Source: Asterionella formosa (Eukaryota). Taken from it: a stretch of 64,000 nt of DNA. The notes beneath the pieces were generated by a model. The model made no database searches, was not told the DNA's origin, and was given only the letters and a program-made list of their open reading frames with translations. Numbering within the stretch: the first letter of the stretch is position 1; each line of letters opens with the position of its first letter. Below are positions 1 through 64,000 of this stretch, in pieces. A program made the position numbers and the translations under genes. The DNA lies in contig NKIB01013073.1 of the NCBI GenBank assembly GCA_002256025.1, forward strand, positions 1 through 64,000, given 5' to 3'.

Positions 1-258
1 TTGCTTGCTTACTACTCCAACTAAGCTCTTTCAATTTTACGATCATATGATCCTGAAACTATTTTTTATTTACTGTCCTGCTGCAGTATCAACAGTCATG
101 AACATGTGGTGTTCTGTGGCTCGCTTACTACTCCGACTATCCTTTTTCAATTTTATGATCATGCGATCCTGAAACTATGATGCTTTGCTGTCCTGCTGCA
201 GTAGCAACAGTCCTGAACATATGGTGTGGTTCTGTTGCTCGCTTACTACTCCGACTAC
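1..258 (-). repeat. Degenerate tandem repeat, unit ~116-118 bp, at least 2.2 copies (runs off the window start); possibly a decayed WD40-repeat coding array
   Basis: GCTTACTACTCC(A/G)ACT recurs at 7, 123 and 241 with similar intervening sequence. Minus strand reads IVSGSHDHKI and IVSGSYDRKI once per unit, with in-frame stops. Confidence 0.75.
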
Positions 259-3200
259 CCCAGTATATCATTTCCTACCTGCTACTGGTACTCTGTATAT
301 ATATATGATAAAATGTAAAATGTTATTGTCATATGATGTACCTGTACACATGAAGAACTCCCGCCCAAAAAAGGGGCTTTAATAACTTGCTACCAAAATC
401 CTTGCGTATAAATAATACAAATGGGTTATGACTTACACCAATTGAATGGCCTAAAAAATAAGTTCCAACGGACATAGAAAATATTGATGCAAACAAATTT
501 CATAAAAAGTACCAGTACAAGATGTCGTGGAAAACAATGGACATATCGTGAATTGAATATTTTCGAATTATCTATATGCGAATATGATCATCTCAACAAT
601 ACCAGATGTGCCATATTGAGATTGCCTTTGATTTTTATAAATGTACAACACTTGATATATTTATATATTTACAAATTTTATAACTATATACATGGCAAAT
701 ATATTTGAAATCATTCTGTAATGTTAACAAACCATGCCTGCTTCATGCAAAGAAATATGCATAGTAGTAAAGCATATGACAAGAAAGGAAAGTTTACGCA
801 ATAACGAAAAATATTGTGGCTTTGACACATTGCGCCTTCGAAGGATGGAGTATGTTTAAGGTAATGAAGACATCAATGTGGTACTTGGATGACAATCGTT
901 GGGAGGCAGGACAACAACAAATTGTAAACTAAACTCACATTTCCTTTTTCTTAGTTGATTCAATAGCTCGTTTCGCTTGTTGGGGAGCACCAATGTAAAA
1001 CAAAACAAAATTGGTAAGTGCTCTTGTCATTGGACCTATTCACTTCTGCTGGAACATAACTGACGGACACGCCACTTTACCTTCTCTCAAAGTAAAGCAA
1101 ACGAAAATGAATCGGTAAGTTTTAGTCGACAACATTGAAAACCTGAAACTTACTTTTTTAAGAATTTAATGACAATTTACTATTACAGACTTATGTATCA
1201 CTTGCTTTGATTTGGATGTGGTAAGTGAAGCAAGCAAGAGGATAAGATGGAATGGCGTGATGTTGTGTCAGTGTCAAATCATGTCTAGCTAACAATTCAT
1301 TCCTTCTCATTGTTACTGTAACTGCATAGGACAAGAATAAAACCGATCAAACAATGGAATAGCCGGCTAGTTCAGAATGACACTAGCAGCAGGGAAAGAG
1401 ACACAACATTAGTAAGGCACTGCTTGGCACAAGATTCAGAATAGATGAAGAAAAGGGCGAGACAGGAACAATATACATTGAGACAATTGGAGAGGAGGAG
1501 AGAAACATTCCTCAGGTAGCTGTCGAAACAGAAATATCATTGTTAAATTTGATAGTTAAATTACGATCCATTCCAATCCTTTTTGAACAATGCTTGTGAT
1601 TAGAATCATGATCATATTTAAGATAGATTTACAATGAAACAATTCACATGATAGCATAGAGTTGAGCTGATTTTAGGATGCGATGTAGTAATAATTTTCA
1701 TCAGGCAATCACGAGAATTGAAAATAATATGAGAAGGTTTATGATTTTAATGAGAAATGTTGTTGATCAGTTGATATACATTGTGTGATGATAATGTTCT
1801 TATTATCATTATACTTCAAGGTCGGTAAAATATTAATAAATCATCATAGTTATAGGATACCTTGATCATAGTTTTGATCCAAAAATTATCATATATACGA
1901 AAATCCTGTGCCACTTAGCGCACGATACCTTTGATCCTATATGCATGATACTTTTTATTTGCAGACTCACGATTTCAAATGGAATAGCCATGTATGCATT
2001 TTTTTAATTTGTAATATGTGAAGATATGTATAGTTGAACACTTTCATAGTTCAAAGACACACTTTAAATTGCACATCATATGTATACTATCATCATTTAA
2101 TCTTATAAATAATTCAGATATATACAATCCATGAGGATATCATTGTTTTCCATGACCTGATGTACTGTTTTTGAATATTTTCCACATCAACAATTCTTGT
2201 ACCTACAAGTCACTGATTTAATTAAGCCCCTCAATTACCGGGAGTCTAACTACAACATTTTTCATATGGTACAAATCATGTAATAATTAGATGGTTCATT
2301 TTCTCATATCATTGACATCAGTTATCATGTGATAAATATGCTTTTATCAAACGTGTAGGATATGTAAATCAAATGTTATGAATAACAGATCATACTTTCT
2401 GTTAAGAAATGATTGCCAATAAAATTAGATCATAGATAAAAATATTTAGCTCTTTTGATCTTACTTTAAGCATCAATATATCCTAATACTTACACATAAT
2501 TTTGATCATTTATTTTCTCATAGCAATGACATTATTTATCATATGATTAATATGCATCTATCGAATGATTATTTGTAAAAACATATGTCTTTACAAATAA
2601 TACTTTCTAGTCCTCTTAAATGATTCATGATTGCCAGTAAATTTAGGTACAAATGGTGGGCTGTTTCTACGACAGTATTATTGTGTACCCTCCATCACCT
2701 AGTAGAAGGTCCTGTAGTGCACATTTTATGTGCACCTTTTCAGTTTCGACCCACTCCCAATGATTTGTCTCATGACTGCCAGACGAGATAGGCCAGCTTT
2801 CGATTGAAATAATAATCCTTGAGTAATTTAGGAAAACGTTACTCTTATTGACTGATGACGATTTGCAGAATCAGTCTCTGAACATGACTCGGATTTGCTG
2901 ACTGATAAACCTGTTCAGCAAACTGTCTTCTAGCTTCGTCGTACAAATAGGAATCATATTTTTCTACGTTTAGAACTTTCTGACAATGACTAGAATTTGC
3001 TGACAACGACAAGAACTTGTGGATACAAATAGATTTTCTGAATGACCCGTATGGCTATGAAGTATGGATATGATGAATAGACACAGCCAACTAAAACCCC
3101 TGACAGCCTTGCCAATACTAGGAACATTCATAACATCATATCTATATACAAGGTCACAGTCACTATCACGCCTGATGCAGCAGCCTCTCGGGGTAACAGG

Positions 3201-5409
3201 CACCCTGGGGATAAAGACTATTTCCATCGCAACGGCGACACTCATCAGTTTTCCTCAACATATACTTCTATTACATTAGAAAATGAGATCTTCCGTTATC
3301 GCAATTGCCTCTTGTATTTTGGCTGGTGTTGACGAATGCTTTTGTTCAATCCATTTGTCTGACAACGGCTTACACTGATCAGTGTATGGTAACGTAAACA
3401 CTTGTACAAGAAAAATTCATAATGAGTTTTGTGTATCAGTTTTGCTTCAATTTTTCTTCATCCATCAACTTACATCCAGCATGGCAATGGTAATAAGCCA
3501 ATCATTTCTGAATCATAGTTTGATATCGAAGACTCAGCCTGTTAAAATGAAATATAGTAATATCACCACGAGAGGTGTATATTGATTTGGAGAATAATTG
3601 ATAAAAAATAAAAGGAATTTGAATGAACTTCATTCTAACATAGTGATAAATATAACAATCAACAAAACAGGTACGGAATGAATCATTTCATTCAAGATTG
3701 GAAGTTTTGTTCAAACTGTCTATTCGTGTTCATGTATTTTTTTGACTGCAAATTGTTTGAGTGGAATTGGGCAACAATTGATGGTATAAAATCGACGCAA
3801 TGTGCGTGGTTCTCATTTAGCACGCGCTGCATGGCTGATGCATATCAACAATCATCCTTACCATGGACTTTTCCGTACTACTTCCTAAATTCCATTCCAA
3901 TTTTGAAAACTTAAACTAATAGTATTCTTTGAACAAAAATTTTAGCTTTGAATTGGGAATGAATTGATGGAGACAACGAAACAATTCGATGAAAGCAACA
4001 ATCATCCATGCAGAACAAATAAGTCATATTGCTCAATCATTTTCATCCAAATTCTACAAAACGACCACTATTTCCTATGATCGTCAATGTAAATTATAGA
4101 TTAAAAATTATTTTAGTTTTATCAGGGAGTGAATTGATGGAGAACTGAAGAACAGTAAACAGTGAAACATAATGGGGCAAATCATCACCTCATACCTACC
4201 GGCAGTAAACCAATACATACATTGTGCACTGTTTTTGCATATGAGTAGTTTATACAAAAATATTGAATAACATATACTTTGATGCATTATTGATGTGCTA
4301 TGCTTGGTTAGTAAGGCGTGATGTGAATAAATAATAAAAGGATTAGTAGATACAGCTAATCCATTTTTCATTGGATCAAAACTTTTCTTAATATGTATAG
4401 CTTATCATATTTTTAGGGTGTGCTCGGAGATATTTTACGATTGACCGGTTAAAGTGTTCATATTTGATAAGATAATGATTAAGCTCAGTTTGGAGCTCAT
4501 TTTCCCTCTGATCTAATGTATAACTCAATGGTTCGAGCAAAATGTCGAGCTCAACATAAAAAAAAGGGTCATCACTTATAACGCGCTTTCTAAGACCTTG
4601 TGGTTCCACATGCATGGTTTTTCCATAGCACTGCCTGCCAACAAGACCTGTGCTTCCCTAGTTTTAATAGCATAGGTGAGTCCCTAATCATCTTTCGTGA
4701 AAGGTGATTGACATCCATGCAATCGTCATCATTGATCACAGCTCCTAGCTGCATTAAGTTTTGTCTGCTTTTCCATCTCCTCCTCATCTTTCTGCATTCT
4801 CTTTCTATGGGGTTTCATTGCTATCTTATGGATCTGCACCACATGAATGATTTGTTCTTTTTCTGTTTCGTTGGCCTCATGGATAGCACCTTTCCTCATG
4901 GTGACACGGTCGTTTTTAGGAATTATTAAGTGTCAGGACCGAAGGGCCCTGTACCTTGAATACCACTAAATTCTGTGATCAGAGCCTTTGTGCTGTATTA
5001 GTCTTTTGTATAATCGCCTTTATACCACTTGGCAAAAAAGTTTTGAGTGATCAATATATATTATATTGTATAACAAATATTTATCATTTTTATAGCGCAT
5101 TCCCACTAGTCTATTTTTTCTAGTTTACTGTGCGTTGTTGTGCTCCATTGCCCATTTTAGGTGGGGTGGTGGAAATTTGGATGGGTAGTCACTTGTTCAT
5201 GCAGAAGTAGGTTTTAAAAAATGTGGTAGCATTGATCTTGAAGCGATTCTCTATAACTGCACTGTTCAGGTCAGGGGGAGAATTAGATTTTGAGTGTTGA
5301 TTGGGTGAACGATTTCCGCCCTTTTTGGCCCTGCTCTGGTTGTGGTTTCTGGATTGGGTTGTTTCTGCTGAATCCTTAGATTCTGTTTTGTCACTGATGT
5401 CACTGTGTA

Positions 5410-5875
5410 TCAATTGTTGGTAGTCCTTGATTGTCCTCTTCATTACGTGTCTTTTGCCAGTTATAGGTCTTGAATTGTCTCTCATGTCATTTGGATTTTG
5501 CCAGTAGTTCTTATTTATTGCTGATGCATGCCATTGTTTGGCTTTTGCCAGTAGTTCTTCATTATTCTCTTATGTCAAATGGTTTTTAACGCTAGTCCTT
5601 GATTGTTCTCTGATGTTGTTGCATGGATTTCGCCACTAGTCCTAGATTTGACTATGATGTCCTTTGCTTGGCTTTTACCAGTAGTCCTTGATTTGTCTCT
5701 CATTTCACTTGGCTTTTGCAGGTAGTCTTTGATTTGTTCCTTGATGCCATTTTTTGGCTTTGCCAGTAGTCCTAGATTATCTCTCTTATCATGATTGAGC
5801 TGTGCCAGTTGTCCTTGATTGTTTTTTGATGTCATTGCTTGGCTTTTGTCAGTAGCTAGGCCTTGATTTTTCTCT
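5410..5875. repeat. Degenerate minisatellite, ~11 units of ~40-46 bp
   Basis: Core TTGGCTTTTGCCAGTAGTCCTTGATT (with variants) near 5452, 5491, 5538, 5580, 5624, 5668, 5709, 5754, 5795 and 5839. The ORFs 5189..5485 and 5575..5895 are by-products of this repeat. Confidence 0.85.
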
Positions 5876-6038
5876 CTAACTATGTAATATATCATGTTAC
5901 ACTTGTATGCAGCAACATTGATACCACTGTTTCCATCAAACTCATTCCTTCTAGGACTGAACTAACGAATCTAAAAACCAATATTTCGTAAGATAATTTC
6001 CTTTATTGGATTGTTCATGTACACTATATTGTTTTTAT

Positions 6039-7511
6039 TCAAAACGACCATATTCTCTCTGGAGACATGTTATTCACGGTTTCTTCTTCTCTGTTCACTT
6101 CGTCGTCGCTCCCAGCAACATACTCTTTTAACTTGTAATTTCGTTGCGGATGTCGTAATTTATTGAGTGCTCTGGCTTCCACCAAACGGACTCGGTCCCG
6201 TGAGATTCCAAGCCTTTTGGCTGTCTCCTCCACACTTTTGGAGGTTCCGTCATCAAGGCCAAATCTGGCGATGAGTACATCACGCTCCGGAGCTGCGAGC
6301 TCATTGACAACCGCTCGAATGTCTTGCCGTAGTGACTGAATTTCGGCGTTCTCTTGTGGTGTCGGTGAGTCAGAAGAAATGAAATCACCCAAAGTTCTGG
6401 TATCACCTCCCTTGAATCCGTTTCCCTTCCCTACTGGAACCTCCAGGGAAAGGACGGATCTTGACGAGTCAGTATACATGAGCAACTTGTCAACGCTAAT
6501 TTCCAAAGTGTGAGCGAGTTCCGGAGCTGACGGAGTTCGTCCAATCTGTTGCTCCATGTCTTTCTTGACCCTGTTGATTTTTCGAAGCATGGCATGTACT
6601 AAGATTTGCAACCCAAAGCGATTGTAAGAAACATGCTTGAGAATGAAAAACTATCCATGAGGAAAGGTTGCAATGCACTTACCATGCGCCGGCAACCGAA
6701 TCACGCGAGAGTAGTCGGAAATGGATCGCAAGATACGCTGTCTGACCCACCAAGTTGCATAGGTGCTGAACCGGAAGCCTCGCTCTGGCTCAAAGCGCTC
6801 TGCCGCTTCCATAAGACCTAAATTTCCTTCTTGGATCAAATCTTGAAAGGTTAAAATAGTCCCGACTCCACCACTCGCTCCTCGCAGGGCGTGATGATAC
6901 TTTTTCGCAATAGAGTTAACCAAGCCTCCGTTGGCATTTACCAACTGAATTCTTGCTTCGGTCCCTTCGTACATGGTGCGTCTCAATTGAATGACAGTCA
7001 AACCACATGCGGCGGCCCACTCAGATTCTAGTGGTTGCCAGGACGAATTATGACCTCTGGCTGCCACCATATCATCGCGAATCCGGACGGCCGCTCTCAT
7101 GGTTCGTAAGGATCTCGTCAAGTAACCTTCTTCCTGTTTCGTTAAAAGGTCGGGAAAATTGGTGGACGTTCGTGAAAAGGTCGTTGTGGCTTCCACCTTG
7201 GGACTGCTATGCAGTGAGCGGGGCCGTGTCAGCTTTAGGCGCTTGCGTTCGGGAGAAATCGCAGATACCAATGGAGTCACTGGTACTCGTCGACGGTCTG
7301 GCTCCAAAATGGCTTTGGCTGAGTACGCGTCGATGGGAACGGCAGAGTAGCAAAGTGCGCTTGCGTGGAGGTGAGTGTCCATGAGGGAACAATGCAACGG
7401 GTTTCGAACCATTGCGATTGTGCTCGTTGAAAAGGCGTTCACTGGCTCCCGTTCCAGGGTTGCTGAAATGAGGAGAGTGAGGAGAAGGATGGAATTGCGT
7501 GAGCACGTCAT
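6039..7511 (-). CDS. Nuclear-encoded, plastid-targeted RNA polymerase sigma-70 factor; exons 7511-6683 and 6598-6039, intron 6682-6599
   Basis: Region 2 motifs [35 protein letters not shown]; region 4 [30 protein letters not shown]...TCTTAG intron joins RLPAH to VHAML in frame. N-terminus [17 protein letters not shown]...VNAF is a signal peptide plus ASAF-like cleavage motif (start 7511 preferred to 7736). Confidence 0.93.
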
Positions 7512-7669
7512 TCTGGGTGTTTGCGATGAACAGAACAAGGAATGGTCCACAGACATGTCGAGTGGACGAGGAGGAAGAAACTCTGGAAAATGAACCAGAA
7601 TAAAAACAGAAATGCATACGACAGCCAATAACAGTACCTGGTACCGTGTACTCCGTGCAGCCAAATACG

Positions 7670-7775
7670 TGACGTTGGGATGGGATGACGTTTTTCCAAC
7701 TTTGCACTCCCTGTCGGACCCAGACGCATCGGACAAAATCGCCGATATCGGGAGTGATAGGAAGGTATGACGTCA
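7670..7775. promoter_or_regulatory. Cluster of TGACGT (bZIP/aureochrome-type) boxes upstream of the sigma factor
   Basis: TGACGT at 7670-7675 and 7686-7691, and palindromic TGACGTCA at 7768-7775, 160-265 bp upstream of ATG 7511. Function is inferred. Confidence 0.4.
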
Positions 7776-9750
7776 AAAGTGTCAAAACGGGGTAAACGTG
7801 ACGAAAGTGGCCTAAATCCTCCAATCAAACCACCGGAACGAAGAGCAAAGTACCGGTATACAGCATTTTCGTGCGGCCTCCTTATTAATGAAGATTCACC
7901 ATGATGGGTTGAATGACGCACGAGGCATTGCCATTGAGATACTCACCATAAACCATGGCGGCGGCAACGGCAGCTTTTCGAAAGAATGCCATTTTCGTTA
8001 TGCTTTATACAGAATGAAGGCTAGCGAGGTGTATGGTTGCAGTAGCGTTGTCCTTGCTTGGAATTCGTTAAAGGAAATCGATCTAATTGGAATTGAATGG
8101 GATTCGATCAATCGGCTCGGATGTTGCAAGAGAGTGAGTGCTTTGATGTCAATCACTAAATCGATGAGCTTTTGTAGCTGATCCAATGCAAAAATAAGCA
8201 ATCGTTAGCTTTGCAAGGAGGAGGTGCTTCCGTTGATGACACCACCTGGTACTCCTACTAGAGAATCAATCAAATGAAGAATGGAGCAAGATTGCGTTCG
8301 GTTATTTATTATGTCTCGGTTTTTGTTTGTAGACTTCGCGTGTTTTACTGGTCCTCCTTGTTTGCTTGTTCTTGGTCATTATCTTTCTATTAAACACACG
8401 TATAGATAGTACCGGGTAGGACTTTCTCTAAGAAAGCAAATTATCGTTGTTAGCACTGTATGCATAACTCTATCTGGTACAGAAGTACCGATATGCACGT
8501 ATGTGTGTGAAGTACCAGTACTCAATTTCATAGGTACTGTACCAGGGTACCAGGTACCCTGGTACCAGGGGTAACACTTGCTCCTGCCATCTGTTCCATG
8601 CAAATGCCAGCCAGCCATCACGCTGCTTTTCACATCTCAATCCAGCCAAGGGCACTGATAGACGGTGGGACGGAAGCGTGTGAAAATTCAATCATTCTGA
8701 GCGAAGAAACTGGGTGGCAGCTGCTTGTTCTCTTTTCGCTCAGCAGCGCCATGCTGTGCACCATGCACAACTGCCAGCATGGCTGACTTGCTGCACAGGC
8801 TCATATTTCCTGGATGGAACGCATGATCATCATATCATGCACGACCAGCATCGTATGTTCTACCGGTTTACTTACTATAGACGCGATCTAGGACCGAATG
8901 CCTTGTATGTACCGGTAGTACGGTACCAGGTAGTCGATTAGACGGTACTCCGGAGTACCTACTACTAGATGTACCTGGTCGTATTCCGTACAAGTACCAG
9001 TAGACAATGAATTGACCATACATTCATTCACAACCAGTACATTGATTTGCAATTGAGTTGCTTTTACTTTCCCTGGCATTCTTAGCACAAGTCACTGTCA
9101 ACCCCACCTCATGTAGCATTTTTTTCACTATTGACGAAGACTTGAAGAGCCACATAGGATGCATGCCAAACTCAATGCAATAACAAAAAAGCAACTTTAG
9201 GAGCCCTTGGCTTGTGAGTGCAACTCAACAATGATGACAACAACAACTTTGGTCAATATCAAATATAGTGTACTTTCATTGAATATTATGGGGAAACAAC
9301 GTAATCATAGTCTCCTCCTACCCAGCAGTTTGGGTTTCTTGCATTAATTTTCTATATTCAAAATTCATGAGTTATCCTCTCATTAACCAAGCTCAAAACT
9401 TTTGGTCAATGTCTTGACTGCTATATGGATAACATGATTTACCCAATCACATATTCCTTCCTTTGAACGAAAAAAAGGCAATTGCCATCAGGAAAAGCCT
9501 AGGAGATTTTCAATTTTTATATTTAGCATACAAAACATGTGTGATACAAACTACCGGTAGTACAAAATGGACCAGGGAGTGTGTTGCAGGAGTGGTACCT
9601 CTGATACCGGTATCATCGTCTATTTTATGGGGATGAGATAGTGCAAATAAATTGTCAGGATAATTCCCTTTCGTTGCAGTGCTGGCCACATTTTGACACA
9701 AACACCGTTGGACTTGCTGCTGCCTTTTTGTTGAACCAATCTCAACTCGC

Positions 9751-10656
9751 ATGTACCTGTCAGAAGAGCTTCATGCCATTCTCGCTGGGTTTGTGGGAGG
9801 CCTTCGGTATGGATTCAAAATTCGCCTCCCTCACGCGTTGGTTATGACGGCGCTCTTTCGACGGGATTTGACGTCCGAACAAAAGATTGCCACCATCTGG
9901 AAGCTGGCTAGAGAGCATGCTACTAACTTGGCTGCCTTTGCAGCCATGTACAAGGTGAGAGAGCAAAATACATGTCTCGTCAGAGGGAAGGAATAGATTA
10001 ACTTTTAATACCGGTACTCAAGGAAGAATATTTTATCTCGTTTTGTTTCAACAGACCGTTCTTGCCCTCCTCAAATTGGCATCTCGAAGATTGCATCTTC
10101 CGTACGATTCCAACAAGCAGAGCTTCCTTCAGTCACTTGGCCGAACTATCGCATCTGTGATTGGTAAGTTGACCTGCAGCCCCTCTTTTTGAAATATCGA
10201 TCTTTGCACATGTGAGCACTGTTAACTACTTTTTTCTTCCCACAAACGCGCGTCACAGTGGAAGGGCCCTATGGAGGGAATCGATTGGTAGAACGAGATC
10301 CTGGTCGACCAGAGCGGTATCATCATGCACTAGTAGCTGGAGCAGTGGGTGGTTATGTTATTTGGGGCAAATATTCCAACGTCAATCATCAGATTGTTCT
10401 TTACCTGGCAAGTCGAGTGTTGGTCAGTCTGGGAAAGAAAGCTGCCGAAGCATTACATATATCTCACCACAGTACAAGCGAATCCTACCCACTCTTCGCG
10501 GCGGCAATTTGGGGAACTGTCATGATGCTCTTTGAGGAGACTCCACATTTGTTGCATTCATCACTCAAGAAAAGCATGGATGAGATTTATCGATACGAAA
10601 TGACGGGCAGCAAGAGAGAAAATGGGGTAAAGACAAACAGCGTAGCAGAATCATAA
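9751..10656 (+). CDS. PXMP4: Peroxisomal membrane protein 4 (PMP24, Tim17/22/23-related); exons 9751-9954, 10055-10163, 10259-10656
   Basis: GLRYGFKIRLPHALVMTALF, EHATNLAAFAAMYK, AGAVGGYVIWG..SNVNHQIVLYLASRV, WGTVMMLFE..P..L..SL..SM. GT-AG introns 9955-10054 and 10164-10258 keep the frame. Confidence 0.9.
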
Positions 10657-11133
10657 TTATCCAAATGTATATAATGCTTATTTGAACTCAATTACTTCAA
10701 CTCTAGGAATCGTTTTGAGAAGAAATGTAAAATAATACATGACCTCCCGAGATTATTTTGTAGCTTAATACTGAGCAAATAATACTCCAAGTAGTCTCTG
10801 GCTCATGCTGCATAAAAAAAATTCATGATACTCCAAAGAAAGTTTGACTCGCCTTTTTGCGAGGTTCAAAGTTGAAGGCAAAACTTGTTTGGTTTGTTTC
10901 GCTGTGTTACTGATACACGTACCCAAGCGGCAATAGCATCTTCCTTTCAACATTGGAGTTCGTTGTGTTTTGAGCAGGGCACTGATTGCTACGTTAGGAT
11001 GTGAAATGCCTGACAAATCTCGTCATAATGGAAGCAACATGTGAGAACACGTGACCAACAATTTTTGAAATTGCAACTTGTACGTTTTATAATTCATTTA
11101 AATAAGACCGGATGTTTGGCATTCAATAGAATT

Positions 11134-12309
11134 CTAGTAAGGTTTCCTACGAGTTTGACTGCCACCACTTCTTCTTCTGTGATCCTCACCACTTCTTCTT
11201 CTGCGTTCCTCACCACTTCTTCTTTGCTCGACCATATTTCCAGCACCCATTGACATTCTTCGTTGCATTTTGCTGCTCGAAGACTTTCTGGAAGTAGCAA
11301 TGGAATCAATCACTGATTGATCGGCTGGATTCTTGTTGCTTGAACTAAGAAGAAGTTCAGCTTGTATATTTGCCATTTCTGTGCGCAAATCTTCCATGTA
11401 TTCTCCTTTCAATGTAAGAGCTTGCTCCAGGGTTTCAATGGCAGCCTCACGCTGAGTGAGTTTGAGCTTGAGTTCAAGGGCTTCATAATCCTTTTCCTCC
11501 TCTAGCAACTTCAATTGATGAAGTAATCCTTGTTCTTGCTTGGTATAATCATTCGCAGGATTTCTTGTAGACCATGCAAAGCGTTTCGTTGGGAGCATCG
11601 AAGTGCTTGGCAGATACCCCATGGATGGCAGACTCTTGGGCTCAGCAAATTTTACTGGCTCGTTCTTTAAGGTAGGGAATGAACTAATACTGAGATCAAC
11701 AGATTTTCTGGTTCGCACTGCCTTAGTTTCCATCTCAGGATGAGAAGTGTCCCGAATTGAACAACCCATGGTTGGCAACGACGATACCCGTTGAGCCCTT
11801 CGCCTAATTGGCACCTCTTCTGTTGGTGGTGCTCCAATGCCCATATCATTTGCATCAGTACTATCTTTCCATGTGGACTCATGAACCGGCTTCATAGGCA
11901 CTCTATGAGCCGCGGTCTTCTCGTTGGATGGTCTACGAGCGTCCACCGCCGCTTGTTGCTCCCGTAATTCTTCGAACGCACGACACTTCTCTTTGAGATC
12001 TACACATTCTTGCTCCAGATCTTCAATTTTCGTGACTTTCTGTCTCTCCACCTCTGCGTGTTCTTTCCATAATAGTTCTAGACCCTGGCACCTATCTTCC
12101 AGGTCCATGCAGGCATTTTCCAGATCTTCAAGTTTGACTCCTTTGAAGTGATTCTCTTGTTCGAGTCTCTCAACATCGGCCCAGCTCCGCTCAAGTTCCT
12201 CCTCGTAATTACTTCGCAAGGAGGCCAGCTCCTGTTCCAACCGCGCAATCGTTTGTTCATCGTCGGAATTGTCGTGACTCGACAAGGAACCAGGCGTAGT
12301 TGTGACCAT
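11134..12309 (-). CDS. Hypothetical coiled-coil protein (391 aa)
   Basis: Long ATG-initiated ORF with E/L/K-rich heptad segments at both ends. The C-terminus is encoded partly by three 21-bp repeats (~11162-11226, RRRSGE-like). No family recognised. Confidence 0.7.
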   Translation of the reverse strand: MVTTTPGSLSSHDNSDDEQTIARLEQELASLRSNYEEELERSWADVERLEQENHFKGVKLEDLENACMDLEDRCQGLELLWKEHAEVERQKVTKIEDLEQECVDLKEKCRAFEELREQQAAVDARRPSNEKTAAHRVPMKPVHESTWKDSTDANDMGIGAPPTEEVPIRRRAQRVSSLPTMGCSIRDTSHPEMETKAVRTRKSVDLSISSFPTLKNEPVKFAEPKSLPSMGYLPSTSMLPTKRFAWSTRNPANDYTKQEQGLLHQLKLLEEEKDYEALELKLKLTQREAAIETLEQALTLKGEYMEDLRTEMANIQAELLLSSSNKNPADQSVIDSIATSRKSSSSKMQRRMSMGAGNMVEQRRSGEERRRRSGEDHRRRSGGSQTRRKPY

Positions 12310-13253
12310 TCCTGAAAATCTTCCGCGTTCAAGCAGGTGGTCTTTATTCGTTGCAAGAATGCTTGCTATTTATAGGCTTGCGTAATATCTGAAGCAACTT
12401 GCCTTTGTAACTTGTGTCGTTCCTGGGAGAATGCTTCCCAAAGTTTCTCAACAGTTGGCAGGAATACAATGCCCTCGGTTTGCTTCTCCTGGAGTTTTTA
12501 TATTGCCCACCGGTGGTTATTTGTTTGGTTTTTGTGGTCATTCATTCTCGTTCGTCATAGATAATCTGGTTCTATGATAGTACCTACCGGTAGTCTATAT
12601 CTATGTATAACAAAAAATCATCAACCTATGTATTTATTAGCGCCATCATACATATGGACAAAATCAGAAACGAGTGAGGCAAAAAAGAAATTAAATGTAT
12701 GGTACAATTTACGTTTGAAAGACGTACAGGGTACTATACTACTATTTGTTATTGGACAACTGGTTTACTTTTTATGTATCTGTGTGAACTTAACATACAT
12801 ATGACAAATATGTTTTCTACTCCTCGGGGTCCAAAATGTACTCGGTACCGTGTACCTGGTAGTAGACGAGAAGAGTTTGTTCTGTTTTGCTTAGCAAGAA
12901 TGATATTACCATTATGTATATACTGTTCACGGTTCATACTTTCACACCGCTACTGCTGTGTACCAGCAAGTTGCGGTCATTTTGCGGAATTATCGTATAT
13001 CACTTGAGGCAGGATACCGGTAGGCCCTTCCATGAGGTTGCGGCCCCGGCTACCGGTAAACATACGACAAATATTTCTGGGTCCAAATGTTTATCGGTAC
13101 CGGGGTACCGGTACCGATAAAGGGAAGGTGCCGGAAACTCCGAAGTACGGAAAGACACAAACATCAATTGTGTTTTATCTATATCGGTAGTCGACCTCTC
13201 ATGACATTTTCCAAAAGCAAGAATGCAGAAGAACGCGAATTTTGCAAAAGGCG

Positions 13254-13412
13254 GTACGCAAAGACCCCAAAAGACCGTAAAGACCGGGAGATGAGCGCAA
13301 AAGACCGCGAAAACCAAGGGACGAAGAATGCGGAAAAACGTTTTCACGTTCTTTTGCGGTTTTTTCGCGTTCGTCTCCGGGTTTATGCGGTCTTTTAAGG
13401 TCTTTTGCGTAC
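13254..13412. mobile_element. Foldback/MITE-like imperfect palindrome with internal AAAAGACC subrepeats, flanked by TA
   Basis: Left arm GTACGCAAAGACCCCAAAAGACCGTAAAGACCGGGAGATGAGCGCAAAAGACCGC matches the reverse complement of the right arm, GTACGCAAAAGACCTTAAAAGACCGCATAAACCCGGAGACGAACGCGAAAAAACCGC. TA at 13255-56 and 13410-11. Confidence 0.65.
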
Positions 13413-14306
13413 TTTCAGGGTCTTTTAAGGTCTTTTCGTTTGGTCTCTCTCCATGTGCTACACATTTGCGATTATTTACTGGTCAGCCAAATGGTCATAA
13501 TGGTTGTTCATGAGTATACCGGTATGTAGGAAGCTTGGGAACCGCTGATACCCTCTTTCCTGTAATGTAAATCAATTTGGCCTAATTTGGCCCTTTGTTT
13601 GATACTCATGTCGAAATACCATAACCTTCTTGCATGCAGAAATTGTGACCTTGTTTGGCTTCAAAGATTGATTTGGAAATGCCTTATTGAGATACCTTTT
13701 CAATCTATTTGAATTAAAATTGTAGCTATGATATCGCCAAAAGAGTACTTTTCATGAAGATATTCCCTGAATTGATTGACTGGCAACCAAACACCATGAA
13801 TGGCAGGGTCGCTGATGGTGGCCATAACGGATATTGCTATAACGTTTTGAATATCATGTGAAAAGTGGCTGATTCCCCAAAAGCATTTCACTCATGACTA
13901 TATGAATGTATCTAAAAGCCTTTGGGGAATCACTTTTGCACAGGAAACGGTGGTGATATAGAGCAACATGGTAGCCGATCAAGCAAACAAATTGGCGCGA
14001 TATTCCTTCCTATGCTACGTATGCATCAGCATGCTCCTTGGCTGAACATGATAAAAAGCAAATATTTCTTATGACGTCGTTCTGCCGATTTCGACATCAA
14101 GTTTGGCATACGACCGGATTCTGGATTCTGTCCTGTGGTACTGCCGTGTGTAAAATCTTTTGTATGTAGCCTGCTCATATCTGACCTACGTAGATCATGT
14201 CCAAGTGTCGCTCCGGTAAAACTGAAATGCAACTCATCATCAAATCGTATACCGGTATCCTCATGTGAATCATATACGGGCATTTGAGGATCAATCAAAG
14301 CCATCA

Positions 14307-15779
14307 ATGATTGCTAATGTCGCATCAATGCTGTTACTCGCAGCTACCATGATGTCTATCTTACAGGTGTCAAAGTCGCTGGACCTCTCGCAAAAAAGCC
14401 CGACAAGGACTGCACAACACCTCGTTCTCATTGGCGGCGGCCACGCGCATGCTCAAGTGATCAAAGCACTCAATCAAAAGTCCCGCCCGTCCCACTTGAA
14501 AGTTACGTTGATTGATGCCCAACGATCAGCAATTTACTCTGGTATGGTGCCTGGCTGTGTCAGTAAACTGTACCAACTAGAGCAGACGATGTTGCACCTT
14601 GAACCACTTTGCGAATGGGCAGGGATTGATTTTATCAACGATGAGGTGCTCGATGTGGACCTGGAAAACCGATGCATTTGCATGAGGAATACAGCGGAAC
14701 AAATTGTCTTTGATGCAGTCAGCTTGGATATTGGTAGCACGTCCAGGGGAATAGACGAGATCCCGGGAGCCAGCGCGTGGACCATTCCGACGAGGCCCAT
14801 TTCCAAGCTGGTCGACCGGATTCAAGAAGCGCAACTAGAATTGGGAAACGAAGCTCATGTAGTAGTTGTTGGAGGTGGGGCTGCTGGTATTGAGCTGTCT
14901 ATGAGTATACTGGGGCGGTGGAAACCAATATTAGGAAGCGATTTGCGTGTGACGGTCCTCGATTCAGGGCCGGAGCTAGTACCAAATGAATCAATGACTT
15001 GTCGCACTGCTCTCCTTCAGATTCTAGACCAAAAAGGAATTGACGTGTTACATAATTGCCATGTCAAAGAAATTACCAAAGACGCTGCCCTCCTGGGTAC
15101 TGGTGAACAAATCCCGTGCACGCATTGCCTATGGGCAACAGGTGCAGCAGCGCAGCCATTGGCACATCGACTAGGTACACGTGGTTTGGCTGTCAATCAA
15201 CGTGGATGGATTCAAGTAAACCAACATTTGCAGTCCATATCACATCCTTTTGTCTTTGCTGCTGGCGATTGCTCAAATATTGAGGGGTTACTGACAGGCG
15301 TAAGTCCTCCCAAAGCTGGAGTTTATGCAGTCAGAGCAGGGCCCATATTGATCGAAAACTTGAGTGCATACCTGCAAGGCATGCCTTTGATAAAATACAC
15401 ACCACAAGATGATTTCTTGAAACTGATTGTCTGTGGAGATGGTAAAGCACTGGGCTTCCGATTCGGCCATCCCATTTACGGCAGATGGGTGATGCAGTTG
15501 AAGGACCATATTGATCAAATGTTCATGTCCCTCTTTAAAGAGGAGAACTTACCCACCTTGAATAATGACAAGGCTTCCTATGACACTTCACAATATGATG
15601 CTGACACTGAAAGTGACCGGCTTCCTTTACACCCGCAAAAAGCAGCAGAATTACTAAGACGCACCGATGATGATGTTGATTATGTTCAAGCTTGGAACGT
15701 GCTTCGAGACATGACCAAAGTCCCAGATTACCAAAGGCAAGTTTTAGCGCGGATGAATCATCTTCCGTTCATGTTGTAG
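14307..15779 (+). CDS. FAD/NAD(P)-dependent pyridine nucleotide-disulfide oxidoreductase of the family usually fused N-terminally to selenophosphate synthetase; here stand-alone with a predicted signal peptide
   Basis: HLVLIGGGHAH, YSGMVPG, VVVVGGGAAGIE, VFAAGDC, PKAGVYAVRAGP, PQ..FLKLI, LKDHID..FM. Hydrophobic N-terminus from ATG 14307; intronless. Confidence 0.85.
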   Translation: MIANVASMLLLAATMMSILQVSKSLDLSQKSPTRTAQHLVLIGGGHAHAQVIKALNQKSRPSHLKVTLIDAQRSAIYSGMVPGCVSKLYQLEQTMLHLEPLCEWAGIDFINDEVLDVDLENRCICMRNTAEQIVFDAVSLDIGSTSRGIDEIPGASAWTIPTRPISKLVDRIQEAQLELGNEAHVVVVGGGAAGIELSMSILGRWKPILGSDLRVTVLDSGPELVPNESMTCRTALLQILDQKGIDVLHNCHVKEITKDAALLGTGEQIPCTHCLWATGAAAQPLAHRLGTRGLAVNQRGWIQVNQHLQSISHPFVFAAGDCSNIEGLLTGVSPPKAGVYAVRAGPILIENLSAYLQGMPLIKYTPQDDFLKLIVCGDGKALGFRFGHPIYGRWVMQLKDHIDQMFMSLFKEENLPTLNNDKASYDTSQYDADTESDRLPLHPQKAAELLRRTDDDVDYVQAWNVLRDMTKVPDYQRQVLARMNHLPFML

Positions 15780-16028
15780 TCGTTACGACACACATCATGC
15801 ATGCACAATGCAGCAACACAAAGTACTTTTTTACACTTTCATAACCTATATAATATAAAGAGCTATAGAAACAATTTCAAGGACTTCACGATGCGAAATT
15901 AAGCCAGCAATTGAAAATTTTAATTTTTTTTATGAAGTCTTTAAAATAGATGGGTCTAATCAAGTAGATGTATAAATGATGTATATTACATTGAAGTTCC
16001 AACTGAATTGTCGAAAAAATTCCATTCT

Positions 16029-17954
16029 TCAGTTCCTTGCTGTCTTTGCAAACCGATGTGCCCAATGTCGATCGGTGTATGAGAAACCGTCAAAGTGATT
16101 TTCTCCTGGTGTGAATGACTTGTTGCATTCAGGACTAAGATGTAAGGGGAGTCTAGTGTTTGTAAACGTTGGCGAGAAATGGCTGGTGTCGAGCCTGCCT
16201 TTGATTGTGGGAATCCATGGTGGGTCCACATTTCCATTTGACAGATCATTCCAGTTGATTTCATAAAAGAATGTATGCTTCTTGATTTCATCGGTATCAT
16301 TTGGCCCAGAACCAAGGCGAACTTCGTTGTCCTTCATTAACAGACGGCTAAGCAGGTCTTTAGAAACCCTTGACAGATTTGTGGGAAATGTAAGGGGCAT
16401 GTTCAGGATGTTGTTGCACATTATGCTCTTGTCTTCGTTATAAAATGGTGGCAGCCCAGTTAACATTTCATTGATAACGGCTCCAAAACTCCACCAGTCG
16501 ACTGCTCGACCATACTCTTTCTTCTTCAAAATTTCTGGCGCAACGTATTCAGGTGTACCGCACCATGTTGTGGAGCCACTCGAAGCATTGGTGATGCCTT
16601 CTCTTGATAGACCAAAGTCGGCTAATTTTACGTGGCCCGCTGCATCGAGCAACACATTTTCTGGTTTCACGTCACGATGGATTATGTGCTTACTATGAAT
16701 ATATCCAATCGCAATAGCAAGCTCGGCGGCGTAGAATCGTGTGAGTGGCTCATCAAAGGGGCCAGACTTCAAATGATGAAATATTTCACCACCTGCGCAG
16801 TACTCAAGGACAAAATATAGTCTGCCTTCTGATTGAAATGCCTGATACATTCCAGCAATAAATCGATGATTGATACAGCTTAAGACCCTTCGCTCCGCCG
16901 TGGTATGATGAACTTGATTTCGTTCGATTATTCGGTCCTTGCTCATAACCTTCAAGGCAAAAACTTCATCATCATCATTCTTTACAACCAAAAATACCTT
17001 ACCGAATGATCCTTTGCCAATCATCCTAATTAACTTGAAGGCATCCAATCCAGTTGATGAAAGGGGCCTGCTTTGAGAATGATGGGCGTCACCATGTACA
17101 TCACTGAAATTTGCTTTCTTAATGGCAGCACCAATTCCACCATTTTGAGTGTCCAAAGCGGATCCCCCAATGGTGAGGCCTTGTGGTACATTTGACGAAA
17201 CCTGAATGTTGCAGCTATCCGCCTTGACCTGGTGGCTGGAGGTTGGGTGTGCTGGTGGCCTGAATGATGTGTGAGACGATCGTCGGAGTATAGCTTGCTC
17301 TTGTATAACGTAGGCTTTTGCATGGTCAAACGCCTCCAATGCTTTGATAACTTCCAAGAAATCAGAGTCGTCAATCACCTCATCGTCGGCGTCAATTACA
17401 TTCTCATTGCACCCTAGTAGTGGTGCCAAAGAATTCAAGTCGAGAATATTTTCTCCAGTATCCTCCTTTCTCCCAACAAGGGCATCATCCCTGCCGAAGT
17501 AATCAAAGATTTCATAGCTTTGTCGGGGAGAATCTAGGTGTTGCTCTTGCTGCGAAAGTGAAGGCGCTGCCAATGCTCCTTCTGAACATGACACGTTATG
17601 CCACCACTGCAAAACCTCATACTCAGGTGGGAACACGTTTGCTCCATAACTCAAAAATTTTACGAGAGCAGGGTGTATGGGAGACTCTTTCACACCAGAA
17701 TTTGAAAATATGGCATAAAGCCATTCTTGCAGCTCATTTCCAAAAGTAGCGGCATCGTTGCAGTTGTTTGGACAAGGAGGAAGATCAGAAAAATCTTCAC
17801 ATAACTCCGTTGCCAAGACAACAAAGTCGGCATGGGTCCGAGCGACAAAGTGGTGTGAAAACTGAGCCATTGGTGCTATCACGTAAAGTACATGAAGCAA
17901 TCCTTCTCCACTGCACAAGTGACCGGACGCCACAATTATGGCGTTCCAGTCCAT
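16029..17954 (-). CDS. AGC-family Ser/Thr protein kinase (SGK/Akt/S6K-like) with N-terminal PX-like domain
   Basis: IGKGSFGKV, ALKVM, HRDVKPEN, DFGLS, TWCGTPEYVAPE and C-terminal hydrophobic motif FDGFSY. PX-like HVLYVI...VARTHADF..L...L....LPPCP. Start uncertain (ORF open to 18011; MDWNA at 17954). Confidence 0.92.
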   Translation of the reverse strand: MDWNAIIVASGHLCSGEGLLHVLYVIAPMAQFSHHFVARTHADFVVLATELCEDFSDLPPCPNNCNDAATFGNELQEWLYAIFSNSGVKESPIHPALVKFLSYGANVFPPEYEVLQWWHNVSCSEGALAAPSLSQQEQHLDSPRQSYEIFDYFGRDDALVGRKEDTGENILDLNSLAPLLGCNENVIDADDEVIDDSDFLEVIKALEAFDHAKAYVIQEQAILRRSSHTSFRPPAHPTSSHQVKADSCNIQVSSNVPQGLTIGGSALDTQNGGIGAAIKKANFSDVHGDAHHSQSRPLSSTGLDAFKLIRMIGKGSFGKVFLVVKNDDDEVFALKVMSKDRIIERNQVHHTTAERRVLSCINHRFIAGMYQAFQSEGRLYFVLEYCAGGEIFHHLKSGPFDEPLTRFYAAELAIAIGYIHSKHIIHRDVKPENVLLDAAGHVKLADFGLSREGITNASSGSTTWCGTPEYVAPEILKKKEYGRAVDWWSFGAVINEMLTGLPPFYNEDKSIMCNNILNMPLTFPTNLSRVSKDLLSRLLMKDNEVRLGSGPNDTDEIKKHTFFYEINWNDLSNGNVDPPWIPTIKGRLDTSHFSPTFTNTRLPLHLSPECNKSFTPGENHFDGFSYTDRHWAHRFAKTARN

Positions 17955-19261
17955 CCTCTCGACCTGCAAAAACATCCAACTTAGGATCAGTCGTTGTGTG
18001 AGGAAAGGCATCAGTGTGAGAATCCCATTCTTGTGTCGGAGTGAGTTTCAATAAAGATCCAAGAAAAGTAGTAGGCTTCGCTCGAGCCAAGCAAACGAAT
18101 TATACGGATGCAGAAATCCGATCATGGGTGTCGAGTCTAAGATAAAATAGGAAGACTCCTGGTTGGAATGTAATTTTAGCACATACCGTTATATCGGTAC
18201 AAGTTTATACTGGTAGGATAAATAGACGTATTTTACTGATGACTAATTTGGTTTGGTTCTTTCTTTCATATGTCGCGCAGGACAAGAAATGAGGCGGATT
18301 TGGTGGGATTGAAACAACGATATCATGACTCCATTGATGTCTATGAAATCCTGCAATGAAAGATCGACAATCCTCTTTCAAGGCATACCTACGCAACCTG
18401 AACATCACGAAATACTTCCATACCATTGGCATGACTATTGTATCTGATCCACGTCTTGAAAGTGACAACGAAATCAAACAAACGAAAAGTAATCACGCTT
18501 CCTTATGTCGCAGTCGCTGCTTACCGATTGATCGCCTTGTTTGAGATTATCAATAGTCCACGATTCGACGGATCTGGATCCGTTGTCGAAAGTAGAGCGA
18601 AGAAGTGACAAGGACTGACCTGATGTTGCGGTGCACCTTGTTCGCGATTGGATTTCCTACCTTTTACTTTATGGTCGCGGGAATGACTTCTTCCAACGAT
18701 TGGATTCGCTTCCTTTTTCTACTTCTGTTTCGCACTTTGACGAAATGTGTTTCGTGGTCTGCATATGATAGTACCTGGTACTGTTCTACGTACGGTATGC
18801 ATCTGGTACATCGAATTGTTTTATGCCGGTATTTATTTAGGTCCAAATCACAAGAGAATTTTGCAGGTCACCACAATACAGCTCGTTGCATTGGCGCCCT
18901 GCCTTAAGAGGATGCAAACCAGAATTCAAAAGTACCGCCTGGTACCAGGTACCAGGGTAGCATCGTCATGCATTATACGTCGGCTTCAGGAGGTGTCAAC
19001 TTTGGCGACGACGACAGTGTCCCCGATGTCATCGTCAGTCAGTACCCTGGTACAACCTGTTAAAAATGGCTTTGAGTCACTAAAATAAACGATATCACAG
19101 TCCTATACCGGAAGGATACAAACACGGGTATACCGTATACCGGGAACGTAGTCGTAAAAAATTAAACTACCAGATAAACTCGTAGTGGAAGCTAGCTCTA
19201 GTAGTTAACTACCTGGTACCAGTAGTACCGTGCACAAGCTAGCGACAATGATCATACGGTA

Positions 19262-19849
19262 CCAGAGCTTAGCTGCCAATGTAAAGGGAAAGCGCTGGTT
19301 CTTGCTTGTCTAATTTTCTTTCAAGAATTTGCAACAATCGTCAATGCATCCAATCATGTGGAACTGGAAGGTGCATAGAGCAGGCATTTGAAATCATTGT
19401 AGAATGTCAGGGCATTTTCGTAATAAATTAAATGTCGAAGCAAACTCTTCTGCCTCTAGTGGTTGCACTGCTGATGTTGCCTTTCCTTGTTTTCGAACTT
19501 CCTTTTTCTTGACTGCTTTGATCAGGTCTATGATGGGTTGCCAGATTTTGTCATGGGATTCCAGAAGGCAAGTCTGTAAGGAATTAAATATGACAAGGCC
19601 TTCTTGTAATATTCCTTGGAACTCGAACGTCCAAGTGTTGGATTATCATCATGTCCAGGGTCAGGACAGCCATACACCTTGTTTGCCATCCATTTGTATG
19701 CATCCTTGGGCATAATCTCACCTAGTTGCTCATCACTAAACTCATAGCCATTGTCATGCATATGTTGTGCCATCTTTGTACTAGGACATCATAGATGATA
19801 GGATACTCCTGTAGGCACTAACTTGCTGTGGCTCATTGACTCTTTTCAT
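19262..19849 (-). mobile_element. Decayed, 3'-truncated tyrosine-recombinase ORF of the stramenopile Crypton-like type
   Basis: Across frameshifts and stops: AYRSILSSMMS*YKDG / EFSDEQLGEIMPKDAYKWMANKVYGCPDPGHDDNPTLGRSSSKEYYKKALSY...WNPMTKSGNP / DLIKAVKKKEVRKQGKA...PLEAEEF / ALCTFQFHMIGCIDD / FPFTLAAKLW. This resembles a family I recall from oomycetes and diatoms (GNPTRS, KKKEVRKQG, IGRIDD, WSKN). Confidence 0.7.
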
Positions 19850-22800
19850 TGTGGTGTTCATCCTAATCTCGTTATTTTAGTATTCACTCCCACCATCAAT
19901 CATCATGGTGATGGGTTTAATTTTTAGCAGCGTAGAAGTACTGGAGTAGTATTAGCTAGTACTACATGTAGTACATTCCTACAAGGTTTAATTAAACCAA
20001 AAAATTAAACCCCCAGTTAAACCGGGTTAATTTTTTCTACTGGCAAATACTGTTGTAACACGGTGCTTCCACTAGTATTTTCAGATCAATACCGTGCCGG
20101 TTTTAAAATGACCCAGTAGACACATAGTAGAGGCCTACAGGAAAATACAACTTGGGTTTAATTTTACCAATTACGGTATTGTATTGAGAGGTTCTACTGT
20201 ATTCCCTAATTAAAAAAGAAGTTATTTTACAGGTGTTATAGATGATACCAGCAGAGTAAGGTAAACTCTTCACAACAAGACATGCAGCTCATTGATGTGC
20301 CCCCCGCCCCATTCAAATTTTGACTCAATATATTACAGAAAACCCGATATTTGGCATGCCTTTTCCAATAGTAGTTTGGTAACGAAGCTAGAAATGATCA
20401 TATTTGTTGAGTTGATATCATTAGTCAAAAGAAAGGCTTTGCCCAGCAGCCATCCCTGCAGGGGGGAGGGAAGGGGATTATAGCCAGCATGGCATTGCTG
20501 AAGGCAATACACACCCGAGGTGGGGGTCTCATGCCTGCAAGTATACATGTGTTTGAGGCTGGGTGGTGCGAGTAGGTTGACTGTGAAAGTGATGCCCCCG
20601 GCATTGCGAGAAGGTCACCCTACGAATGCCATCCCAGCCGAGTACACATGTGTATGAGAAGGCCCTGTAGCCACTGAGAATGGTATTGCTGAGGCAATTC
20701 ACAAACTAGCTATTGTTACACCATTCGCTTACCAACTGCCCACTCATCGAGTTACTCATTAAGTGGAAATGTCAATTTTAGTTCGCTATAGCCCATCATA
20801 TAAAATATATATTTCATATCTTTCCTATCTTCACATCGAAATTTGCAATGGGTCCGATATTGCCCATCATTAAAATAAATTTTGGATATTTCCTACTTTC
20901 GCTCACATTTTGGCATTGCCCCTCGGTTTTCCAGCCCTGGGAATGCCGAAATTGGCAAGAGGTCCACTTAAGGAAACCATTTTATAAACTCTACAGACTT
21001 TAATAATTTACATTTAGTAATCACCTCGTTTTTGTTCTTCTCCTGAAAAGTGGACTCCGGCAATCCACCTTTCACCATGCCAATTGTCATCCATCATGAC
21101 CGGTTTGAAGCGAAATCAGTTCAGCCATGTCGCCAGTAGCGATTCGTTGTCTAACGGATGCGGTTGGTTGTTGGATTGCTTGTCTTCTTGAGGGACTCAT
21201 GAAGTCACTTCGTCCATATTTCGTCGGACGAACAATGATATCGATGTATCTGATGTTGGCAGCAAGTTCTTGCTTCGGTCATGCATGTGATGATACTTAA
21301 CGGATATTCTACCAGTACCAGGTAGTCATCTAGTCTACATATGTACGAGGTTCTAAAAACAACCATGCATGCTGGTTTAAGCTAAACTTTAACGCTTACT
21401 TTGAGCACGTTATAATAATATCTCTGTAGACTTGGTATTATCTTTACGAGACCAGAATGTTAAATTGTATCGTTCACATATTGATTGATTTTATGTACTA
21501 CCGTATGCCCGATTTCGTCCTCACAATTATAATTCTCACTCTATCCTGCCTGCCATTGCTCAATTCGGGCTTGCAACAGGAATCGACTTTCTTATGAGCC
21601 CATCGTCTGCTGCATGTTACGCTTGTTCGAGCGGATCAGTGAGTACAACAGTGAAACACTGAATGTGATTGTAGATCGTATTTATCGACTTTCCGATTTG
21701 ATTGCTTCCACGGTCTGTTTTGATCGCTTCTACTATCATTCTTTGTCGTTCTGTGCTGTCGGTTTGTTTCGATTGTATCTATCTACATAAGAACAAATGT
21801 ATTTATCGATGACTACCACTCTTTGACGACGTATTGTTGTTATCGTATTTGTTGATTTGTATACCGGTAGTCGTTTACCATGATGTCAATATTGCCGCCA
21901 AGCAATGATTTTCTTGTACTAACGCGCTTTGCTACATTTATACTACGAGTTTGTATCACAAGCTGCATCAATACTCAGCTAGAGAGATTCAATTGTGCTG
22001 GAGCAGCGTGGCGATCACGCTTCTTGCTCATAATGGAATGATCAGGGTTGCTTGTTGCTTTCGTGGGCGGAGGAATGACTGTGGCGAAAATACTGCTACT
22101 GGTGTCAGGCTAATACCGTGATGCGCATGGCTGCAGCAACAGACCGTTTACGCTACATAACAATGCAGATCGAAATTGGGTTCAACTTTTTTCTTCTTCT
22201 TTGGGTCGTCGATTGTGTGGTGATGGAAAGTCAATGTTGCCTGTGTAAGTACTACCATGATTCACAATGCATACATCTCCATTGAAACTAGTACTATTTT
22301 TACTTCATTTCTAACCCAAAACAATTTTTTCTATTTCTTATTGTTTGATGCAACTTATTACATTGCATTTCATACTTTGGTTGCTCCAAACATCATATTC
22401 AATTTTCATTGATGTTGCATGTTTCTACAATCATTCTCGTGTGTTTTGCGCTTGTTGTACCATCTCCATGCATATTACCATTACTCTGTCTGTCATGCTG
22501 AAAATCGGCAATTTTAATGCCAAAAAATTTGATGTGCCCCATATTGCCCCTAAAAAAAACTTAAGAAATTACTTAGAGCCTAAAAATTACTTAGAAGTAC
22601 CCGAATGTCAAGACGATAGCTGGAGCGGGAATTGCCTTCAGTGACTGGCAGGAGAAATCCAAATAATCTATTAAGTCACCATGATTGTCACCATTTTTTT
22701 GACTAGTAGACCAGCTCCAAACTAAATATGTATTGCCTGAAATTATCCAGCTTTCGAAATTGAGGTGATTGTGAATGATCTCTGTATAAGTAATTTATGT

Positions 22801-23515
22801 TTGCCACTTTGTACCTTGCTTGCTTGTTGCTTGATTGAGCATACTGATTTTGCATTGACACCATTGCCAGTTGCTTGTAAGCAGGGTCCACAGGTCCATA
22901 ATAGGTTACAAATTATTTTGATAAAAAGGATTTTTATTTCTACAAGTGCTCAAAAGGGAAGGATAATTCGAACAACTGGAAGACCGTTTTCTTCAAATGG
23001 CAGGGAAGTGATGGAAGCCTTGGTTTGGGGATTGGATGAAAGCACTTTTCTCCTGCATAAAATTCCTCAATGCCCCAATTTAATAGAGTAAAATTAGCAG
23101 CTTTGTTGGGAATTGTCATTGTCAATATCAACAAATCCTGATGTTAGTGCAGCACCACCAGAACCATGAACTGAACTGGTGACAAGGTCAAGGAGATCTG
23201 CAGGCATTTGTTTCGCGTCTCCGGTGTCCTCAATTACAGCAAAGGATAAAGACCATCAGGATACGGTAGTCAAAGTAAAAACCTTCAGAAAATGACAGCA
23301 CCTCAGCCAAATCATGAAGAATATAATGATATATTTATTCAACATTCCTTATACATTATTATTCCTTTTGTTGTAGTCTACTTAATATATTAAGCGCTAC
23401 TTTTTCATCCTCCGCAAAAATTGCGTATCGATAAAAAAATGTACCACACACTTTTTTGCTTCTCACCATCTTGCAGCAAGCAAGCAACCAATTGCGCCTA
23501 TAATAGCAGCAAACT

Positions 23516-25507
23516 ATGAGCGTCCGAGCCCTTCGTCGACTGAGAGAAGAGCGAGAAGCAACCTTGCGCCAAGACGGAATAGAAGAGGAGGATAGCGACA
23601 GCGAAGATGATGATGCGACAGGCAAGGCTGGGATGGCCTTTACCTTTAAAGACGATTCCGAGTCATCTGGCGACGATGGGGAAGGCGACGAGGAAGAAAT
23701 TGGAGAGGACAACGACGCAGAGGAGAATGATGAATGGGAGGTTTCTCCGCAACGGGAAACGCAATCAAATCAGACCGTTCAGCAGACATCTGCTTCCATA
23801 CGCGAAGATACCAAGGTAGAAGATCTCGATGCTCTACTGGCGGAGTTTGAATTCCACGACAAGGGAATAATTTTAGAAAATACGAAACTTGCACCAAAAT
23901 CATCGTTTTTCCAAGTGATTACATCTTCTGTCGATCCAAGGGACCTTGATTTTGACTACGTCATGAGGACTACTCTTTTAGGAGGAAGTGAGGCAGCCGA
24001 AACGTCCAGTCGAAGATCCAGGAACGCATTCCTATTCGGTCCTCCACGTGATGGATGGCAAAAGCCTCCACACTATGTTGGCGGGGGCATTGGTATGACG
24101 TCGTACGATCAGGATCCTTACGACCTTCCCTGGCCATACCAGACAGTACAGCGCGACGACGACAACGAGCTAGCATGGAGCAATCGCAAGCAGTGGTATA
24201 CATTTATGTATTCCAATACCTATACGAAGGATTTGGAAGACTATAAACGAATTCAGGAGTCTGGCGATGCCAATGCATTGGCAATGTTTGTTTCCCACCA
24301 CCCATTTGTGACGGAAGCCTTGATGCAGCTCGCTGCTGTACTTTACCAGACCAACCAAAGCCAAGATGGACTATCCCTCATAAGGCGAACTCTTTGGATA
24401 TATGAAAGTTCGTCGTTAATGGGATTTTCGCCTCACAAGGACCAGAGTTGTTTCATGGATAAGAATCGAAAGGAAAATGCAGTGTTTTTCATGGCTCTTT
24501 TTCGACTGATGCAGGTTAGCAGTATTGCTGGTTGCATTCGAACATCACTAGCTGTCTCGCGGTTTTTATTGGCAATGGACCCTCTCCGAGATCCAATGGG
24601 AGTCTTGCTGATTATGGATTGTTTTGCTCTTCAGACAATGTCAGATGAATATTGCCAGTTTGTTATTGAGATTGTTGAGAGTTTGAAAATTGAAATTCAC
24701 TATCAAGACGATGCAGCTCGGAAGGAACACGTTGGGACTTTGCTTAACATGCCAAACTGGGCATACTCTTATTCACTTGCCCTCTATCGACTCGGAAAAT
24801 CAAAAGATGACGAAGCTATATGCGAACGGGCTAACGAAGCACTTCAGAATGCTGTGAGACAGTTCCCAGCAGTTGTGGAGCAGCTTTTGGTAAAGAACGA
24901 ACTCGACATGACAGGACGATCATTTCGAACGGATTGGGCGACTGTGCTCACAAAGCTACGCTCGATTGCCTTGACTCCTCCCAGCACTGGATATGATCCC
25001 ATCATTCACCATGCCACAACTCAAGCCGCACAGGTGATTACCAATGTCTTCGTCAAACGAAATTTCAAGCAATGGTCAAGCAACAGCATTGTCACGTGGC
25101 TGTATGATGCCTGCGCGGTAGTTACTGCCGAAGAAAGCAAGGTCAATAGCTCGTTACCCATTCACCCCTCGATCCTTCGTTACGCCTTAACTGACCCCGC
25201 AGACTACGATGATCAATTCCGCCATTTGCCCCCAGAAGCCAACCCATTGGATCCAAACCTCGTGGCCGCTGCACTTGTCGTGGACCCAAATCGACGTAGA
25301 CTCTTCCGTGGAGGGGGTGGCTTTGCCCGAGGTGTAGAAAATGAAGAATTCAATCAGCAGCTGAACGGAGGTATATTGGGTGGCCAAGGGTTAATGATTG
25401 GTGGGCGTCCAACGAACAATATAGATCCCGATGACCCGATGCTAGAAATATTCTTGCGAAGCTTGTTGCCGTGGAATCATGTTGACGGTATTCCTCCACC
25501 TCGATGA
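23516..25507 (+). CDS. TCF25: Ribosome quality control complex subunit TCF25/Rqc1 (663 aa)
   Basis: MSVRALRRL N-terminus, acidic tract, HHPFVTEALMQLA, GCIRTSLAVSRFLLAMDPLRDPMGVLLIMD, MPNWAYSYSLAL, C-terminal FLRSLLPW. Confidence 0.9.
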   Translation: MSVRALRRLREEREATLRQDGIEEEDSDSEDDDATGKAGMAFTFKDDSESSGDDGEGDEEEIGEDNDAEENDEWEVSPQRETQSNQTVQQTSASIREDTKVEDLDALLAEFEFHDKGIILENTKLAPKSSFFQVITSSVDPRDLDFDYVMRTTLLGGSEAAETSSRRSRNAFLFGPPRDGWQKPPHYVGGGIGMTSYDQDPYDLPWPYQTVQRDDDNELAWSNRKQWYTFMYSNTYTKDLEDYKRIQESGDANALAMFVSHHPFVTEALMQLAAVLYQTNQSQDGLSLIRRTLWIYESSSLMGFSPHKDQSCFMDKNRKENAVFFMALFRLMQVSSIAGCIRTSLAVSRFLLAMDPLRDPMGVLLIMDCFALQTMSDEYCQFVIEIVESLKIEIHYQDDAARKEHVGTLLNMPNWAYSYSLALYRLGKSKDDEAICERANEALQNAVRQFPAVVEQLLVKNELDMTGRSFRTDWATVLTKLRSIALTPPSTGYDPIIHHATTQAAQVITNVFVKRNFKQWSSNSIVTWLYDACAVVTAEESKVNSSLPIHPSILRYALTDPADYDDQFRHLPPEANPLDPNLVAAALVVDPNRRRLFRGGGGFARGVENEEFNQQLNGGILGGQGLMIGGRPTNNIDPDDPMLEIFLRSLLPWNHVDGIPPPR

Positions 25508-25931
25508 TGATCGATACATTTGAAACTGGAACTAAGCTGAGTTACTAAAAATGGTTCAAATCACAAATCACAACCGGTATTCAGCCTAGTTCTAGTTATC
25601 ACTTTATTCACTGGTAAGTCTCGATTAGAGGCACTCTTAAACATAGGTCTTGTGATCTAAATTTCAAGGTCTATCATGGCTGTAGTGCATGCTGAAACAA
25701 GGCACTATGAGAGCACCGGTACCTGGCAATAGTGTAGTCACGTGGAAAGTGCGACTGGCATATATTTGCAGGTGGGAAATTCAGGAATCCCTTTGCTAGC
25801 CTGCGTGCTGTTGTAATCACCAGCCATCAGGCTTAGTGTCGCCAGTTTCCAGTACATTAAATCTACAACTATGTCTATTTTCGAACTAGGCCCCTTATTT
25901 GGTGTCACAAGTATTGTTACAGTTATGCTAT

Positions 25932-26717
25932 TTATTCGTCTCCATAGAGCAGATTGTCAAGAAATTCTGCCAAATCGTCCATTTCTTGTTGATTCGAAGC
26001 GTGTCCAATAGGATAATCCTTGGCGATGACATGAACTCCTTTTTCTTTCAAAATATCCACACCGTGCGCTTGCTGTTCAAAGAGCACCTTATCATCATAT
26101 CGACCATGTCCCCAAAAGAGTGGAGTATTCTTGGTCTCCTGAGGAATATTCAATTCTTCCCTCAGTGTCAACCAACCACTAAGCGCGACACAGCCAGCAA
26201 ATGGCTTGCTCGTTCGGTATGCCGAAAGCAAGGCAATGGCCCCGCCTTGCGAAAAGCCTCCAATGACAATTCTACTCTTGTCAATTCCTTCCTTTTCTAG
26301 CTTTTCTACAACTTGTTCCATCTGTGCCACGGCCTTGATCTTGCCGTCCTTATCGTCGCGCGCCGAAATGCCAATGGGCCAATCCAAGATATCAAACCAT
26401 CCAGGCATTGTCATACCTCCATTAATTGTAATGGCAACTGTCGGTGCCGGCGGGAAGACGTATTTCATGTCCTTGAGTCTTGGCTTGATGGAGGGAAGCG
26501 AGTACTTCAAGTCCGACCAACCAGCAGGAGAATCTCCAAGACCGTGCAGGAAGATCATGGCGGCAGGGCCACTTTTGCAGGCTGATGATGCTGAGGATGA
26601 CATAGCGGCGGCGGCGGCGGTCGATGTCATTCTACTACTACTAGCAGCCAACAGCATGAATGACAGGAACAATGATACGAAAGAAAACATCAACCAATAT
26701 ACGATTACCGGTAGCAT
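25932..26717 (-). CDS. Acyl-protein thioesterase / lysophospholipase (LYPLA1/2-like alpha/beta hydrolase)
   Basis: IFLHGLGDS, FPPAP..AITINGG.TMPGWFDI, GGFSQGG nucleophile, GHGRYDDKV, YPIGH. The true start may be an internal Met. Confidence 0.92.
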   Translation of the reverse strand: MLPVIVYWLMFSFVSLFLSFMLLAASSSRMTSTAAAAAMSSSASSACKSGPAAMIFLHGLGDSPAGWSDLKYSLPSIKPRLKDMKYVFPPAPTVAITINGGMTMPGWFDILDWPIGISARDDKDGKIKAVAQMEQVVEKLEKEGIDKSRIVIGGFSQGGAIALLSAYRTSKPFAGCVALSGWLTLREELNIPQETKNTPLFWGHGRYDDKVLFEQQAHGVDILKEKGVHVIAKDYPIGHASNQQEMDDLAEFLDNLLYGDE

Positions 26718-27415
26718 ATATCGGTAAAATTCAAGATCCTGCTACCGGTAGGAGCAGAGCTCTCCTACCAAACGAAGCGACTTTGTTGTGCGTGTATATA
26801 ATTTTTACTATGGTGGTGGATACAGGTAGATTTACTGAGCACATGAAGCAAGTATTCTGTGGTATCAGGTACCCCTGGTACCAGGTACTGGTAAATATAA
26901 TTTGGTGTATCAATACATAAGATACCGGTATGTTGAAAGTGCGTCGACTTCTTCGAACACTTATCGGTTGACAAGCAGACCACCAATGAAACAGTCGGGG
27001 AGAGCAAATGGATCGATGATGTTGTCCCAATATGTATGGAGATGCTAATATAATACTACTGATAATAACATTGGCTTGATGAAATTCAAATAAAATATAA
27101 TCTAACGATGCTACGACTACGTGAATGAATTTTTTCATGCAGTACACATTTCAGGCTAAAGTAATAAAATGGAATCGACTCGGTTTAGTATGTGCCTATT
27201 CCGTACTAAAAAATAAAATAAAAGTAAAAATTAGAATGCTTCACTTCGTTCATCAACGACAAAAGACTCATTGAATTGCGCACGCACAGGACACAACCAC
27301 ATCAATCTGTCGCATACTACTATATTTGTCCTAACTTCAGCCAACCTCCATCTCGGTAGAACTCCTGGCCTACTATCCTTCTTGCTTGGAACAGGCGAAA
27401 GATTTCGTAACCAAC

Positions 27416-28106
27416 ATGGGCAAGGCCAAGAAAACCCGAAAGTTTGCCGTCGCCAAAAAGATAATTTCCCCAAAGGACACTCGCGTTGCATCGAATATAG
27501 TCAAAGCCAAAGCAAAGGAAGAAGAAAAAATCAAAAAGGCAGAACCTCGTCAAGTAGAACAAGCAGTCTCGGCACTTTTCTTTGAATACAATACACAATT
27601 GGGACCACCGTACCATGTTTTAGTGGATACCAACTTTATTAATTTTTCCATCCGGTACGTTTTGGAGGGGGTTGCATGTTATACTGTAACTATTGAGACA
27701 CCATATAATGTTCAAAGCCATCAACTAACACTACTGCCAAACGACACTATAAAGAAAAAAGTTGGACATGATCCGTGCCATGATGGATTGTCTTTTGGCC
27801 AAATGCATTCCATGTATTACAGATTGTGTCATGGGTGAATTGGAGAAATTGGGGGGTAAATACAAAATTGCGTTGCGACTGGCCAAGGATCCACGCTTTG
27901 AACGCATCCCATGCAACTGCAAGGGATGTTATGCCGATGATTGTATTACGCAAATGGCCAAGCAATGGCGATGTTTCATTGTTGCCACATGTGATAAGGA
28001 GTTGAGGGGCCGAGTACGAAAGATTCCTGGTGTGCCATGTATGTACATTAGTGGATACAAGTATACTGTGGAGCGAATGCCAGAAGCATTTGGGGCACCT
28101 AGGTAG
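27416..28106 (+). CDS. FCF1: rRNA-processing PIN endonuclease FCF1/Utp24; exons 27416-27654 and 27755-28106
   Basis: [66 protein letters not shown]. 100-bp GT-AG intron 27655-27754 restores the frame. Confidence 0.96.
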
Positions 28107-28246
28107 ATAATGGCAGGATGTTTCTCTAGTATGGGTAGATCACTTATAGAAGGGATGGTTTAGTTTCGTGTTTGATGGCAAGCACAACGTACTTGTTGTT
28201 GCTATATTTAGTAGCCATTCGAAAATATGATATCCTAATCCATCTT

Positions 28247-28782
28247 TCAATCATAGAGATACACCAATCCATAAAATAGAGTCCAGAACAGCATGAATGA
28301 TAGGGCGCTGGGTTGCAAATTCGTCGTTAGGTATCCGAGCCACGATTGTCTTGTATGAGTTTTTAACTCCAGGTTCATCTTGAAGACCCACATAGATAGT
28401 GCCACCAATACGTGAGACACAATAAAGCAGACTGTTTGACACGGTGGTGGAAATATTAAATGAGACAAGTCAGTAGAATATACGTCTAAAACACTAATAC
28501 ATTTGCAAATCAACCAACCAACCAACCAATACAACATTTACAAACCAACCAACACAAGATAAATTTACAAACCAACAGCCACATACCTAAGCCTTCCAAA
28601 CCAGTGAATCCACAGATCCCAGCAAAGCAGCCACTAATAATTCCCATGAAGGATCTGACATTGTCCACTCGTTTCAGATTCAAATTCAACACAATGGGAT
28701 CAAAGACGTCTTTGGAATCTTCTTGATCTGTGGGAGCACCGGGCGCACCGCCTTCGTCCAAGTTGGCCATTGGATCAATCAT
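28247..28782 (-). CDS. EMC6: ER membrane protein complex subunit 6; exons 28782-28587 and 28431-28247
   Basis: VRSFMGIISGCFAGICGFTGLEG and SFMLFWTLFYGLVYLYD. Intron 28586-28432 (GTATGT...AACAG) is in frame and contains an (AACC)n-rich repeat. Confidence 0.92.
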
Positions 28783-31047
28783 GTTGTACGGGTGTGTATG
28801 TTGTTGTTGTTATTTCGTAGAGGACTTGCTAGGAACGCATGTATTTTATGCACTGAAAGGATGGAGTCGATTCTTAATTATGAAACTGATGCAATCAAAC
28901 AATTGCAAAATATTTTAGACCGCAGCGACTACGATATATATAGGCTACTACCGGCATGCAAAATGCAGGAAGGTACCAGTACCCTGGTAGCAAGAAAATA
29001 CCGCCGGTACCCTTGTACTCCTGGTCGTTTGTACAGCAGGAACAAACAATAACACTTCCTCGTGGTTGTTGGTGGCGATCTGCGGCGGGCAAACGAATGA
29101 CCTTGCTCTAAGAGGGTCAGACAGACGTACATGTTCTGCCTACGACACGACATCACTGCAGTAATCGAAATGATGTGTTTCAAGCATCCAAAGTATCACT
29201 GAAACGGAAAACGACAAGTACGACATGACAATGAAGAACAGGGAGAAGAAAAATAGTGAAAAATGAAATTGTTAAGAGGAAAATTCGTGTGAAAAATTGT
29301 CAAGAGTGCATGCTCACTAAAAAATTTCAACTTACACTTTTTTCTTGTGCTGTCGAAAGGAAAATTCAGAAAGTTTCTAAATGGTCCTTGAGGAGCAGCA
29401 ACTGATTAATTAATCAGTTTGCAGGGAGTGAGTGATGGATTGACTATGACTTGTGGTGGCACACCACATAGAGGAGAAACAGCTGGATAGTAGGCCTTTG
29501 GTGTTGGTGCTTATTGCTGCTGGTTTGTATCCACCAGGAGGAGGATGGCTTGGTAAATATTTTTCACTTGAAAGAGACGAGTCAGATCAGGAATCAATGT
29601 CATTGAATTTGTTATCATCACTCCAAAATTCAAAAGGAAGTGACAAATCATTGTTGGCAATCATAGCATGTTTGAGTTCAACTGTATGAATGAATGTTGG
29701 TGGGCTTTTCAATGCATAGTAGGTATGGAATTACTATATGGGATGGTATGGAAGCAAACTGTTAAAATCTGATTACAGAAAAAACCGACGATGAACTGTT
29801 GACATACCTTTGCTCATAAACAGACAACAAGCTGGTTCAACCAATGGAAAGCGATTTCTTGGCAGCATCAGGAAAAGGAGGAGTAGCAGGACGGAGTGCT
29901 TTCTTCAAAGTCCTTAAGCAAAAGAAATTTTTACAATAAAAATTGTGATTGACCATGGCGGGAACAAGTCAAACATAACAACAATAATCAACAAGCACAT
30001 ACCTGTCCTCTCTTGCTTGCAAAATACAAGTTGATGTAGACTGCTGGTTCTTCTCATCATGTTCTGTCTACTTTGATGAGTTTAAGATAGCGCTTTGGGA
30101 TTGACTACTTTTCGTTGTCATTGTAGATGATGATATATTAGTAACAAAATTAATTTGATAAGAAAGCAATGAAACACTACTATTGTAGAGCAGCGGGAAG
30201 AAGGCAAACGCATGCATGAGCACTAAAACTTGCTGCCGAGATGTGATTTGAGATGGTACAGGACATATAGAATCATCATACCAAAGAGTTATAGCTCTAT
30301 AAAATGGCTGATCATATCTGACGAAAATGCTGAAGTATTTGCGCCACTGCAAAGAAGCAAGAATGATGCAACAATATGAATCCCACAAGAAGTTGAATCA
30401 TCCAACAACCAGCCACATCCATGTAATGATGAACTGCTATGTGACTCATCAATGAACACAGTTTGTATGAGTCTGAACATGCTGGAAGGCAGCAGGGATG
30501 AATATAGTGGAATTGCTGTCAACACTACACAGCCAGAAAACCATCATTTCATGCCTTCATGTAGCTAGAGTTCATCCTACTCTCCTCCAATTTCGGCAGT
30601 CCATTGTGGGGCTATAGATATCAGTAATCGAATTCCCTTAAACAAATGGCACTTCATTAAGTCTAGGGCTATTGAAAATATCAAAGGTAGTTTTGAAGAT
30701 TAAGAGTACCGGTACCCTATGGAGGAGGTCTACCGGTGTTACCCTGGTATCATCGTACCTGGTACTAATGTAAATGTGGTATACCATCAGTACTGTACAT
30801 CAATATTTCGTGACAATCATGATTGCCGCTGTGCGTGGTGTGCGCGATAAAGTTGATAGACTCATACCCGCCAATTTTACAAGGATTACAAGTACCGGTA
30901 CCTCATTGTATGGTGAGCCATCGTAATAATTATCTTCCATCGCCGCCTGCTTCCTCTCATTTCATCATCGTCAAACATCAACGCACACACAAACACGTTA
31001 CATACGCACCTACCACAGCAAGATCAAGATCAAGAGCAAGAGCAGCA

Positions 31048-32784
31048 ATGGCGAAAGAAGAGGAACTACTTTCTCAATTAATTTCCATCTTTGAGAGTGT
31101 CCAAGCAAATGTTGTTGAAACGCAATCATTACTTCTTTCCCCAATTCAACTCTATCAAACAGGTCTCCTTCTTTATAAATACCAACATGACAACGATTCT
31201 ATGATTCTTGCCTATCAAGAATTCCTTAGATGCATTCCATACTCATATCTTTCAGTTTTGTTTCATGAAATAAATCAAGCCTATGCCGTCCTGGTTCATT
31301 CGTCCACACCTAACTTTGCCACCATCGCTACTGCCACTCGTGCTCTCTCAGGGTTGTACTGCACATCGCCCTTGGCATGTCAAGCTGGTCAATCTATTAC
31401 CCTAATACATGCCTTGAGTGTGGCATATGACATTGTACAGCATTCAACAATGGATGCTACAACAACGAACACTGAAATGCTGGTGTTGGAAACATTGGCA
31501 GCCATTCTCATGAATGGAGTACTGTCCGATACTAATGATAACAATGAAAACGACAACGACGGCGACGACGACGACGAGCAGAGAATAAGTCATATAATGG
31601 AGGCAATTCAGGCAATATCCGTACATGACAAAAGCACCACTTTGGCAGATTTATATCAGATGCAATCCAAATGTAACCCATCTCTCACACTACAATCCAA
31701 ATTGCTTTTAGTACTGTCACCTTCCCCGCAACGAGACTATTTACTATCGATGCTAACAACAACAAATATGAATCCTACTACTACTTATACTACTACATCC
31801 ATACGAAAGGATATTCCTACAAACAAGAAGAAACTACCACCACCACTTGATCCACAAACTGAAATCCTACGACGCATACAACAAGTGAAAACTCTTCTCC
31901 CACAGTTTGGGAATGGATATATTGAAGTAGCTTTATCATGTTTTCAAGGAAATGTGGATCAAACTGTGGCTGCACTTTTGGATGAATCACGCACATTACC
32001 ACCGACGCTGTTGGCCCTTGACCCGACGCTTCCTGGTAGATTTAGAGAGACTCCAAATCAATATGAACCGATAAGTGATGAAGCAAAAGAAATTGCCAAA
32101 GAACGAATCAGGCATATGCAACAGCAAGAAGAAGAAGAAGCATATCTGTTATCTGTCATGGGGAATATTACTACTACCACTTCTTCCAATAATGAATATG
32201 ACGACGATTATGATGATCAATATGATGACTTTGATGGAGGTGCGGGAATTGGTGACAATGGTGGATTGGATGTGGATTGGGAGACTATCAAAAAATACAA
32301 TAAAGTTGCACGGGAGAATGAGCGAGACGAGTCATTTTGGAGTGAGAGTCGGAATACGAATCGGGAAAAAGTCTTACCTGGGAAGAAGGATACTAATGAT
32401 AGTGATGATAATTATGATGACGGAGAGGAGAAGACATATCGTGGCTTTGATAAAATCAAAGGCGGGCGACCAATCGGTCCAGATGGAAAGGTATTGCCTA
32501 GGCAGAAAGGGGGGAAACAAGGACCCACAATGGATAATGGTGTTGCTACCGACTTGAAGAAACCGTCACAAGTTGCCAACAAGGACGGAGCCAAGCAAGT
32601 GGGCCCAAAGGACAGCGCTGCTAATAAGAAGGCAAGTGCGAATTCCAATGGTGGAAACAAACCGACGGATGGTCCTACTGAATTGACCAAACTGCAAAAA
32701 CGACGGAAGATGCTCAACAAAGCCAAGACAGGTAATCATCATCGAAAGGATGCTGCCCAAAGGAAAACAGGTGGAATGGGATAG
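31048..32784 (+). CDS. ASCC2: Activating signal cointegrator 1 complex subunit 2 / Cue3-like (CUE domain)
   Basis: CUE: IQQVKTLLPQFGNGYIEVALSCFQGNVDQTVAALLDE..LPP.L; EYDDDYDDQYDD; C-terminal RRK..NKA..GNHHRK..A.RK. ATG 31048. Confidence 0.85.
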   Translation: MAKEEELLSQLISIFESVQANVVETQSLLLSPIQLYQTGLLLYKYQHDNDSMILAYQEFLRCIPYSYLSVLFHEINQAYAVLVHSSTPNFATIATATRALSGLYCTSPLACQAGQSITLIHALSVAYDIVQHSTMDATTTNTEMLVLETLAAILMNGVLSDTNDNNENDNDGDDDDEQRISHIMEAIQAISVHDKSTTLADLYQMQSKCNPSLTLQSKLLLVLSPSPQRDYLLSMLTTTNMNPTTTYTTTSIRKDIPTNKKKLPPPLDPQTEILRRIQQVKTLLPQFGNGYIEVALSCFQGNVDQTVAALLDESRTLPPTLLALDPTLPGRFRETPNQYEPISDEAKEIAKERIRHMQQQEEEEAYLLSVMGNITTTTSSNNEYDDDYDDQYDDFDGGAGIGDNGGLDVDWETIKKYNKVARENERDESFWSESRNTNREKVLPGKKDTNDSDDNYDDGEEKTYRGFDKIKGGRPIGPDGKVLPRQKGGKQGPTMDNGVATDLKKPSQVANKDGAKQVGPKDSAANKKASANSNGGNKPTDGPTELTKLQKRRKMLNKAKTGNHHRKDAAQRKTGGMG

Positions 32785-32868
32785 TCTAGGTCATTTCAGA
32801 GAGCCATTTGCTAGTATACCCTTGAACAGTCTGTGCCTATTATGTAACGTATTACTTAACAAAACAGT

Positions 32869-35800
32869 CTAAGCGCTTTCACTGTCGAGTTTTGAGACTG
32901 ACAGTAAAACAAAGAACTTTGCCCCGTTAACTTCAACGCTTCGAATAACGCCAGACCACAAGCAATTTGGCTGTCGAATCGAATCAACCAACTTAGATGC
33001 CTCATGCGGGTCCAAGCTATACGCAGCGTCAGCATCGATACCAAACAGGGCGAGACCAACAAGATCTTCACCCAATGCCTCAATCTCAGCAGTGTCATCT
33101 TCAAGGTATATCACAAACTGGTACCTCCTCACGCCATTATTTCTTATAACACATAGATCTCTCAATCCCACTTTATCGTCTGTGTTCGGCGCGACCTTTG
33201 TGATTCTAAAGCTGGGAGTCAATATCATGGGAGAAGGTTCGCTAATACATTTTTTTATTGTGTCTGGTCTCAGTTCCTCTGCATCATGCAGGATCTGTCC
33301 CGCTCCAATGGCTGCTACAACAGCTGGGGATGAGGGAGCAGCAGTCACTCCATTTCCCGACATACCATTTACTCCTTGAAAAGCTTGCATCAAATCAGTT
33401 TCCTCCAATGGCATGACTCCACTCTGTGGGTTGAACGGGTCTCCGCGAAGGATACGTTCATCATGCTCCCTTAGCAATTGCCTAACTTCAAACGTCTTGT
33501 CAGGAACTGGAGTCAGCCAACTCTTGGACTGAACCATCAAAATTTCCAACCCGGGAAACAGTTCCCCTTGCGATATGTTGCGAAGGCGCACAAATTTTCC
33601 GGGACGCAGTGTTTTCATGACCAAATCCCAATGTGGGTCTTCCCATATCGCAAGGTTGGCCACCTTCCCGCAAAGTGATTTTGGTGGCTCTATTGGATCC
33701 TCACCATCCTCATCCATTTCATGGACAAGCGTCGCCAAGCATCCAATCACAGCCGACGGTGGCTCGCCATGAAGGACCGCTTCATTCGCTTCAGCAGTCG
33801 CAATTGGAAGTTTTTCCGATTGAGGAGGCCCCGTTCCATCCCATATTCGCAAGAATCCACGGGGGAGCATAGATTCTCGTCCATCATGTACCGAATGCGC
33901 CTCAAACATGGATGTCACCATGACAATGGCATCTTGAAGACCAGTCTCCGAATTGATGGGCAAATGACCTATATCAGCAACTCTAAAACGCGACACAACT
34001 CTCATCGTAGGATGTGACAATAATCGCTTTTGACCCCAGTTCCATTGCTGTTGAAACAAGGCAACATCATCGGCTTGAAAAACAGTGTCAGGCGAAGCCT
34101 CAAGTTGCCATTCACCAGCAGAATGCTGAGTACCTTTCGGTCGGACCACAACAATTGAGGATCCTCTTCCTGATGAAGCCAACAATTGTATTTGATTATT
34201 GTACACCTGCACACCCACGCATTTCAAGCGTAAAACATCGCCAGCTTGATGAACGACTGGCAAGCCTTCCCTGTGGTTTGAAAATACACACAGAGTAATG
34301 ACGGCAATCCCCTCGTCTAAACTATCCATATCTTGGTTTGGTTGTGCAGCTCCTGGTAATGGCAGACTATCGTCAACAATACTCAATGAAATCATCCATT
34401 GACTGCGTCTCGTCATGCTAGGCGCACCAAAACCAAGGACGACGCCAATGACATTGACGCTTAGAAATTTTGTGTCCATTCGGCTGTTATAGAGGTCCTC
34501 CAATTCATTCAGTTTATGATAAGTCATCAAAGTCTTGAGGCGCTTAGGCGATCGTCCCGTATTGTTTCCCTGTGCTGGCCGAGTGTTCGTTACATAGGGT
34601 GACGCTGCAACGGTAGGGCGAGCTACATGAGGATAATGTGGCTCTAAATTTGCTATCCGCTGCCCTCCAGCTTCGATGGGCCCTAGAGCCACGTGCGGAA
34701 GATGATTTTTTCGACGATCCTTTTGATGCAGGTCCTCCCACACGTCGTATCGACTTTGTAACGTGGTAGCTTGAATTCGTTCCCGTTGTCCTGTGCCCAT
34801 GACAGTGGCTGAATTCAACACAATTTCTGTATGCATTCCGTCGTTGTCCCACACCCCCAATTGTATCTCCATGTCATCGTCCGAAAAGTATATCAGCCTA
34901 CGGTCCCCACTCCCTACCTGTAGCGACAATCGTAAGGACGACTTCTCCCCAATTACTATACAGTATTTTGCAATGTCTTGATCAAAAAAAGAGTCTCGTT
35001 TGGCATGATAGGGAAAAATGCACTTGGCTGGAATGTTGTCAAGGGAAATCATGATTCGTCCTATATTGCAAGCCTTGTCTAAAAATGCTTGGATTGCCAT
35101 GGCATACTTGTTATGAAAAAAGACCATGACGCGGCGGTAGAGTTTCGCCTCCGAAAATGCCTGCAATGACGTTTGACGAATCTTTTCTTGGTCAGGGTCG
35201 TCTAACTGATTGACTTCCATGGAGAGGACAGTTTTAAACACAGTCTGAAGTGGTCCGTCATCTTCCGAATGCCCAAAGGGGAAAAACGGAAGCGGGAGAT
35301 GCGGATCAATGTGCTGTGGCATGTCAGGAGTGGAAGTGTAATGCTCACACCGTCGAGTCTCTCGCAATTTCCAAACACGTTCGACTCTACAAAGGTTAAG
35401 GGAGATTGATTTTGTATCAAGATCCATTCCTGACACTGTTGTGACATGATGGAGAGTCTGGTCCACGTGAGGAATCGTCCTTTTGTTACGGCGCGTTTTG
35501 ATGGGAGTATCCAAAAAGTCTGGTTCTATATAATCCAATTGCTGCGTCTGCAATTCTTGGGAAACTCCTTGCGTATCTTCCTCCCCACTCGAAATGTTCT
35601 CATCCTCCTCAATGTCCGATTCAGGATCGTTGTTGACCAATCGCTGTATCACAAATTCCGTGAGCAATCGGTTCCTCTGGAATCTCCATTCGTCATAAGT
35701 AGTGACCTCTTCTTCGTCGGAGAAGTCGTCTGTGCCTGTGGCTGCATCTGCGTTTTCCTCAAAGTCCATACTTGCCACAGACAAAAGTTGGTCAACGTAG

Positions 35801-35943
35801 GACGACAGCGATTCCCGATAGGCGATGGCACTTTCTTCTATTTCCCATTGTTCGCTGTCGCTCTCTTCTTCGCTGCTTTTGTTATTACTTGTACCAGGAG
35901 TGGGACGAAATGTTTTTCGTAAGAAGCTTAAAAGGCCACTCAT
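32869..35943 (-). CDS. POT1: Protection of telomeres 1 (POT1)-like OB-fold protein with ~470-aa N-terminal extension (1024 aa)
   Basis: OB1 VNVIGVVLGFGAPSMTRRSQWMISLSIVDDSL...VFSNHREGLPVVHQAGDVLRL...QVYN; OB2 FLRIWDGT...PGKFVRLRN; C-terminal OB YQFVIYLEDDTAEIEA. Confidence 0.82.
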   Translation of the reverse strand: MSGLLSFLRKTFRPTPGTSNNKSSEEESDSEQWEIEESAIAYRESLSSYVDQLLSVASMDFEENADAATGTDDFSDEEEVTTYDEWRFQRNRLLTEFVIQRLVNNDPESDIEEDENISSGEEDTQGVSQELQTQQLDYIEPDFLDTPIKTRRNKRTIPHVDQTLHHVTTVSGMDLDTKSISLNLCRVERVWKLRETRRCEHYTSTPDMPQHIDPHLPLPFFPFGHSEDDGPLQTVFKTVLSMEVNQLDDPDQEKIRQTSLQAFSEAKLYRRVMVFFHNKYAMAIQAFLDKACNIGRIMISLDNIPAKCIFPYHAKRDSFFDQDIAKYCIVIGEKSSLRLSLQVGSGDRRLIYFSDDDMEIQLGVWDNDGMHTEIVLNSATVMGTGQRERIQATTLQSRYDVWEDLHQKDRRKNHLPHVALGPIEAGGQRIANLEPHYPHVARPTVAASPYVTNTRPAQGNNTGRSPKRLKTLMTYHKLNELEDLYNSRMDTKFLSVNVIGVVLGFGAPSMTRRSQWMISLSIVDDSLPLPGAAQPNQDMDSLDEGIAVITLCVFSNHREGLPVVHQAGDVLRLKCVGVQVYNNQIQLLASSGRGSSIVVVRPKGTQHSAGEWQLEASPDTVFQADDVALFQQQWNWGQKRLLSHPTMRVVSRFRVADIGHLPINSETGLQDAIVMVTSMFEAHSVHDGRESMLPRGFLRIWDGTGPPQSEKLPIATAEANEAVLHGEPPSAVIGCLATLVHEMDEDGEDPIEPPKSLCGKVANLAIWEDPHWDLVMKTLRPGKFVRLRNISQGELFPGLEILMVQSKSWLTPVPDKTFEVRQLLREHDERILRGDPFNPQSGVMPLEETDLMQAFQGVNGMSGNGVTAAPSSPAVVAAIGAGQILHDAEELRPDTIKKCISEPSPMILTPSFRITKVAPNTDDKVGLRDLCVIRNNGVRRYQFVIYLEDDTAEIEALGEDLVGLALFGIDADAAYSLDPHEASKLVDSIRQPNCLWSGVIRSVEVNGAKFFVLLSVSKLDSESA

Positions 35944-36350
35944 CGTAGAATTGCCTGCTTGCTGTTGCGGTTCATCTGTGTGTCTGCAGGAACAGACTGT
36001 ACTTTGTCAATATAACAAAACAAAAGAACCTACCGGTAGTAGGGTATAAGAATTTGGAAGGGATTTTTGTGCAAGAAACCAAGAAATAGTTTTCAGTGAG
36101 GTACACCTGGTACTATCGTTGGCACAAACGAGGAGACAGCACCTGGAGTAGGTAACCTTGCTGGTATTCCTGATGTTACCTGCCTGGTACCTGGTAACAG
36201 GTACCAATCTGTAGTGCGATACTACAGGACCTGGTAAATGTAGTAATATAACTAATAATCCATGTAGACTAGACTACCTCTAATATATACTGGATTTGCT
36301 GTGCATATTCTGCTGCATTTTATATGCCGGTACTGAGGGGTACCATTAGG

Positions 36351-36443
36351 TGCAAGTTGCGGTCATTTTGCTTAAATAATCAATTTAATATGGGATAAAA
36401 ATAAGCTATATATTTAGTTTCAGCACATTTACCGCAGCTTGCA
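36351..36443. mobile_element. Small MITE-like element (93 bp) with 21-bp imperfect TIRs
   Basis: TGCAAGTTGCGGTCATTTTGC (36351) versus the reverse complement of 36423-36443, TGCAAGCTGCGGTAAATGTGC (17/21), around an AT-rich core. The 20-mer GCAAGTTGCGGTCATTTTGC also occurs at 12966. Confidence 0.6.
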
Positions 36444-37104
36444 GGATTACATGGTAATCAGGTATCTGGACCTGGTACTGGTACCTGGTACCAGCAAGTG
36501 CGTGGCGGCAATTTTGTTTCTTCGTGTACCGGTACAACGTAGGTAGGTACCTGGTACTCACTCCCAAAACAACCGACAAACATTTCCGGACTCGGCAGCC
36601 GTTACGGAATCAATGTATGAAACTTCTAACGGCTCGCGCCCGCAGGCCGTATAATGACGACTGGACAAAATTTGATAAATTCAGATAATCATAAATGGAC
36701 AAAACAGGTTCTGACGAATTGTAATTTTGGGTTAAAGTTTTTGGGGATTATACCGGTAGTTTAAGCAAATGGACCACTTTCAGCAAATCTACTTGAACCA
36801 AAACCACTTCAAGCAAAACGAACAACAACGGGTACCGGTACCTGGTAGTCCAGAATCCTGATGATCGGTCGTACCGACAGTAATTTTCAAACCAAATCCC
36901 AACGACTGCCAAGAATGCATCAGGGACCACAATGCCCGTATCTACCCTACCTGTACCTGGTACCATGTACCAGGTACCGTAGTCTACCACGCATACCGGT
37001 ACCTGACATGCCTGTTCCTGCGAACGAGAATTGAAAGCAGACGAGACGAACCTGATAACAGAACAGAAGAACAAAGAAACATACAACAACAGCCGACGAC
37101 CATC

Positions 37105-39999
37105 ATGTCAAGAAGGCACTCTCCGCTCCCCTTCGCCTCGCCAGTCCCTTCTTTGTCGTCACTTCCACATGATGACGAGGAATCCCCGGCTTGGCTGGAT
37201 GAGCCGCTCTTTCACGAGAACGGAAGCGTTCCTCCTGTCGACAGTTCCTTTTGGGAAGCCATATGGTCGTCGTCGTCGTCTCCGCCACGACTCAAGCCGG
37301 TGCAGCTACGCTTGGCTCCCAATGAGTCCAGACTAGCGAGAATATGGAGCCAAGCCATGGACTATAGCAAAGTGACGCTCTTGGTGGCGGCCATTTGCCT
37401 CTTGTGGCCCCTGGGGGTGTGGAGTTTCAGGGAATTCACGCACAGCACGGACAGTACGTTTCACCCCATTCCGGGATCCCTTTCGGCACAGGCACAAGCA
37501 GCATTTACCAAAGCATATCCGAATGATTGGTCAGATCCCATGCACCCCGTTTTGGTGCTGGTCTTGGAGTCGACGAAGAACGAATCCCTGTTGGATTCAA
37601 CGAATGACAGCTACAATCGCACCAGGGTGTTTTGTCAGGGACTCCAGCTTGCCATCAACTCGACTTGCTGGAAAACGGCATTTGATAGTGATTGTGCAAC
37701 GGAGGATTGGATCAAGGTCACTACCTATTTCGACCTTCATGATGTACAACTAGAATATTTAGCGCAAAGCCTGACGGCCTCGAGGGGGAGAACCGCACTG
37801 ATCGAGGTTCAATACTTGTTGTCAGCTAACGCTACGCACCACCGAGAGCGCGTCAATCAAATTATGAATGTGCTGAAAAATTACGGAGACGCGAACGCGG
37901 ATGATGCGTTCTTCAATGTTTCCTACACAGGTCTTCAATGGTTTCAATCGGACTTGATGAAGGAGACTCAATCAGACTTGGCCAAGATGGATGCCATTGT
38001 CCTTCCACTTGCCTTGATCCTTGTGGGAGTGGTCCTGCCCAGAGCGCATCCGGCATTTGTATGGATCATACCATTGATCACCATGATTACTACTGTATGC
38101 GCGTGGTCGAGCATTTTGCGCATCATTGCCAAGACTATGCAAATCACGCAATTCACGCCAAGTATCATGATGAGTTTGACGTTAGGCATGGGTATTGACT
38201 ATACCCTTTTTCTTCTTTCAAGATATTTAGAAATTAAGAATGACAAGTCGATGGCTATTCGACACATGATTCAGCACGGGGGTCAAGTCGTTTTGATGTC
38301 TGGCTTGACTCTCATGTGCACGTTCTTGGGACTTGTGTTTTTGCCCTTGCAAATGCTCAAGTCGGTGGGGATTGGAGCTGCTGTTTCAATTGGTTGTGCC
38401 TTGGTCGTCAACTTGACCCTCGTTCCTGTACTGCTACATACAAAGTTGGGAGACTGGATCATTTTACAAAGGGGAAATGTTGAACAGCAAACGGTTGTCA
38501 GTACCCCTGACCTGGTGCCACCATCATCGATCTGGTATCGTCTCTCAACTCATTTGTTACACCCATACAAGTCAGTGATTATTATTCTTGTTATTGTTCA
38601 GCTACTCTTGCCAGTTGCTCGCTATGCTGGCGATATTAAAACGTCAATAAGTTTTGATCTCTTGTTGCCTTCAAAAGCGCCTTCGTTGCGTACTTTCCAC
38701 TCTTTGAGTCGTAAAGTAGGCGCGGGTCGCATGGCACCCTTTCGGATTCTATTTGATGGAACCGATGCCAACATTAACATTACTTCCGACCTTGGTTTTG
38801 ATATAATGCACCGAGTCATCGATGAATTCATTGCGATTGATTCGCTCAGCACAAATGGAATTACTCATATTGCTACTGGATTTGATGAAGTTCAACCCAT
38901 GGTGGATGATTTGATGGACACCTTGGGCATTTCAGTACGCGCGAAAGAAAAATTAAAGGAACAAGAGGAAAAGGGTATCATTTGCTTGGACGATGTACCG
39001 GCAGACACTCAGTATGCTGGTATCGCTGTATTGAAGAATAAAGCAATACCGCATTCGCTATACATTTCAGCCAAGTATTGCGCGAAGATCAAACCATATT
39101 GCCCAATCGAAGCGTTACATCTTTTGGAGTATGTAGATTCCATGGCAACCTCTCAAGACGAAGTCGCTACCTTTGTCAATGCGATTTTGAGCGTTGATCC
39201 GTTTTCTGACCAAGGAGTTGCATGGTTGAAGAATGCAAGAGCTACACTAGATCGATTGGAACGCGGGGGAGCTCTTGGTGGTGTCAAGGTATTCATTCAA
39301 GGTAGCGCTGCTGTTGCCAACGATGCAGTTGACTCAGTCTTGCATACCTTCCCTTTCGTTATTTGTGTCACAATGGGAGTGGTCTTTGTCTTGATGGGCT
39401 GCTACTTTCAGTCGTTCGTGGCTCCGCTGCGAAGCATTGTGAGTATTAGTTTGACTCTAGCCTTTGTGTTTGGCCTAGTTGTGTTGGTCTACGAACATGG
39501 CATTTTAAACTGGACCGGCGTTTCTTCGTGGTCGTCCGCCAGTGCTGAAATATCGTGGTTGGTTCCAGTCATGGCCTTTAGCATAATTGTGGGACTGGCA
39601 CTGGACTACGATGTTTTTCTTGTCAGTCGAATTCTGGAATTCCGAACCGAAGAAGGTTATGACCACAAATCGTCCATTGTGGCTGGTCTCCATGCGACTG
39701 GAGGAATAATTACGGCGGCTGGCCTAATCATGGCGGTTGCATTCGGTGGCCTCATGCTCAGCTCGTCCCCTGTATTATATCAGTGGTCCTTTATGATTAC
39801 AACTGCTGTCCTTCTGGATACGTTTGTCATTAGAACCATGGTGGTTCCCATTATAACTTTATGGACTGGGAATTACTCATGGTGGCCTCAGTCCATACCC
39901 GAGAGTAGGATTCATGTGAATGGCTTTGAAGATGAGCAGCGACTTCCATTGGATGGAGTCGACTCAGCACCGCTTTTGGTTGGGCCACAAACTCCTTAA
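37105..39999 (+). CDS. MMPL-family (RND superfamily) membrane transporter (964 aa)
   Basis: Two repeats, each a large soluble loop plus TM bundle, with signatures LGMGIDYTLFLLSRY and GLALDYDVFLVSRILE; TGGIITAAGLIMAVAFGGL; LLDTFVIRT.VVP. Intronless. Confidence 0.92.
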   Translation: MSRRHSPLPFASPVPSLSSLPHDDEESPAWLDEPLFHENGSVPPVDSSFWEAIWSSSSSPPRLKPVQLRLAPNESRLARIWSQAMDYSKVTLLVAAICLLWPLGVWSFREFTHSTDSTFHPIPGSLSAQAQAAFTKAYPNDWSDPMHPVLVLVLESTKNESLLDSTNDSYNRTRVFCQGLQLAINSTCWKTAFDSDCATEDWIKVTTYFDLHDVQLEYLAQSLTASRGRTALIEVQYLLSANATHHRERVNQIMNVLKNYGDANADDAFFNVSYTGLQWFQSDLMKETQSDLAKMDAIVLPLALILVGVVLPRAHPAFVWIIPLITMITTVCAWSSILRIIAKTMQITQFTPSIMMSLTLGMGIDYTLFLLSRYLEIKNDKSMAIRHMIQHGGQVVLMSGLTLMCTFLGLVFLPLQMLKSVGIGAAVSIGCALVVNLTLVPVLLHTKLGDWIILQRGNVEQQTVVSTPDLVPPSSIWYRLSTHLLHPYKSVIIILVIVQLLLPVARYAGDIKTSISFDLLLPSKAPSLRTFHSLSRKVGAGRMAPFRILFDGTDANINITSDLGFDIMHRVIDEFIAIDSLSTNGITHIATGFDEVQPMVDDLMDTLGISVRAKEKLKEQEEKGIICLDDVPADTQYAGIAVLKNKAIPHSLYISAKYCAKIKPYCPIEALHLLEYVDSMATSQDEVATFVNAILSVDPFSDQGVAWLKNARATLDRLERGGALGGVKVFIQGSAAVANDAVDSVLHTFPFVICVTMGVVFVLMGCYFQSFVAPLRSIVSISLTLAFVFGLVVLVYEHGILNWTGVSSWSSASAEISWLVPVMAFSIIVGLALDYDVFLVSRILEFRTEEGYDHKSSIVAGLHATGGIITAAGLIMAVAFGGLMLSSSPVLYQWSFMITTAVLLDTFVIRTMVVPIITLWTGNYSWWPQSIPESRIHVNGFEDEQRLPLDGVDSAPLLVGPQTP

Positions 40000-40091
40000 A
40001 CATTGAGTTCAACAGAATTAATGATTATTCGTTAGGACATAGTCTACTTCCTATATTAAATTTTTTGAAAAGATCCCATCAGAACTTTTTA

Positions 40092-41021
40092 TTAATTCTC
40101 GTTCAATATTTCGTCGTCAGCAGGAGTCGGAGCACTCGCTTTAATGTTACGATCATACATACTTCTCTTTGGAAAATTACAAACATCCTTGTACCAAGAT
40201 TTAGAAAAAGACAGAACAAGAATTGGCCGATTTTCAGCCAACGAAACATTCGCCTTGCCCCGATGCAAGAGTCGATAATCAAACACCATTGCATCCCCCA
40301 GGATGAGTTCTGGCGTAACGGGTGGCCGCAAGGTTCGATTTGCCTTGGCGGCTAACATCATGGGTGCCAATTTTCGTGTATGATAATGAGTTCCGGGTCG
40401 TACTTCGGTGGGTCCTAATTGTAGTGGCACGTCCCGGAGGGGTAGAAACACATTCAATACATGACAGGGAGCATGGTGATGCAAATACACGTGTCCACCA
40501 TCCGCGTGCCAGGCTTGTTCGGGTGCTCCCGGTGTCGCCACAACCAAGGATACATGACACAATTGCAGGTCTGTCAGTAAGTTGACATCGAGCAATGAAG
40601 GAATGATGGTGGAAAGTCGAGTGGATGTAATCATTTCCAAGGAGGGTCGATCGGGGCAATCCAACAAACTGAACTCATATCGCCCAGGACTTCGCATGAC
40701 AACTTGTCGAAATCCATGTTTGACACCGCATTGGATGGCATATGCATTTCTGGAGTGACAATAATGAGTGGGAAAGTCAGTATATCCATGGTCGTAGAGA
40801 GTCTGAAAGCATCGTGCTACGTAGGTATCACTGAATTGAATCCATTCCTGGAGAGACTCCGGTGGAACGAGGTGGGAAAGGCAAACAAAGCCGTCCTTGT
40901 GAAATTGACTTGTTATTGTTTCCTGGTCTTCTGGGTTGAGAAAAGTGACAGTCGTCTTTGGTGTAACATTCGTGATGGTGGCTTGCGATGGCGGCGGCGG
41001 CGTTGTCGCCTCAATCATCAT
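40092..41021 (-). CDS. Phytanoyl-CoA dioxygenase (PhyH)-family Fe(II)/2-oxoglutarate dioxygenase
   Basis: FHKDGFV, PGAPEQAWHADG (HxD), GPTEVRPGTH, GDAMVFDYRLLHRGKAN, NRPIL. ATG 41021. Confidence 0.9.
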   Translation of the reverse strand: MMIEATTPPPPSQATITNVTPKTTVTFLNPEDQETITSQFHKDGFVCLSHLVPPESLQEWIQFSDTYVARCFQTLYDHGYTDFPTHYCHSRNAYAIQCGVKHGFRQVVMRSPGRYEFSLLDCPDRPSLEMITSTRLSTIIPSLLDVNLLTDLQLCHVSLVVATPGAPEQAWHADGGHVYLHHHAPCHVLNVFLPLRDVPLQLGPTEVRPGTHYHTRKLAPMMLAAKANRTLRPPVTPELILGDAMVFDYRLLHRGKANVSLAENRPILVLSFSKSWYKDVCNFPKRSMYDRNIKASAPTPADDEILNEN

Positions 41022-42195
41022 CGTCGCATGCTGCGGTAGTATTGTACAACTACTACCAGTAAGCAATTCTCCAAATGATTCTCGTACGGTGGTATGATAC
41101 CGGCAGGTACTGCTGGTAAATTCAAAGTATACCTGGTATCCTACTCCAGTACCGTAGCTGGTACCCTGGTAGCACCGGGTACCGTACCTGGTAGTTTAGC
41201 ATTGTATGTAGGTATGTAGTGAGGATGTTAGTACCTGGTACTGATTTGCTTATTACATGGCTGACGACACACACATGATGTTCACTGTTCACTCATCATC
41301 TTGCTTTGCACCTTGTACGCACTTTTTTGTCTTGCGCGCACATCCCATTACACCGACCAGAGCTACCGGTATGATGATTTCTACTTTCCACTACCTGGTA
41401 CAGTAATGTGTGCATGGATACCGTGTAATTTTGAATACGTATGTAAGCGCCGTTGGGGTTGAGAGGTCACTTTTTAGCTACTCCACCTATTTGATGACAT
41501 GACGGTAGTTTTCCGGTTTTTCCTCAGTATTCAATAGTAGTTGAGGGGTATGAAAAGAGACGGCAATGACGATGAGATGATGAGCATGCAATAGTGAAAG
41601 GTGGTTGTAGTGAGTTGTTCAGGATTATTGTATCACTATTAAAGCTTCCCAGGTTGTGGATCTTGGACCAGAAGTTGACGAGCAAAGCACAGAGAATACA
41701 AAGCCATTGTAGGAAGCCTTTTGCCGAATTGTTACCCGATGCATTGCATTCCACACAAGATTTCTAGGTGGTGACAGTTTCTGACAAAAACACTGGTAGT
41801 TCTTACAAATTTGGGTGTTCTATGGGTAGTTTATTAATTGCGTCCAGATGATGATACCCACATCCAACATACATATTTGCCAAAACTAGTTGTAACCAAA
41901 CAGCTATCGTATCAGTTTCTAAGTCAACTCATAACTCCTCATGAATGTATGTAATCCTCTACAGATTGTAACATAATCGCTGATTTTGCGATGCCAGTTA
42001 TACTGTGCCAAAAGGGCTGCCGCTAAAATGTCAACCCAGCGCAATACTAATTGCACTATATAGCTCCTGAATTATCTTAGGTTCGCTCTATTCCTGAAAT
42101 TTGCAATTCAATTAATTTTTATCGCCGATTCTATTCATTTCTTTTCCAACATGCACGCTCATCATCATCATGCTTTCATTTGAATTCGCATGCAC

Positions 42196-43002
42196 TTACT
42201 CAGTAAAGGCAGCTGGGTACAACAATGGCCCAACCAAATCCTTCAAGGTGTCCATAATAAAAACGGCACACACCATACGGCCATAACGATAACTTGCACC
42301 TCTGTAAAATCCAGATAACCCAGAGTCCCCGTAAATCTTCTTGGCGGTATTGGTAAAGGTTCCATAAGTCTCGCGCTCAATATCCCCCTGCATGCAAGTC
42401 TTGACCGTATCGAAAGGATGTGTCAGGTAGCATCCGACGGCAGCACCCAAGAGAGCTGCTGGAATCCTCGCCTTTTCTTTTGAATTGAAGGTGGAGGGGT
42501 ACGATTCCATCAAGTTGCGTCGGACAATGGGAGGGATGGACAAGTATCCACAAGTCCAGAGGGCTTCACGGACCATGGCCCCAATGAGCCCTCGGTATAC
42601 GTTGGAGGGAGTCGCGATAGTCTTGATGGTGGCCAAAGTCGAATTTCCCTTACGCTGCTGTTGAATCATGACAAGCTCCAGTGGCGATCCTACCAGGGCT
42701 GAGACGGAACCGGCGATGACACCGGTCCCCATTTCTTCCCAGGGTTTCAGCTGTCGTGTCGTTCCTCCGGTGACAACATTCTTTAAGCTTCCGCCGACGG
42801 CGAACTGAATCATGGTGCAGGATCCCATGTTGACGCAGTTGGCTCCGACACCTCGGTACATGACGGTAGGCGACAAGGAGATGGGCTGCTTCTGTTGGAC
42901 CATGTTCTTGCAGTAGTTGAAGGGCTGCAGGATCAGCACTTCAATGACGCCGACGGTCATGCCCACTGTGGCGTTCTGGAGTTCATTTAGGTTGGCGGAC
43001 AT
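42196..43002 (-). CDS. Mitochondrial carrier family (SLC25) protein
   Basis: Three carrier repeats with Px[D/E]xx[K/R]-type signatures QPFNYCKN, SPLELVMI and HPFDTVKT; GFYRG. Confidence 0.93.
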   Translation of the reverse strand: MSANLNELQNATVGMTVGVIEVLILQPFNYCKNMVQQKQPISLSPTVMYRGVGANCVNMGSCTMIQFAVGGSLKNVVTGGTTRQLKPWEEMGTGVIAGSVSALVGSPLELVMIQQQRKGNSTLATIKTIATPSNVYRGLIGAMVREALWTCGYLSIPPIVRRNLMESYPSTFNSKEKARIPAALLGAAVGCYLTHPFDTVKTCMQGDIERETYGTFTNTAKKIYGDSGLSGFYRGASYRYGRMVCAVFIMDTLKDLVGPLLYPAAFTE

Positions 43003-43715
43003 GTTAATATCTATGCTACTGAGCTGAGGGTGCTATACGTCTAAGTCTACGGAATGGAATTCAATGAGTGTCGGCAAATGAAACTAAGTGAATTGGAGGT
43101 TATGTGACAAGCTATTTTTGTCAATGTATATCCTGCTTTTGCACCTCCAAACCCACATTGCTTTTTGGTGCTGTTCGAAAGTACATCACCCCCATGTATG
43201 CCGTACGCAACATTACATCAAAAAATAATAGCCTAGCAAGCGAACGCACAGGCACGGAAATCATTTGTAACCATATACTGCACCATGTTCCAGGTATCCG
43301 GCATGTTATATGATTACGAGGAGTAGGCAACACAACCAGGTACCAGTACCACCAGCATCGTCTATACCAGGTACCAGGTGCATGTAATTCCGTGTAGAAA
43401 CGTGATGACCGATAAAAAATAGTCAAGGAGTTGATAGCTAGGTAGTCTGGTATATAACGTATAAGATGGGCCTAAATGTATGGCCACTTGGAACTGGAAG
43501 GAGTACCGGAAGTACCCCAGACACTTCACCAAGGGCAGGTACCCTGGTACCAGGTACCAGGTACGCACCAATGGAACAGTCAACGTCAATGGGCCGAGGT
43601 CGAAAAGAGAGCAGGAGCTTCCTCAAGTCCTGTTTCATTTTCACTTAAAAAAATACAGAATAAAGATGCTGTCTTGCTCCTAAGCACTATGAGGAATATG
43701 TCATTGGAAGATTTT

Positions 43716-44004
43716 TGTTGGAGAAATATTTTAGGAAAGAAAATCCCGGTATAAATTACCTACTACATATTGAGGAATCGAATGAATCAAAAAGAATACC
43801 GGTATGGTACCAGAGAAAACTCAGAATTCGAAAACAATCTAGCTACATCAACAGTAGTAAAACCCATAATTCTACTAAAACTTTTAGGAACGATTACAAT
43901 CGATTACTGCAACATCGTTGTTCATATCTTCAGCCTATTTGGTCCCTGACGTGTCCTTACAGGATACAAGAAAGCATAGAGTGCTTCGGGACACAATTTC
44001 AACA
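43716..44004 (+). repeat. 5' LTR (289 bp)
   Basis: TGTTGGAGAAAT...AATTTCAACA. Differs from the 3' LTR by 7 substitutions and 4 short indels (manual alignment). Confidence 0.96.
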
Positions 44005-44019
44005 GTTTTAGTAGAATTA
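44004..44019 (+). other. Primer-binding-site position, complementary to the element's own LTR
   Basis: AGTTTTAGTAGAATTA is the exact reverse complement of TAATTCTACTAAAACT (43867-43882 and 48198-48213). No TGG start as expected for a tRNA 3'-CCA primer. Confidence 0.75.
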
Positions 44020-47000
44020 GCCGGCCAGAGAGCAGAGCCGTGCATCACAATCAACAACAGGTGGACCGTTGAGAGTCCGGAGACAAGATCTGAGGGTACC
44101 AGACCGTCCAGGGTCTGAAGAAGTCACACAAGGCGCATCATGAGTGGCAAAGGAAAGTTCACCAAGAAGGCTCAGACCAAGGGCAAGTTTCAAGCCAAGG
44201 GAGGGAGCATTGCTTCTCACACAATCAAGAAGTCAGTCAATAACTACAACTACTACCTCGGGTCAGCAAAGCAGGCATCTGATTATGAGACTACTACTGA
44301 GTACCTCATCAATCACATCAAGAAAGTGTTCGACTATGGCAGCGACATAGGAACTGCGCTCAAGTTGTTAGAACCAATCAACACATCCGCATGGAAGCCA
44401 AGAATGCAAGTGAGCATTGCAACAACAACAAGATCGCGCTGCAGAGAATCGACAATATGAGATTGAGTTCAAGGCTGACTATGACATCTACAGTAAAAGG
44501 GTACGCACAGGCCTACGAAAATAATAATTCCAAGGCATATGCGTTGCTCTGGGAAAGATGCAACAAAGCCATGAAGAACAAGATCGAAGCGAGATCCAAT
44601 TACAATAGGATCGAAAATAATCCAATAACATTGCTTATGGCAATTAAAGAACACGCATTAAATTTTCAAGAAAATCGATATTCAATGTCGATTATTTTAG
44701 ATGCGATGAGAACTTTTTTGCTTACAAAGCAAAAGGAAGGAGAAAGTCTACAAGACTACACCAAGAGATTTCGTGTGGCATGAGATGTGCTCAAGTCACA
44801 CATGGGAGGACCAATTATCCTCACCAAGTTTGTTGAAGCCATGGACAAATACAACGAGACTGACATCAAGCAAGCTACGAGATAAATTTCGCAAACAAGC
44901 TTTCAGTCAATTTATGGCCTATTTATATCTCGATAATGCCGATAAACCAAATACGGATCAATTATGACCGGGCTGAACACTCAACAATCACTCGGCAACT
45001 ATCAATACCCAAAGAGCATCATCGAGTCGAATAATGTTCTCAGCAAGAACCATCGGTTTGACGTAACAAGAAATAAATCCAAAAGTCACAAGAAACCAGG
45101 AGATCATAATGAAGAGAGAGAACAAAAGGATGCAGGGAAGGAAGACGAAGATGTGAACTTGTCGTTTGCACAGTTAGAAGGAAAATGTTACTGCTGCGGA
45201 AAAGCAGGTCAAAAATCTCCTTCGTGCAGAGACAAGAATAAACCCGAAGATGAATGGGCTATAAACAGGGCCCAAAGCCATGCACAGGCACAGGCTAAGA
45301 ATACATCGGACACAAGTACAGTTACCTCTGTTAATTCCAACAACCCGCCGTCATCACAAGCTTCACAACAAGCAAATGTTAATCAATTTGGATGGGCGGG
45401 AGCTCATATGAAACTTCAATTATACCAAGCATCTGAGATGCATGACTGGATACTATTGGATAATCAATCAAGTGTCACAGTCTTTTGCAATCCAAAAATG
45501 GTTGATAACATTCGAATGTCAACCAATGGAAGCATGCACCTGGCCACAAATGGTGAATCCATGGTCGTCACTAAGATTATGAAGGCTGATCTTCCACAAT
45601 GGGGAAAAGAATGGTTTAATGAGAAGGCAATCACAAACATCTTCAGTTATGCCGAAATGGCAGATAGTACTAGGTACAGAATTACCTACAACTCTGAAAA
45701 AGAAGATGCATTTATTGTTCATTTGCCTGACAAGCCAGTTCGATTCAAAAGAATTGGGATGAACTTAACTTTTTTCAAGCCTCCTACAGCAATTAAAGTG
45801 GAGAATGCTCAAATCTTTAATTCAGTTGAAGAAAGCAAAACATTTTACACTGAGCGTCAATTTAAAAAAGCGAAGTGAGCTCGTGATCTATTTCATGCCT
45901 TGGGTACACCATCAATTAATGATTTCAAGGCAATAATTCGTATGAATACGATCAACAATAATCCAGTTGTGACCACAGATGATATCAAAATTGCAGAGAA
46001 AACTTTTGGACCTGACATCGGAACACTAAAAGGCAAGACAACTCGTCTCAAGCCGCTGCCAGTCGTGAACGACTACATCGAGATTCCTAAGGAGCTTATC
46101 AGAGCTCAACGCAAAGTGACTCTTTGCATGCTGGATGGAATGAAAGTGAATGGACAATCATTTATCACAACAATTTCTCGAAACATTATGTATAGGACAG
46201 CGCAATGGGTCAAGAATCAGACAGCTGAAGTCTATCGAGATGCTTTGACTCAGGTAGCTATTCCGTGTTTATAATACCGGAGGATTTAAAATTTCAGCAA
46301 TTCACTGTGACAACGAGTTTCGATCTTTGATGGAACAAATTTCCAATGAATTTCAAGTCACTATGAACTAAGCAAACCCACAAGAATGTGTTCCTGAAGC
46401 GGAGCGAAATAATCAAGTGATTAAAGAACGCGTGCGCGAAGCTTATCATCGATTACCTTTCAAACATTTGCCACGACTGATGATTAAGATTCTAGTGACA
46501 GAATCTGCAAAGAAACTGAATTTCTTTCCGGAAAAGAACGGGATATCCCCGTATTACAGTCCTCGTATGATTTTACATCAACGAAACCTGGACTATGCTC
46601 GACATTGCCAGTATACATTTGGCACTTATGTCCAAGCACATGAAGAACCTGTGTTTTCAAGCACTAATGCACCACGCAGCCTAGATTGCATTCATCTACG
46701 CTACAATGACAACGTGCAAGGAGGTCATGAGCGAATTATTAAACCTACCTACAAATTCATTGATCACTAGACAAACAGTTACTCCTCTACCACTTACCCC
46801 TGCAATCATGAATCAAGTACATGCCCTTGCTGTGCAGGAAAATATGCCAGATGGTCTCAAGATATCAAATCTAACGGGACAACTTTTTCATGATAGTGCT
46901 TGGATTGCAGGAGTGGATTATGATAATGAAGCATTTGAAGATGCACAAGATGAAGATTATGAAGATCAACAAGTTAGTGAGGACTATGAAAGCAATGATG

Positions 47001-48053
47001 AAATTCTCGGAGAAGATTATGATGAAATGACTCCGGATGAAATATATGAAGCAGAACAGCTCGAATTAAACAACAATATCCAAGAGGATGACCCTGAACC
47101 TGAGGGCAACAATGAAAATAATGTTGAAACGAATGCAGCAGATGAAATCCAAGATGAGGATGAAGAACCAGTAAATAAAAATGAAAATGAAGAGGCAATG
47201 TTAAAAGTCAATCAAAGCACTGAGGATGACACAGACCCAAATGTTAGAACTACAAGGTCTGGAAGAGCCTCAAGACCACCATCAAAACTAACTATGATCC
47301 AACATCATTTGCATACCCAAGCACACTGTCAAGAAGAATACACGACTGATAATGCGAAAGTGATCGCAAAGACAATGTTTTAAATGAATGAGATGTGTAT
47401 CGATAAAGAAGCATTTCACTTTGTTCAGTCATACAGCTTAAGGAAAGTCCAAAGGAAATTTGGCCAGAAAGGAAGAGACGCAAAATTAGTCAAGATCATG
47501 AATTTCTTGAAAGCAGCTCAGAATGAGGTTGCATCTATGAGTGCTGATGACACTCAGAGCATTAAATGGTACGTTGATGTGGCGTTTGCAGTACACAAAG
47601 TTTTTAAAAGTCACACTGGACCTACATTGTCACTTGGAAACGGAACTATTTGTTCTATGTCTACGAAACAGAAAGTGAACACTAGAAGTTCGACTGAAGC
47701 AGAATTGGTTCGTGTCGATGACATTATATCAAAGGTGTTATGGACGAAATAATTTATTGAAGCACAAGCAAGGACATAAGGTGACTACTAGTAATGTCAT
47801 TTACCGTTACAACACTAGCGCAATGAAGCTAGAAGCAAATGGAAAAGCAAGTTCAGGAAAACGCACGCGACATTTCAACATCAAATATTTTTACATTATT
47901 GTTCTTATTGAAAGAAAGGAAGTACAAATTAAGTACTGTTCAACGGATGCCATGCTAGCAGACTACATGACAAATCACTGGTTGGAACGAAATTTATTCA
48001 TTTTCGTCAGCAAATTATGAATTGAAAGTAGCCATCCGTGTCCAGCAGGAGTG

Positions 48054-48335
48054 TGTTGGAGAAATTATTTTAGGAAAGAAAATCCGGTATCAATTACCTA
48101 CTACATATTGAGGAATCGAATGAATCAAAAAGAATACCGGTATGGTACCAGAGAAAACTCAGAATTCGAAAACAATCTACATCAACAGTAAAACCCATAA
48201 TTCTACTAAAACTCTTAGGAACGATTACAATCGATTACTTCAACATCGTTGTTCATATCTACAGCCTATTTGGTCCTTAACGTGTCCTTACAGGATACAA
48301 GAAAGCATAGAGTGCTTCGGGACGCAATTTCAACA
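48054..48335 (+). repeat. 3' LTR (282 bp)
   Basis: TGTTGGAGAAAT...AATTTCAACA; direct repeat of 43716-44004. Confidence 0.96.
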
Positions 48336-51159
48336 ATTTGTTATGCTTCTTGATGCCACTACACCCTTTGCTTTGCAATATGTCTAAGCAGAAACCTATT
48401 CCCAAGATTCCTTAATGACTCAAGAACTTTGGCAAACGGAGTTCCCCAATGAGTCATTCTTTGCTGAAAATGGTGAGGTTGGAGAAATTCCTGATCCTAG
48501 ATGTGAGCGATCAGTTTCTCTAATGGCAGGTTTTGATTTGTCAGGATCCTCCAAGCGCCAAGCAGGCTTTCTTTGGCAATTCTCGACATCTTCATTCGAA
48601 GATATTGAGTTTTTGGAGCAGGGAGTCATAAACTACTGGAAATTTCTCCTCTTGAAGCCAAGAGCATAGAAACAGGGGAAAGTTTAGTACCAACATACTA
48701 GTACATTACTTGATGGAAACAGCATTCCATTTTTCTGTCTTGCCTTTGTCACTCTTCATCCTCACCCATTCCATTCTTACTTTCCTCTTTGCTTATTGTA
48801 GTCAAATCGATACGATGTTGCACACACACATGCTCTCGTCAATTGCTGGCTACGACTCCGACTGCAAGACCATCATGGGTTCAACATTGCACCACATCGA
48901 TTTCTTGGTTGACCGCACCAAAGGTAGCATTTTGGATCTCTAGTATCAATCAACCAAGCAAATGTGGCTTGATGAGTTTGGTTCTGAGTATGTGGTGGAC
49001 GGTGGCATGTATCGAGGCGAACCTCCATCCTCCTATTACAGTGCAGAGTGGCAGCCTACAGGAGCTCCTACAATGGTTGTGGCCAGTGAAATGGGAGCTT
49101 CCTCAACATCATCAAACAGAATTTTGCTACCTTTCAAATGGGCAACTATCTCTGATAATACCTCAGATGGATCTCCTGCCTTCATTGCTCCAACTGACAA
49201 ATCAGAACGCCGTGAAAATCTATGAGGTGAACAATACCGTGAGTATTATGTCCTTGGCAACAAGGTTAACAACATAGTTGGCTAGCTACTATTAGCTACC
49301 TTGAGACGAACGAAGCCCATCAGATAATTTTTTCAAGACTTCTGTTCAGGATCCAATATTAGTTGCATTGATTCCCTGTTACCACTAGTGTCTTAACTGC
49401 TGTTCGCATATGAAGGATTACGTAACAAATAAACCATCTGTCTACAAGCAGATCGGCGTTCTCGAAAAAATGCGTTTTAATGAGTTAAATAGAGATGCAC
49501 AATTGCTCTGTTTTTGTATTTAAATCTAAATTAATTAATTAAAACCAGTTTAACATTAGTTTATTATATTCCATACATGTACATATCGCCAAATGTTGTT
49601 ATACATTGGCCAGCCACTCAACTATTTGTGGGAAACCAATAAAAAGAGTATTTTTCATTTGGTAAACTTTCTACGACGGTTGTTGCACCTAGCTAAATGG
49701 ACCATACTGCCAGATATTTAACAGTTACAATCCTCAAAACGAGCATACCATTGTTTTCTTCCTTCCCATCATTGCCACTTTTGGGGTTGCGCATTCCATA
49801 ATTGAATGCAAGTTGCCGTTGTTCTACTTTTATATCGTACTTTGTACGTATGTTGAGAATAGATGCATCGAAGAAAAATGGGTCCTCAGCATGCATCTGC
49901 ATTTTGCTTGAGATAGTTGTAGCCATGAGTGAAAAACGAAAAAGTCGAAAAACATTTTTTCAAATGTAGTTGCCAAGTCTTTCTATATATATTATATACA
50001 TGGATCCGTAGCTTAGAGCTATTCGCACAATAGGGCAATTGAGCTGGAGAAAATCGTAGGAGTCAAAATGGCCCCAGATAAATTTGAAAAATCGATGCAA
50101 GTAATATTGGACAGAGGGAGTACAGTTTTTACCCAGAACCCTAGCAGTAGTCTACCCATATACTGCGTGCACTCTGATAAGAAAAAATATTACATTATGT
50201 GTATTACAACACAATCATTGTACCCATAAACCAAAAATTTGTGCTCACATGCAACCTTTTTTGTGAATCAAATGTTTGAAGAAAAGAATCCTAATAATTC
50301 TTGTGTTTTTTAGCTAAGTACATATCATTTCATCCTGCCAAAATGAGGGGTCCATTGCTGTCATTTTGATTTTCAACTTCTTTGTCTCTCAGATAATAGC
50401 TGATGTTTGGAATGCTGCCAAGATTTACTGGGAGATGAAAATGTTGAACAATTGCAGCAATTTTATAATTTCAGAGATTCATCACTCATATGTCTGTGTG
50501 TAGAAAACCTTCATAGACTTTGCCTGTGGTGGTTGTGGTAGTGGTTGTGGATTTGGATTTGGATGTGGTGTGACCAATGGTGCTGACTGATCATATCTTG
50601 CCATGCATTTCACTTTACTGTCAGCACCATAAATGTGAGTTGTTTCATTTTTTTATTAGGACAGGCTGCATGGGTTGCTTAATTCATTTGATCGGTTTTT
50701 CAAACATACTGGTTTATCAATTTTTTTACATAAAATAAATCTAGATTGCGCCTTCCAAAATGCCACAAGATGCACTTGATCGTGACTTTTTATGAAGCAG
50801 CAAGGTACACTCTATGTTACAAAAATGAATTTGTATGATGAATAGAAGTACTGGTAGAATTTTTCACGGACGGCGCATGACCTTTTTTCATAGTATTGCC
50901 CCGGCCACCCAATTTCGCGAAAATGTGCCTACTATGTATGAAAATTACCGTAGTTATTCCGAGTACCTGGTGCCGGTACTATAATGCAACAAACATTATA
51001 CCGGTATATAGACTAAACTAGAGTCTTTGGTCCCAGCATGCTTCTTGCAAGTGCACTTCACTCCCCGCTCCATTGACCACCACCAAACGGCAAGAACATT
51101 TTCATTCCTAGCCTATAGTAACGTCTGAACATATCGACATTACCCTATCCAAAGCAACC

Positions 51160-52962
51160 ATGGCACAATCCGTCGAGACCAAAAGCAGCAACAAGAAAAA
51201 GAAAAAGGACCCTGATGGTGAATTGAACGTCGCTCGAGGAAATGTCATTTCCTCCTCCGAATCCAAAAAGCGCCGCATCAAGCTTCTGTCTGCTAAATCT
51301 CCACTTGACCAAGAGCGTATTCAATCATACCTTCAAAGGGACCACCATGCGGAAGAACGCATGGCAGCCATGATACAAGACGATCGAGCACCCAAGTTGG
51401 AGCACTTGACAGAACATCAACGTCGGTCGTTACTCAAACGAAGCAAGGCAGTTCACAAGGATAAGGCACTTTTGGCGAACTTAGAACGGCACGAAACGAA
51501 GCGTTTGGATGCTGCTGTATCCGCAGCGGATGCACAAGTAATACTGAATACAGAAACACCAGGGCTGATTCAAGCCGAGCATGACATGGAGCGAACTACT
51601 AGATTGACTCAACGGGAGTTGAAGAACAACTTCTTGGATGAACAAACAGCGCAACAAATCTATGATTTGAATTTGGATAGCTATGCTCCGTATGGAATCA
51701 AATATGATCGATCAGGCGCTGCAGCTGTGCTTTTTGGAAGAGGCGGCCATGTTGCCTTGATGAACTGTCAACAACGATCGCTAAAAACTGAATTCTATCT
51801 CAACGAACGCGTCCGCGACGCTTGTTTTCTCCACAATACCACTTTATTTGCAACGGCACAAACCAATCACGTCTATATTTATGACGATGCGGGAGCTGAA
51901 ATTCACAAGCTAGATGACCACACCGACCCGACAAGGCTGGATTTCCTCCCCTACCATTGGCTTTTGGTGAGCGTTGGCCGTGCTGGCTATTTAAAATACC
52001 ACGACACCTCCACTGGAACGTTAGTCTCGCAGCATCGTACCAAACTAGGCCCTTGTGATGTAATGCGCCAGAACCCGTCCAACGCCATTATGCATTTAGG
52101 GCACAAGAGCGGCGCTGTGACAATGTGGTCACCTGCATCAAGTACTTACCTGGCCAAACTTTTGTGTCACAAGGGAGCTCCCGTTACCTCGTTGGCAGTG
52201 CAGGGAAATGTTATGGTGACGGGTGGAGCCGACCGGCAGGTGCGCATTTGGGATTTGAGAATGTACAAAGAGACGCATGCGTATTGGACTGCAGCAGGGG
52301 TCCCCACATCGCTGGATATTAGTCAACGGGGGGTGTTAGGGGTGGGACATGCGGGGCACGCTACCTTTTGGAGTCCTGAGGCACTACGAAGTAAGGTGCA
52401 AGACCCGTATATGCATCATGACATGGCGGGATGTAGTCCAATAGAAACGTTGAGATTTCGTCCTTTTGAAGACGTATGTGGGATTGGTCATGCCAAGGGA
52501 ATCAGTTCGATTGTTATTCCTGGCTCAGGAGAACCAAATTTGGACACCAATGAGTTCAATACCAATCCTCACACAGACAAGAAACAACGGCGAGAAGCAG
52601 AAGTCAGAGCTCTTTTGGACAAGTTGAGTCCTGACATGATATCCATCGACCCAGATGTTGTTGGTGGGGTAGAAGCAAGCGATCCTCACAGTCGTTATGA
52701 ACGATTAAAGGACATTCAAGAAGAAGCCAATGCCAAGGTCATTCCCAAGAAGAAGCAAAAGAGCAGGAAACGAGGTCGCAGCAAAATTCAGACTCAACTT
52801 CGCCGCAAGGCGAGGAATGTGGTGGATGAAAATACAGTCAAGTTGCGCGAGGCTCGAAACCAAGAGAAGGCTCAAACGCAGCGCGAGCTCAATACGGAGG
52901 TTGGCGGACACCACCAGACGCCCAAGGATGTAGCACCGACAGCACTCAAACGATTCTTTTAG
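51160..52962 (+). CDS. WDR46: WD-repeat SSU processome protein WDR46/Utp7 (BING4)
   Basis: LDFLPYHWLLVS, MRQNPSNAIMHLGH..GAVTMWSP, LRFRPFEDVCGIGH..GISSIVIPGSGEPN, RREAEVRALLDKLSPDMI, terminal ALKRF. Confidence 0.96.
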   Translation: MAQSVETKSSNKKKKKDPDGELNVARGNVISSSESKKRRIKLLSAKSPLDQERIQSYLQRDHHAEERMAAMIQDDRAPKLEHLTEHQRRSLLKRSKAVHKDKALLANLERHETKRLDAAVSAADAQVILNTETPGLIQAEHDMERTTRLTQRELKNNFLDEQTAQQIYDLNLDSYAPYGIKYDRSGAAAVLFGRGGHVALMNCQQRSLKTEFYLNERVRDACFLHNTTLFATAQTNHVYIYDDAGAEIHKLDDHTDPTRLDFLPYHWLLVSVGRAGYLKYHDTSTGTLVSQHRTKLGPCDVMRQNPSNAIMHLGHKSGAVTMWSPASSTYLAKLLCHKGAPVTSLAVQGNVMVTGGADRQVRIWDLRMYKETHAYWTAAGVPTSLDISQRGVLGVGHAGHATFWSPEALRSKVQDPYMHHDMAGCSPIETLRFRPFEDVCGIGHAKGISSIVIPGSGEPNLDTNEFNTNPHTDKKQRREAEVRALLDKLSPDMISIDPDVVGGVEASDPHSRYERLKDIQEEANAKVIPKKKQKSRKRGRSKIQTQLRRKARNVVDENTVKLREARNQEKAQTQRELNTEVGGHHQTPKDVAPTALKRFF

Positions 52963-53068
52963 GCAGCAAGTGAACACCGTAGCTATATTGGCATGGATTA
53001 TTTATAGACCAAGACTAGTCTAGGAGTGAGTTTATGTTCATCTGTTGTGATAGGGTTTTTATTTGTTC

Positions 53069-55010
53069 TCAGTATGTTTCAAGCACTGCTAGACTCAAGC
53101 CTTGACTAACGACTGGATCATTGCGAAGCAGCTGTAAAAGAGGTTTGATCACAACGTTGCGAATCTCTTCTCTGCTTGTCCCTTCAAGTTGTAAACTTAC
53201 TAGAGGATCGTGAAGACTCTTTCGCAGCATAAAGAAGCCCCCATTTCCAATTCTCACACGAACACCTTCCAAGTTGTCTCGGTCCAGGGACCATGTGCTC
53301 TCGGTGATACAAAATTGCTCCAACGCTAAGGATGCCGCATCAAAGACAGTCACCGTTGTTTCTAACGATTGATCAGTAACATCCATACGAAGCTCTTGAG
53401 TCTCGGGCATTTCTTTCAAACCAGCAATCAAATTCAACAAGCTCGTTCGATCATTTTTGGACCGAGCCAAGAGGCCAATCACTTTGACTGCTGTATAAGT
53501 ACCATCGTCTAGGTAGCCATTTTCTTTCATGGCGCAATGTCCCGAAGTTTCAATGGCCAGCTCTGCATTGGCAATACCCGCTTCTGTCAATTCACGAGCC
53601 TTCCCAATGACGTTGGCATATCCCTTTAGGTATCGGACATGCTGTAGGCCAAGATCATCTTGTAGAAAGGTTGCCAAACCTTCGGATGTGACCGAGTCCG
53701 TCACAACTGTACATCCCGGAGCTGCTTGACTGAATATAACTCCCAACAAGGCAATGAGACGATTTCGATGGAGAGGTTCATAGTTTGAGTTTTGCCCATC
53801 TGCCGTGGTAGATCGAGGCACGACAAAGCCACATCGATCAGCGTCAGTGTCTAGCATAATGCCTATATCGGCATTTGATGCTTCGCATATTTGCGTCGTT
53901 TCGTCTACCATATTCTTAGATTCTGGGTTCGGTATGTATACAGGAAAATCTCCATTTGGTTCAATATGTACTGACGCAGACATGTCAGCTCCAAGTTCTT
54001 GCAAGACCTTGTTAAAGAATCCACCCGAGCCGTGTCCAGCGTTAAGGACAATCTTCAATCCAGCCAAGGGTGCGTGACTAATGGTACCTACTTCTCTCAC
54101 AATAGCGTCCGTCAATGTTTTGGCATAGTGTGGCATCCAGTCTACCCACTCAGTGCAAAAGACCGCCCCCGCTCCAGATGTCGGAGGGATGATGCCCGTG
54201 TCATGCCAATACTGGGCCTGAAGGGCTGCAAGTTCGACCAATCGTGCAATATCACTCTTGCTAAAGCCACCGTCGTTTTTGGTGAATAGTTTAAAGCCAT
54301 TGCGGTCCACTGGTAAATGCGACGCTGTTGCCATGACCCCTCCATCACAAAAGTCGGATCTAACGTGTATCATGAGAAAGCAGCAAAATCGTGAGTTGTT
54401 CCTTCCTCGTCGGCATGTGCCACCTCCCTTCCCCCCTAGTAGTATCAACTCACCTACAAAATTCTAACATGGCAGGCGTTGTGGCAATTCCTGTGTACAG
54501 CACCTGTACCCCCGGGACACTTTGCGCTCCGCGTGCAAATGCATCACTGAGGCGAGGTCCATGCGGCCGAGGATCGGTCCCAAGTCCAATCTTGACCGTG
54601 GATCGCGTTTCTCTGAGCATGGTTGCGAATGCATATCCAAAGCAATGCGCCGCCATTGGAGTTAGGGCTGGTAATGTGTTTGTGGTAATTCTGTGTGCCA
54701 CATTGGCAATGGATCCCACGCGCGCATGGTCTATAAACTGACCCCGAATGTCAGACCCAGATTGCAGCTTTGAGATGGATTGGAGGAGGGTGGAGAGGCT
54801 CGGAGGCATGTTGGAGTCATCGCAGTCGGAGGAGGAGAAGAAGGACGCGACAAAGGCGTCGCTGTCTGTTGTTTTGCTGTTGCTTGGCGACGAGGCGGAG
54901 AGGACCACATTGGCGCTACGACGGGCATGTTGCTGGAATTTAAAACTATGTGCTGAGCTCAATAGAAGCGCTGTGAGCGACAAAGACAGCCGGCTCTTTT
55001 TAGTCATCAT
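53069..55010 (-). CDS. Plastid-targeted phosphomannomutase/phosphoglucomutase (alpha-D-phosphohexomutase); exons 55010-54454 and 54359-53069
   Basis: QSGSDIRG, GTDPR, GIATTPAM, TASHLP (catalytic Ser), DTDADR metal loop, AIETSGH. Intron 54453-54360 (GTGAGT...TTAG). Signal peptide ending AHS-F. Confidence 0.93.
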
Positions 55011-55409
55011 AATCAATATAGAGAATGAGCAAAGGAGTTGATTGACGAAGGAAAGTTGGAACGAGCAAACTTATTCAATTGCTGAACTTTGAATTATGAT
55101 CGAAGTCTAATTTCCATCACACATTCATCAAAGAATTACGGATGTGTCCTACCGGTAGTATTACATAACATCCATGTACGTACTAGGCTGATGGTCCGTT
55201 GATGTCTGCAATCTGGAATCGGCAAAAAGGGTTCGCGAAGAATGGAATGAGATCAGTTTGTTGCAGTATCTGTTCCTTTTAACCGTTAAACCGTTAGCCT
55301 TCATTTTTGCTCTCCCAATTTCCGAATTTGCTCTGCTGGCTCCTTCTGACAAGTATTCCTCATGGCATGTCGGACGAAGAAATTATCTCATTATTATTAT
55401 TTAAAACAC

Positions 55410-57209
55410 ATGAACGACAGTGGCAAATGTGACCAACATCCCGCAGGAAGCAGCGGCACTGACGACGACGACCTCACCATGACAGCATCTGCCTGGCTCA
55501 AGAAACCCCTCTGGGTCATTCACGAACAAGAAATGCAGCACAGCTCGTCGGTCGAACGACATTTGACGCTCTTGGACCTGTGGTGCATCGGAGTTGGCGG
55601 GACCATTGGATCTGGCATTTTCGTCTTGACTGGATACATTGCTCATCACTATGCAGGACCATCCACGTTCGGGAGTTTTATCATTTCGGGCATGGCAGCA
55701 TCTTGCAGCGCGTTAGCATACGCCGAACTGGCAGGTCGGTTGCCAGTGTCAGGGTCCACGTATTTGTATGCCTACGTCGCTATGGGAGAATTGGCTGCTG
55801 TTGTGGCAGCCGCGTGTTTGACTTTGGAATATGCCGTGTCGGGAGCTGCGGTGGCGAGGAGTTGGGGAGACAAGTGTGTGCTGTGGATCGTGGACCAGTG
55901 GAATATACCCGAGGCAGCCACCTATTTGGACCCAGGCTACGGCATCAACCCAATGGCATTCCTTGTGTCAGCGCTGTCCGTGGCGCTACTACTGGGCGGT
56001 GTAAAGGAGTCAAAGGGAGTATCAAATGCCATTACAAACTTTAAAGTTTTCTTGGTCATATTCATGATTGTTGGGGGCTTTTGCTTCTTCAATACAGACA
56101 ACTTTAAGCCATTGCTACCCTTCGGAACTGCTGGTGTCATGCGTGGGGCTACATCTAGTTTCTTTGGGTACCTGGGGTATGACGAAGTATGCTGCCTAGC
56201 TGGAGAAGCCTTGCATCCACAGCGTGACATGCCGCGAGCAGTCCTTGCCATTATTTCCACAGTCGCCGTATTGTACGTTCTTGCTGCCATCGCCTTGACG
56301 GGAATGCAACCCTACACGACCATAGATGATACCAGTGCATTCCCTGCTGCGTTTTCATACCACGGTCTGCAATGGGCGGCACAACTCACGGCTGCTGGAG
56401 AAATTGCTACGTTACCAGTCGTGGTGCTCATATCGCTCATGGCGCAACCTCGCCTTCAACAAGCATTGGCCAAGGACGGATTGTTGCCTGGTGTCTTTGG
56501 AAGGGTGGATGAAACAGGAAACTTGAGGGCTGGAACTTGGCTGTCAGGCATTGCGATGACGCTTCTTGCTACTTTTTGTCCTTTTGGAATGTTAGATGAT
56601 TTGATATCGGCAGGGATTTTAGTTGCCTTTTCCATGACGAATGCATGCTTAGTTCTTCTAAGGCATGAATCACCTCCCTCCGATCCGAACTTACTTACCA
56701 ATCTGTTATTGTTCTACAATGCTTTGTGTTTTCTGACGAGCATGATGGTGTCGTATGTTCAATCGGGTGCACTTGCAACACTATTTGGTTTTTTTACTCT
56801 ACTGACAGCCATGTACTTGTGGTGTCACTGCCCAACATCAACATCCTTTGGAGGATCTATCTATCGATCACCTACATCACACTTGACATATTTCAAAACG
56901 CCACTGGTTCCGTTCCTACCCTGCCTTGGAACTTTTGTCAATTGGTATCTGATTAGTCAGCTGGAGATGATCGGTCTTTTGCTGTTATTGGTTTACCTTG
57001 GTCTTGCCACAATATACTATTACAGCTACGGTGTCAAACACAGCGTTGGAAATACCACTGGTTGGAGAGGAGGACCGTACGAAGGACTGGCTGATGTGGA
57101 TGCGGATGCGGTGTTGCTGAGAACCATCTCACTACCTAGGGTCAGCCTAACATCGAATCATGAGAAGCTCGACGAGCCTGCAATTCGTGATCTCGGCGAG
57201 TTTTCCTAG
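55410..57209 (+). CDS. Cationic amino acid transporter (APC superfamily, SLC7/CAT-like)
   Basis: IGVGGTIGSGIFVL, YAELAGRLPVSGSTY, FFGYLGYDEV, QPRL...A.DGLLP, F.TPLVPFLPC, YYSYGVKHS. Start 55410 or 55362. Confidence 0.95.
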   Translation: MNDSGKCDQHPAGSSGTDDDDLTMTASAWLKKPLWVIHEQEMQHSSSVERHLTLLDLWCIGVGGTIGSGIFVLTGYIAHHYAGPSTFGSFIISGMAASCSALAYAELAGRLPVSGSTYLYAYVAMGELAAVVAAACLTLEYAVSGAAVARSWGDKCVLWIVDQWNIPEAATYLDPGYGINPMAFLVSALSVALLLGGVKESKGVSNAITNFKVFLVIFMIVGGFCFFNTDNFKPLLPFGTAGVMRGATSSFFGYLGYDEVCCLAGEALHPQRDMPRAVLAIISTVAVLYVLAAIALTGMQPYTTIDDTSAFPAAFSYHGLQWAAQLTAAGEIATLPVVVLISLMAQPRLQQALAKDGLLPGVFGRVDETGNLRAGTWLSGIAMTLLATFCPFGMLDDLISAGILVAFSMTNACLVLLRHESPPSDPNLLTNLLLFYNALCFLTSMMVSYVQSGALATLFGFFTLLTAMYLWCHCPTSTSFGGSIYRSPTSHLTYFKTPLVPFLPCLGTFVNWYLISQLEMIGLLLLLVYLGLATIYYYSYGVKHSVGNTTGWRGGPYEGLADVDADAVLLRTISLPRVSLTSNHEKLDEPAIRDLGEFS

Positions 57210-57453
57210 AAATTCCATGACCCCATTCTCAAGCTATCCTAGGGGACTACCGGTATTTCAACAACGGATTATAGTTGAGCCCAACCATTGTTGACATCAC
57301 GTAAGCCGTCTGTATGTCTACCGCGTCATGTTTCTGCCGCTATTTTCTTCTCGTTTCCTCTCATGATTTCGGTATTTTATTTTGCGAGAGACACAACGTC
57401 AATCAATTTTATCTGACGTCGTTCTTCTTGGCGGACTTGTCAATGGAATCAGC

Positions 57454-58255
57454 ATGCACACTTCATCATTCTTCTTCAGAACAACATTTTTCTGGCGGTG
57501 TGCGTGGATGGCTTTGATGCATCTGACAGTTTTCGTTCAATGCCAACGCCCAAACGGATACAAACCCTCGTTGCCCGCGTTTGCTTCTCCATCTATACCA
57601 CCTCCTCCGTCCATATCCATGCCTGTTTGGTCCCTCGCAAGTCCCATCGGACAGGATACATCCATGAATATTGTTACGTTTGCGATCCCAGTATCGGTGG
57701 CTCCCCCAAAGATCTGGGCTGTTTCGCTGTATTCCAATACGAAAACGCGCACCGCATTTCTTCAGTCCAAGGTGGGGGTGCTGCAACTCTTGACTCCGTC
57801 GATGAAGCATGTCGTGCCTCTATTAGGAAAAAGAAGTGGTTACGAAGAAGGTTATTCAAAGAGAGTCGCATGTGCTAATCTTGGGCAAGAGTGGATACAA
57901 TGTGACGACACACCCAAAGGATCTAGTTGTTTCCCTATGGGGCGAGAATGTAGGTAAGTCGAGGTTTATCCCCTCTGTCCTTTTTCAGGAAAGTGGCTAC
58001 TTGTGGTGCTAAATTATTTTCCCGCTATTATTTATCAGGATTGACCTACTTCCAGGGTGCGCATCGTATCTCCAATTAAAGGTACTGTCTACGCATAGAG
58101 CTGGCGACCATGATGTTGCACTGTGCGAAGTGCTTGCCAGTGGAATGTGGAATGAACATTACAAAACTATTATTCTTGCTGAGGAAGGCCCCAACTTTTT
58201 GGATTCAAAAAATGTTCTTTATTCGGGTCAGTTACGAGACGAAGGCATCATTTAA
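57454..58255 (+). CDS. Flavin reductase-like (FMN-binding split barrel) protein; exons 57454-57953 and 58039-58255
   Basis: PVWSLA...TSMNIVTFAIPVS..PP.IWAVSLY, GVLQLL, LLGKRSG; after the GTAAGT...TCAG intron, LLPGCASYLQL...AGDHDVALCEV, LYSGQLRDEGII*. Start uncertain. Confidence 0.8.
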
Positions 58256-58979
58256 AAATGTGGAATCCGATCGTATACTTGCTTGTTTCCATGAGAAAAT
58301 GCTGAGGGCACACCAAATTCATTGCAAGAGGTCGTTTGTAACTGTAATTGCTGCCAAAAATGATCGTTTATCTGGCAGGGCGGCACTCGCCACCAAAAGT
58401 AGAAAGAATTCTTTGGACGAAATTGGTCATAGCACGACATTTTGTACACCATTTGGAATGATGAATAAATTGTCCCGGGCTCCCCGGTCATGGAATGATG
58501 GTGTCGTGCAACATTTGGGTTTCTTCTGCCTCTCCGCCTGTTTCAATCACGAATTTGCGTAAATGATGCGAACACCAAACATCGAACATCGACTGCCACA
58601 GCACCGTTGGTACCGTACCCCTACATACCAGTAACCGCCACCTAATTATATACGGACCGGTACAGTACCAGAGTACCAGTAATCAAATTATTATACCGGT
58701 AACCAGCATCCATTTTCTTACAAATTTACGGGTACTTGAATTTAGTATAGTATAATTAGCATTCTTCGTGAAAAAGAATGCTTGTATTGAATAAAATGAC
58801 TTGAATGTGATTCACTTCTTCAGCTCGCCACTTGTGAACCCAGACAGTAGTAACCTATATCTACTCTGAAGTCCAACAACTGATAAGAGTGGATGATGGG
58901 TAAGGGTGCTAGCAATTAGTATTTACAAGTTAGTTTCTATATACATCAATTCCACTCAATCCCTCATACATGTTGTTAT

Positions 58980-59462
58980 TCATTCTGTGACTGCAATTTG
59001 GTGTGGGCTTCCAAAAAATGACTGCATGGCTTTTCCCGAGCATTTCCGGTCGCGATGCAAACGACGGCACCCACGTTTCACTTCCTCCTCGGGAATATCC
59101 GCAAGGATGTTTCGACGGTCATCAAAACTTAAACGGAGCTCGTGACGAGGCCTGCGACATGGGCATCGCTTTTCCTCATAGTCGTCAATAGAGCAAGTCT
59201 TCTCCTCTGAATAGTCCCAACCCAAACTGACAGGTGGTCCTTCTAAACAACAAGGGTGATCACCGAGAATCTGAGAGTACTCACGAATATGCGTCTCGCC
59301 AAAGCTAACGTTTCGACGCGATGCCGGCTTGGGCGGTTCAGAGAGCTCTATCTCCATCATGGTATCAGATCCTTCCAGTTCCAGGAAGCCCTTTCCTATT
59401 CTCAAAATAGGCTCTGCAGTCGATAAATCCATGTTTATACGGTCCATTGTCGTTCCTCCCAT
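58980..59462 (-). CDS. Conserved diatom-type hypothetical protein (VSF..V.IREY...LGD.P....GPP.SLGW family)
   Basis: RRNVSFGETHIREYSQILGDHPCCLEGPPVSLGWDY...IDDYE..R...R is a motif I recognise as recurrent in diatom proteomes. Function unknown. Confidence 0.75.
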   Translation of the reverse strand: MGGTTMDRINMDLSTAEPILRIGKGFLELEGSDTMMEIELSEPPKPASRRNVSFGETHIREYSQILGDHPCCLEGPPVSLGWDYSEEKTCSIDDYEEKRCPCRRPRHELRLSFDDRRNILADIPEEEVKRGCRRLHRDRKCSGKAMQSFFGSPHQIAVTE

Positions 59463-61963
59463 AATGTCTGATAAGAGGTGAATGACTCAAAGTGGAAGTG
59501 CGCGAAGTTCTGATTTTTGAAAACGGTTCTCAAAAGTTTCAGATATTACAAACTTACACCCTTCTGAACTCCGCTTAGATGATATATTGCCTCAGAGAGA
59601 GGGATCACTCAATGTCTTGCAAACAGAAACAAAGAGGAACTGACAAAAGGGAGCACAATATCGGTGCGTACAGACAATGCGTGATTGTTTTCAAGTTCAT
59701 TAAAAGTGCAGAAGAGTTTTATGTGACCTTTTTTCTAACATGTAGTAGGCTATCGTGTGGAGCACTACATACATCCTGGTATGTCGGATGCAGCGGCGAT
59801 AAATTCCGCTCGTAGACCACTGTGCAAAATGTTGGCAGGACAACGAAAACAGGTCGACGCAGGCAAGGGTCAACGCATGCAGCAAGCAAGCACATCCGGT
59901 ACACAAAAAGCGAAATGTGAAAGTGCACAACAAATTGCTGCTGTCGTCATCATCCCAGTCATGCAAAGAAATACAGTAGAATGCATCTTGCATGACCTCC
60001 TGAGCGAACATACTCCGGGTAGGGTGCCCTGTTGGTACCAGTAACTGGTGCTCCCAAAACTCGGGACATCAGTGATTATATACCGATAATTTGTGTACAG
60101 GAAAGGTGAAAGGCATTTTCAGGAGTGCGTTCCGTAAATTCTACAGCATGTCCTTATTTAGACCTCGCAAATAAATTTTGGCGGCTGGCTGGCGGCGAGA
60201 TCTGATACCTGCAGGCGTTTTCATTTGGAATTGACATACCCGTGGGCGGTAAAAGCAAAAAGCAAGGTGCTGCTCTCCTTGGCATACAGTATACCGGTGA
60301 GTTCAAACAAGAAAAAAATTTGTCCCTAAAAGATTTGTTTAACATGACCGATAGGTCTAAATTCCTATTATGAATACAAAGGTCGCCCAATAGATTTTAT
60401 ACTAGTATAATGTTGTATAGTATATCAATTTCTGTCAGCCATCTACCGTTGCGGCTTCAACGGACAATTTCTCCTCTCGTCGGAGTTATGAAAAATCATT
60501 ACCGGATCCATTACCACCGGTACATCGACGAGGTCCTTACGAGAATGTACAGATAGCAGTCTAGAAGTAGCCAGCTACCGGTGCATATACTGTACTTAGG
60601 AGGCATTACTTACCGTAAAACCTGGTTTCTCGTATCCCCATACCGGTGCAACGCACCAGTATACCTTTTTACCCCAAGACAATGAGCACCAAGGAGATTT
60701 GGTCACCAAGAGGGAACATTTAAAAGTATACTTACCACTACACCATTTCTCATGGAATTTTGTGTGGGTCAAACTTGTATGTCAAATGATCTCTCGAGAA
60801 TGAATATATTGTTTCCTTGCTGAAAAATTGTGCTTATTTTTTCAACAAGGTTCCCTGGTAGCCTATTTTTCTTGCTTGCACATCAAGGAAGGTTGAGCTG
60901 AACAGCAGAATAGAATCAAACAATTGCTTCTAAAATCTAGTGCTGGAATCAAACCTCACAACCGTACGACAAAGACAAGAACATGATGCTAACCATTAGG
61001 CAATTCCTTCTTCTATCCCATTAAGTTTGGTCCTATGCCTGGGTGCAATTTTTAGAGCCACTGGCTAGACCCCGTATGCCTGCTAGTATTAGCATAACTC
61101 TATCCCAATTGTCAATAATATTTTGCGACTGAATAGGCATGATACAAACACATGTATCATGTTGGTACTATTCTGTTGCTTTTCTCAATAACAGAACAAC
61201 CTCCTGCACCAGTAACTCAATGTTTTGAAATTTCATTCAACAAATTAAATTGTTTTGCTACTGATTTTCTAGTAGTATTTAAAAAAATATTTGAACACAA
61301 CAATAAATCTGTAATTCATATGCGTTGTGGCTGTACAAAGCAATACCTGCCATCGTGTCTTGCTTGATTGCAGAATCCATAAACACTCTTAAGAAGTCAA
61401 CCATGTGTGCAAGCAAGTGACACCAAACCTCTAGTTATTATTGCCATAGCTCACATACCTTGTATTATCATCACCATAGCTCAATCCTGATTCTTGTATG
61501 TCCATACTGTGTCATCGAAAACATCATCGTCCTCTTCTATTCATCAGCTATTCACTCCCATTGAGATTCTATCAGGATACATGGTACCAGAGTTACCTGA
61601 TGGTGCATCAGATTAGTCTACCTATGTAATACTGGACCACATTCTACTTAAAGCCACCTGCCATCAGCAAAAGTATTCAAATAGTATGCAAGAAGTCACA
61701 TGATGTACTGTTTGTTACCGCCTACTTCCAGTTAGAAAATATTTATCTCCTCATCCAACCATTGGGACTTTTCCAATGAACAAAATGATGAATTTACTTT
61801 CTTTTGTTGCTTTGTGGTATGAATCAATCTAGTTTGAAGGAGACTATATGGGATGATTGATTTGAGGTAGGAATGCCTTCCAGGAGGTATCCCTACCCTT
61901 GGAGATGCCATAGGTTGTAGGTGTTTGTCAGAATGGATCATTCTTGTCTTCATTGGGAGCTTC

Positions 61964-63412
61964 TCATAAATCCTTATAGGTATCATTGGTACACAATGAA
62001 GCTTTTTTGCTGCCATCTGTACCACCCCACTCCTCTTCCTGGTAGACGAGTTTACATTGAGTCCCCGAAATTTTGGTGGCAAATAGTGCGTAAAAGCCAA
62101 TTCCATAGGTAACACATCTAGCATTGACTGCCAGCATCAAATCGACAAAGGTAGCATAATACGCTGGCGCAGATCGTCCTTTTTGTCGATCAATGTGAGT
62201 ATTCTCCATTGACATCTCGCGAGCAACCACATTGATTGGTCCCACTGCCTTCAAGGCTGCCTGATCGATGGGGTTGTCAAAGAGCGTCTTATTTCCCCCC
62301 AGATACTGTGGATCTGTAAGTTCATGAACCATGTAACGGACCAAATCATTCGAATCTGCAAAAAAGTAAATTGGTTCAGATGGCGTGGAGGCAAGTGTTC
62401 TGGCACACATGACAGCATGTGTTGCAATTGAAACCGCAAAGTCTTTTGTTATTCCTAACCAGGGAAGGCCTGTCTTGTCCGCAGGGTAGGATGGATTTTT
62501 CCCTTTCACCGTGGTTCCAAAAGCAGTCGCTTTAGGATGTCGGACACGACAGTGCACCGCTGTATACTGGCCCTTTTTGAGCCCCAAACTTTTGTAAACT
62601 AGATCTAATGCAGCCTGCACAGGTTCTGATGGCTTGAAGAAGGCACGAAAAATCTTTCCAAAGCTGGGCGTCCAATGAATCATATCCGTCTCCCCTAAAT
62701 CCTGCAATCGTCGTTCCAGTATGTCTTCATTCAAGTGGCCTAAGAGAATATGTCGCAAGACCTTGATATCTTTGAACGCCCCATACCTCGCTCGTTCTAT
62801 ACAAATATCCAATTCCGACTCCCAAAACCTTTGTACCGGTCGATCCGAGCGATATCCTTCAAAAAACTCCTTCTGTGACCTCGTTTCTTTAATGTCAGCA
62901 AAGCCCTTGACGTCTATCGGCACCGTCCAATTGAAGGCATTCGGTACCAAAAAGTGTTCTAACTGCTGGGGTCGATCCCATTTAATAAACAGCACTCGTC
63001 TCGTTTGGTTCGCAAGATACAAATCCCAGGGCAATTGTCCCAATCGATCATGAAGCCCACCGCAAAGACCCATACAAACGCGGACAATGACATTTGGTGC
63101 ATCAGGATGTTCAAATAGTAACTTGCCCGGATACAGTGCTCTCATTTCATTGTGCCAAGCAATGTAATTGGTAATCCATTGTGGCATACCTTGAGTGCGG
63201 TAACTTGACGTTAGGGAGGCAGCAGCAGCAGCGTGTCCGGGAGAAGGAAAGGATTGCTTTGGTTCAGGAGTTGTATACTGAACAAATACAAGGCAGATTT
63301 GTAGACTGAAGAACGTGACGAAGAAGCATGCCAAAACGGCCTTTACACTTGGGCCTTTTCGTCGTTGCTTGACTCTTCCGTACTCGATAGGTTCATGTTT
63401 TCGCTTCCACAT
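61964..63412 (-). CDS. Type II membrane glycosyltransferase, fucosyltransferase-like (NodZ/FUT8/O-FucT motifs)
   Basis: Short basic N-tail plus one TM helix; CGGLHDRL, YTAVHCRVRH (motif I-like), IYFFADS (motif II-like), TFVDLMLA...C...G.G.Y (motif III-like). Confidence 0.75.
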   Translation of the reverse strand: MWKRKHEPIEYGRVKQRRKGPSVKAVLACFFVTFFSLQICLVFVQYTTPEPKQSFPSPGHAAAAASLTSSYRTQGMPQWITNYIAWHNEMRALYPGKLLFEHPDAPNVIVRVCMGLCGGLHDRLGQLPWDLYLANQTRRVLFIKWDRPQQLEHFLVPNAFNWTVPIDVKGFADIKETRSQKEFFEGYRSDRPVQRFWESELDICIERARYGAFKDIKVLRHILLGHLNEDILERRLQDLGETDMIHWTPSFGKIFRAFFKPSEPVQAALDLVYKSLGLKKGQYTAVHCRVRHPKATAFGTTVKGKNPSYPADKTGLPWLGITKDFAVSIATHAVMCARTLASTPSEPIYFFADSNDLVRYMVHELTDPQYLGGNKTLFDNPIDQAALKAVGPINVVAREMSMENTHIDRQKGRSAPAYYATFVDLMLAVNARCVTYGIGFYALFATKISGTQCKLVYQEEEWGGTDGSKKASLCTNDTYKDL

Positions 63413-63868
63413 GATGTTCTTGTTTGCTAGAAGCAGTGACGGCTAGGAGACAAGAAGACTCGTCATTGTCCATTTGTTTATTTATTCAAAACAGAAAAAC
63501 AATACGAATACACAGCAAGTACAAATAATAAATAAATAAATAAATATATACATAGATAAAATTTAGTTCTATTGTGTGGTCGATGAATCCGACGAGGACA
63601 TGAAAAGTCCTGGTACCTAGTACCTTTTACCATGTACCATGGACCTGGTACCTGTACTGTGATTCATTTCTATACCGGTGTACCGTTCTGTTGAAAGGTC
63701 TCGTACTCCTTCCCGTCTGACGGGTTCCTCTTTCGTAGAACTTACCTGCTATACCACTAGTATTGTTATCTTCTTTCTGCTGCTAGCCTTCGTGCTAGTT
63801 TTCGCTATTGACCTTACTCTGTCAATTCTCACTGTTTCTTAATTATAAGATTAAACTAAAACTAAGTT

Positions 63869-64000
63869 TCAATCCCATTCATCACACTTCGAGAACCTGT
63901 TCTTCGTGTTCCCTTTTCGTTGATGTAAACCTTCTTCTGATTGATCTAAGACATCAATCTCGTTAGCAAGCTTCTTGACATGGGAACGCACCATTTGACT
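63869..64000 (-). CDS. Possible 3' end of a gene entering from beyond the window
   Basis: Open frame from the window edge, SQMVRSHVKKLANEIDVLDQSEEGLHQRKGNTKNRFSKCDEWD*, followed by AT-rich sequence. Too short to identify. Confidence 0.4.
   Translation of the reverse strand, partial: SQMVRSHVKKLANEIDVLDQSEEGLHQRKGNTKNRFSKCDEWD

Follow-up and report, generated by a model that had tools for sequence, protein, structure and literature searches.

Co-variation between the primer-binding site and the LTR points to self-primed reverse transcription in a copia retrotransposon lineage of diatoms

Introduction

[quoted passage not shown] The question is raised by a single element in a stretch of 64,000 nucleotides from Asterionella formosa, hereafter the window. 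An earlier note on this DNA had described a copia retrotransposon in which the position of the tRNA-type PBS is occupied by the reverse complement of a segment from the middle of the LTR. It proposed that the 5' end of the element RNA folds back onto this site and serves as its own primer, by a route that would have arisen independently of the one used by the fission-yeast element Tf1.

The experimental demonstration of self-priming in Tf1 is credited, reportedly, to Levin and colleagues, and we know of no elements other than those of the Tf1-type gypsy group for which self-priming has been shown experimentally. Tf1 and Tf2 of Schizosaccharomyces pombe, and the Tf1/sushi group, are described as having self-primed reverse transcription without a tRNA (PMC5341516, PMC4600332). 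In Tf1, bases 1-11 of the RNA anneal to the PBS, and RNase H cleavage takes place between bases 11 and 12 (PMC7175516). The earlier note contrasted this with copia elements, said to use normally whole or half tRNAs. [quoted passage not shown] Here, we analyse the element of the window and its relatives, and weigh the explanations for its unusual PBS.

Results

A dead copia-type element in diatom DNA

The element spans 4620 bp (43716-48335), has LTR termini of the form TGTTG...CAACA, and is the only copy of its kind in the window (Table 1). In several frames, the internal region encodes gag, which has a CCHC-like knuckle, followed by protease, integrase and RNase H. We mapped it on the closest intact relative, a polyprotein of 1624 aa (P0002). 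The match to P0002 changes reading frame at least three times and is interrupted by several in-frame stops, and around 338 residues of the RT core (P0002 residues 1102-1439) are absent. Hence, the earlier note was right about the copia type, but the internal deletion, the frame changes and the stops show that the copy is not intact: it is an old, dead, RT-deleted copia-type fossil in diatom nuclear DNA. The polypurine-tract-like sequence next to the 3' LTR has counterparts in four relatives (L027, L031, L036 and L044), where CAGGAGTG is followed by TGTTGG.

Table 1. Positions of the features of the element, counted from the first nucleotide of the window.
Feature	Position	Strand	Basis or remark
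Target-site duplication, left copy ATTTT	43711..43715	+	matches 4/5 bases of the right copy ATTTG
5' LTR, 289 nt, TGTTGG...TCAACA, terminal inverted repeat TGTTG/CAACA	43716..44004	+	direct repeat with 48054-48335, 94% identical
C-A dinucleotide, putative initiator; A at 43866 is the putative transcription start	43865..43866	+	directly 5' of the arm; C-A at the edge in 34/34 distinct arms
LTR-internal arm TAATTCTACTAAAACT, proposed self-primer	43867..43882	+	perfect reverse complement of 44004-44019; equivalent arms, with other sequences, in relatives
TTTAGG, conserved motif at the proposed cleavage site	43883..43888	+	directly 3' of the arm; CTTAGG in the 3' LTR (48214-48219) and in close relatives
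Putative PBS AGTTTTAGTAGAATTA, complementary to own LTR	44004..44019	+	pairs perfectly with 43867-43882 over 16 nt; begins with the last LTR base
Decayed gag-protease-integrase-(RT deleted)-RNase H coding region	44140..48020	+	P0002 residues 1-1101 and 1440-1622, frames 3, 2, 3, 1
Internal-deletion junction, RT core lost	47468..47482	+	residues 852-1101 matched up to 47482, residues 1440-1622 from 47468 on
Polypurine-tract-like CAGCAGGAGTG	48043..48053	+	directly 5' of the 3' LTR
3' LTR	48054..48335	+	direct repeat of the 5' LTR, 94% identical
3' LTR copy of the self-primer arm, unchanged	48198..48213	+	same sequence as 43867-43882
Target-site duplication, right copy ATTTG	48336..48340	+	4/5 match to ATTTT at 43711-43715

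Pfam searches with eight ORF pieces of the coding region (44119-48020; gag, protease, integrase and RNase H) matched no relevant family at E-values up to 0.1. They were therefore uninformative, and the classification was taken from homologues. A search with the integrase piece retrieved 94 proteins, including full-length, intact polyproteins of 1600-1650 aa with the domain PF07727 (RVT_2), which is the sole Pfam family recorded in the intact relatives. The nearest clusters to the lineage in the Protein Atlas are also RVT_2. The current Pfam models do not reach the gag, protease and integrase of this lineage, which have diverged too far. The order gag-PR-IN-RT-RH in the window, with the RT core deleted, and RVT_2 in the full-length relatives are those of Ty1/copia elements (Pseudoviridae). 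We found neither the gypsy order (PR-RT-RH-IN) nor a gypsy-type RT, as the integrase precedes RT and RNase H and the relatives carry PF07727.

The surroundings of the element are gene-dense eukaryotic DNA. The neighbouring UTP7 gene has seven relatives with an organism name, six of them from diatoms, and the five homologues of the element that carry an organism name are all from Fragilaria crotonensis. The host sequence includes an open frame of 1044 aa on the forward strand (36865-39999) with a domain of the MMPL family (RND-type transporter, E = 1.9e-64), and another on the reverse strand (6651-7772) with a sigma-70 region 2. Short direct and inverted repeats resembling TACCAGGTACCAGG occupy positions 43281-43562, just upstream of the insertion. 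There are no tRNA genes in the 64-kb window.

The PBS is the reverse complement of a segment of its own LTR

The perfect 16-nt complementarity between PBS and mid-LTR was found exactly as the earlier note had it, with the same arm unchanged in the 3' LTR (Table 1). Its other observations on the site were equally accurate: the match sits on the LTR boundary, the first paired base being the terminal A of the LTR, the LTR arm is preceded by CCCA (43863-43866), and no TGG is present downstream of the 5' LTR. In 20 dinucleotide shuffles of the LTR-leader interval of the window, the longest perfect inverted repeat was 10 nt, versus the 16 nt observed. A search of Rfam with positions 43600-44200 gave no family at E-values up to 1. 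A motif similar to the hexamer that directly follows the LTR arm is conserved in the closer relatives: CTTAGG, CTTAGA or CTAAGA was found at this place in 18 of the 40 rows listed. It may indicate where the RNA is cleaved, or where the region used in strand transfer begins.

The pairing is found throughout the lineage

We used an alignment of 24 polyproteins to search metagenomes. This gave 394 pattern matches, of which 271 were confirmed; the best 80 were kept and correspond to 73 loci, with polyprotein identities down to about 40%. ARAGORN detected no tRNA in these 73 loci. The N-terminus of gag could be placed, with at least 150 nt upstream, in 44 loci, which provided 46 intervals, or 47 with that of the window. 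The other 29 loci had no usable 5' region of gag and are outside the count.

In 42 of the 47 intervals upstream of gag, the bases immediately downstream of the LTR end and a segment within the LTR form a perfect inverted repeat of 13-19 nt. Among the 46 intervals free of N, 38 had a longest perfect inverted repeat in this range of lengths. None of the 920 dinucleotide shuffles of these 46 intervals reached 13 nt, their maximum being 12. The four additional cases are L004, which has a 16-nt pair and was outside the shuffle count because it contains N, L027 and L044, in which the contig end cuts the 5' LTR and the partner arm was found in the 3' LTR, and L047, also positive for the pairing. No pairing was found in the remaining five intervals. 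For two of them, L001 and L010, the contigs do not include the relevant part of the LTR; the PBS of L001 is identical to that of L002 and L032. In the other three (L037, L059 and L061) there was no pair in the available sequence, and the contigs may be incomplete.

Most contigs end inside the 3' LTR, and the BLAST check of boundaries by two LTRs worked for few loci. The LTR ends were verified by two LTR copies or by flanks in the window and in L044. Many contigs run from the end of pol through one LTR to the start of gag (L002, L004, L006, L007, L014, L032, L060 and around 20 other loci), and L060 has two full units in tandem that share single LTRs, with 622 nt at 100% identity. These layouts could correspond to tandem arrays, to one-LTR circles, or to the collapse of the LTR in the assembly.

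The two arms change together

The relatives show 34 distinct arm sequences; over their last 13 nt, the first 33 of these differ by a median of eight positions. The closest relatives of the window copy, L002 and L032, which are of a type with an intact ORF of 1624 aa, differ from it at a single pair, where G to A in the PBS is compensated by C to T in the LTR, and one compensated change also separates L006 from L007. We aligned 14 elements independently with MAFFT and folded the alignment with RNAalifold. The only structure recovered was the stem between PBS and LTR, with 15 pairs, 13 of which had changes on both sides. In this alignment 99.0% of the cells were paired, versus 67.2% in shuffles, with no value as high among 500, and 34-47% with slid partners. 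The co-variation of PBS and LTR arm in relatives had been set beforehand as the test of the earlier note's reading, and the result is strongly positive.

G-U pairs were almost absent from the stem (1 in 210 cells of the 14-element alignment), as would be expected of two arms of which one is copied from the other. Taken with the usual pairing of the LTR-terminal A, described below, it agrees better with templated copying than with selection acting solely on an RNA stem. The PBS of the lineage lacks the hallmarks of a tRNA-type site, i.e., a TGG start, or the conservation expected of a complement to a tRNA 3' end or internal tRNA segment: none of the right arms listed among the relatives begins with TGG, and the site varies from one relative to the next.

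The edges of the pairing coincide with the LTR end and a C-A dinucleotide

Wherever the pairing is present, its 3' arm begins at the conserved ...CAAC(A) end of the LTR. Among 33 arms, 25 have the LTR-terminal A as their first paired base, seven start directly after it and one starts one base later. The 5' arm lies in the LTR, 62-224 nt upstream of the 3' arm in all relatives.

At the outer edge, the pairing meets a C-A dinucleotide in all 34 distinct arms. In 21 of them the A is located just outside the arm; in 12 the pairing begins with it, and in one, that of the L029 group, it falls three bases within the arm. The surrounding consensus is T-C-A-(C/T)-T, with C at -1 and A at +1 in 34/34 arms and T at -2 in 25/34, which we take to be an initiator-like motif. 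This A lies 16 nt from the base opposite the LTR-terminal A in most arms (27 of 33); the distance is 17 nt in five, including the window, and 14 nt in one. Pairing that stops at a start-like motif is expected if only transcribed bases can join the primer or be copied from it. The earlier note had predicted a transcription start around 43866. The C-A at the edge of every distinct arm agrees with this prediction, from which we infer that the genomic RNA probably starts at the A of this dinucleotide, i.e., at 43866 in the window. The L029 group fits poorly with a start exactly at that A, as its pairing of 19 nt extends 3 nt beyond the C-A. The 19-nt pairing is found in L029, L031, L034, L035 and the first copy of L036; in the second copy of L036 a point change shortens it to 16 nt. 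None of the metagenome contigs begins at the arm.

RNA fold and RNA libraries

The predicted fold of positions 43866-44025 is closed by the stem between the PBS and the LTR arm. It has an energy of -43.6 kcal/mol (z = -4.28), and none of 200 shuffles was as stable. Inner hairpins are present in the fold of this single sequence; in the consensus fold of the 14 elements we recovered the closing stem only, and no conserved inner stem-loop of the U5-IR type.

We also searched for the element family in sequencing runs, using Logan contigs, which show no starts or ends of molecules and in which uncovered parts are uninformative. Thirteen runs, 12 of them recorded as RNA, contained up to 17% of the sampled words. 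Contigs of the family occur in all four of these runs that we analysed, RNA libraries from different studies; intact polyproteins also exist, and the family is alive elsewhere. In these four runs, the summed word depth of the contigs in bin 43865-44019, whose limits agree by chance with the stretch from arm to PBS, was 3286, 10218, 48 and 8399. It was 424, 77, 1.6 and 192 in the U3 bin before it, and 951, 194, 3.2 and 60 in the bin after it. The R-U5 bin thus had 3.5-141 times the depth of its neighbours, although contigs are a poor measure of depth. We regard this excess as a weak hint of self-priming. It could reflect a short leader RNA, a strong-stop product, or the conservation of this region across subfamilies.

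Discussion

The complement shared by PBS and LTR, which co-varies across the whole lineage, supports the self-priming interpretation of the earlier note. We consider it likely that elements of this lineage prime minus-strand synthesis with their own RNA, in the manner of Tf1, using a primer of about 16 nt. The window copy is unable to replicate, and its site is therefore a fossil of the mechanism.

The cycle may be outlined as follows. The genomic RNA would start inside the LTR, at the A of the initiator-like C-A (43866). Its first 16-17 nt would then fold back over some 120 nt of R-U5 and pair with 44004-44019; complementarity and co-variation are observed for this step, and the fold is predicted. 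By analogy with Tf1, the RNase H of the element would cleave the RNA on the inner side of the duplex, after 43882, leaving a 3'-OH. The reverse transcriptase would extend this primer through U5-R, and the strong-stop DNA would be transferred to the 3' R. Finally, plus-strand strong-stop synthesis would copy the primer, so that the PBS would be templated anew from the LTR arm in each cycle. Such re-templating would explain why the pairing is perfectly of the Watson-Crick type and yet changes in step across the lineage.

A more ambitious picture is possible, and we put it forward tentatively. The lineage may be a widespread and old group of diatom copia elements in which self-priming evolved independently of Tf1/sushi and of the plant TAR elements. 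The primer would have a fixed length of 16 nt, counted from position +1 of the initiator, and its last U would pair with, and might template, the terminal A of the LTR, i.e., of the CA end that the integrase needs. The excess of R-U5 could then be the released leader RNA or the strong-stop product.

Three other explanations deserve consideration. The primer might be the same LTR arm acting in trans, supplied by the second genomic RNA of the particle or by a hypothetical short RNA derived from the LTR. The sequence evidence is alike for action in cis and in trans, and the excess of R-U5 in the four RNA libraries, a poor measure given that it comes from contig depth, would fit abundant short LTR RNAs. 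Yet, the predicted intramolecular fold is stable and is closed by precisely the stem of PBS and arm, and the arms are 62-224 nt apart throughout the relatives, as expected for fold-back. We thus regard priming in trans as unlikely.

Even less probable, in our view, is that the stem has a structural role in the leader, e.g., in packaging, dimerisation or the control of translation, and that the element uses another primer or starts reverse transcription without a base-paired one. Conserved leader stems are common, and the fungal copia element GalEa is described as having a conserved hairpin of unknown role in place of a PBS (PMC5445492). However, the 3' arm lies within one base of the LTR end in all 33 arms, which is by definition where the minus strand starts. 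A base-paired primer must vary with its site, and the only co-varying complement that we found is the LTR arm of the same element. Selection on RNA alone should moreover tolerate G-U pairs, of which the alignment has a single one. Priming by a host tRNA or half-tRNA, with the complement in the LTR as a coincidence, is effectively refuted: most copia lineages use tRNA-Met or half tRNAs, according to the sections of PMC6317226 on copia priming, but here there is no TGG at the PBS, shuffled intervals never gave pairs of 13 nt, and the 34 PBS sequences, different between lineages and each perfectly matched by its own LTR, exclude a conserved tRNA primer.

Self-priming from the LTR arm, our preferred reading, invites comparison with the known systems. 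As in Tf1, the PBS is directly 3' of the 5' LTR and is complementary to an LTR-internal segment that is taken as the 5' end of the RNA. The Tf1/sushi elements are Ty3/gypsy chromoviruses, whereas the diatom element has the copia order gag-PR-IN-RT-RH and RVT_2. The duplex has 11 nt in Tf1 and 13-19 nt in the diatom lineage, mostly 16 nt from the putative start, and in the latter it usually includes the LTR-terminal A. The inner U5-IR stem of Tf1 has no recovered counterpart in the consensus fold of 14 diatom elements. Lastly, the mechanism is experimental in Tf1, while we infer it in the diatom lineage. In its probable mode of priming the diatom element resembles Tf1, yet its domain order and RVT_2 place it outside Tf1/sushi.

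For the TAR elements, which are copia-type as well, a self primer set free from the transcript of the 5' LTR is predicted to bind the PBS (PMC6317226). Their hosts are land plants rather than diatoms, and the prediction, as described in the sections of that paper on TAR, comes without a primer length, a start-site motif or co-variation statistics that could be compared with ours. GalEa, a fungal copia element without a tRNA-type PBS, also carries a conserved self-complementary feature at the position of the PBS. This Conserved Hairpin Site of GalEa forms a palindrome or hairpin locally, with the last A of the LTR as part of it, and its authors state that they found no complementary U5 inverted-repeat sequence, as far as the passages on this site go (PMC5445492). 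The PBS of the diatom lineage, in contrast, is not palindromic and has its partner well upstream in the LTR.

Among diatom elements, the groups CoDi1-7 of Maumus et al. 2009 are likewise Ty1/copia LTR elements, with lengths of 5.2-8.1 kb and TG/CA LTR ends, and the parts of their description covered here do not discuss PBS or priming (PMC2806351). In a search of full texts, with most subscription journals outside its scope, we found no report of self-priming in diatom elements. The novelty would therefore lie in the addition of a diatom copia lineage to the self-primed retroelements, with a primer of 16 nt and a start motif, self-priming of copia elements being already known as a prediction.

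These results may have practical consequences. Detection of the PBS by tools such as LTRdigest relies on complementarity to tRNAs. Pipelines that filter by PBS could miss self-primed elements if their detection depends on such complementarity; a diatom genome paper, for example, describes the filtering of LTR candidates with LTRdigest by a recognisable PBS (PMC7466962, in the part on LTR candidates). The element-specific pair of primer and PBS could provide a simple handle for marked, orthogonal retrotransposition reporters in diatoms. More generally, if a second copia lineage, in diatoms, combines clean co-variation with a start-site motif and a primer of fixed length, tRNA-independent priming would have arisen, or persisted, more widely than is usually assumed.

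What the first reader, a model, noticed from the sequence alone, without database searches (positions are those of the whole stretch)
43840..48700. Dead elements are broken by a stereotyped micro-insertion: dinucleotide duplication around 1-2 G/C bases (TA to TA-GC-TA, TA-G-TA, TA-C-TA)
Seen: the two multi-base LTR indels are TAgcTA (43840-45) and TAgTA (43855-59) against plain TA in the 3' LTR. The integrase frameshift at 46255-60 is TAgcTA, and removing GCTA restores QVFRVYNTGGFKISAIHCDNEF. TAgTAcTA at 45665-72, TAcTA at 47786-90, TAcTA at 48696-48700 (GRDP) and TAcTA at 19779-83 (the stop in the Crypton relic) fit the same rule. Non-TA versions also appear (GAgcGA ~46729, ATgcAT ~19757). 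Known: Tc1/mariner-type excision leaves the duplicated TA separated by a few terminal bases. Inference: a very active cut-and-paste element with 2-bp TSD and C...G ends, or an unusual break-repair pathway, is a dominant mutational process here.
Basis: partly seen in the sequence, partly recalled or inferred. Interest (0 to 1): 0.75.

Follow-up and report, generated by a model that had tools for sequence, protein, structure and literature searches.

The report
Plavaka transposon excision scars in alga
Most small insertions sampled in this freshwater alga's repeated DNA are one kind of 3-4 base scar (two bases repeated around G, C or GC), and their positions match the landing preference of an abundant, little-studied jumping gene, so they probably mark places it jumped out of.

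Summary
The micro-insertions are real, but they are not a TA or Tc1/mariner phenomenon. Of 258 insertions polarised across 871 kb of repeat copies, 153 read XY-(G|C)-XY (115 of 124 three-base) or XY-GC-XY (38 of 46 four-base). Of 137 unambiguous sites, 103 are not TA. Slippage and flank-only hairpin bases fail. XY-GC-XY is the top filler in non-coding DNA and is not enriched in ORFs.

The scan found the XY-GC-XY scar before on other DNA of this genome, without a source. I propose one: Plavaka (EnSpm/RAG-related) transposons. They have 139-211 exact copies per terminus, C...G ends and one 2-bp duplication shown against empty sites. Their flanking dinucleotides (249 termini) rank like the scars (Spearman 0.90), and the -1 base is nearly identical (C 37% vs 36%).

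The filler is the complement of the element's end base. That implies an unshown step: a flank hairpin that captures the terminal C. No filled-then-scarred site was seen, and the spectrum fit is imperfect (p 0.04). Plavaka as source about 0.72; new variant of a known kind.

The parts
43716..48335 (+). Decayed Ty1/copia-type LTR retrotransposon copy that records the scars (LTRs 43716-44004 and 48054-48335)
   Evidence: family label recalled from gag/integrase/RT-like frames, Pfam gave no hit on the one frame scanned
43840..43845 (.). scar TA-GC-TA in 5' LTR
43855..43859 (.). scar TA-G-TA in 5' LTR (also a tandem triplet)
43772..43776 (.). scar GA-G-GA shared by both LTRs (second copy 48110-48114), so older than this insertion
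   Evidence: 2 of 2 other LTRs lack it
44503..44508 (.). scar AC-GC-AC
   Evidence: 6 of 6 lack it
45045..45049 (.). scar AA-G-AA
   Evidence: 12 of 12
45068..45072 (.). scar AA-G-AA
   Evidence: 12 of 12
45297..45301 (.). scar AA-G-AA (site variable among copies)
   Evidence: 9 of 15
45565..45569 (.). scar TC-G-TC (also a tandem triplet)
   Evidence: 17 of 17
45665..45672 (.). TA-GTAC-TA: two successive scars, or one with longer fillers
   Evidence: 20 of 20
45966..45970 (.). GT-T-GT, exception to the G/C rule; possibly a deaminated GT-C-GT (inference)
   Evidence: 29 of 29
46129..46133 (.). scar TG-C-TG
   Evidence: 29 of 29
46255..46260 (.). scar TA-GC-TA in the integrase region
   Evidence: 29 of 29
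46729..46734 (.). scar GA-GC-GA
   Evidence: 29 of 29
46979..46983 (.). scar GA-G-GA
   Evidence: 25 of 29 at this placement, 28 of 29 with nearby placements
47136..47140 (.). scar CA-G-CA (also a tandem triplet)
   Evidence: 28 of 28
47766..47771 (.). scar AA-GC-AA (also a tandem tetramer)
   Evidence: 7 of 7
19299..19303 (.). scar TT-C-TT in the 19263-20185 repeat relic
   Evidence: 11 of 11
19756..19761 (.). scar AT-GC-AT
   Evidence: 11 of 11
19779..19783 (.). scar TA-C-TA
   Evidence: 10 of 11
1..1967 (.). Terminal 2 kb of a decayed Plavaka element, the proposed scar-maker family; terminus at 1967
   Evidence: 88% to G000:C12935:13867-15825

Best explanation
The XY-G-XY, XY-C-XY and XY-GC-XY insertions are excision footprints of Plavaka-type cut-and-paste transposons. 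Shown: Plavaka is abundant and young here, has C...G ends, made a 2-bp target duplication in the one copy checked, and prefers the same dinucleotides and the same neighbouring base as the scars. Inferred step 1: the element lands at XY, giving XY-element-XY. Inferred step 2: on excision the first nick falls one base inside the element, so its terminal C is sealed into a hairpin on each flank, as in flank-hairpin transposases (hAT, Transib, RAG, Muta1). Inferred step 3: the host opens the hairpin 5' of that C and fills in, which puts G on the left flank and C on the right. Inferred step 4: end joining keeps both (GC) or one (G or C). Selection removes the four-base form from genes. Source about 0.72; the hairpin geometry about 0.6 given the source.
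For: Fixed filler independent of flank: 60 of 62 and 18 of 22; with A/T-only XY the filler is still G/C in 30 of 30. PF18759 gives 43 matches, open frames up to 839 aa; Pfam confirms 3 of 4 frames scanned. Termini: 139, 211 and 149 exact copies, reversed-pattern controls 0, many at contig ends. L327 links the CGTCTGCAA terminus to a Plavaka frame; the other two termini lie upstream of Plavaka frames. A 9,816-bp copy at G000:C12935:13866-23681 is flanked by AT on both sides, and 4 of 5 homologous Harbinger copies examined show the empty site with one AT. Target match: XY enrichment of 249 termini vs 137 scars Spearman 0.90; -1 base A/C/G/T 22/37/21/19% vs 23/36/23/19% (p 0.97 for a difference), while scars differ from background at p 4e-11. 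PlavakaB makes 2-3 bp TSDs with CATCA..TGATG ends and belongs with EnSpm/Transib/RAG (PMC12730594, passages and section 16); flank hairpins in hAT, Transib, RAG, Muta1 (PMC5499845, passages). The other resident families checked have other TSDs: Harbinger 3 bp, pogo TA only, a MULE-like MITE about 10 bp (81).
Against: No site was seen in all three states (empty, filled, scarred). The filler is the complement of the end base, so the simple overhang model predicts CG; the extra chemistry is not shown for Plavaka, and RAG and Hermes nick at or outside the border (recalled). A word-count test for longer hairpin-type fillers gave no general support: O/E 1.01-1.08 vs 1.11-1.17 for controls, only TAGACTA/TAGTCTA stood out, 45 vs 19. 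The best mixture of subfamily spectra still misfits (p 0.04; AA/TT 38 seen vs 25 expected), and the oldest subfamily alone fits less well (Spearman 0.65; AC/GT 9 of 49 vs 5 of 137). The 2-bp TSD rests on one element. The 200 P1/P2 rows are the first 100 listed of 172 and of 119, with T at -1 excluded, hand-tallied and not de-duplicated. Scars outnumber termini by roughly 100 to 1 (rough). Several superfamilies (hAT, Sola, Academ, Zisupton, ESTA, Lanisha) were not searched.
Confidence: 0.72

Rival explanations
1. An unidentified element with G...C ends and a relaxed 2-bp target leaves a one-base 3' overhang (G) on each flank, Tc1-style; G:G mismatch joining gives G or C, end-to-end joining gives GC.
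For: Needs no new chemistry for the G-then-C order. Two five-base events read XY-GGC-XY, as GG...CC ends would give. Only 150 of 423 PF13359 candidates were scored.
Against: The PIF/Harbinger families whose ends I could read have 3-bp targets; one family's ends stayed unread. PF13613 and PF13358 gave 0, PF01609 6 weak matches, mostly places already in the Harbinger list. Described ISL2EU uses AT and Pangu ANT (PMC4482050, passages). The Plavaka spectrum match would be coincidence.
Confidence: 0.12
2. A host enzyme that cuts with a 2-nt stagger (Spo11 / topoisomerase VI type) followed by fill-in and untemplated addition of one G per end during end joining.
For: SPO11 leaves 2-nt 5' overhangs that can be filled and joined after TDP2 (PMC12918824, passages). 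It explains G-then-C order and the genome-wide spread.
Against: Plain two-base duplications should then be common, but two-base insertions are 18 of 258 and many are runs or microsatellites. Untemplated addition is normally variable in length and base (recalled), while fillers here are almost only G, C, GC. It does not predict the match to Plavaka targets.
Confidence: 0.08
3. Ordinary replication slippage, with later substitutions hiding the tandem repeat.
For: 55 of 124 three-base insertions are perfect tandem triplets; the AA/TT excess over the Plavaka mixture may be slippage.
Against: 62 are not tandem and 60 of those have G/C. 0 of 55 tandem triplets are pure A/T against a background of 0.20. 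The tandem share (47%) is what chance flanking gives under the scar model (36-51%). Three- and four-base lengths make 170 of 258 insertions but 16 of 77 deletions.
Confidence: 0.02
4. Footprints of the resident TA-targeting pogo/Tc1-mariner elements.
For: TA is the most enriched target, 34 vs 8.8 expected; pogo-type transposases are present, 93 matches.
Against: 103 of 137 sites are non-TA; pogo ends are CCG or CAG, always at TA in the copies read, which fits TA-CCGG-TA, not G/C/GC.
Confidence: 0.03

Closest known systems
PlavakaB DNA transposons of the CMCT clade (EnSpm/CACTA, Mirage, Chapaev, Transib, Plavaka, ESTA, Lanisha; PMC12730594, passages, section 16, one supplement row)
   Same: PF18759 transposase, CATC-type termini, 2-bp target duplication
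   Different: Termini here read CATCT or CGTCT rather than CATCA. No excision footprints or cleavage chemistry in the passages read or in searches.
Flank-hairpin excision of hAT, Transib, RAG and Muta1 (PMC5499845, passages)
   Same: A hairpin on the flank opened by the host and joined by end joining gives complemented bases at the junction
   Different: There the extra bases complement the flank. Here they do not (10 of 62; 0 of 22); they are fixed G/C, the complement of the element's own end base.
Tc1/mariner and pogo footprints (TA + end bases + TA; Tc1 and Sleeping Beauty patterns recalled)
   Same: Both target copies kept around a fixed filler; one-base-overlap and end-to-end forms coexist
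   Different: Target is not only TA; filler is one base per end and is G...C while the candidate's ends are C...G.
Plant CACTA footprints (Tgm9 4- and 0-bp, PMC4015899 passages; Tdv1, PMC3193017 passages and section 18)
   Same: Same clade; a 4-bp footprint equals a 3-bp TSD plus one base
   Different: The footprint letters are in figures or a paper I could not see, so whether the extra base is G/C is unchecked.

Membership tests
Plavaka (candidate source element) | PF18759 transposase | tested here: met
   43 matches; 3 of 4 candidate frames over cut-off
Plavaka (candidate source element) | PlavakaB termini CATCA..TGATG (clade rule CA..TG) | tested here: inconclusive
   Two subfamilies start CATCT; the third mostly CGTCT, some CATCT: first four bases fit, fifth differs
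Plavaka (candidate source element) | 2- or 3-bp target site duplication | tested here: met
   AT/AT around a 9,816-bp copy, empty site in 4 of 5 homologues examined; one element only
Plavaka (candidate source element) | C(2)C and H(3-4)H motifs between second D and E | tested here: inconclusive
   Both spacings are visible in the L223 translations; catalytic residues were not aligned
Transposon excision footprint | Target duplication retained around a fixed filler | tested here: met
   153 of 258 insertions
Transposon excision footprint | Scar sites follow the element's target preference | tested here: met
   Spearman 0.90, -1 base p 0.97; residual misfit p 0.04
Transposon excision footprint | Same site seen empty, filled and scarred | tested here: inconclusive
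   8 filled sites had homologous empty sites, none printed showed a scar; no allele data
Transposon excision footprint | Scar produced on induced excision | not testable with these tools
   needs an assay
Tc1/mariner footprint | Target is TA | tested here: not met
   34 of 137
Tc1/mariner footprint | Filler equals the element's end bases in place | tested here: not met
   Resident ends CCG, CAG, C(A/G)T; filler G, C, GC; CG 2 of 46
hAT/Transib/RAG P-nucleotide footprint | Extra bases complement the flank | tested here: not met
   10 of 62 and 0 of 22
Replication slippage | Insert is a tandem copy without base bias | tested here: not met
   62 non-tandem triplets; 0 of 55 tandem triplets pure A/T
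Spo11/topoisomerase VI break repair | Sites follow the enzyme's cut map | not testable with these tools
   no break map for this organism

The most novel reading that the evidence does not exclude
Plavaka transposases nick one base inside their own end and seal that C into the flank hairpin, a cleavage geometry I did not find described for RAG-related transposases. Its repair has written on the order of 100,000 G/C/GC scars, making one transposon lineage the main source of small insertions in this genome and giving a sequence-only assay for past CMCT-clade activity in any genome.
Probability: 0.42. Interest if true: 0.82.

Novelty: new variant of a known kind. Interest (0 to 1): 0.68.

Why it matters
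It ties a genome-wide mutational signature to a named transposon lineage whose chemistry is unstudied. The link makes a sharp biochemical prediction (first nick one base inside the end, terminal C in the flank hairpin) for a relative of RAG and CACTA. It also means small insertions in this genome are mostly not slippage: about one scar per 11-12 substitutions in the window's retrotransposon (14-16 scars, 171 private substitutions). That affects how repeats are dated, how dead genes are read and how non-coding word biases are interpreted.

Tried and rejected
1) PIF/Harbinger families (at least 150 PF13359 matches) as source: ends GG...CC but 3-bp TNA/TWA or ANT targets.
2) CACTA PF02992: 0 matches, and the control rang nowhere, so uninformative. 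PF13613 0 (39); PF13358 0 (48).
3) Pogo families: TA only.
4) A motif I first took for a Plavaka end (177 matches) lies inside a MULE-like MITE with G...C ends and a TSD of about 10 bp; dropped.
5) An apparent two-ended copy with TG duplication in L097 was a chance match to internal sequence; not used.
6) De novo TIR scans were noisy and showed no 2-bp-TSD element.
7) Longer hairpin-type fillers: no general support.
8) In-frame scars in a live gene: the one window-only insertion (2 residues) in a WD40 gene against 9 homologues shows no clear scar.
9) Other organisms: 7 usable metagenome loci of 0.5-5 kb non-coding DNA rank GC filler 2-16 of 16, against rank 1 in the window and in 4 of 6 own-genome stretches (ranks 3 and 14 in the others); too small to conclude.
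10) Laid contigs listed only 12 of 78 indel rows, nearly all in repeats, so no allele spectrum for unique DNA. A first metagenome scan found nothing.
11) Twenty further decayed Harbinger copies were not obtained, so the catalogue stops at 258 insertions.

Full report
Setting. The window is G000:C13073 of a 68-Mb eukaryote assembly whose DNA occurs in freshwater metagenomes. 'Diatom' comes from earlier scan notes and my recall of diatom copia elements; I did not test it. 43716-48335 is a decayed LTR retrotransposon with at least 39 related places.

Observation. Against 29 other copies the window copy carries private 3-, 4- and 6-base insertions; 19263-20185 behaves the same against up to 14 copies. 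Most scars in the element are not at TA.

Spectrum. All-against-all comparison of 194 sequences (871 kb; 7 duplicate loci dropped) gave 258 insertions and 77 deletions. Each had clean flanks, support from at least 2 copies and 60% of covering copies, and was de-duplicated by context. Three- and four-base events are 170 of 258 insertions but 16 of 77 deletions. 115 of 124 three-base insertions fit XY-(G|C)-XY; 38 of 46 four-base insertions fit XY-GC-XY and 2 fit XY-CG-XY. Among events that cannot be tandem copies the filler is G/C in 60 of 62 and GC in 18 of 22. None of 55 tandem triplets is pure A/T (background 0.20). The pattern holds in every group of loci, for example 55 of 90 in pogo loci and 46 of 85 in Harbinger loci. 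XY is TA in 34 of 137 unambiguous sites (8.8 expected), AA/TT 38, CA/TG 27, GA/TC 12; the base outside XY is C in 98 of 274 sides.

Reach. XY-GC-XY is the most over-represented of 16 fillers in repeats (O/E 1.60) and in non-repeat non-coding DNA (1.73), not in long ORFs (1.01). It is also first in gene-proximal non-coding DNA (1.58) and in 208 kb of unique non-coding DNA (1.67, others 1.13-1.31). Some of that 'unique' DNA may be repeats seen once in my sample. A rough reading is 1.5 four-base and about three times as many three-base scars per kb of non-coding DNA, so around 10^5 in the genome (inference). The window's retrotransposon has 14-16 scars against 171 private substitutions at 3,687 positions.

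Search for the maker. Harbinger families have 3-bp targets. Pogo families sit at TA with CCG or CAG ends. PF02992, PF13613 and PF13358 gave nothing (the first had no positive control). Earlier scan notes pointed to abundant Plavaka elements. PF18759 gave 43 matches. After one false lead I found three termini starting CATCT or CGTCT, with 139, 211 and 149 exact copies. L327 runs from one terminus into a Plavaka frame. One 9,816-bp copy is flanked by AT on both sides where 4 of 5 homologous host copies examined show a single AT; 2 kb of its interior was not held. The window's first 1,967 bases are such an end.

Target match. Flanks: 49 termini of the oldest subfamily and the first 100 listed of 172 and of 119 rows for the two young ones (T at -1 excluded, hand-tallied, not de-duplicated). 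The young families use TA 40%, CA/TG 28%, AA/TT 17%. Pooled enrichment ranks like the scars (Spearman 0.90); single families give 0.65-0.83. The -1 base of the young families is 22/37/21/19% (A/C/G/T) against 23/36/23/19% in scars. The best mixture still misfits at p 0.04, mainly an AA/TT excess in scars.

Mechanism. A Tc1-type overhang from C...G ends would give CG. The observed G-then-C is the complement of the end bases. Flank-derived hairpin bases do not explain it (10 of 62, 0 of 22). Plavaka groups with EnSpm, Transib and RAG (PMC12730594, passages and section 16), and hAT, Transib, RAG and Muta1 form hairpins on the flank (PMC5499845, passages). I infer a first nick one base inside the end, the terminal C at the hairpin tip, opening 5' of it, fill-in and joining. 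These steps are not shown. A test for longer fillers of that kind was negative apart from one TA word pair. Three of five non-tandem five-base events fit it, which is weak.

Literature. Searches listed no paper on Plavaka footprints or on this signature in diatoms; the library lacks most subscription papers. Read as passages: PMC4482050, PMC12730594 (also section 16 and one supplement row), bioRxiv 10.1101/2025.02.11.637652 (one passage), PMC12918824, PMC5499845, PMC4015899, PMC3193017 (also section 18; footprint letters are in a figure). PMC2815930 was not held. Two earlier scan notes saw XY-GC-XY in this genome without a source; none seen joined Plavaka to scars. New here: the three-base sister class, the non-repeat reach, and the Plavaka target match.

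Verdict. Real and strong signature; source probably Plavaka (0.72); hairpin capture of the terminal C plausible but unshown (0.42 overall); new variant of a known kind; interest 0.68.

Noticed in passing
window 43714-48342: Contigs joining across the whole retrotransposon (empty site) occur in all 4 runs laid, at about single-copy depth, so this old, scarred insertion may be polymorphic or hemizygous.
   Followed up: no
window 47481/47482: The window copy lacks about 1,030 bases that other copies hold here.
   Followed up: no
L154-L163, L170-L176, L185-L198; window 21852 region and other repeats: Second scar class TA-CCGG-TA and variants; resident pogo-type elements end TA|CCGT, others TA|CAGT.
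   Followed up: partly
L081, L090-L095: Very young two-gene Harbinger family with dozens of near-identical copies that break contigs; TNA target.
   Followed up: partly
L102, L103, L105-L107, L109: PHIS family with ANT target duplication, the Pangu pattern of PMC4482050.
   Followed up: partly
L110:1137-2137, L224-L283: 1-kb MULE-like MITE with G...C ends, unlike first 9 bases at the two ends, TSD about 10 bp, 177 motif matches.
   Followed up: partly
window 20494-22636: Decayed copy of an abundant repeat with ATTGC-type ends and no obvious target duplication.
   Followed up: no
window 36352-36446: 95-bp palindromic repeat, 11 further matches in held loci, no consistent target duplication.
   Followed up: partly
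window 13123-13495: Relic of a repeat family with internal inverted sub-repeats; about 50 weak matches in the genome.
   Followed up: no
L110:4867-4880 and L139:4407-4414: Scars inside Plavaka's own termini (AA-G-AA, TA-C-TA), which may have immobilised those copies.
   Followed up: no
unique non-coding DNA of held loci: XYZ-GG-XYZ / XYZ-CC-XYZ words are over-represented 1.8-1.9 fold, perhaps from the GGTACC tracts.
   Followed up: no
L096-L115: Harbinger copies carry many internal deletions of 100-900 bases.
   Followed up: no
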